DNA of 32,000 nucleotides, taken from NCBI GenBank assembly GCA_964591795.1, contig CAZQEL010000006.1, positions 5,954-37,953 of the forward strand, given 5' to 3'. The first letter of the stretch is position 1; each line of letters opens with the position of its first letter. A program made the translations under genes and the position numbers. Below, in pieces: positions 1-32,000 of the stretch. The DNA comes from an uncultured archaeon (GTDB lineage: Archaea > Iainarchaeota > Iainarchaeia > Iainarchaeales > CSSED10-239). The notes under the pieces were generated by a model. It ran no database searches. It was not told the origin of the DNA and saw only the letters and a program-made list of their open reading frames with translations.

Positions 1-1
1 T

Positions 2-418
2 CCAAAATTTATTGTGGTTAACGATAAGGTGTTTGCACAAGAACATAATTTAGGTATATTTAATAAAGAAACTGGGGAATATGAAGTTGATGTTATTTTA
101 TTTTCAAGAAAAATATCTGAATTTGTTAAATCTAAAAAAAATGTTATTTTTGAAGGTCATTTATTTTGTGAATTACAAAAGTTTCTTCTTATGAAAATAA
201 ATTATGTTTTTGTTTTAAAAAATTCTGAAAAATTTTTAAGAGATGCAATGAAAGAAAGAGGATATAATGTTTTAAAAATTGAAGAAAATATTCTTTGTTT
301 TAAAACAAATTATTTTGAAAAAAAATTTAATAAAAAACACATTAATTTTATAACTATTCAAGCCACTAAAGATCTTAAACTTAATGTTAATAAAATAAAT
401 AAATATTTAAAACTCTAA
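2..418 (+). CDS. Fap7/AK6-like adenylate kinase/NTPase, C-terminal part (5' end runs off the window)
   Basis: The frame is open from base 2. The segment NVIFEGHLFCEL...NYVFVLKNSEKFLRDAMKERGYNVLKIEENI matches the archaeal Fap7 core as I remember it (GHLSHLL ... VVLR..P..L..RL..RGY...KI.EN). The P-loop would lie upstream of the window. Confidence 0.5.
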   Translation, partial: PKFIVVNDKVFAQEHNLGIFNKETGEYEVDVILFSRKISEFVKSKKNVIFEGHLFCELQKFLLMKINYVFVLKNSEKFLRDAMKERGYNVLKIEENILCFKTNYFEKKFNKKHINFITIQATKDLKLNVNKINKYLKL

Positions 419-431
419 AATGTGATATGAT

Positions 432-1256
432 ATGGTTCAAGCATTAGTTATAGCAAAAACACAAACTGTTAAAGAAATTAAAAAGATATCTAGTATTAAA
501 AGAAGAAATAAATTAATATTTAAATTTTTAGCAATAATTATAATTGTATTTTTAATTGCTTTATTACTAAATAAACTAGTTATTGAAAATAGATATTCAT
601 TTACTGATAAAAAAACAAATATTTATTTTAAATCAAATAATTTTCATATTAAAGAAGGATTTGATGTATTTTCAAAAGATGTAAACTACACTATTGTGTT
701 TAATTCATTATATTCTGATCAAACTTATTTGTCATCAGTAACAGAAGGTCTTGTTTTTTTTCAATCAATGTTACATGCAAAAAATAAAAATGTTATTTTA
801 ATTATATCTTTAAGTGATGAAAACAATAATTTAATTTCTTGTCAATCAAATCTTGGTAATATTTATGAAAATAAAGAACTTACAAAGGATGAGTGTTTAA
901 TATTAATCAAAAGTGATCGTTCAACTATAATGGTTGATTATCCTTATGAAAGTTATATTAATTCAAATGTTTTATTAAATGTATCTGAAAAGTTACTTAT
1001 AATTAAACCAAGTAAAGCTGAAGATGTTTATGCTTCTCTTTCATTAATTTCAAATCAAATGTTTTCTGATTCTGAATTTATAAAGAGTACAATTTTAGAT
1101 ATCCAAAATAAAGTAAACGATAGTAGTAATTTAGATGTTAACAAAAATTTAGATGTCAGTACTAATTTAGATATTAATACTAGTTTTGAAGATATTAATA
1201 CTTTTTTTGATTCAAATATTTCTGATTTGAATACATTTAATGATATTAATAGTTAA
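432..1256 (+). CDS. hypothetical membrane-anchored protein (single N-terminal TM, Asn/Asp-rich repetitive C-terminus)
   Basis: 274-aa ORF with a hydrophobic stretch (FKFLAIIIIVFLIALLL) after a basic N-terminus. The C-terminus carries NLDV(N/S)x repeats encoded by an imperfect 18-bp tandem repeat (about 1125-1178). I recognise no family. Confidence 0.5.
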   Translation: MVQALVIAKTQTVKEIKKISSIKRRNKLIFKFLAIIIIVFLIALLLNKLVIENRYSFTDKKTNIYFKSNNFHIKEGFDVFSKDVNYTIVFNSLYSDQTYLSSVTEGLVFFQSMLHAKNKNVILIISLSDENNNLISCQSNLGNIYENKELTKDECLILIKSDRSTIMVDYPYESYINSNVLLNVSEKLLIIKPSKAEDVYASLSLISNQMFSDSEFIKSTILDIQNKVNDSSNLDVNKNLDVSTNLDINTSFEDINTFFDSNISDLNTFNDINS

Positions 1257-1325
1257 TTATTTTATTTTTAAAATAATTACTATTTACAATTCAATTTATA
1301 TTATTTATGCTACAATATTATATCT

Positions 1326-2696
1326 ATGACTTCAATTGGATTTGATAAATCAAAGCTTTCTGTTTTTAAACAAACAAGAAAAGAACTTATAAAAGAAATT
1401 AAACCTAGTAGTGCTCAGATTATCAAAGAAAAGAATTTTATAGATAATATTACTAAGAAAATAGAAAAAATGCCTGGAAGTCATTTATATGCAGTTGTTG
1501 CAGGGTCTTTTGGAAAAGGAACTCAATTAAAGGATAAAAAAGATTTTGATGTGTTTGTAATTTATCCACCTTCATTAGAAAAAGATAAATTTGTAGAAGA
1601 AGGTCTTAGTTTAGGTCAAAAGGTGTTTAAAGGTAATTTTTGGGAAAAAGCTTATTCTCAACATCCTTACATAAGAGGGATAATAAATGGGCATAAGGTT
1701 GAAATTGTTCCAGCTTATAAAATTGAACCAAATGAACCAATTATTTCTGCAGTTGATAGAACTGTTTTACATTTAATGTTTGTGCTTAAAAACATGTCTG
1801 AAATTCAAAAAGATGAAACTCGTCTTTTAAAATATTTTATGCAGTATGTTGGTTGTTATGGAGCTGATACATCTGTATCTGGTTTTTCTGGATATTTATG
1901 TGAATTATTAATTTTATTTTATGGCGATTTTGAAACCGTTATTGAAAAAGCAGCAAACTGGGAAGGTGCTATTAAGTTTACTTTACTTAAAGAACAACAT
2001 GTTAATTTAGCTAGATTTTCAGATTCATTAGTAGCAATTGATCCTATTGATGATAATAGAAATGTTGCTTCAGCCGTAAGTTTAAAACAAATGAGTTTAT
2101 TTATTTCAGCATCTCGTTCTTTTTTAGAAAATCCGTCAATGGATTTTTTTAGGCCTAAAAATAATAGACAAGTTACCTATCATCAATTGATTGGAAAATT
2201 AGATAATTTTTCTATGGCAATAATTAGATTTGATGTTAGAGATTTACTTAAAGAAATTGTTTGGTCTAAAGTTAAAAGTAGTACTAAAAAATTAATTGCA
2301 CATTTAGAATTTTCAGACTTTGATGTATTAAAATATGATGTGTATCATAAAGAGGGTCAAGACAAATGTTATTTATTAATTTTATTAGATACTTTAGAGC
2401 TTCCTAAATTTAAAAAAATAATTGGACCATTAGTTTCAGATTATAAAAGTTCTCAAAACTATCTTTCAAACAATAGATCAGTTTTAGGGCCATATATTAA
2501 GGATGATCGTTGGTATGTTATTCGTAAAAGATATAAAACTTTAGCAAAATCAATTATTCAAGAGTTTTCTATAAGTTTTGATTTAAAATCAAATGTATAT
2601 GTATCAAATGAAATTAATGATTTATTTTTAGAAGATGATGAATTGGCAATTTGTTTGTCTGATTTTTTTGTTTCAAAGGAAAAATTTTTAATATGA
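1326..2696 (+). CDS. cca: archaeal class I CCA-adding enzyme (tRNA nucleotidyltransferase)
   Basis: 456 aa. It has the Pol-beta-type motif VAGSFGKGTQLKDKKDFDVFV and the overall archaeal CCA enzyme layout (HPYIRG, DRTVLH, GADTSVSGFSGY, PIDDNRNVA). TTTATATT at 1295-1302 sits about 27 nt before the ATG with no SD, so the mRNA is probably leaderless. Confidence 0.9.
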   Translation: MTSIGFDKSKLSVFKQTRKELIKEIKPSSAQIIKEKNFIDNITKKIEKMPGSHLYAVVAGSFGKGTQLKDKKDFDVFVIYPPSLEKDKFVEEGLSLGQKVFKGNFWEKAYSQHPYIRGIINGHKVEIVPAYKIEPNEPIISAVDRTVLHLMFVLKNMSEIQKDETRLLKYFMQYVGCYGADTSVSGFSGYLCELLILFYGDFETVIEKAANWEGAIKFTLLKEQHVNLARFSDSLVAIDPIDDNRNVASAVSLKQMSLFISASRSFLENPSMDFFRPKNNRQVTYHQLIGKLDNFSMAIIRFDVRDLLKEIVWSKVKSSTKKLIAHLEFSDFDVLKYDVYHKEGQDKCYLLILLDTLELPKFKKIIGPLVSDYKSSQNYLSNNRSVLGPYIKDDRWYVIRKRYKTLAKSIIQEFSISFDLKSNVYVSNEINDLFLEDDELAICLSDFFVSKEKFLI

Positions 2697-3355
2697 CATC
2701 CAGAACTCCAAATGTAGATATAGCAAATAAATATAAAGAAATTATTACTAAATTTAAATTACCTAAAGGATATTCTATTTCATTTCCTGATAAACATGTT
2801 TTTCCTGATGGATATGTAACTTCTAAAAGAAGCTTTACACCTATTATTGCATTAAATTTTAATGAAGAAAGAATTGCTTTACTTAAGTTTAGTGTTGTTA
2901 AAAAGAAAACACATTTAAGTTATGTTCAAGGGGTTAAAAATAAATTAAAAGTGCATCCTGAATGGATTGATTTTTTACTTGAACCTTTTATTTTTACTGG
3001 CATTGTTATTTATGGTTCTGCTTCTAAATTTAAAGATAATTTTTTATTTACAGGTTTTAATGAGTCTAAAAAATCTTTAAATAATACAATTGCTTTGTAT
3101 GAATGTAATATTAAATATATTAAAGATAAAAATAAAAAAATTAATCTTGAACGTAATTTAGAAATAAGTAAAGCCAAAGTTTCCTTATATTCTAAAATTA
3201 GAGATAAATATTTTGATAAAAATGGTGCTCTTAATCTTTCTAAAGAAAGAATTAAACATTTAGATACTATTTATTCTCAAGTAAAAACTAAGCCTAATTT
3301 TACAATTTATAAAGAACATAGAAAAAGACCACTTATTAAACATTTTAGAAAATAG
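2693..3355 (+). CDS. hypothetical protein, translationally coupled to cca
   Basis: 220-aa ORF whose ATG overlaps the cca stop (ATGA at 2693-2696). It has a basic C-terminus. I recognise no family and it lacks the two HxT/S motifs of LigT/ThpR. Confidence 0.55.
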   Translation: MTSRTPNVDIANKYKEIITKFKLPKGYSISFPDKHVFPDGYVTSKRSFTPIIALNFNEERIALLKFSVVKKKTHLSYVQGVKNKLKVHPEWIDFLLEPFIFTGIVIYGSASKFKDNFLFTGFNESKKSLNNTIALYECNIKYIKDKNKKINLERNLEISKAKVSLYSKIRDKYFDKNGALNLSKERIKHLDTIYSQVKTKPNFTIYKEHRKRPLIKHFRK

Positions 3356-3550
3356 TTTTTTATTATGTATTCTTTAACTAATTAATAGTAATTTAGATTT
3401 TTTTAACTTTTTAAAGAGTGGTTTGTTAATTGGTACGTTATTATAAGTTTTAATGTACTTTTTAATACATTTAATTGGAGTATATATATATATTCTTGCT
3501 AAGTGTAATATATAATGGATTTGAGACCTTTAGAAAAATCCTAATAAAAT

Positions 3551-3682
3551 GGTTGTCAGGTGAGTTTTTTCATCTAGGAGGTGGTGTTTGAAAGTATGAC
3601 GATAACTAACAAAAACGATAGTTAGGGAAGTAAACTTTAACCAGGTTTGAATGGAAAACTAAGGCAATATGTGACTTCCCTA
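3551..3682. ncRNA. candidate structured non-coding RNA of unknown class
   Basis: This is a local GC spike in an ORF-free spacer. By hand count 3551-3600 is 21/50 G+C and 3601-3680 is 28/80, against 14/100 for 3681-3780. There is a perfect 9-bp stem TAGGGAAGT (3623-3631) / ACTTCCCTA (3674-3682). Smaller hairpins lie at 3558-3575, 3603-3624 and 3517-3541. No ORF longer than about 9 codons occurs on either strand. Confidence 0.25.
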
Positions 3683-3801
3683 TCTTCAATAAATCTTTTT
3701 TTAATATTTTTTAATGTTTGTTTATTTTCTCTATTTTCTATAAGCTTTATATATCTTTTCTATATATAGTATATAGTAATGTAAAATTTGTCATCTAAAT
3801 A

Positions 3802-3883
3802 GCAGAGGTGGCGGAGTGGTCAAACGCGCCAGCCTTGAGAGCTGGAGCCTCGTGCTACATGGGTTCGAATCCCATCCTCTGCG
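3802..3883 (+). tRNA. tRNA-Ser (anticodon TGA)
   Basis: The cloverleaf folds by eye. The acceptor is GCAGAGG/CCTCTGC with discriminator G. The anticodon stem is CCAGC/GCTGG with loop CTTGAGA. It has a 13-nt variable arm and a T arm ATGGG-TTCGAAT-CCCAT. No CCA is encoded and a T-run follows. Confidence 0.93.
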
Positions 3884-3913
3884 CTTTTTTTAATTAATTT
3901 AAATTGTGATTTT

Positions 3914-4246
3914 ATGATTAAGGAAAATATTACTTATAATGAATTTATGAAATTAGATATTAGAATTGGAACTATTGTAGAAGCAAAAGTAGTTGAAGGT
4001 TCTGATAAATTATTAAAATTAATATTAGATTTTGGAGAATTTAAAAAGCAAATAATAGCAGGTATAAAAACAAAATATCAACCATCAGATGTAATTGATA
4101 AACAAATTCCTGTGATTATAAACTTAGAACCAAGAAGACTTATGGGTTTTTTAAGTGAAGGTATGATATTAGGGGTTGGAGATAAAACTCTTGATGCTTT
4201 ATTAATTCCTTCTGAATCTGTGGTAGATGGTAGCTTAGTTCACTAA
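3914..4246 (+). CDS. tRNA-binding domain protein (Trbp111/CsaA, EMAP-II-like OB fold)
   Basis: 110 aa. The motifs F.KLDIRIGTIVEAK...DKLLKL.LDFGE...QIIAGIK..Y...L...Q...I.NLEPR.LMG..SEGMIL are the classic MetRS-C/CsaA tRNA-binding domain signature. Confidence 0.85.
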   Translation: MIKENITYNEFMKLDIRIGTIVEAKVVEGSDKLLKLILDFGEFKKQIIAGIKTKYQPSDVIDKQIPVIINLEPRRLMGFLSEGMILGVGDKTLDALLIPSESVVDGSLVH

Positions 4247-4271
4247 TTTTTTTAATTATATAGTTTATTAT

Positions 4272-4353
4272 GCAGAGGTGGCGGAGTGGTCAAACGCGCA
4301 AGCCTGGAAAGCTTGAGCCTCGTGCTACGCGAGTTCGAATCTCGTCCTCTGCG
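4272..4353 (+). tRNA. tRNA-Ser (anticodon GGA)
   Basis: It has the same acceptor and D arm as the 3802 copy, with the first 27 nt identical. The anticodon stem is CAAGC/GCTTG with loop CTGGAAA. It has a long variable arm, a T arm GCGAG-TTCGAAT-CTCGT and discriminator G. No CCA is encoded. Confidence 0.93.
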
Positions 4354-4367
4354 CTTATTTTTAATTA

Positions 4368-4877
4368 TTATAATTTTCCAAGTTTTGATGGTCTTTTAAA
4401 CACCATTGATTTGTGTGCTGAAAATCTAGTTAAGTTCATAACTAAATCCGCAGTTAATTTTGCAAAGATTGCTGGAAATTTAGCAAATTCAACAAGTCCA
4501 ATCACCATTATGAAAATAAAAATTACTGTTGAAAAATTAATTATGTAATATCTTGTGAAAGAAAATAAGTTTTTTTTAGAAAAAGTTTTACTTTCATCTT
4601 TAAATACAAATTTTTTATGTAAATTGTAGTTTACAAATGTTTTTATAAAATCAGAGAAGAAGGTTACTATAATATAATATAAATTTAGTGTATTTACAAA
4701 AGTATATATTAAGCCAACATCAACAAGGGTACCTATAAGACCTAATACAGCATATTTAAAAAAACGTTTAATTCTATAAATTATAGAAAATGAAATAAAC
4801 CAATAATATATTCTATAAATATAATGGTGTTTTTTTAATGTCACAAGAGAATGTGTAAAATCAGTTTTCGGTATCAT
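4368..4877 (-). CDS. GtrA-family membrane protein (polyprenyl-phosphate-sugar handling family)
   Basis: 169 aa with 4 predicted TM segments. RFFKYAVLGLIGTLVDVGLIYTFV....L.YYI...FS.F......YNLHKKFVFK matches the GtrA signature (RF..VG......N......L........A..........F.....W.F). Confidence 0.7.
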   Translation of the reverse strand: MIPKTDFTHSLVTLKKHHYIYRIYYWFISFSIIYRIKRFFKYAVLGLIGTLVDVGLIYTFVNTLNLYYIIVTFFSDFIKTFVNYNLHKKFVFKDESKTFSKKNLFSFTRYYIINFSTVIFIFIMVIGLVEFAKFPAIFAKLTADLVMNLTRFSAHKSMVFKRPSKLGKL

Positions 4878-5023
4878 ATTAATTTGTTTGTTGTTTATAA
4901 TGTATATAATATGTAATTTATTATATATATTTATTGTTTTTCACTTATACTTTAAAAAGAATAACTATTTATATCTTTTACAATATATAATATATTGTTT
5001 TTAAATATAAAATAAGAATATTT

Positions 5024-7903
5024 ATGTCTGTTGAAAAATATAAACTTGAAAAAGAAAAAGATTTCTTTAAGGAAATGGAAAATACAAGAATAGTTGTAAA
5101 TGAAAATACTATTACTGATATTGAAAAAAAATTAAAAGAATCTAAAGAGCCTTCTATTAAAGAAGATGAATCTATATTAGAAGATGATACTTTAAATGAA
5201 GAAAAAGTTGTAACTAATAATAATTTAAATATAGACAAATCTACTGAAAATAATAATAATGACGAGAATAATAATAATGACAAAAATGATAATGATGATA
5301 TTGTTTCATCTGTTGTAGAAGATGTAGATTCAATAGATTATAATCTAGATGTTATTAAAGAACAAGATATTAAAGAAAAACAAGATGTTACAAAAGAAAT
5401 AAAAGAAACAATAGATAATTATAAAAAAAAAGAAATAAAAAAAGAAATTGTTTCAGATAATATTAAACCTCAACTTAAATTTTTAGAAGATTTTGAAGAT
5501 CCAAGTTGTGTATACTTAGGGCGTAAAAAATCAGTTTTGAAACAATATGGTAAAATAGCTACAGCATACATTGGTAAGGTTGCTGAGAATCAACAAGAGG
5601 GTAAAAAAGTACACATTGATGGGCTAAATCCTCACGTAATCTTCTTGGATGGTGCAAGAGGAACTGGTAAGAGTTACCTTTTAGGTGTGATTGCTGAAGA
5701 GCTTGCATTAACTAATCCTTATATTGGACAAATTGTAATAGATCCTGTTGGTGTTTTTTGGTCAATGAAGTTTCCAAATAGAGATACTAAAGAATTAAAA
5801 ATTTTAGAAGAATGGGGTCTTAAACCACAAGGACTTAAAAATATTAAAGTTTTTGTTCCAGAAGGAATTAAATCTCAAGTTTCAAAAGATACCTATGATG
5901 ATACATTTTCAATGTACCCATCTTTGTTAACTCCAGAAGACTGGTGTTTAACATATGGTATTGAAAGATTTTCTCCATCAGGTCTTCTTTTAGAAAAAAC
6001 ACTTGCGTCTGTAAAGAAAGGTTATATTACTGGCGGTACAAAAGATGTACCTGATGTTAAAAAAATATCAGCAAAAGGAAATCATTATAGTTTAGAAAAT
6101 ATAATAGATTGTTTACAAAATAATTCTGAATTTCAATCAGCTCAAAAAGGATATAAACCAGATTCAATAAGAGCATTGGTTTCAAGATTTGAAGCTGCAA
6201 GATCCTGGGGTATTTTTTCAAATTCAGGAACACCTCTTTCAAAATTATCACGAGAAAACCAATTAACTGTTCTTGATACTTCTTTTTTAGATGAAAATAT
6301 TACAGCATTAGTAATTGGTATTTTAGCTAGAAGAATTTTATCTGCAAGAAAACTTTTAGCACGTCAAGAAGCTGTTAAAAAATATGAGGATTCTGAACAA
6401 AAAGCAGAAGAACTTTTAGAAATTGAAATTCCACCTACATGGATGTATATTGATGAAGCACACACCTTAATTCCATCTGGTAATTCTCAAACACCAGCAA
6501 CTGCTGGAATTATTGAATATGTAAAACAAGGAAGAAGACCTGGTTGTTCATTAGTATTTGCAACACAACAACCTTCAGCAATTAACACTAAGGTATTGTC
6601 TCAAGTAGATATATTAATTTCGAATAAATTAGTTTTTAATGATGATATTTCAGCTATTCAGAAAAGAATGCCTACAATTATTCCTAAACAATATAAGGAA
6701 CCAAATTTTATAAAAACATTACCTTTTGCAACTGCACTTGTTGGTGACAGGTCAGAAGAAACTTCAAGAGCATTTATTTTAAGAGCAGTTCCACGTAAAT
6801 CTCAACATGAAGGTCGTGATGCTGAAACAATCAGAGAAATTCCTAAGAAGACTAAATCTGAAGTGCTTAAAATTGTAGGAAATTTAATTTATAAAAAACT
6901 TGAAGAAACAAAGGAAATAAAAGTAAGTTTTGCAAAAGATATTTTAGATATTGTAAATATTAAATATAGATCTGATGCTTATTGGGATGAAGTTTTAGAA
7001 AAGCTTTTTGAAAAGAAAGTAGTTTTAGAAAAAGAATTACTTTTTTTAAACACTACATTTATGGATGAAAAACCTGTTGAAAAAACAGTTTTAATTGATG
7101 AAAATAAATTGAATGAATCTGATGAAGTTTTAGAAATGTCTGAAACTTTAGATGATAATAAACTGGTTTTTCAAAAAGTTAAAACTAGAACTACAATTGT
7201 TGAAAGAATAAGTAAAAGTACAATTGAAGAAATGGCAAAATCAAAAATAAGTAGTATATTTTCAATTTTCAAGCCAAAGGAAACAATTCAAACTATTGTT
7301 TTATGGTATCGTGGTGTATATAAGTTAAATTATAATTTATATGATGATGATGAAAATTATAAAAAAATGAACTGTTATGTTGATTCAGTTACTGGTGAGT
7401 TAATTCATTTTAAAAATGGAGAATTTAAAATTTCAAAAGGATTAAGTGTTTTAGAATATATAGATTCTGATGATGTTGAATTATTATATCTTTTAAAAAA
7501 GCAACACACTTTATTTTCATTAAATCAAGAAACAAACATTTTAGAAAAAGACTTAATTCCAAAAATAGATGTTTTTAAAGAATATAAATTAATAAACATT
7601 AAAGAAAATAATAATAGAGAAATATATAAGTTGTCTGAAAATTTTGATGTTCCATTTGATGCCTCTCTATCTATTTTAAGTTCTTTAGAGGTTTTACCTT
7701 TAAAAAAGCAAGATGTTGAATTTTTAGAAGGAATTAATTATTCTTTATTAAAAATACAAGATTTATTAAATAAATTATGGGGAGAAATTGAGTTTGTGTT
7801 AACTGAAGAAATATTTTGGCCTATTTGGCATATTACTTATGTTGATTCTAAAAATAACTCTAGACTTCTAAGGATTGATGCAATTACAGGAAAAGAAATG
7901 TAA
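5024..7903 (+). CDS. HerA/DUF87-type P-loop ATPase with long N- and C-terminal extensions
   Basis: 959 aa. Walker A is LDGARGTGKS (5651-5674) and Walker B is WMYIDEAH (6440-6463). The HerA-type arginine region is GRRPGCSLVFATQQPSAINTKVLSQVDILISNKL. The first roughly 165 aa are low-complexity and rich in E/K/N/D. About 350 aa lie C-terminal to the ATPase. Confidence 0.8.
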   Translation: MSVEKYKLEKEKDFFKEMENTRIVVNENTITDIEKKLKESKEPSIKEDESILEDDTLNEEKVVTNNNLNIDKSTENNNNDENNNNDKNDNDDIVSSVVEDVDSIDYNLDVIKEQDIKEKQDVTKEIKETIDNYKKKEIKKEIVSDNIKPQLKFLEDFEDPSCVYLGRKKSVLKQYGKIATAYIGKVAENQQEGKKVHIDGLNPHVIFLDGARGTGKSYLLGVIAEELALTNPYIGQIVIDPVGVFWSMKFPNRDTKELKILEEWGLKPQGLKNIKVFVPEGIKSQVSKDTYDDTFSMYPSLLTPEDWCLTYGIERFSPSGLLLEKTLASVKKGYITGGTKDVPDVKKISAKGNHYSLENIIDCLQNNSEFQSAQKGYKPDSIRALVSRFEAARSWGIFSNSGTPLSKLSRENQLTVLDTSFLDENITALVIGILARRILSARKLLARQEAVKKYEDSEQKAEELLEIEIPPTWMYIDEAHTLIPSGNSQTPATAGIIEYVKQGRRPGCSLVFATQQPSAINTKVLSQVDILISNKLVFNDDISAIQKRMPTIIPKQYKEPNFIKTLPFATALVGDRSEETSRAFILRAVPRKSQHEGRDAETIREIPKKTKSEVLKIVGNLIYKKLEETKEIKVSFAKDILDIVNIKYRSDAYWDEVLEKLFEKKVVLEKELLFLNTTFMDEKPVEKTVLIDENKLNESDEVLEMSETLDDNKLVFQKVKTRTTIVERISKSTIEEMAKSKISSIFSIFKPKETIQTIVLWYRGVYKLNYNLYDDDENYKKMNCYVDSVTGELIHFKNGEFKISKGLSVLEYIDSDDVELLYLLKKQHTLFSLNQETNILEKDLIPKIDVFKEYKLINIKENNNREIYKLSENFDVPFDASLSILSSLEVLPLKKQDVEFLEGINYSLLKIQDLLNKLWGEIEFVLTEEIFWPIWHITYVDSKNNSRLLRIDAITGKEM

Positions 7904-7938
7904 TTGTAAATATTAATTAAATAATAAGTTGATAAACT

Positions 7939-8238
7939 ATGACTATTACAGAGAAAGATTTTATACAAGATACTTGTAAAGCAACCCCTGGGTTTGAATA
8001 TTATCCTAAAAAATTCACTGAAATTAATGTTTCTAATCTTTTAGATTTATTATATAAAAATGAGTTTTATATTTCTAAAGATAATTCTCCATTTTATATT
8101 CATGTTAAAAAAAAGGATCTTGAAGCAACAATTTTTTCCTCATTAAAAATAATTATTAAAAATATTACTGAGGAAGATGTTGCTACTAAATCATTTAACA
8201 CTATTTTAAAGTTTGCAAATAAGATTTTAGATGGTTAA
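7939..8238 (+). CDS. hypothetical small protein (weak resemblance to a single TBP-like half-domain)
   Basis: 99-aa ORF 35 nt downstream of the HerA-like gene on the same strand. The segment FYIHVKKKDLEATIFSSLKIIIKNITEEDVATKSFNTILKF lines up loosely with AIIRIHNPKVTILLFKNGKMICAGAKSEGDIKKSITAVKKL of the TBP in this window. Confidence 0.45.
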   Translation: MTITEKDFIQDTCKATPGFEYYPKKFTEINVSNLLDLLYKNEFYISKDNSPFYIHVKKKDLEATIFSSLKIIIKNITEEDVATKSFNTILKFANKILDG

Positions 8239-8240
8239 TT

Positions 8241-9245
8241 TTAACTAATTTTTTTTAAAATTTTCACCATTCTATCATTTACTTCTTTTTTTTCTTTATT
8301 TTGAATATATTTTTTGTGTCTGTTTATTATTTCTTTTTTTGCAGCAGTAATTATTCGTGTTTCATTAATTATTGCTTTTTTAATTGTGTTTATTCCCATA
8401 TCGGTTGGAGAAAAATAATTGTGCATATAATTTTGTTTTGATACTATTTTATTTATTATTTTTTTTAAAATTTTAAAATTTTCAATGTCTCGATTATAAT
8501 TAATTGAAATAACTCCATATTTTTTTAAGTGATACAGATCTATTTGATTTATATCTCCAATATCGGCAGTTGCAGCTTCATAGGCTAGGTTAATAGGGTG
8601 GTTAAGTGGTAGATTAAAAACAGGAAATGTTTCTGATTTAAAATAACCTGAATTAATATTTTTTTTAGAATCCAAATAAATTTGTGCAAGGCAAATACCC
8701 ATTTTTCCTGAATTTGCAACAGGCCCAATAACTATATTTATTTTTTTATTATTATTAATGTATGGTTGTTTAATGTATCCTTCTTTTCCAAGTATTTCAT
8801 TAAGGTCATTTGGATAATTTTTAATTGGTTTTGAAAAATAAACTTTGATTTTTTTCTTTGTAAGTTCTTTTTGAAATATTTTTCCAGAATTTTCATTTTT
8901 GTATCTTGTAATAACTACATCGATTTGTGGAAATTTTTTTTGTAATGTGGTTATTTCTTTTAAAACAAGTTCTTTAAATTTTTGATTGCTGTTATATTCT
9001 CTGCCATTTTCTAAATGTTTTGAAAAAATACAGTATATAACTCCAACATCTTTTTTTAATTTTTCTAAAATTTTAATTTTGGTATTTTTTTTATAATCAA
9101 TTAATACTCTATTAGCATGATAATCATGTAAAAGATGACCTCCAAACTCAAGGTAGGTTTTATCAAAGTGTTTTATTCTTTTTTTAATTTCCTTAACTTG
9201 TAAGTCAATATATTTATTTTCATCAAATGCAATTTTTTTTTTCAT
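8241..9245 (-). CDS. UPF0371/DUF1846 family protein (short form)
   Basis: The N-terminus FDENKYIDLQVKEIKKRI..FDKTYLEFGGHLLHDYHANRVL is characteristic of the family. So are SGYFKSETFPVFNLPLNHPINLAYEAATADIGDINQIDLYHL and INYNRDIENF...SPTDMGIN. It is 334 aa, against roughly 490-500 aa in the bacterial members I remember. Confidence 0.8.
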   Translation of the reverse strand: MKKKIAFDENKYIDLQVKEIKKRIKHFDKTYLEFGGHLLHDYHANRVLIDYKKNTKIKILEKLKKDVGVIYCIFSKHLENGREYNSNQKFKELVLKEITTLQKKFPQIDVVITRYKNENSGKIFQKELTKKKIKVYFSKPIKNYPNDLNEILGKEGYIKQPYINNNKKINIVIGPVANSGKMGICLAQIYLDSKKNINSGYFKSETFPVFNLPLNHPINLAYEAATADIGDINQIDLYHLKKYGVISINYNRDIENFKILKKIINKIVSKQNYMHNYFSPTDMGINTIKKAIINETRIITAAKKEIINRHKKYIQNKEKKEVNDRMVKILKKIS

Positions 9246-9353
9246 AAGTTATATGTATACCCTTATATTTTAAAATAAATCTATTTTTTAATTATTTTAC
9301 TTGTTTATTAAAATTAAATATATTTAAATACATTAACTATTTATAATTATATA

Positions 9354-10271
9354 GTGATTAGTATGAATTATAGATTAGCTTTAATTATTTTATTAGTGTT
9401 ATTAATGACTCCATTTATCTTTTCAGATATTTCTTTAACTATAGATGGTTCATTAAATAATTTTTATATTTCAAATAATTCTTCAAAAAATGTACCTATT
9501 AATCTTATTTCTGATTATTCTGGGTCATTTGGTAATAATTTAAGAGCAGAATATACTTTAGATTCTTTTTCTACTTTAAATAATTTAGAAGTTAGTTTAT
9601 CTAAAAAAGAGGAATATTTTCTATCTAATGTAAACTCTCAAATTTCATTAAATATAAGATCATATAGATTTAATGATCAAAAAATAAAATTAAAAATTAA
9701 AGCTTCATTATTTGATGTTTATAATAATCTTTTAGATTCTAGTTATATTTATGTTGATTTAATTTCAAATAATTCTGAATATGATTTTTCAGGAAGTCCA
9801 AAAAATAAAGTTCCAGAATATAAGGGTTATTCTTTATCTAAAAAAAAACTATTAATTTTAAATCAATTAGATAGTGATAAAATTACTATTACAAACCATA
9901 TTGATAATAAAATTTCTTATGGTACAAAATGTTCTGTAGATAAAGAAGGATTAATTTTAAATTTAAGATATATAGGAAATAACCAATATTCTTTAAGGGT
10001 TAGTATTGATCAAAATAAGTTTGTTGATAAAGATATTTTTACAATTAATTGTGTAGCTTATTATAGAGAAAATAATTTTACTATTAAACCAATTAATGTA
10101 ATATATTTAAATCAAGATTTAAATTTACCTTTAGAAACTGTAATTAAGGAAGATGAATATTTAAATCAAGATTTAAATTTATCTTTAGAAACCGTAATTA
10201 AGAAAGATGAGATTAAAAATAGCGCTATTAAAGATTTTTTTAATAAAATATTAATTAAACTAAAAAGTTAA
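9354..10271 (+). CDS. hypothetical secreted/surface protein with C-terminal tandem repeat
   Basis: 305 aa with an N-terminal signal-like hydrophobic segment (LALIILLVLLMTPFIF). It is rich in N/S with several N-x-S/T sequons. An 18-aa unit YLNQDLNL(P/S)LETVIK(E/K)DE is duplicated. The GTG at 9354 or the ATG at 9363 could be the start. Confidence 0.55.
   Translation: MISMNYRLALIILLVLLMTPFIFSDISLTIDGSLNNFYISNNSSKNVPINLISDYSGSFGNNLRAEYTLDSFSTLNNLEVSLSKKEEYFLSNVNSQISLNIRSYRFNDQKIKLKIKASLFDVYNNLLDSSYIYVDLISNNSEYDFSGSPKNKVPEYKGYSLSKKKLLILNQLDSDKITITNHIDNKISYGTKCSVDKEGLILNLRYIGNNQYSLRVSIDQNKFVDKDIFTINCVAYYRENNFTIKPINVIYLNQDLNLPLETVIKEDEYLNQDLNLSLETVIKKDEIKNSAIKDFFNKILIKLKS
10104..10211 (+). repeat. 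2 x 54-bp in-frame tandem repeat inside the 9354-10271 ORF
   Basis: Unit 1 (10104-10157) and unit 2 (10158-10211) differ at only a few positions and encode YLNQDLNLPLETVIKEDE and YLNQDLNLSLETVIKKDE. Confidence 0.9.
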
Positions 10272-10274
10272 ATT

Positions 10275-10703
10275 TTAGATCTTATCTGCTAATAAATGAG
10301 TTAAAACCCCAATTAATCCTGTAAAAAAGAAAAAAGGATCAATAAATAATAATGGTGTTGAAGCAATCACTCCAAAAATTAAAGAATGAACTGGACCTCT
10401 ATGTTTAATTAATGTTAAAACTATTTCTGCAATTATTAATATTGCTGCTATAATTAATGCAATTTTATCTTTGTTAACTATACTAATTATTGTGAAAAAT
10501 AAAAGAAGTCCCATTATTATATTATTTAATTGTTTTCTTATCCATGAATTGTTCTTATCAATATCCGGAAGAAGAGAATAAATTATAAATATAAAAAAAG
10601 CAATTAATATTTTTGGAGTTTCAAGAGTCATAAAATTAGTTATGATTATATATATTGCAGTAAATATAAATGTTGCAAATAAAATATGACCTAGTTTATT
10701 CAT
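10275..10703 (-). CDS. membrane-bound metal-dependent hydrolase (DUF457/YdjM-like)
   Basis: 142 aa and polytopic. It has N-terminal LGH, then LLPDIDK, HRGPVHSL and C-terminal THLLAD, which is the His/Asp pattern of DUF457. Confidence 0.6.
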   Translation of the reverse strand: MNKLGHILFATFIFTAIYIIITNFMTLETPKILIAFFIFIIYSLLPDIDKNNSWIRKQLNNIIMGLLLFFTIISIVNKDKIALIIAAILIIAEIVLTLIKHRGPVHSLIFGVIASTPLLFIDPFFFFTGLIGVLTHLLADKI

Positions 10704-10764
10704 AGCAGTTTCCTATAAAATATATAACAGATTTATTTATAAAATAATTTTTTTAAATTGTAAT

Positions 10765-11010
10765 TTATTTTTTTATTTCTGTCATGAATTTTTTAAAATT
10801 AAATGTTTTTTTATTAATACTTTCTTTAATAGTTTTAACTAATTCTGGATTTTTATTTAATTTTTTGGATAATAAATTCATATCACCAATAGTGAATCCA
10901 TTGGAGTAAAGCTGTTTTTTTATATTACTTTGCTCTATTTTAGTTAAAATTTCTCTTGTTTTAACTATACCATTTTTATTTTTTATTTTTATTGGTTTTT
11001 TAGCATTCAT
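10765..11010 (-). CDS. hypothetical small basic protein
   Basis: 81-aa lysine-rich ORF with clean spacing to its neighbours. I recognise no family. Confidence 0.4.
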   Translation of the reverse strand: MNAKKPIKIKNKNGIVKTREILTKIEQSNIKKQLYSNGFTIGDMNLLSKKLNKNPELVKTIKESINKKTFNFKKFMTEIKK

Positions 11011-11119
11011 ATTTAGTCCTTTTTTTATTTTTAAAGCTTCTTTTAAATATATTCTGGTATATATTCTTTTAAACCTATAGTTTAATATATTTATATGAGT
11101 AAGTAGGAGTGATTATATT

Positions 11120-11437
11120 ATGTCTGAATTTATAACAGAACTTAACGATAATAATTTTAAAGAAATCATAAAAAATAAAAAAATTGTTGTGGTTGATTTT
11201 TGGGCTGCATGGTGTGGTCCTTGTCAAATGTTTACATCTATTTTTGAAAGTTTTGCAAAGGAAAATAAAGATGTTTTTTGTGTTAAAATAAACGTTGATG
11301 CAGCACCTAAAATTGCTCAAGAAAATGAAATTAGATCTATTCCAACGATAATGTTTATTAAAGATGGAGTTGTTGTAAAAAAAATGGTTGGTGCCATATC
11401 AAAGGATATTATAAAGCAAACAATTTCTCAATTGTAA
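11120..11437 (+). CDS. trxA: thioredoxin
   Basis: 105 aa. It has the active site WAAWCGPCQ and the cis-Pro motif SIPT. An SD-like GGAGTGAT lies upstream. Confidence 0.92.
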   Translation: MSEFITELNDNNFKEIIKNKKIVVVDFWAAWCGPCQMFTSIFESFAKENKDVFCVKINVDAAPKIAQENEIRSIPTIMFIKDGVVVKKMVGAISKDIIKQTISQL

Positions 11438-11472
11438 TTTAAAATTTGAATATTAAAGGAGAAGATTATTTT

Positions 11473-12978
11473 ATGAAATTAAATTTAAAAATAAAAATAT
11501 TGGATATATATGCAAGCTATCCAGTAGTTATTTTACATCCTAGTACAGCAGAACAAATTGGTGCTCAAAATTTAGATCGATTAAAATTAAAAACAGAAAA
11601 AATTAGTTCTGTTTTTGTGATGGATACTTCAAACACATATGTTGATGAACAAACAATTGGAATGTTTAAAGATACTGCTAAAGATTTTAACTTAAAAGAT
11701 GGAGATTTAGTTTTAATAAATTTATTAACTCCACCTCTAGCAATTAAATATGTAATGAATAAAATTAAAAATAAAACTTTAAGTGAAGAAGAAATACGTG
11801 AAATTGTAAAAGATATTGATCAAAATTCATTATCAGAAATTGAATTATCAGCTTTTGTAACTGGTGTTTATATTAATGGTTTAAATTTAGAAGAAACAAA
11901 ACATCTTTGTAATGCTCTTGTTGATATTGGTGATAAAATAGATTTTAACGAAGATGTCATTTTAGATAAACATTCAATTGGTGGAATAAATGGAAGAGTA
12001 TCTATGATATTAACTCCAATTATTGCATCATTAGGGTATAAAATTCCAAAAACAGCATCAAGATCAATAACTTCTTCCGCTGGAACAGCTGATTCAATGG
12101 AAGTATTAGCTCCAGTAAGTTTTGATGTTTCAGAAATTAAAAATATTATTAATACTACAAATGGAGTTGTTGCTTGGGAAGGTAAGTTTGATCTTTGTCC
12201 AGTTGATAACAAATTAATTGATATAGAGCATGCTCTTGGAATTAATCCTGAAGGAATAATGATAGCATCTATTCTTTCTAAAAAGAAAAGTATTGGTTCA
12301 ACTCATCTTATAATTGATATTCCAGTTGGACGTGATGTTAAGGTTAAAAATAAAGAAGATGGTGAACGTCTTGCTAAAAAGTTTATAACTATTAGTAATT
12401 TTTTAGGTATAAATGCACGTGCTGTTTTAACTGATGGTGATAAACCATGTGGATCTTATTTTGGACCTGCTCTTGAAGCTAAAAATATTTTAGAAATTTT
12501 AGAATGTAAATATCAAGATAATGTTTTAGAAAAAGCTTGTCTTTTATCTGGTGAACTTTTAGAGCTTGTTGGACATGCAAAACATGGTGAAGGTTATTTA
12601 CTTGCAAAAGAAGTTGTAACTTCAGGTAAAGCACTTGATAAATTTAAAGAAATTATTAAGGCGCAAGGTGGAAGTATTTTAAAATCAGAAGATGTTCCTG
12701 TTGCTAAAATTAAACAAAATATAATTTTTGAAAAAGCAGGAACTATAAATGGGTTTGATGTTTTAAAAATTACAAATATTGCAAAACTTTTAGGTTGTCC
12801 AAAAGACGTTGAAGCTGGAGTTGTTCTTTTGTATGATGTTGGAGATTCTATTCAAGCAAACGATGCTATTTTTGAGTTCCATGCAAATACTGATGAAAAA
12901 ATAAAACGTGCAATTGATTATTTTAAAGATAATAATCCAATTATTTTTGAAAGTATGATAATAGAAGAGTTTGAATAA
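11473..12978 (+). CDS. deoA: AMP phosphorylase (archaeal thymidine-phosphorylase family)
   Basis: MKLNLKIKILDI...YPVVILHPSTAEQIG is the extra N-terminal domain typical of AMP phosphorylase. It is followed by the glycosyl-transferase-3 core (DKHSIGG, TSSAGTAD, PVGR). I prefer the ATG at 11473, preceded by AAGGAG, over the TTG at 11446 used in the ORF track. Confidence 0.8.
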   Translation: MKLNLKIKILDIYASYPVVILHPSTAEQIGAQNLDRLKLKTEKISSVFVMDTSNTYVDEQTIGMFKDTAKDFNLKDGDLVLINLLTPPLAIKYVMNKIKNKTLSEEEIREIVKDIDQNSLSEIELSAFVTGVYINGLNLEETKHLCNALVDIGDKIDFNEDVILDKHSIGGINGRVSMILTPIIASLGYKIPKTASRSITSSAGTADSMEVLAPVSFDVSEIKNIINTTNGVVAWEGKFDLCPVDNKLIDIEHALGINPEGIMIASILSKKKSIGSTHLIIDIPVGRDVKVKNKEDGERLAKKFITISNFLGINARAVLTDGDKPCGSYFGPALEAKNILEILECKYQDNVLEKACLLSGELLELVGHAKHGEGYLLAKEVVTSGKALDKFKEIIKAQGGSILKSEDVPVAKIKQNIIFEKAGTINGFDVLKITNIAKLLGCPKDVEAGVVLLYDVGDSIQANDAIFEFHANTDEKIKRAIDYFKDNNPIIFESMIIEEFE

Positions 12979-12998
12979 AATTTTTTTATTTGATTTTT

Positions 12999-13793
12999 TT
13001 ATTTTTTAATAACTTTAAAAATAGCTTCAAGTTCAGGAACAGATAATTGTTTAACTTTTTTAAAGTCCATCTTTTCTGAAATTTTGTTTAGTTTTGTCAG
13101 ATCAACAATATCTTTATTTTCTACAGATGCATGTTTTAAACTATTTTTAATATCTTTATTTCCATATCTAAAAATATTTTTAACAAAAAGATTATAGTTT
13201 AAATTATTTATTTTATTATTAGGTATAATTGAAATTATTGCAGATTCTACTTTTGGTTTTGGAAAAAATGAACCCTTGCCAATGTTTTTAATAATTTTAA
13301 TTTCTGAATAATTTTGAACAAGTGCAGTTATTGCCACATAATTTGAAAATCCTTCAAATGCAGCAAGTTTTTCAGCAAATTCTCTTTGAACAACTAAGCA
13401 TGCTGGTTTAGTTGCAAGAATTTTTTCCATTATTTTTAATGATATGGAATATGGAATGAATCCAGCAATTTTATCAAATTTAAGTTTAGATAAATCTACA
13501 TTTAAAAAATTAGAATTAATAATTTCTAAGTTATCAGTATTAATTTCTTTTTTTAAAATTTCAATCATCAAAGGATCTTTTTCAATTGCAATTACTTTTT
13601 TACAAGAAGTTAAAAGTTCTTTTGTTAAAAATCCAAGGCCAGGGCCAATTTCTAAAATAGTTTCTTCTTTATTAATTTTAAGTGTTTCAATAACTTTTTT
13701 AATAATATTATTATCAATTATAAAATTTTGATTAAGCTTATGATCTGGTTTAAAACCATATATAAGCATAAGTTTGTATATATCTTTTATCAT
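12999..13793 (-). CDS. rsmA: 16S rRNA (adenine1518/1519-N6)-dimethyltransferase KsgA/Dim1
   Basis: It has LNQNFIIDNNII, the SAM motif ILEIGPGLGFLT, IAIEKD and IPYSIS. Confidence 0.9.
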   Translation of the reverse strand: MIKDIYKLMLIYGFKPDHKLNQNFIIDNNIIKKVIETLKINKEETILEIGPGLGFLTKELLTSCKKVIAIEKDPLMIEILKKEINTDNLEIINSNFLNVDLSKLKFDKIAGFIPYSISLKIMEKILATKPACLVVQREFAEKLAAFEGFSNYVAITALVQNYSEIKIIKNIGKGSFFPKPKVESAIISIIPNNKINNLNYNLFVKNIFRYGNKDIKNSLKHASVENKDIVDLTKLNKISEKMDFKKVKQLSVPELEAIFKVIKK

Positions 13794-13814
13794 AAGTAAA
13801 GTTGTATTAATGTT

Positions 13815-14348
13815 TTATTTAAAAGGTTTTTTAACAATAAATGGCATTGTAAATAAATTATATTTAATTTCAGCCCCTTCCATAAGCTCATCAATAACTC
13901 TATTTATAATTACTTTTATAGGATCTGGCATCATTTCTATTTTAGTGATTTCCTCAAAAGAAGTAAATTTTCCTTTTTTTCTAATGTGATCTATTATAGC
14001 CATTCTATGTTTTGATCCAATCATAGGAAGTAAATCTAATTGGTGACGTCTTAGGCCAATAGGTTTTGCATTATTAAAAAAGTTAACAAATTTATCTGGA
14101 TTTTCAAGTACAATTGTTTCAATTGATTTTTCTATTTCTTTTTTACCATTTTCAGCAAGTCTATTGTAAGTTATTCTTCTTACAACCATATCTTCAGTTG
14201 ATATTTTTTCTTGATATTTAAATGGTTCAGAAGTAATTATTTCTAATAATGAAAAGTTAGATGTACCAATACAGTGAACAATATCGGTTTGTTTAAATTT
14301 AATTTCTCTTTTCAGTTTATCTAAAACAATTGCTTCTTTTTTTATCAT
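13815..14348 (-). CDS. DUF655 protein (conserved member of the archaeal L21e-RpoF-DUF655-KsgA operon)
   Basis: It has FFNNAKPIGLRRHQLDLLPMIGSKHRMAIIDHIRKKGKFTSFEEI. It sits between rpoF and ksgA exactly as in the conserved archaeal arrangement. Confidence 0.8.
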   Translation of the reverse strand: MIKKEAIVLDKLKREIKFKQTDIVHCIGTSNFSLLEIITSEPFKYQEKISTEDMVVRRITYNRLAENGKKEIEKSIETIVLENPDKFVNFFNNAKPIGLRRHQLDLLPMIGSKHRMAIIDHIRKKGKFTSFEEITKIEMMPDPIKVIINRVIDELMEGAEIKYNLFTMPFIVKKPFK

Positions 14349-14357
14349 ATAACAAAA

Positions 14358-14681
14358 TCACTTTTTACTATATTTTTTTAAAATATTTAATATTTCTTCT
14401 TTTTTTGAATCATCAATATCTTTTTCTTTTTCTAAAATTAAGTTTAATTCTAATCCATTTGGTATTATATCTGTGATTTTAGTTGCAATTTCATCAGATA
14501 ATTCTATATCTAAAAGACTTTTTTTAAGTTTTGCTGAGTTTGCAGGAGTTAATGCTACAAATAATTTTGCATGTTCTAATGTATTTTTTTGTTCAAAGTT
14601 AAGTTCTTTTTCTTTAGATCTTTCAGTTAATACTTTTTTAACTTCTGATAATGTAACATCTTCTACGTATTTGTAGTTCAT
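14358..14681 (-). CDS. rpoF: DNA-directed RNA polymerase subunit F (Rpo4)
   Basis: 107 aa and helical, with the pattern LSEVKKVL...EL..EQK.TLEHAK.F, as in Rpo4/RpoF. It overlaps the L21e stop by 4 nt, so the operon context supports the call. Confidence 0.75.
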   Translation of the reverse strand: MNYKYVEDVTLSEVKKVLTERSKEKELNFEQKNTLEHAKLFVALTPANSAKLKKSLLDIELSDEIATKITDIIPNGLELNLILEKEKDIDDSKKEEILNILKKYSKK

Positions 14682-15013
14682 CTTATCACCCTTTGTAATT
14701 TAGGTTTTGGTGTTTTTGGTATTTGTTTAATTTGTTTAATGTGTACTTTGTCTGTTATTATTTTTTTCTTTAAGTTTCCATCATATATTTCAATAACAGG
14801 AGCTTTTCCTTGAAAGTCAACAACATTTCCAGTTTTACCATACATTCTTTTATGAGGTATACCTTGGTGTTTTGAACTATTAATTATTACTTGAACAGTA
14901 TCTCCAACTTTTACTGGTTTCATAATTTCGTTTACTGTTGTTTTTGCTCTAACGTTTCTTCTTAATAAACTTCTTGTTTTTGATCTTTTTCCTTTTGCTT
15001 TTTTGCAAGACAT
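14678..15013 (-). CDS. rpl21e: 50S ribosomal protein L21e
   Basis: It has KGKRSKTRSLL, VGD.V.V.I..S.H.G.PH.R.YGKTG.V, which is the L21e signature. Confidence 0.9.
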   Translation of the reverse strand: MSCKKAKGKRSKTRSLLRRNVRAKTTVNEIMKPVKVGDTVQVIINSSKHQGIPHKRMYGKTGNVVDFQGKAPVIEIYDGNLKKKIITDKVHIKQIKQIPKTPKPKLQRVIR

Positions 15014-15261
15014 ATATATTACCTTTTTATATTTTTTAGTTATGATTTTTAGTGTAAGTATTAGTATCTATACTAATAAATAACCAAATCTAGTTCTTAT
15101 AAACTATATATATTAATAGAATAGATATGTTTTAAAATAGATTCTTAGGAATTGTAGGGTGTGAATTTTGATTTTATTTATATTTATTTAAAAACCCCTT
15201 TTTAAACATTTCTATTAATTAAATATTTATATCAAATATTATATAAGTAGGTGATCATTTT

Positions 15262-15882
15262 ATGGCATATAAAATACAAAATTTAGTTGCATCTAGTAAT
15301 TTAGAAACAACTTTAGACCTTTATAATCTTGCAGCTGCAATTCCAGATGTAGAATATGAACCAGAGCAATTTCCTGGTGCAATATTTAAAATCAAAGAAC
15401 CTAAAGTAACATTACTTTTATTCAAAAATGGAAAATTAATTATTTCTGGAGCTTCAACTGAAGACGATATTATTGCAGGTATTAAAAAAGCAACGAAATT
15501 AATTAATGAAATTCAAAAAGAAGTTAAAATTAAAAAAGCAGTAAATTATACAATTGTAAATTTAGTTGCTACTTCAAATCTTAATAGACCAGTTGATCTT
15601 TTCCAAGCTGCAGTAACATTAGATGATATTGAATATGAACCAGAACAATTTCCTGGTGCAATAATAAGAATTCATAATCCTAAAGTTACAATTTTACTTT
15701 TTAAGAATGGTAAAATGATTTGTGCAGGTGCAAAATCAGAAGGGGACATTAAAAAAAGTATTACTGCTGTTAAAAAATTACTTGCAGATAATAATTCAAA
15801 CACAGAAGAAACACTTAATGTTAAGAAAGAAAAGAAAAAACCTGTTAAAAAAAATAAACTAATAAAAACAAAGGGTATTTAA
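15262..15882 (+). CDS. tbp: TATA-box binding protein (two TBP repeats plus a lysine-rich tail)
   Basis: There are two direct repeats: IQNLVASSNL...EYEPEQFPGAIFKIKEPKVTLLLFKNGKLIISGA and IVNLVATSNL...EYEPEQFPGAIIRIHNPKVTILLFKNGKMICAGA. An SD-like AGGTGAT lies upstream. Confidence 0.95.
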   Translation: MAYKIQNLVASSNLETTLDLYNLAAAIPDVEYEPEQFPGAIFKIKEPKVTLLLFKNGKLIISGASTEDDIIAGIKKATKLINEIQKEVKIKKAVNYTIVNLVATSNLNRPVDLFQAAVTLDDIEYEPEQFPGAIIRIHNPKVTILLFKNGKMICAGAKSEGDIKKSITAVKKLLADNNSNTEETLNVKKEKKKPVKKNKLIKTKGI

Positions 15883-15885
15883 ATA
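15878..15885 (+). promoter_or_regulatory. TATA-box-like TTTAAATA, putative 5S rRNA promoter element
   Basis: It matches the archaeal TTTAWATA consensus. It is centred about 25 nt upstream of the 5S 5' end and spans the tbp stop codon (15880-15882). Confidence 0.35.
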
Positions 15886-15905
15886 TTATCATTCATAATT
15901 AATAT

Positions 15906-16021
15906 GTTAGCGGCCATAGGGATGGAGAAACACCTGGACCCTTTTCGAACCCAGAAGTTAAGTCTATTGCCGTTTTTATTTGCTGTTAGTTCTTGCTAGC
16001 TGCGATATTAAAGCTGCTAAC
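15906..16021 (+). rRNA. rrf: 5S ribosomal RNA
   Basis: GCGGCCATAGGGATGGAGAAACACCTGGACCCTTTTCGAACCCAGAAGTTAAGTC matches the conserved 5S 5' half. Terminal helix I pairs GTTAGCGGC (15906-15914) with GCTGCTAAC (16013-16021), and a T-run follows. The ends are accurate to a few nt. Confidence 0.85.
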
Positions 16022-16183
16022 ATTTTAAAATTTCTTTTTTTATTTTAAATTTTTATAAATAGATTGTATTTATACAATTTTTATTTTTATTTTTTTCCAA
16101 TTTCCTATTTTTTAAATTAAATATCTTTTAATATATTTCCCTACATAGCTATATAGTAATAAAATTATTTTACGGGAATATAT

Positions 16184-18112
16184 ATGACAGTTAATGATAA
16201 TAGTTTTGAAAATTTTGTAACCAAACATAAAAAAATAATTTTTATAATTTTAATTTTTATAATGGCTTTTTCTATAAGAGGACATCTTCTTAAATATGAT
16301 AATATGTTTGAGTTTGATACTTATTGGCATCTTAGAATGACAGGGTATACTCTTCAAGGAGATATGCCTGATCATGATCCTTTAGGGTTTTATGGACAAG
16401 GTGGAACTCCGTTAAGAGGTTGGCCTTCTTTTTTGTGGCATTTTACGTCCATCCTCTATATAATATTTACATTTGGTGCTCCATATAATAAAGAACTCTT
16501 GATGCAGTTTGCAAGGTTTTTACCTGCAATATTTGGTGCATTAATATCTGTTGTAATGTATTTTTTAGGAAAAGAAATTTACAACCGGAAAGCAGGTTAT
16601 GTGATGGCAATTGTTGCTGCAACAATACCGGCTTTTGTATATAGAACAATGGCTGGTTTTTATGAAGAAGATGCCTTAGGTTTTTTGTGGTTGATTATGG
16701 GTTTTATCTTTTTAGTAAAAGCATTTAAAAATTTACATGCAACAAAACTACATTTAAGATATGCTCTCATATCTGGATTATTTTTTGGGCTAATGGCTTT
16801 TACTTGGGATATGTTTATTTTAATACCACTTGTGTTAATTGCATATTTTATAACTAATATGATTTACATGGCTTATAAAAATTATTCAAATAAAGATATG
16901 GCTTCTTTTTTGAAAATTTTTGTAATAATATTTGTAATTTTTGTAGCATTAGCATCAATTGCTCAACCAAATTGGATAAAGAGAACGACTAAATACGTTG
17001 TTGATTATATTCCCTTGACTCAAGATAATTTAGATAGGATTTCAAATAAAAATATACCTACTCAAAATGTTTTGTCAGTATCTGTTGGTGAAGAAAACGT
17101 AGGAAAAAAATTCTTTTTGTACAAGTATAGTTTTTTAATTTGGATTCCATTTGCTGCAATACTTTTAATGCCACTTTATTTATTATTTACAAAAAGAAAA
17201 GATTACTTAACTTTACTTTTATTTTTTTGGATATTGATAACTACATTTATGGCATGGTCTAAGCTTAAATTTACATTTGCCTTAGGATTGCCACTTGCTG
17301 CAGCCGCAGGATTTTTATTTTATTTTGTAGATAGTTGGATTTCAAACAAATCTTTGTTTGCAAAAAGAATATTTGCATTGTTTGTTGGTTTAGTGTTACT
17401 TACTTCAATCGCTGCTGGAACTCATGAAGTATATACAAAAGTACCGCATATTGTTGAAAAAAATGATTGGAGAGAATCAATTTTTTGGATCGGTGCAAAT
17501 ACACCTATTGATGCCAAAATATTCAACTGGTGGGATTATGGTCACTGGATAACTTATTTTTCAGAAAGAAAAGCAAGTACCGATAATACAAATGCATTTA
17601 TGGAAGGTGATAGTGATTTTGGACTATTTATACTTAGTCAAGATTTAAATAATTCAAAGAATTTAATGAAAAAATATGATGTTGATTATTTTATAGCTGA
17701 TAATACTTACTTTAATAGGTATACTTCATTTGCGTCCTATGGGTATGTTACTACAGATTATAAAGATCCTAGAGTTGCAAAATATGTTTCAGCAACCTTT
17801 AATTGTTTAAAAGGAAATGTTGCAGATGGTACAAAAGCATACAAATGTAATGATAATATTTTTACAGAAGCACAAATGACGAAAATACCAACTACTTGGA
17901 TAGATTCTCCTAGCGATGTAATTAATGGAATGCCAATGTATGTTTATCGTCTTGAAGATAATTCTAAAATATTTTTCTTAAATGATGCTGGTAACAACTC
18001 TGGTTTTGCAAAAATTTGGTTTTCAGAAAAAGAATATAAAAAAACATTTTCTATAGCTTATGAAAATGGAGCTGTTAGAATATATAAGGTAGATAAAAAA
18101 TATTTAGAGTAG
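16184..18112 (+). CDS. aglB: oligosaccharyltransferase AglB (STT3 homologue)
   Basis: 642 aa with a multi-TM N-terminal half. The catalytic WWDYGHW motif lies at 17528-17542 and is followed by a soluble C-terminal domain. Confidence 0.9.
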   Translation: MTVNDNSFENFVTKHKKIIFIILIFIMAFSIRGHLLKYDNMFEFDTYWHLRMTGYTLQGDMPDHDPLGFYGQGGTPLRGWPSFLWHFTSILYIIFTFGAPYNKELLMQFARFLPAIFGALISVVMYFLGKEIYNRKAGYVMAIVAATIPAFVYRTMAGFYEEDALGFLWLIMGFIFLVKAFKNLHATKLHLRYALISGLFFGLMAFTWDMFILIPLVLIAYFITNMIYMAYKNYSNKDMASFLKIFVIIFVIFVALASIAQPNWIKRTTKYVVDYIPLTQDNLDRISNKNIPTQNVLSVSVGEENVGKKFFLYKYSFLIWIPFAAILLMPLYLLFTKRKDYLTLLLFFWILITTFMAWSKLKFTFALGLPLAAAAGFLFYFVDSWISNKSLFAKRIFALFVGLVLLTSIAAGTHEVYTKVPHIVEKNDWRESIFWIGANTPIDAKIFNWWDYGHWITYFSERKASTDNTNAFMEGDSDFGLFILSQDLNNSKNLMKKYDVDYFIADNTYFNRYTSFASYGYVTTDYKDPRVAKYVSATFNCLKGNVADGTKAYKCNDNIFTEAQMTKIPTTWIDSPSDVINGMPMYVYRLEDNSKIFFLNDAGNNSGFAKIWFSEKEYKKTFSIAYENGAVRIYKVDKKYLE

Positions 18113-18125
18113 ATGGAAAATTAAT

Positions 18126-19154
18126 ATGATTAATAATTTATTTTATTTTATTTTACTTTTATTATCCTTTGGGCTTTCTTTTCTTTTAGCTTTATTTTTA
18201 GTTCCAAAGTTTATTAAATTGATTTCAAAAACTTCTTTTTTAGGAAGAGATATGAATAAATTTAATAAGCCATTAGTTTCTGAACTTGGTGGAATTCCAG
18301 TTTTTTTAAGTTTTATTTTATCTCTATTGTTTGTACTTTTAATTAATTATGTATTATTATTTATTTTTAATTTGGATTTTTCAATAATTAATTTAATGCA
18401 ATTTAGTTTAATTATAATTACATTATTTTTAATATTTATGATGGGATTAATTGATGATATTTTAGGATGGAAAAAAGGAATTAGTCAAATACAACATTTA
18501 ATTTATCCAATTTTATTTTCAATCCCAATAATTATTTTAAGCATTGTATTTGATATTACTCAAATGTATATACCTTTAATAGGAAATTTAAATTTAGGTT
18601 TAGTTTATGCTTTTATTTTTGTTCCTGTTGCTTTAACTGCGACTACAAATGCATTAAATTTATTAGCAGGATTTAATGGTCTTGAAGCTGGGCTTGGAAT
18701 TTTAATTTTTTTAACAATTTCTATATTTTCTTTATTTTTTGGTAATATAACTCTTTTAATAATTTTACTTGCCTGGATTGGCGCTCTTTTAGGTTTTTTA
18801 AAATTCAATAGATTCCCATCTAAAATGTTTCCAGGGGATGTAATTACTTTAATTAATGGAGTTTTAATAGGTATATCTGCAATTGTTTTAGGTTTAGAAT
18901 TATTAATTGCATTTGTTATGATTTTATTTATTATTGAATTTATTATTAAAGCAAAACATAAATTTAAAACTGAATGTTTTGGTATAATTCAAAAATCAGG
19001 AATTATTAAACCAAACCCAAAAGGTGGTTCATTAACTCATTTTATTTTAAACAAAGGAAAATTTACAGAGCTTAAATTAGTATTTACTTTCTATAAAATC
19101 CAGGGAGTTATTTCTGTAATTGCTTTGGTTTTATTTTTTATAATTTATTTTTAA
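18126..19154 (+). CDS. glycosyltransferase family 4 polyprenyl-phosphate HexNAc-1-phosphate transferase (AglH/WecA/MraY-like)
   Basis: It is polytopic, with GLIDDILGWKKG, NALNLLAGFNGLEAG and FPGDV motifs typical of the MraY/WecA/Alg7 superfamily. Confidence 0.8.
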   Translation: MINNLFYFILLLLSFGLSFLLALFLVPKFIKLISKTSFLGRDMNKFNKPLVSELGGIPVFLSFILSLLFVLLINYVLLFIFNLDFSIINLMQFSLIIITLFLIFMMGLIDDILGWKKGISQIQHLIYPILFSIPIIILSIVFDITQMYIPLIGNLNLGLVYAFIFVPVALTATTNALNLLAGFNGLEAGLGILIFLTISIFSLFFGNITLLIILLAWIGALLGFLKFNRFPSKMFPGDVITLINGVLIGISAIVLGLELLIAFVMILFIIEFIIKAKHKFKTECFGIIQKSGIIKPNPKGGSLTHFILNKGKFTELKLVFTFYKIQGVISVIALVLFFIIYF

Positions 19155-19164
19155 GTGATGTGAT

Positions 19165-20010
19165 GTGAAATTAATATCTTTTAAAAAATATTTGATTTTG
19201 TCAAGGCCAATTCTATTTATTTTAATTTTTTTATGTTTTGTAGTTGCACTATTTTTTTCCACTAAATCAATTTTAAATATTACATTAATTCACATAATAT
19301 TTATTTTATTACTTACCTTTTTAATTCCATTTTTTGTGTTTTCAATAAATGATCTTGAAGATTATAGTTCTGATAAATTAAATAGCAGAAAAAAAAGTAT
19401 TTTTTTTGGAATGCATATTCCTAATTTACTTAAATACAGTCAATGCATTAAAATCTATAATTTAATAATATTTTTAATATTAATAGGTTATTCAATTTTG
19501 TATTTTAAAATAATTACTACTTTAATTTTATTTTTATTATTATTTATTATGTATTTTTATTCTGCTAAACCGATTAGGTTTAGGCGTATTCTATTTATTG
19601 ATTTTATTTCAAATGGAATTATTGTTTTTTTATCATTTGTTTTAATCTATTCTATTTTTAATCGAATTTGTTTTATTCCATTAAAAATATATTTGGTATC
19701 TATATCTATTATGTCATATCATTTAGTTGCTGCACAAATTGACATAATTTCTGATAATATATCAAAACAACAAACATCTGCAACAATAATAAACAATAAA
19801 CATTTAATTTTCTTAATTTGTATTTTATTAAATTTGCCTTTATTATTAATTAAGTTAAATAGTTTTTTTAAATTTCTTTTTTATATTAATATTTTAATAA
19901 TTTTAATAATTTATTTATATCCTAAATTTAGTAAATTATATTTGTTTTTATTTTTTGTAACCTCTTGGGTTATAATTTCCTTGTTTTACATATTTAATAA
20001 TTTATTTTAA
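19165..20010 (+). CDS. UbiA-superfamily prenyltransferase-like membrane protein
   Basis: It is polytopic. The first Asp-rich motif is NDLEDYSSDKLN (NDxxDxxxD) and the second is QIDIISD (DxxxD). The start is GTG. Confidence 0.55.
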   Translation: MKLISFKKYLILSRPILFILIFLCFVVALFFSTKSILNITLIHIIFILLLTFLIPFFVFSINDLEDYSSDKLNSRKKSIFFGMHIPNLLKYSQCIKIYNLIIFLILIGYSILYFKIITTLILFLLLFIMYFYSAKPIRFRRILFIDFISNGIIVFLSFVLIYSIFNRICFIPLKIYLVSISIMSYHLVAAQIDIISDNISKQQTSATIINNKHLIFLICILLNLPLLLIKLNSFFKFLFYINILIILIIYLYPKFSKLYLFLFFVTSWVIISLFYIFNNLF

Positions 20011-20023
20011 TTAAAAAAAGTAT

Positions 20024-21091
20024 TTAAAAATCAAATAATCTTTTTTGAAATTTAATTTGTTTTAATATTTCTGATTTATTTAAAATCCAAGTTAATTTTA
20101 AATCTTGAGTAATAAATTTAATTAAATCATTAAGATTTTCAAAATGTATTTTGTCACCCTTCAACGCTTCTTTAACTGCTTCTCTTACTACCCAAACGCC
20201 TTTTGAAGTGTATGTGGGGTTAATATCACATAATACTAACACTCTTGCACATTTTTGAATTTTATCAAGATAATCAAACACCATTAATCTTGCTGCATAA
20301 TATGCTCCAGTAATTTGATAGGCATATTCTTTTTTTGGATGATTTAGTTCGAAATCAATTGCTATTGATTCACAATTTACATATTCTATCATTTCAAATC
20401 CCCATGAATAAGGCATTAAAATAACATAAAAAGTATTTGTGTAGAATTTAAATTTATACATTCTAAATGAATCAATAATTGGATTGTTTTCAATTTTTGG
20501 AAAAATATTTTTCCCTAAAGTATCATCAATACAAGTTATTGACCATCTTGTTGGTACAAAAATTCGGTCTTTTGTAAGGCCTAACAAACCCATTGAAAGA
20601 AGTTGTTCTATTTTATATGGATCCTTTGTTTTGTCATAATATTCAATTATGGCATCTTTAGATTTTACTTGTGTATCATTAGTAATCTTATCAACAGGTT
20701 TTGATATTTTTATATTATCTATTATTTTAATTTTTTCAAGTGTCATTCCTTTATTATTAATTCCAGATATTTTTTCTGTAAGGTTTATTTTTTTACTTAA
20801 AACATCAATTTCAAGCTCAGTTTCTTTATCTGCTTTTATTAGATGTTGTATCTCTTGAAGATCCTTACTTGGATTTTTTGCTTCATTTTTAGAGTAGTTT
20901 TTATATGCAAATACCTGTTTGCTTCTATTTTTCTCAATTTTGTTAGTATTAGTTGAAATCCAAGTTTTTGGATTGTTTTCCTTAGCGTCATTTATGTTAT
21001 CATAAGTTCCAGGGCCAATAATTAAATTAGGGTAGCTACTTTCGTACACTAAGTTAAATGGTTTAGAATATACTTGTTTTTTAAGCTTCAT
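20024..21091 (-). CDS. Nre-family (DUF650/DUF651) DNA-repair protein with C-terminal PIP box
   Basis: YPNLIIGPG and FVPTRWSITCIDD match what I remember of Nre proteins. The extreme C-terminus FQKRLFDF is a PCNA-interacting-peptide-like motif. A low-complexity insert covers roughly aa 45-140. Confidence 0.55.
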   Translation of the reverse strand: MKLKKQVYSKPFNLVYESSYPNLIIGPGTYDNINDAKENNPKTWISTNTNKIEKNRSKQVFAYKNYSKNEAKNPSKDLQEIQHLIKADKETELEIDVLSKKINLTEKISGINNKGMTLEKIKIIDNIKISKPVDKITNDTQVKSKDAIIEYYDKTKDPYKIEQLLSMGLLGLTKDRIFVPTRWSITCIDDTLGKNIFPKIENNPIIDSFRMYKFKFYTNTFYVILMPYSWGFEMIEYVNCESIAIDFELNHPKKEYAYQITGAYYAARLMVFDYLDKIQKCARVLVLCDINPTYTSKGVWVVREAVKEALKGDKIHFENLNDLIKFITQDLKLTWILNKSEILKQIKFQKRLFDF

Positions 21092-21242
21092 TATTTTTCA
21101 TTTTTCCGATTTATAAGTATTTTATTTTTAAGATAGGTTTATAAATTATTTTATGTTAATTAATATATATTTTATACTTATAGTTTCGATATAGAAACAA
21201 ATTGTATATTTTGGTTATTATAAGACCATATAAAAAAGGATA

Positions 21243-21725
21243 GTGATGAATATGTTTAAATTATTACGTTTATTTTTTGATAAAAGTAAATCACCTAAAG
21301 TGTCTAGAAGAAACAATGTAGCAATCTTTATTGATGGTCCAAATATTTTAAGAAAAGAATTTAATATTGATTTATCAAAGATTAGAAAATATTTACAAAA
21401 AGATGGTTGTGTAAAAATTGCAAAAGTTTATTTGAATCAATATGCAACAGATAAGTTAATGGAAGCTGTAGTTAATTTAGGTTTTGAAACAATTATTACA
21501 GTTGGTGATGTTGATGTTGCAATGGCAGTTGACGCAACAGATGTTGTGCATAATAAAGAAATAGATACTATTGTGTTTGTTACAAGAGACTCAGATTATC
21601 TTCCTGCAATTTTAAAAGCAAAAAAACATGGTAAAAATACAATGGTGTTTTTAGTTGAAGAAGGTTCTGCAACTGCTTTAAAAAATACTGTTGACAAAGT
21701 TATCTTTTTAGATAAACTAAAATAG
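21243..21725 (+). CDS. NYN-domain (LabA/DUF88-like) putative ribonuclease
   Basis: It has VAIFIDGPNILRK and DVDVAMAVDA......IDTIVFVTRDSDYLPAILKAKKHGKNTMVF, the acidic-residue pattern of NYN/PIN-like nucleases. The start is GTG 21243 or ATG 21246. Confidence 0.75.
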   Translation: MMNMFKLLRLFFDKSKSPKVSRRNNVAIFIDGPNILRKEFNIDLSKIRKYLQKDGCVKIAKVYLNQYATDKLMEAVVNLGFETIITVGDVDVAMAVDATDVVHNKEIDTIVFVTRDSDYLPAILKAKKHGKNTMVFLVEEGSATALKNTVDKVIFLDKLK

Positions 21726-21734
21726 GATTAATAT

Positions 21735-22232
21735 ATGAATTTACCAGTATCAAAACCAATGGTTACAAATGTATTTTTAGATATGATAGAACCAGATAAA
21801 TTATTACTTGATTTAAATCAAAAATTTTTTACTGGTTTTTTATATCTTGTAGCCAATACTGAATATCATTTTGAAGAAAATATTATTTTTATTTTAAAAG
21901 GTAATATTATAGGTTCAATTTATTTGAATAGTTTTTATAATATTGAACTTTTCGGAAAAACTGCTCTAAATCTAAATTTTAATTCCTTAGGATATAAAAA
22001 AGGTGTATTAAATATTTATGAGCTTTCAAGTGAACAGTTAAAATTAGTTTTAATTTTTAATGATAAAATTAAATGTGATTATAAGTTAAATAAAAAGAAA
22101 ATTTCAAAACAAACTTTTGTTTTTAATCCTGCTTTATTTGGTAGTATTTTAAGAAATAAATTTCCAGATAGAATAAAAGCAAAATCAGATTTGTTTGATG
22201 AATTTAATATAAATGAACTTTTAAGGTATTAA
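21735..22232 (+). CDS. hypothetical protein, DUF4388/PATAN-N-like pattern
   Basis: 165 aa. LLLDLNQKFFTGFLYLVANTE...NIIFILKGNIIGSIYLN....ELFGKTALNLNF.....KGVLNIYELSSEQL resembles the DUF4388 consensus (dlLq.l....tG.L.l.......i.f..G.iv.A.....G..Al......w..G.f.f). It starts 9 nt after the NYN gene. Confidence 0.45.
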   Translation: MNLPVSKPMVTNVFLDMIEPDKLLLDLNQKFFTGFLYLVANTEYHFEENIIFILKGNIIGSIYLNSFYNIELFGKTALNLNFNSLGYKKGVLNIYELSSEQLKLVLIFNDKIKCDYKLNKKKISKQTFVFNPALFGSILRNKFPDRIKAKSDLFDEFNINELLRY

Positions 22233-22234
22233 GC

Positions 22235-22675
22235 ATGAATAGAATATTTGCAAGTATGTTAACAAAACTTTCAAACAAAGTTTTAAATTTAGAGGATTTA
22301 AGAACTCCTAAAGAATTGGAACCATTATTAGAATATAGGGCTGTTAATTTGTGTTCTAAAAATTTAGATGATTTTTTATTAAAATTAAGAAAAAAACATT
22401 TAGTTAATCATATAATAATTACTGATCTTGAAGGCATTGTAATAGCAAGTACTGAAAAAGATTTAAAAGAAGGATTTAAAAGTGCTGCAATGTATAATTA
22501 TATTAATACTGAAATAAAAGATTTAAGTATTATTTTAATAGAATCAAAAGGTTGGAACATAATATTTAAATATAGTGACAAGGTATATTTTATTAAAGCA
22601 AATGATAGTTTAAGTAGAACTGAAGTTTATGCTATTGTTAATGATCTTGAAAATTATTTAAAAGTAATAAAGTGA
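22235..22675 (+). CDS. hypothetical protein, Roadblock/LC7 (MglB-like) fold candidate
   Basis: 146 aa. Its secondary-structure-like pattern is helix (LDDFLLKLRKKHL), strands (NHIIITDLEGIVIASTE), helix (KEGFKSAAMYNYINTEIK), strands (LSIILIESKGWNIIFKYSDKVYFIKAN), helix (RTEVYAIVNDLENYLK). This is typical of Roadblock/LC7. It starts 2 nt after the previous stop. Confidence 0.45.
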   Translation: MNRIFASMLTKLSNKVLNLEDLRTPKELEPLLEYRAVNLCSKNLDDFLLKLRKKHLVNHIIITDLEGIVIASTEKDLKEGFKSAAMYNYINTEIKDLSIILIESKGWNIIFKYSDKVYFIKANDSLSRTEVYAIVNDLENYLKVIK

Positions 22676-22680
22676 AATTT

Positions 22681-23475
22681 ATGGGTGAAATAATTACAAT
22701 TGCATCTGGAAAGGGAGGAGTTGGAAAAACAACTTTAACTGCAAATTTAGGAATCTCTTTAAGTGAATTAGGTTTTACTGTTTTATTAATTGATGCTGAT
22801 ATAGCAATGTCAAATTTAAGCTTACTTGTTGGTCTTGATAATCCTCCAATTACTTTGCATGATGTGTTATTAGGGTCTTCATCAGCACAAGATGCTACGT
22901 ATGATGGACCAAATAAAATAAAAATAATTCCATCTGGTTTATCCATTTCTAATTATCAGAGAGTAGATGTTGAAAGATTAATTTCTGTAGTAAAAAGTTT
23001 AATTTCAGACTATGATTTTATTTTAATTGATGCTCCTGCAGGAATTGATAAAAATGTAATTTCAGCAATATCAGCGTCAACTCAAGTATTATTGATTACT
23101 GAACCAACATCTCCATCTGTTGCTGATGTTTTTAAAGTTAAAATTGTTTGTGAAAGATTAAACCAAAAAGTAATGGGTGTAATTGTTAATAAGGTTAGCG
23201 ATCTCAAAGGTGAAATTTCAGAAAAAGAAATAATGAAGATGCTTGAAATTCCGAGTTATGGTAAAATACCATATAGTGCAGATATTAGAGAATCTTTTTT
23301 ATTAAAAAAAATAACTCCAACAATAATTCATAATCCAACCAGTGAATCTGCAAATGCTTTTAGGTATATTGCAAGAAGAATATCTGGTAAGGAAGTTGAA
23401 ATTAAAGAACAAAAGAAAGGTATTGGTTTCTTTGGTTTTTTAAAAAGAATATTTTCAAAAAAAGTAAAAAAATAA
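22681..23475 (+). CDS. minD: MinD/ParA-type ATPase with C-terminal amphipathic membrane-targeting helix
   Basis: It has the deviant Walker A SGKGGVGKTT, then LLIDAD and ILIDAPAG. The C-terminus GFFGFLKRIFSKKVKK resembles the E. coli MinD MTS (KKGFLKRLFGG). The ATG at 22681 gives the canonical MGEIITIASGKGG N-terminus. The GTG at 22672, which overlaps the upstream stop, is an alternative start. Confidence 0.85.
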   Translation: MGEIITIASGKGGVGKTTLTANLGISLSELGFTVLLIDADIAMSNLSLLVGLDNPPITLHDVLLGSSSAQDATYDGPNKIKIIPSGLSISNYQRVDVERLISVVKSLISDYDFILIDAPAGIDKNVISAISASTQVLLITEPTSPSVADVFKVKIVCERLNQKVMGVIVNKVSDLKGEISEKEIMKMLEIPSYGKIPYSADIRESFLLKKITPTIIHNPTSESANAFRYIARRISGKEVEIKEQKKGIGFFGFLKRIFSKKVKK

Positions 23476-23486
23476 GGTGATTTTAA

Positions 23487-23717
23487 ATGACAGAAACAAA
23501 AATATCAAGACCATTTGATATGTTGAATAGTTCTATTAATAAACAAGTACTTGTTCAATTAAAAGATAGTGTTCAAATAAGAGGAAAACTTAAGGCATTC
23601 GATGTTCATATGAATATTGTAATTGAAGATGCTGAAGAAATCAAAGATGGTAAAGCAAAGACAAAGTATGTTGAAACATTACTTAGAGGAGATAATATTG
23701 TTTGGATTACTGTTTAA
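23487..23717 (+). CDS. Sm-like archaeal protein (SmAP/LSm)
   Basis: 76 aa. Sm1 is VLVQLKDSVQIRGKLKAFDVHMNIVIEDAEE and Sm2 is LLRGDNIVWI. An SD-like AAGGTGAT lies upstream. Confidence 0.88.
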   Translation: MTETKISRPFDMLNSSINKQVLVQLKDSVQIRGKLKAFDVHMNIVIEDAEEIKDGKAKTKYVETLLRGDNIVWITV

Positions 23718-23745
23718 TTAAAACAATAATAGGTTTGCATTATAT

Positions 23746-24720
23746 ATGATTTTAAATATTTTTACTGATTTGTTTAATAATTTTAGTTCAAATATATCTT
23801 CTGATTTATATAATGCACTTCCTTTAAACTTCATATTTTTTGTAATTATTTTAATTTTCGGATTAAGTATTTATTTAGTATTTTCATTTCTAATTTTACC
23901 ATTATTTAAAAGATCTCCAGTGAAACTTTATAAAAAATATCTTTCTCTAAGATATGAAATGAAAAGAATTGATGATGCCTATTCTGCAAAAAAAATAATT
24001 TTTGAGGAATATGTTTCTATGCAATTTTTAAATGCTCAAGAATATTATCATATTGTTAAATTATTAGCTGACAATCCTGAGTTTAAATCAAAACTTAAAG
24101 GGTATACTTTAAAAGATAATTTTGATAGATCATCAACTAAATCTAGTTATTCTTCGCCTGCAGTTAAATTAACTTCACAGGACATTGAACGAAAACAAAT
24201 TAACAAGCTTTGTACGGTATTAAAACCAAAAGCTTTAATTTATTCTAAGGAAGATATTTATGCAATTTTACTTTCTGAGGGATTTAGCAATAATTTAATT
24301 GAATCTGTAATTAAAGAATTAATAAATCAAAATGTAGTTTTTTCTAAAGTTGCTTCGTCAACTGCTGGAAAAAAAGATTTATCTTTATTCCTAGATAATT
24401 TATTTGAAAGTAAGATAGACAAATCAAAAACTGTTAATAAAGAAAATGATATTTCAAGCGTGATGAATAATACATCTGCTGAACATCATGGCTTGTTTGA
24501 AAACGATTTTAAAAGAAAGGAACTTAATTTTGATAAAGTAGAAGATGTTGATTATACATTTAAGTCAGATGTTTCTTTAGAAAATAAAAAATTTAATTTT
24601 TTCAAAAGAATTTTTTCTATTTTTAAAAAGAAAGAAGCATCAGTACCTAAACCAACAATTACAGAAATAGATGATATTCTTAAAAATATTGAATCTGAAA
24701 TTAAAGGAAAAGAATTTTAA
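23746..24720 (+). CDS. hypothetical membrane-anchored protein with C-terminal amphipathic KRIFS helix
   Basis: 324 aa. It has one N-terminal TM segment (FIFFVIILIFGLSIYLVFSFLILPLF) and a long soluble region. KKFNFFKRIFSIFKKKE (24586-24636) resembles the MinD tail. I recognise no family. Confidence 0.55.
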   Translation: MILNIFTDLFNNFSSNISSDLYNALPLNFIFFVIILIFGLSIYLVFSFLILPLFKRSPVKLYKKYLSLRYEMKRIDDAYSAKKIIFEEYVSMQFLNAQEYYHIVKLLADNPEFKSKLKGYTLKDNFDRSSTKSSYSSPAVKLTSQDIERKQINKLCTVLKPKALIYSKEDIYAILLSEGFSNNLIESVIKELINQNVVFSKVASSTAGKKDLSLFLDNLFESKIDKSKTVNKENDISSVMNNTSAEHHGLFENDFKRKELNFDKVEDVDYTFKSDVSLENKKFNFFKRIFSIFKKKEASVPKPTITEIDDILKNIESEIKGKEF

Positions 24721-24872
24721 TCTCTTCTTTCATTAATAAGAAGTATTATTCCAATAATTATAAGTATAAGGCCTAAATATACATTTAATTTAGATAAAAT
24801 TCCTGGTAAATCAGGAATATACATTCCAATTCCTATGCCCATTATAATTCCACTAGCAAGTGCTTTACCCAT
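24717..24872 (-). CDS. unannotated small membrane protein (51 aa)
   Basis: My translation is MGKALASGIIMGIGIGMYIPDLPGILSKLNVYLGLILIIIGIILLINERRD, giving two hydrophobic segments. GGAG lies about 10 nt upstream of the ATG. It is below the ORF-track length cutoff. Its stop overlaps the stop of the 23746-24720 gene. Confidence 0.4.
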   Translation of the reverse strand: MGKALASGIIMGIGIGMYIPDLPGILSKLNVYLGLILIIIGIILLINERRD

Positions 24873-25011
24873 ATTTTTAAAACTCCTGTGTTTTCTAAAT
24901 AAATTTATTATTTATAATTTCATATATTATCATAAGGTTTTTAAATTAATTTAGTTGTAAGTTCTAACTAAAAGAGATTGTTTTTATTCTTTTCCTACTT
25001 ATATAATAAAT

Positions 25012-25674
25012 ATGATTTTTAATAATGTTATTTTTGGATTATCAGATATCTTGATAAAAAATCATTCTGCTAAAAAGATTAATTATAAATATCTATCTGA
25101 ATTGGTAACATTTTCAAAAAATAATAATATTTCTTTATATCTTGTCACTGGTCTTAAAGATGAAATTGGTTTGAAAATTATAAAAAAACATAAACTAGAT
25201 ACTTTTTTTAAACTAGAAAATATTTTTCATGTAACTGATGTTTATTTTCAATCTTTGTCTGATATTGATAGGGAGATTAGATCTGAAAAATATAAACAAG
25301 ATAAAAATTATTTAGATGATTATTTTAAAATATATTTTTTAACTAAAATTAAACCAAAACTTAATACTAAAAAAACTTTATATGTAGGGCATGATCTTTG
25401 GTCTGATGCTTATTATATTACAGAATATACTAAAGTAAATGTTTTACTTTTAAAACAATTTATTTCTTTTAATAATGAACTCTATGAAACTGATCTTAAA
25501 ACTATAAATGTAATTAATCCTAGTTTTTCTGATTTTAAAGAAGTTTTAACTAAAAAAAGAGTGTTTGATTATACTAAACTTAAATCTTTTGCAAAAAATT
25601 ATTTATTAACAAAAACTATTGGTAAAATTAATTTAAATCTTGACTATAGCAAGTTATATAAGAAAAAGGTGTGA
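25012..25674 (+). CDS. hypothetical protein, degenerate HAD-like hydrolase pattern
   Basis: 220 aa. The N-terminal VIFGLSDILI sits where HAD motif I (hhhhDxDxT) belongs but lacks both Asp residues. LYLVTG looks like motif II and LYVGHDLWSD looks like motif IV. Its stop is 7 nt before eno. Confidence 0.4.
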   Translation: MIFNNVIFGLSDILIKNHSAKKINYKYLSELVTFSKNNNISLYLVTGLKDEIGLKIIKKHKLDTFFKLENIFHVTDVYFQSLSDIDREIRSEKYKQDKNYLDDYFKIYFLTKIKPKLNTKKTLYVGHDLWSDAYYITEYTKVNVLLLKQFISFNNELYETDLKTINVINPSFSDFKEVLTKKRVFDYTKLKSFAKNYLLTKTIGKINLNLDYSKLYKKKV

Positions 25675-25681
25675 TGACTAA

Positions 25682-26929
25682 ATGGAAATTAAAAATATTA
25701 AGGCAATTAGAATATTAGATTCAAGAGGAGTTCCAACTATTAGAACATTTGTATCTACTGAAAATACAGTTGGTGTTGCATCAGTTCCTTCAGGAACCTC
25801 AGCAGGATTGTATGAAGCCTATGAACTAAGGGATAAAAATTCTAAAAATTATTTTAAATTAGATGTTTCTAAAGCCATAAATAATGTGAATAATATAATT
25901 TCTAAAAAATTAAAAGGTAAATTTGTTTTAAATCAAGAAGATATTGATAAAACTATGATTGATTTGGATGGTACTGATAACAAATCAAAACTAGGTGCTA
26001 ATGCAATTTTATCAGTTAGTCTTGCAACAGCAAGAGCAGCTGCTCAAGAACTTTCAATGCCATTATATAAATATATATCAAGGTTAGTTAAAAATAATAA
26101 ATTTATTTTTCCTACATCTTTATTGAATATAATTAATGGTGGGCTTCATTCTGGGTCAAATATTTCCTTTCAAGAATATTTAATAATTCCTAAATTTAAG
26201 GATTATGAAGATACTATTAGAGCATCAAGTGAAATTTATCATGCTTTAAAAGAGATTATCTCTAAAGAACTAGGACCCTCTTCAACGAATGTTGGGTATG
26301 AAGGAGGGTTTGTTCCAAATTTTAAAGATACTAATGATGAAAACCCCTTAATATTTATTGAAAAGGCAATTTTAAGGGCCGGATATACACGAAAAGAGAT
26401 AGGTTTAGGACTTGATTGTGCAGCGAATTCTTTTTATAATGAAAAAACAAAGAATTATTTTTTAAACAATAAAAATTATTCTTCTGATGAACTTTCTGAT
26501 TATTATTTTAAAATAATTAAAGATTATAAAATAATGTCCATTGAAGATCCTTTTTTTGAAAACGATAAACTTTCTTGGAAAAAATTTAATAAAAAAGTAA
26601 ATAATAAAATTAATGTAGTGGGTGATGATTTATTAGTTACAAAGCCTGCTTTAATTAAAGATGCTATCAAAAAAAAATATTGTAATACTCTTTTGCTTAA
26701 AGTAAATCAAATAGGTTCACTTTCAGAAAGTATAGATGCTTTTAATATTGCAAAAAAAGCAAATTGGAAAGTTGTAGTATCTCATAGGTCAGGAGAAACT
26801 GAAGATAATTTTATTTCTGATCTTGCTTATGGACTTAATGCAGATTACACTAAATTTGGAGCGCCAGCGAGAAGTGAGAGAACTAGTAAATATAATCGTT
26901 TGCTTGAAATAAAAAATACTGACTTTTAA
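25682..26929 (+). CDS. eno: enolase (phosphopyruvate hydratase)
   Basis: It has IRILDSRGVPTI, LGANAILSVSLA, IEDPF, VGDDL.VT and SHRSGETED, all canonical enolase motifs. Confidence 0.93.
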   Translation: MEIKNIKAIRILDSRGVPTIRTFVSTENTVGVASVPSGTSAGLYEAYELRDKNSKNYFKLDVSKAINNVNNIISKKLKGKFVLNQEDIDKTMIDLDGTDNKSKLGANAILSVSLATARAAAQELSMPLYKYISRLVKNNKFIFPTSLLNIINGGLHSGSNISFQEYLIIPKFKDYEDTIRASSEIYHALKEIISKELGPSSTNVGYEGGFVPNFKDTNDENPLIFIEKAILRAGYTRKEIGLGLDCAANSFYNEKTKNYFLNNKNYSSDELSDYYFKIIKDYKIMSIEDPFFENDKLSWKKFNKKVNNKINVVGDDLLVTKPALIKDAIKKKYCNTLLLKVNQIGSLSESIDAFNIAKKANWKVVVSHRSGETEDNFISDLAYGLNADYTKFGAPARSERTSKYNRLLEIKNTDF

Positions 26930-26949
26930 TTTTTAGATGTTAATTAAAA

Positions 26950-26968
26950 AAAGCTTAAATTAAGCTTT
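26950..26968. terminator. hairpin flanked by A-run and T-run (bidirectional terminator-like) between eno and the small minus-strand ORF
   Basis: AAAGCTT (26950-26956) pairs with AAGCTTT (26962-26968). An A-run lies 5' and TTTCTTTTTT lies 3'. It overlaps the stop codon of the small minus-strand ORF. Confidence 0.4.
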
Positions 26969-27130
26969 CTTTTTTAACATTGGAAGACCTGTTCTTGTGT
27001 TCTCAATAACATCATAGCCTTCAGGTAAATCTATTGAATCTTTAATTTCTCCTGAAAAGAAAAATAAGTGTCCTTTTTTGTGAAGGTGATATATTTTGCC
27101 GTTTTTTTTGTTTGTTTGTGAAAAACCCAT
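26960..27130 (-). CDS. unannotated small protein (56 aa)
   Basis: My translation is MGFSQTNKKNGKIYHLHKKGHLFFFSGEIKDSIDLPEGYDVIENTRTGLPMLKKKA. GGGGGT lies about 9 nt upstream of the ATG. It is below the ORF-track cutoff. The composition looks protein-like rather than low-complexity. Confidence 0.45.
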   Translation of the reverse strand: MGFSQTNKKNGKIYHLHKKGHLFFFSGEIKDSIDLPEGYDVIENTRTGLPMLKKKA

Positions 27131-27311
27131 ATTTAATAACCCCCGTTTATTTTAAACTAATTAAAATTATATAGTTTGAACTAATATATATATATTTAGT
27201 TTTTATGATTAATTTTGTAACTAGATGCAATAACGATCTATTTAAAAAACATTTATAAACATATTTATTTATAAGATTAATATTAATTATAATTAAAAGG
27301 GTGAAAAATTA

Positions 27312-28157
27312 ATGGCAGATGAATTTGATTTAAACGAAGATGTAGGTTCTTCAAAGAAATCAGGAACTTCTAAATTAAGACTTGAAGGTATAATTCCAAT
27401 TGTAATAATTGTAATTGTAATTTTACTTATTGCTTTTAAAACAAATATATTCACAGGATCATCAAATTTATTTGGTGGTAATGGGTCTTCTGTTTTAATA
27501 ATTGGTTCTCCAAGTCCAAATTTACAAATGGTTCTTAATAACGCAGAGAATAAAGATATAATTAAAGAAAAAAGAAATGTAACAATGGATGCTCTTTTGT
27601 ATAATCCGACTGAAAGGATAAAAGGGTATGATATAATAATTTTAGATCAAACATTATCTGCTGATAAATCAATAACAAGAACAGCTGGTGAAGCAATTAC
27701 TTCTTTTGTTAAATCAGGTGGTAGTTTAGTTGTTGTTTTAAATTCAGGAATTGAAAGACCTGGAGATACATCAGTAATTGGTTGGAAACCAACTTTTGGA
27801 GATATAATACCTGTATCTTGTAATCCAACTCTTTATAACATACCAAGTTGTAAACAACAATTAAGAGTTAATGGTATTATTTATGCAAATAGATATAATA
27901 GTAAACAAGGTGCATACAAGATAATGTATGGTATTGAAAAAGTACCTGCTCTTGAAGCTGCTGGTTTAATTTCAACAGAGACATATCCAATAACTGTTGA
28001 AGGAACTGAACTTGCTTATATAGTTGATTCAAGAACTGGAACATACTATCCTGCAATTGTTGAAAAGCCTTTACTTTTAGGAAAAGTAATTTACTTTAAT
28101 TACGATCCTGGATTAGCAGAAGCAATTTTCATCAATACTTTAAAATATTTAAAATAG
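27312..28157 (+). CDS. membrane-anchored protein with class I glutamine-amidotransferase-like (ThuA/DUF1355-like) ectodomain candidate
   Basis: 281 aa with a short cytoplasmic tail and one TM segment (IIPIVIIVIVILLIAF). YDIIILDQTLSADKSITRTAGEAITSFVKSGGSLVVV resembles the YDvvil.......l......l..fV..GGgLv pattern of that fold. An SD-like AAGGGTGA lies upstream. Confidence 0.5.
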   Translation: MADEFDLNEDVGSSKKSGTSKLRLEGIIPIVIIVIVILLIAFKTNIFTGSSNLFGGNGSSVLIIGSPSPNLQMVLNNAENKDIIKEKRNVTMDALLYNPTERIKGYDIIILDQTLSADKSITRTAGEAITSFVKSGGSLVVVLNSGIERPGDTSVIGWKPTFGDIIPVSCNPTLYNIPSCKQQLRVNGIIYANRYNSKQGAYKIMYGIEKVPALEAAGLISTETYPITVEGTELAYIVDSRTGTYYPAIVEKPLLLGKVIYFNYDPGLAEAIFINTLKYLK

Positions 28158-28178
28158 ATTTTAATTAAAAATCTATTT
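28152..28178 (+). terminator. hairpin plus T-tract terminator
   Basis: There is a perfect 11-bp stem AAATAGATTTT (28152-28162) / AAAATCTATTT (28168-28178) with a 5-nt loop. It overlaps the stop codon and is followed by CTTTCTTCTTTTTTTATTT. Confidence 0.5.
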
Positions 28179-28336
28179 CTTTCTTCTTTTTTTATTTAAA
28201 AAAACATTTAAAAACATTTCTGATTAACTATTATATAATAAATAAGAATAATACTTATATTTTAATTTTAAGTTATTCTTTTAATTTTAAAAAAAACCGA
28301 TATAACTGCTTATATAGCAGGAGGTGCTAGAAGAAA

Positions 28337-28993
28337 ATGGATAAAAAAGTTTTAGAGACTACACTTCAGACTCTCTTTTCAGGTGTTAAGAAAAGAAATT
28401 TTGATGAAGCTGTTGATCTAATAATAACATTCAAAAATATGAACATAAAAAATAAAGATCATAGATTTGAATATTTTGTAACTATTCCTAATCCTTTTAT
28501 CACAAAGATTAAAACATTAGCATTTGTAAAAAACAAACATTTTGTTGAGTCTTTGAAAGATATTGTGGATAGGATAATTGTAGATGATGATATTTCTAAA
28601 ATTTCTAAAAAAGAAGGTAAAAAACTTGCAAGAGAATTTGATTTAATTTTAGCAGAAGGATCTGCAATGTTAACTGTGGGTAAATTTTTAGGACAAGTTT
28701 TAAGTCCAAAAGGAAAAATGGCTATTGTTATGCCACCAAATGAACAAGCAGTTGAAAGTTTAATTGCTGCTCAATTAACAAAATTAAAAGTTACTAATAA
28801 AAAAAGTAAATCTTCAGTTTCAATTTTAGTAAAAATTGGTAAGAGAAGCCAAGATGTAAATAAAATTGTTGAAAATACCTTAATAGTTTATAACTCACTT
28901 CTTGAAAAATTACCTAATGGTAAACAAAATATTAAAGATGTGATTTATAAAACTACAATGAGCGCGCCTGTAAAGGTTGGAGGTGCTTTATAA
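28337..28993 (+). CDS. rpl1: 50S ribosomal protein L1
   Basis: 218 aa with NFDEAVDLIITFKN. The strong SD GGAGGTG lies upstream. It is the first gene of the conserved archaeal L1-L10-L12 operon. Confidence 0.85.
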   Translation: MDKKVLETTLQTLFSGVKKRNFDEAVDLIITFKNMNIKNKDHRFEYFVTIPNPFITKIKTLAFVKNKHFVESLKDIVDRIIVDDDISKISKKEGKKLAREFDLILAEGSAMLTVGKFLGQVLSPKGKMAIVMPPNEQAVESLIAAQLTKLKVTNKKSKSSVSILVKIGKRSQDVNKIVENTLIVYNSLLEKLPNGKQNIKDVIYKTTMSAPVKVGGAL

Positions 28994-29748
28994 TGACTAG
29001 ACACCTTAAAGCTTGGAGATTTAAAGAACTTGATATTATTGCAGGTACTTTAGGAAAATATAAAACCATTGGTATTGGTGATTTAAATAATTTCCCATCA
29101 GCATTACTTCATAAATTAAGAAAGAATGCACCTGATATAACATTCAAGGTAACAAATAAAAATATCTTAAAAATGGCTCTTGATAAAATAAATCAAAAAG
29201 ATATTATTGAAAAATTACCAAATCAACCAATATTGATATTATCTAATGATAATGCTTTTGAAATATATTCTGAAATTAAGAAAAATAAATCAAAATCAAA
29301 AGCAAAAGTTGGAATGATTTCGCCAATTGACATTGTAATTCCTGCTGGAGACACTGGTTTAACACCTGGTCCTGCACTTTCAGATCTTAAAAAAGTTAAT
29401 ATTAAAGCTCAAGTTAAAGGAGCAACAATATTTGTAACTAAAGATACTGTTATTGCAAAAGAAGGAGATATCATAAATGAAGATATTGTTAGTATATTAT
29501 CAAAGCTTGACATTAAACCTGTTGAACTTATTTTAGATGTTGTTTTCATAAAAGAAGACGGAATAATTTATTCTAAGGATGTACTTGATGTTGATGCGGA
29601 AGCAATTTATGATAATTTAATAATGGCTGTAAGACAATCTATTAATTTAGGTGTTGAAGCTGGTTATGCAACAAAAATGACAATTGAGCCAATGATAATG
29701 ATGGCTGAATTGAAAGCGCAAGCTTTACAAAAGGAGGTATCTAAATAA
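28993..29748 (+). CDS. rpl10: 50S ribosomal protein L10 / acidic stalk protein P0 (short form)
   Basis: It has the W+.KEL pattern at the N-terminus and IPAGDTGLTPGPALSDLKK in the middle. It sits between L1 (1-nt overlap, TAATG) and L12. It is only 251 aa and has no acidic or GLG.LFG tail. Confidence 0.8.
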   Translation: MTRHLKAWRFKELDIIAGTLGKYKTIGIGDLNNFPSALLHKLRKNAPDITFKVTNKNILKMALDKINQKDIIEKLPNQPILILSNDNAFEIYSEIKKNKSKSKAKVGMISPIDIVIPAGDTGLTPGPALSDLKKVNIKAQVKGATIFVTKDTVIAKEGDIINEDIVSILSKLDIKPVELILDVVFIKEDGIIYSKDVLDVDAEAIYDNLIMAVRQSINLGVEAGYATKMTIEPMIMMAELKAQALQKEVSK

Positions 29749-29798
29749 CTTTAGATACTTTTCTAAAAAATATATTAAATATGAGAGGGTGAATTAGT

Positions 29799-30086
29799 AT
29801 GGATTATATCTATGCAGTTTTATTATTACACAACGGAAAAAAAGAAATAACTGAAGCAAACGTAAAAGCAGTTTTAACATCAGCAGGATTACCTGTTGAC
29901 GATGCTAAACTTAAAGGTCTTTTAGCTTCTTTAAAAAATATAACTATAGCTGAAGCTATAGAAAAAGCTTCAATGCCAGTTGCTAGTGCTGTACCTGTTG
30001 CTGAAGTTAAAGAAGAAGCAAAAGAAGAAGAAGTTGAAGTTTCAGAAGAATCAGCTGCTGAAGGTTTAGGTTCATTATTCGGTTAA
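29799..30086 (+). CDS. rpl12: 50S ribosomal protein L12 / stalk protein P1
   Basis: It has MDYIYAVLLLH at the N-terminus and an Ala/Glu-rich linker. The canonical C-terminus is EESAAEGLGSLFG. An SD-like GAGGGTGA lies upstream. Confidence 0.92.
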   Translation: MDYIYAVLLLHNGKKEITEANVKAVLTSAGLPVDDAKLKGLLASLKNITIAEAIEKASMPVASAVPVAEVKEEAKEEEVEVSEESAAEGLGSLFG

Positions 30087-30088
30087 TT

Positions 30089-30145
30089 AGTCTTTTTTAA
30101 AAAAAGACTTTTCTTTTTTATTTTCAAGACAAATTTTCTTGAAAA
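30089..30145 (+). terminator. two tandem hairpins with T-tracts after the stalk operon
   Basis: The first hairpin is AGTCTTTTTT (30089-30098) / AAAAAAGACT (30100-30109), followed by TTTCTTTTTT. The second is TTTTCAAGA (30121-30129) / TCTTGAAAA (30137-30145), followed by a T-rich run. Confidence 0.45.
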
Positions 30146-30233
30146 TAACTCTTTTTTTATTTTTAATTATTCTTATTTTTACGGTCATCACCTGTCAATA
30201 AATATATAAACTATTTATTCTATAATATACTAT

Positions 30234-31823
30234 ATGTCAGTAGAAGAAAAATATGTATCTTTTCCATATATTAAAAAAAATGTTATTGAAAAGAGAGTCT
30301 ATCAAGAACTTTTAACTGCAAAAGCTATTGAAGAATCAACTTTAGTTGTAGCTCCTACTGGCCTTGGTAAAACAATTGTTGCTATTTTACTTATTGGTTA
30401 TATGTATAATCCTAATAAATCAATTATTTTTTTAGCACCAACTAAACCGCTTGTTACTCAACATAAAAATTCTTTGATTAAATTACTTGAAATTCCTGAG
30501 GATAAAATAATTTTTTTAACAGGGCAAATTCCTCAAGAAAAAAGAAAAAAAATATATTCTAAAAAAGGACTTATAATTTGTGCTACACCTCAAACAATTA
30601 GAAACGATATCAAAAATAATTTGTTAAACGAAAACAATTTTAATTTAATTATTTTTGATGAAGCGCACAGAGCGGTAGGTGAATATGCTTATGTTGCAAT
30701 ATCTACTTTTTTTCCAGAAAAAATAAAAAGATTAGCATTAACAGCATCTCCTGGTTATAATAAAAAAAAAATAAGGGAAGTTGCAGATAATTTAAAAATT
30801 AAACATATGGAAATTAGAACTGATAATGATTTAGATGTTGTTGATTACTTAAAAGAAATTGAAATAGAAACTATTTTTACTGAGCTTGATCCAGTTTCTC
30901 GAAAAATATCAAATATACTTGATTCATTTATTTTAAAAAAAATCACATTTTTAAGAAAATTACATTTTTCAATTGGAATTAATTTTTCAAAGAAACAAAT
31001 TATAATGATTCAGCAACAAATATTTAAAAGAATGGAATTAAGTAAAAGTTCTATCAATTTTTTAGCATTAATTAATACTTCTCTAGCTTTAAAGGGTTAT
31101 CATGCTAAAGAACTTATTGAGACTCAAGGTTTTTTATCTTTAAAAAATTATCTTGATAAAATGTTTCAAAATTCAAAAACATCTAAAAATACAAAAACTG
31201 TTGCTCAATTTATAAATTCTAAAGAAGTTTTAGAAGTTTACAGATTATTAATTAATCATAATTTTAATAAAAATTTATATTCAAAAGAAAAAATATTATT
31301 AGATATAATAAAACCGTTTGTAATTTTAAATCCTAAATCAAAAATTTTAATATTTAATAATTTTAGGGATAATGCAACAAATATTACTAATTTATTAAAT
31401 AATGAAAAAGGGTTGAAGGTCGCAAGATTTGTAGGACAAGCATCTAAAGAAAAAGATAAAGGATTATCTCAAAAAGAACAATCAAAGATGATTGTTGATT
31501 TTAAAAATGGGGTTTATAATATTTTAGTATGTACATCTGTGGGTGAAGAAGGACTTGATATTCCTGCAGTTGATTTAGTTATTTTTTATGATGCTGTTCC
31601 TTCTGAAATAAGGTCTATTCAAAGACGTGGAAGAACAGGTAGGTTTAGTGTTGGAAAAGTTATTTTGATTTTAAATAAAGATACTGTTGATGAAAATTAT
31701 TATTTAGTATCTTTACAAAAAGAAAAAACTATGAAAAAAAATCTTTTAAATTTTTCAAAAAATGATTTGTTAAAAAAATCATCTGTAAAAAAACCTTTTC
31801 AAAAAAATTTAAGTGATTTTTAA
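30234..31823 (+). CDS. hef: Hef/FANCM/Mph1-like SF2 helicase (helicase module only, no ERCC4 nuclease domain)
   Basis: Motif I is APTGLGKT, Ia is FLAPTKPLV, II is FDEAHRAVGEYAY, III is LTASPG and VI is QRRGRTGR, with a helical insertion between the RecA lobes. The protein is 529 aa and ends in FQKNLSDF. Confidence 0.75.
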   Translation: MSVEEKYVSFPYIKKNVIEKRVYQELLTAKAIEESTLVVAPTGLGKTIVAILLIGYMYNPNKSIIFLAPTKPLVTQHKNSLIKLLEIPEDKIIFLTGQIPQEKRKKIYSKKGLIICATPQTIRNDIKNNLLNENNFNLIIFDEAHRAVGEYAYVAISTFFPEKIKRLALTASPGYNKKKIREVADNLKIKHMEIRTDNDLDVVDYLKEIEIETIFTELDPVSRKISNILDSFILKKITFLRKLHFSIGINFSKKQIIMIQQQIFKRMELSKSSINFLALINTSLALKGYHAKELIETQGFLSLKNYLDKMFQNSKTSKNTKTVAQFINSKEVLEVYRLLINHNFNKNLYSKEKILLDIIKPFVILNPKSKILIFNNFRDNATNITNLLNNEKGLKVARFVGQASKEKDKGLSQKEQSKMIVDFKNGVYNILVCTSVGEEGLDIPAVDLVIFYDAVPSEIRSIQRRGRTGRFSVGKVILILNKDTVDENYYLVSLQKEKTMKKNLLNFSKNDLLKKSSVKKPFQKNLSDF

Positions 31824-31852
31824 TAAAAAAATAATTAGGGAGTTTTTAAATT

Positions 31853-32000
31853 ATGGAATTTACAGATTTTTTAATTGAAGCTAAAAAAAACACCTATGCT
31901 TCATCACGCCTTACAGATAAATTAAATAAAGATAGGTCTAAGGAATTAATTTTTGAAAAAGATAATTATATTTATGTGGATAAATTTTATGGTTATAATC
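31853..32000 (+). CDS. DUF5680-like protein, N-terminal fragment (runs off the window)
   Basis: FTDFLIEAKKNTYAS......S.ELIFEKDNYIYVDKFYG matches my recollection of the DUF5680 N-terminus (FL..AKK.TYA ... Y.D.Y.G). GGGAG lies upstream of the ATG. Confidence 0.45.
   Translation, partial: MEFTDFLIEAKKNTYASSRLTDKLNKDRSKELIFEKDNYIYVDKFYGYN

Follow-up and report, generated by a model that had tools for sequence, protein, structure and literature searches.

The locus analysed here raises the question of whether a HerA-like ATPase with long extensions on both sides of its motor serves phage defence or the upkeep of the chromosome. The gene encoding this protein (5024..7903, + strand) lies within a window of 32,000 nucleotides, which is the whole stretch of DNA that was analysed, from an uncultured archaeon of the DPANN phylum Iainarchaeota. 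The 959-aa open reading frame and all of the motifs cited in a first-pass annotation, made from the sequence alone, are present in the sequence; two winged-helix regions, an N-terminal tip motif and a 99-aa downstream neighbour had been missed. Pfam recognises DUF87 in the protein at 45.4 bits, above the cut-off of 23.2, and, together with the homologues described below, this identifies the gene as the Iainarchaeota long form of an archaeal P-loop ATPase family within the HerA/FtsK superfamily, conserved yet uncharacterised. Along the protein, an N-terminal tail (residues 1–149) is followed by the core (150–605), a helical/winged-helix region (606–678), an acidic linker and a C-terminal unit (719–959).

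The ATPase core

The ATPase core proper (residues 210–605; 5651..6838, +) was delimited by invariant columns and by Foldseek, and contains a Walker A motif GARGTGKS (G210–S217; 5651–5674, +), a Walker B motif YIDEAH (Y475–H480; 6446–6463, +) and the motif GRRPGCSLVFATQQPS (G503–S518; 6530–6577, +), all of which show no or almost no variation across 30 homologues. Comparison of the model with the PDB using Foldseek gave 97 matches at E ≤ 0.001, with the top 50 all being HerA-type ATPases: the best were canonical archaeal HerA proteins from Sulfolobus (4d2i; E 7.5e-16, TM 0.59–0.61 on target) and Thermococcus (HerA-NurA, 9x1m), at E about 1e-15 and TM about 0.6. The two Walker motifs, the family model and the fold likeness place the protein in the FtsK-HerA superfamily, with the Walker A, Walker B and sensor set intact on a HerA-like fold, and so bear out the earlier description of the core as HerA/FtsK-like. 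With canonical HerA the protein shares the P-loop fold, the DUF87 family assignment and the Walker A, Walker B and sensor motifs, and it is presumably a hexameric DNA motor as well; however, sequence identity is just 14–17%, the gene has no NurA in its operon, and the disordered N-terminal tail, the two winged-helix regions and the two PepSY-like modules all come in addition to what canonical HerA possesses.

The core is followed by a helical, winged-helix-like region (residues 606–678; 6839..7057, +), which was recognised from the model and from conservation: helices at residues 611–629, 634–648 and 654–663 and strands at 666–669 and 672–675 are modelled with a pLDDT of 83–90, and N645-x-K-Y648 and L661 are conserved across the 30 homologues. 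In many orthologues of the long form, and also in a short paralogue, the P-loop is interrupted by an intein, which in the orthologues sits between K216 and S217 (in P0116 the junctions, marked here by slashes, read GARGSGK/C...N/SYVLG). Inteins prefer conserved sites in essential information-processing proteins.

N-terminal tail and pre-core segment

The N-terminal tail (residues 1–149; 5024..5470, +) was delimited by pLDDT and composition. It is hydrophilic, with 27% hydrophobic residues, rich in lysine (16%), glutamate (15%), asparagine (14%) and aspartate (13%), and carries a net charge of -17. AlphaFold assigns a pLDDT below 50 to residues 1–29 and 40–144, which are hence predicted to be disordered; the low-complexity E/K/N/D N-terminus noted in the first-pass annotation is thereby borne out for some 149 residues. 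The coding DNA of the tail includes imperfect AAT-rich tandem repeats (5247–5298), and tail length among orthologues is variable (57–418 aa). Near the beginning of the tail, conservation and a regular-expression survey revealed a tip motif, D13-F-F-K-E-M-E19 (5060..5080, +), with the family consensus D-[LIMF]-F-[DE]-[DE]-[VA]-[FL]-G-x-D-E-E. F15 is kept in at least 90% of 30 homologues, and a strict regular expression finds the motif in 59 of 74 distinct Iainarchaeota sequences; the homologue from Methanofastidiosia lacks the tail together with its motif. We regard the tip as a candidate short linear docking motif.

Between tail and Walker A lie about 60 structured residues (150–209; 5471..5650, +), which form four strands in the predicted model (162–165, 180–186, 195–199 and 205–209) and include residues invariant in 30 homologues (G166-R-K168, D199 and N202-P-H204). 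Whereas canonical HerA has a full HAS-barrel domain, this short beta-rich segment is possibly a reduced version of it.

The C-terminal unit

An acidic disordered linker (residues 679–718; 7058..7177, +; pLDDT 30–40, net charge -7, variable in the alignment) leads into the C-terminal unit, which consists of a PepSY-like module 1 (residues 719–806; 7178..7441, +) ending in YVDSVTGELIHF, a winged helix-turn-helix (wHTH; residues 807–875; 7442..7648, +) and a PepSY-like module 2 (residues 876–959; 7649..7900, +) ending in RIDAITGKEM. The two C-terminal motifs highlighted in the first-pass annotation are found where it had placed them, at residues 757–796 (7292–7411) and 929–959 (7808–7900), and its proposal of a duplicated module holds: a profile of module 1 aligns with one of module 2 in hhalign (94.9% probability, E 4.1e-8, 56 columns), and both copies adopt the same strand-helix-three strands fold in a model with a pLDDT of 95 and a pTM of 0.89, in which the module 1 region exceeds a pLDDT of 90. 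As to the suggested likeness to PepSY, the Pfam family (PF03413) scores above its gathering cut-off of 24 on module 2 of two homologues (P0100, 29.1 bits; P0117, 33.0 bits) and matches at E ≤ 0.01 in 4 of 30; the window protein, searched by itself, has no match at E ≤ 1, and module 1 is tied to PepSY solely via its homology to module 2. What these modules share with PepSY as known from protease propeptides and YpeB is a small helix-plus-sheet build ending in ..D..TG..; classical PepSY domains are extracytoplasmic, whereas this ATPase is cytoplasmic and ends in two copies with a winged helix between them.

Residues 807–875 are a wHTH of the TrmB/MarR/ArsR clan. At this position, Pfam finds TrmB in 11, HTH_27 in 5 and MarR in 3 of 30 homologues, a profile search against the PDB returns MecI (2.7e-5) followed by AdcR and ArsR, and Foldseek matches CzrA/SmtB with an rmsd of about 2 Å over 67 columns. 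For the C-terminal unit as a whole there is no fold match in the PDB at E ≤ 0.001, with the wHTH alone being recognised, and no enzymatic domain was detected in the C-terminal tail by Pfam, profile comparison with the PDB or Foldseek. The wHTH and module 2 of the window protein each carry a net charge of -5 and therefore may bind protein rather than DNA. Across 391 representative clusters the unit is always C-terminal, on DUF87 ATPases or free-standing: it is rigid and family-specific, and is found only fused to, or encoded just after, ATPases of this group. A natural split gene occurs in Methanofastidiosia, with the split-gene homologue ending just past module 1; as a 190-aa ORF after the gene at a further locus (L133) bears no likeness to the C-terminal unit, locus L098 is the only verified split.

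Distribution and conservation

The description of the gene as an orphan has to be abandoned. At least 434 homologues exist, many of them full-length at 43–75% identity, and matches to the family were obtained in 197 of the 201 Iainarchaeota genomes searched, including all 58 of high quality and covering 74 of 76 genera. The long form is usually present in one copy per genome, its identity across the order amounts to 43–47% over about 85% of the length, and record titles name Iainarchaeota, Diapherotrites and Forterrea. The long-form gene is a vertically inherited, near-universal chromosomal gene of the Iainarchaeota. Judged solely by the source names of the records, the family extends beyond the phylum, with core homologues of 650–800 aa and 45–55% identity assigned to Micrarchaeota, Methanofastidiosia, Methanomicrobia, MSBL1 and Jordarchaeaceae (Asgard).

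The same genome contains a separate HerA-like gene of canonical type, a 518-aa open frame (C18), which with a DUF87 score of 100.7 bits is a better candidate for canonical HerA than the 959-aa gene; NurA is encoded on another contig (C7). The first-pass annotation had allowed for its proposal to fail should the extension prove a known combination in housekeeping HerA paralogues: it is indeed common to such archaeal paralogues, but we found no paper that describes it. Neither a published account of an ATPase carrying this C-terminal unit nor biochemical or genetic data on any family member were found in the literature; Makarova et al. (2014; PMC4158269) mention the HerA-like arCOG00280 and a PepSY protease, albeit apart from one another and not in this architecture.

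Genomic neighbourhood and the TBP-fold gene

In agreement with the first-pass annotation, a scan of the ten flanking ORFs brought up no NurA, Mre11 or Rad50, and neither these ORFs nor the loci compared contain a Sir2, DUF4297 or nuclease neighbour. The view that the protein fits neither NurA-HerA nor Sir2/DUF4297-HerA systems is upheld by the lack of such neighbours and by scores that miss the NCBIfam anti-phage cut-offs. A conserved membrane partner is likewise missing from the flanks, and the protein itself is without a transmembrane segment. The genes kept in synteny at the locus are housekeeping ones, glmS, glmM and cca among them.

Directly downstream lies the gene for the 99-aa protein (7939..8238, +). 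By its family profile, the neighbour is predicted to be one TBP repeat: the profile matches TBP in the PDB (2z8u; E 8.4e-9), aligning with either repeat, and Pfam TBP (PF00352) is found in 11 of 16 members of the family (best 5.4e-6), with no match at E ≤ 1 on the window's own copy. Monopartite TBP-domain proteins, TbpA and its relatives, have been described from Euryarchaea (Brindefalk et al., 2013; PMC3597702). The 99-aa family resembles TbpA in its single repeat and in being of about the same size, but is distinguished by an invariant Cys13, by an F-E-[FY]-x-P-K N-terminal motif and by its linkage to the ATPase gene, which is undescribed for TbpA.

The TBP-fold gene is present in 142 of 201 Iainarchaeota genomes. 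Of 88 loci, 27 have it at the +1 position and in the orientation of the ATPase gene; it adjoins that gene in 34 genomes (families f1, f8, f9 and f23) and is situated 2.5–9 kb away in about 27 more. The 35-nt gap between the two genes is without an oligo-T run, whilst a T8 run follows the stop of the TBP-fold gene (8249–8256), and the two genes are probably co-transcribed. Linkage is lost in family f7 and most of f6, and the partnership is therefore not obligatory in genomic terms. At five loci from beyond the phylum no neighbour is conserved (CDC48 and a GHMP kinase each occur twice, a Hel308-like helicase a single time), and their flanks contain no TBP-fold gene.

Functional interpretation

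Taking these results together, we consider it probable that the protein serves a housekeeping role as a hexameric motor on nucleic acid that carries its own binding domains. Judged by its superfamily, the ATPase would assemble as a hexameric ring driven by ATP, which would translocate along nucleic acid or pump it; the substrate would most likely be double-stranded DNA. Binding or choice of this substrate, or of a partner, may fall to the two winged-helix regions together with the two PepSY-like modules, and these fused domains would then stand in for the nuclease or effector that other HerA systems supply as a separate subunit. The flexible acidic tether of the Iainarchaeota proteins, ending in a conserved D-x-F-[DE]-[DE] peptide, could recruit the motor to a partner or cell site, and in several families of the phylum the putatively co-transcribed single-repeat TBP-fold protein may work with it. 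The role of the motor would then lie in the housekeeping of the chromosome, be it segregation, replication, repair or the removal of DNA-bound proteins, and not in phage defence. DPANN archaea have tiny genomes in which little is kept beyond essentials; that a 2.9-kb gene is kept near-universally at about 45% identity, is invaded by inteins and has methanogen and Asgard relatives therefore suggests that archaeal chromosome biology has a core function that has gone unrecognised.

The evidence bears unequally on the alternatives. That the protein is an anti-phage HerA system with the C-terminal extension as a fused sensor or effector, as the first-pass annotation had supposed, is disfavoured and in our estimate most improbable. 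The nearest solved structures by sequence are indeed anti-phage HerAs (Sir2-HerA/Nezha, DUF4297-HerA and TdpAB; 8xau, 9c1m, 8wiv, 8ziq and 8wet; E 5e-6 to 0.09), in which a ring ATPase is likewise paired with an accessory module, and PADLOC recognises part of the core with its HerA models (best E 3.7e-16) and with mad8 (best E 1.3e-14). However, the sequence matches to these structures are limited to about 90–140 residues around Walker B, the PADLOC matches are confined to the Walker-B/sensor region (positions 376–503 of 576 in the profile), and the NCBIfam models NF042943 and NF042944 score 32.7 and 28.4 bits where 850 and 800 would be required, a shortfall of more than 750 bits. The accessory part here is fused and non-enzymatic, the neighbours typical of defence are missing, and the near-universal, syntenic distribution with its conserved identity across the order is housekeeping-like and not patchy, the opposite of a defence island. 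With these partial, sub-threshold matches, the defence reading was rejected. Highly improbable, too, is a secretion, DNA-transfer or viral-packaging ATPase (VirB4, TraG or terminase-like) employed in host-cell exchange or left as a mobile-element relic. Such pumps belong to the superfamily, DPANN archaea depend on host cells, and weak, partial PHROG matches are seen to phrog_7035 and, at 3.8e-8, to the large subunit of a terminase; against this stand the lack of both a transmembrane segment and a conserved membrane partner, the synteny with housekeeping genes, the absence of any tblastn match in 50,697 phage records and a viral fold library that yields generic wHTH matches only, and a viral or mobile-element origin was rejected. 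A conserved neighbourhood is missing for the short paralogue, too.

A more specific version of the preferred housekeeping motor is an FtsK-like, division-coupled translocase, in which the N-terminal peptide docks at the divisome, the motor clears septal DNA and the winged helix reads DNA as FtsK gamma does; we hold this version to be unlikely. FtsK is anchored at the divisome by a membrane domain and linker. The protein resembles FtsK/SpoIIIE in superfamily and in layout, with tip motif as the anchor, long disordered linker, FtsK/HerA-type motor and C-terminal winged helix arranged in that order, but it has no membrane domain, its motor is nearer to HerA in both fold and sequence, and its winged helix is likened to FtsK gamma by position alone. 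Pfam FtsK_SpoIIIE (PF01580) does not match the window protein and only weakly matches 2 of 30 homologues (best E 0.0038), and we know of no PepSY-like modules in FtsK. At locus L133, outside DPANN, the gene lies about 2 kb from an Orc1/Cdc6, SepF and ParA/MinD gene, but this is one locus only. Homologues beyond Iainarchaeota have neither the tether nor the tip motif, and divisome docking is therefore not the ancestral mode of the family. The fullest form of this proposal, an archaeal functional counterpart of FtsK acting as a HerA-derived DNA pump at the division or segregation apparatus, recruited by the peptide on its acidic tether, recognising DNA through a PepSY-wHTH-PepSY clamp and served by a TBP-fold cofactor, we regard as quite doubtful. 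If true, it would supply a division-coupled chromosome-clearing motor for FtsZ-based archaea, for which to our knowledge none has been identified. A precedent for the divisome link is the HerA-domain protein HVO_1301 of Haloferax volcanii, known to us by description and not by sequence, which localises to midcell and cross-links to the divisome protein CdpB1 (bioRxiv 10.64898/2026.07.16.738847). In the literature, the identifier HVO_1301 is confined to that preprint.

It is also rather improbable that the protein remodels DNA-bound proteins with or on its TBP-fold partner, the ring loading, stripping or recycling a TBP-like or winged-helix factor and the acidic tail mimicking DNA for the concave face of the partner, comparable to Mot1 or TAF1 on TBP. 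The direct downstream position of the TBP-fold gene in four families, the acidic tail with its acidic-hydrophobic end peptide and the TrmB-like wHTH in the C-terminal tail are consistent with such a role, but several families have lost the linkage, which is also absent beyond the phylum, and contact between the two proteins is hypothetical. Mot1 is a Swi2/Snf2 ATPase and not a ring P-loop pump, and the Mot1/TAF1 analogy is therefore functional only.

On the favoured reading as a housekeeping motor, the protein would represent a new build of HerA machine, in which the accessory part is fused and non-enzymatic (PepSY-like, wHTH, PepSY-like) as opposed to a separate nuclease or NADase, and cytoplasmic PepSY-like modules would gain the context of a nucleic-acid motor. 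The core, the C-terminal unit and the 99-aa TBP-fold neighbour are each an expressible and testable target. For the short paralogue, a membrane partner was considered and dropped, as no neighbour is conserved across 30 loci; an overlapping 226-aa membrane ORF does accompany it, confined to close relatives.

ATPase core and domain organisation

The open reading frame at 5024..7903 (+) encodes 959 residues, with all motifs quoted in the first-pass annotation present in its sequence, and lies in a window of approximately 24% G+C on contig C6 of an assembly comprising 917,599 bp in 75 contigs (88.75% complete). Alignment of 30 full-length homologues revealed that Walker A (G210-S217), Walker B (Y475-H480) and the segment G503-S518 are invariant or nearly so. 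The original assignment of a HerA-like core holds: Pfam DUF87 matched with 45.4 bits (cut-off 23.2), and in a Foldseek search of the PDB the 50 leading matches were all HerA-type ATPases. Sulfolobus HerA (4d2i; E 7.5e-16, TM 0.59–0.61 normalised to target) ranked first, with Thermococcus HerA-NurA (9x1m) also among the best; identity to these two structures is 14–17%. By sequence, the PDB yielded solely remote anti-phage HerAs, aligned around Walker B, and contained no solved structure for this ATPase family. The protein possesses an intact HerA-fold P-loop core.

In the AlphaFold2 model, built on a 30-sequence alignment (mean pLDDT 73), a disordered N-terminal tail (pLDDT < 50 at residues 1–29 and 40–144) is followed by a short beta-rich segment (residues 150–209), the ATPase core up to approximately residue 605, helices capped by a terminal beta hairpin (residues 611–675), a disordered acidic linker (residues 679–718) and a confidently modelled C-terminal region. 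The tail is rich in K/E/N/D and carries a net charge of -17. Part of its coding sequence consists of imperfect tandem repeats rich in AAT; the one at 5247-5298 (18-nt period, 2.9 copies, 85% matches) encodes an N/D-rich stretch. The length of the tail varies from approximately 57 to 418 residues among Iainarchaeota orthologues, and the Methanofastidiosia homologue has no such tail and begins at the core. Close to the N-terminal end of the tail lies a conserved tip motif with the consensus D-[LIMF]-F-[DE]-[DE]-[VA]-[FL]-G-x-D-E-E (D13-F-F-K-E-M-E in the window protein): a strict pattern matches 59 of 74 distinct Iainarchaeota sequences, with near-variants in most others. Judged from sequence, a tip peptide kept on a tether of variable length is a candidate docking-motif signature.

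The C-terminal PepSY-wHTH-PepSY unit

The two C-terminal hairpin-like motifs recognised in the first-pass annotation proved to be the terminal parts of a pair of homologous modules, whose profiles align across helix and hairpin with 94.9% probability (E 4.1e-8). Their proposed likeness to PepSY stood in part: module 2 of the homologues P0100 and P0117 exceeds the Pfam gathering score and 4/30 homologues match PepSY at E <= 0.01, but Pfam PepSY found no match in the window's 959-residue protein. A winged helix that had been overlooked separates the two modules, and at this position Pfam matches TrmB (11/30 homologues), HTH_27 (5/30) and MarR (3/30); the winged-helix profile matches MecI/BlaI in the PDB (2.7e-5) as well as AdcR and ArsR, and Foldseek matched it to CzrA/SmtB with an rmsd of ~2 Å. 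A separate model of residues 715–959, built from 36 aligned sequences, reached a pLDDT of 95 and a pTM of 0.89, with the predicted order strand-helix-three strands, three-helix winged helix plus hairpin, and again strand-helix-three strands. The three-part unit as a whole had no match in the PDB or in a viral fold library.

An exhaustive HMM search with the unit identified 391 representative clusters, 183 of these at E <= 1e-10, and in every case the unit was located at the C-terminus. Two kinds of host carry it: DUF87 ATPases, some of them forming a compact class (506–530 residues), and free-standing proteins of 170–335 residues. In a Methanofastidiosia contig (L098) the gene is naturally split: a 655-residue ATPase stops just past module 1, and an overlapping 174-residue gene comprises the winged helix and module 2 (hhalign 96.6%, E 5e-10). 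Given these hosts and the natural split, the unit is a dedicated, separable accessory of these motors; it is family-specific and rigid and contains a winged helix. The winged helix and module 2 of the window protein are each net acidic, hence protein binding by them is possible. The compact ATPases with this unit (P0326, P0334, P0344, P0361 and P0318) do not contain the ~170 residues found between Walker A and Walker B in the long family.

Distribution and neighbouring genes

The description of this ATPase as an orphan did not survive database searches: a word-indexed search returned at least 434 homologues, many full-length with 43–75% identity, and a match is present in 197/201 sampled Iainarchaeota whole genomes (58/58 of high quality; 74/76 genera). 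The distribution is of the housekeeping type. Outside Iainarchaeota, a core-only query identified proteins of 650–800 residues at 45–55% identity, which by record name stem from Micrarchaeota, Methanofastidiosia, Methanomicrobia, MSBL1 and Jordarchaeaceae. Three contigs with this archaeal gene are titled as bacteria, namely L041 (CAMTXJ010000014.1, Peregrinibacteria), L054 (JAFCBY010000010.1, Falkowbacteria) and L058 (JAFCCG010000001.1, Chloroflexi bacterium), and these records are probably mis-binned or mislabelled; L041 and L042 are apparently one contig deposited twice under different names.

Downstream of the ATPase stop, a 35-nt gap free of any oligo-T run precedes an ORF of 99 residues (7939-8238), past the stop of which lies a T8 run (8249-8256). 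Co-transcription of the two genes can only be inferred, because TATA-like strings occur everywhere at the G+C of the window. The 99-residue family profile matches either repeat of TBP (2z8u) at E 8.4e-9 and Pfam TBP matches 11/16 members, which on sequence grounds identifies the neighbour as a TBP-fold protein with a single repeat; proteins of this class have been described in some Euryarchaea (PMC3597702). The TBP-fold gene is present in 142/201 Iainarchaeota genomes: coordinate comparison placed it immediately 3' of the ATPase in 34 (18, 13, 2 and 1 from the Iainarchaeota families f1, f9, f8 and f23, respectively); ~27 more carry it on the ATPase contig at a downstream distance of 2.5–9 kb, and in f7 and most of f6 it is unlinked. 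It occupies the +1 position on the same strand in 27/88 fetched loci, and was not found beside non-Iainarchaeota ATPase homologues. Other recurrent neighbours in Iainarchaeota are convergent UDP-GlcNAc genes (glmS- and glmM-like by sequence), which point to inherited synteny rather than to function.

A convergent 334-residue gene (8241-9245, minus strand) aligns over essentially the whole length of Pfam 'DUF1846, N-terminal' (profile positions 1-324 of 333, E 1e-99); only 2 nt separate its stop from that of the TBP-fold gene, and the T8 run, a possible terminator for the ATPase transcript, sits within the last codons of the convergent gene. Elsewhere, a weak DUF2226 match was observed ~5 kb upstream of the Methanofastidiosia ATPase (L098 1960-3120), and two loci of MSBL1 type (L099 7033-8004; L134 4952-6004) have a GHMP-kinase gene that shares 4 nt with the ATPase start, a lineage-specific neighbour.

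Proposed function

The suggestion of a defence-type effector or sensor fusion was not upheld: the scores for the NCBIfam anti-phage HerA models (32.7 and 28.4 bits) fall below their cut-offs (850 and 800, respectively), PADLOC matches were only partial, no effector gene adjoins the ATPase in the window and the distribution of the long form is the opposite of patchy. A viral or mobile-element origin was likewise rejected, with tblastn of a phage collection giving no match and PHROG matches being partial. A role in secretion is unlikely, the protein having neither a membrane segment nor a conserved membrane partner. We favour, with some confidence, a housekeeping HerA-type nucleic-acid motor with built-in binding domains. 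By inference from the superfamily, such a motor would assemble as a hexameric ring and translocate nucleic acid, with double-stranded DNA as the most probable substrate. Holding or selecting the substrate or a partner would fall to the PepSY-like pair together with the winged-helix regions; in Iainarchaeota the tethered tip peptide could recruit the motor, and the TBP-fold protein may assist it in several lineages.

Two more specific versions of this motor are less likely than the general one. An FtsK-like translocase coupled to division would suit the domain layout of the protein and, by analogy, the midcell location of the Haloferax HerA-domain protein HVO_1301 (bioRxiv 10.64898/2026.07.16.738847), yet we regard it as unlikely; more doubtful still is a remodeller working with the TBP-fold partner, the gene of which adjoins the ATPase in some families and is unlinked in others. 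Our literature search found no paper describing the architecture of the long-form ATPase.

Paralogues and inteins

Most Iainarchaeota genomes contain two matches, the long form and a core-only paralogue of ~435 residues (34% identity), the latter present in 79/81 genomes. The window genome additionally encodes NurA and a better candidate for canonical HerA (518-residue open frame, DUF87 100.7 bits): with this candidate and the core-only paralogue both present, the 959-residue protein is a third, separate DUF87 ATPase. The paralogue of the window genome (G000:C7:15002-16294; L002 1480-2775) comprises 431 residues with 34% identity to residues 162–603, and its start is overlapped in this lineage by the end of a 226-residue multi-pass membrane ORF (L002 803-1483), an arrangement not conserved across Iainarchaeota.

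Many long-form copies are open frames of 1400–1530 residues that match only from residue 215/216 on: the junction in P0116 (GARGSGK|C...N|SYVLG) reveals an intein within Walker A, between K216 and S217. Beyond P0116, this GK|S intein is found in long-form orthologues of genomes G032, G123, G008, G112, G003, G114, G135, G049, G094, G190, G079, G153 and G168. P-loop inteins also occur in the short paralogue, at the same GK|S site in G062, G006, G008, G005, G055 and others; the nearest relatives of the window genome (Forterrea-type G006 and G062) have an intein in the short paralogue, whilst the window genome's own copies are intein-free.
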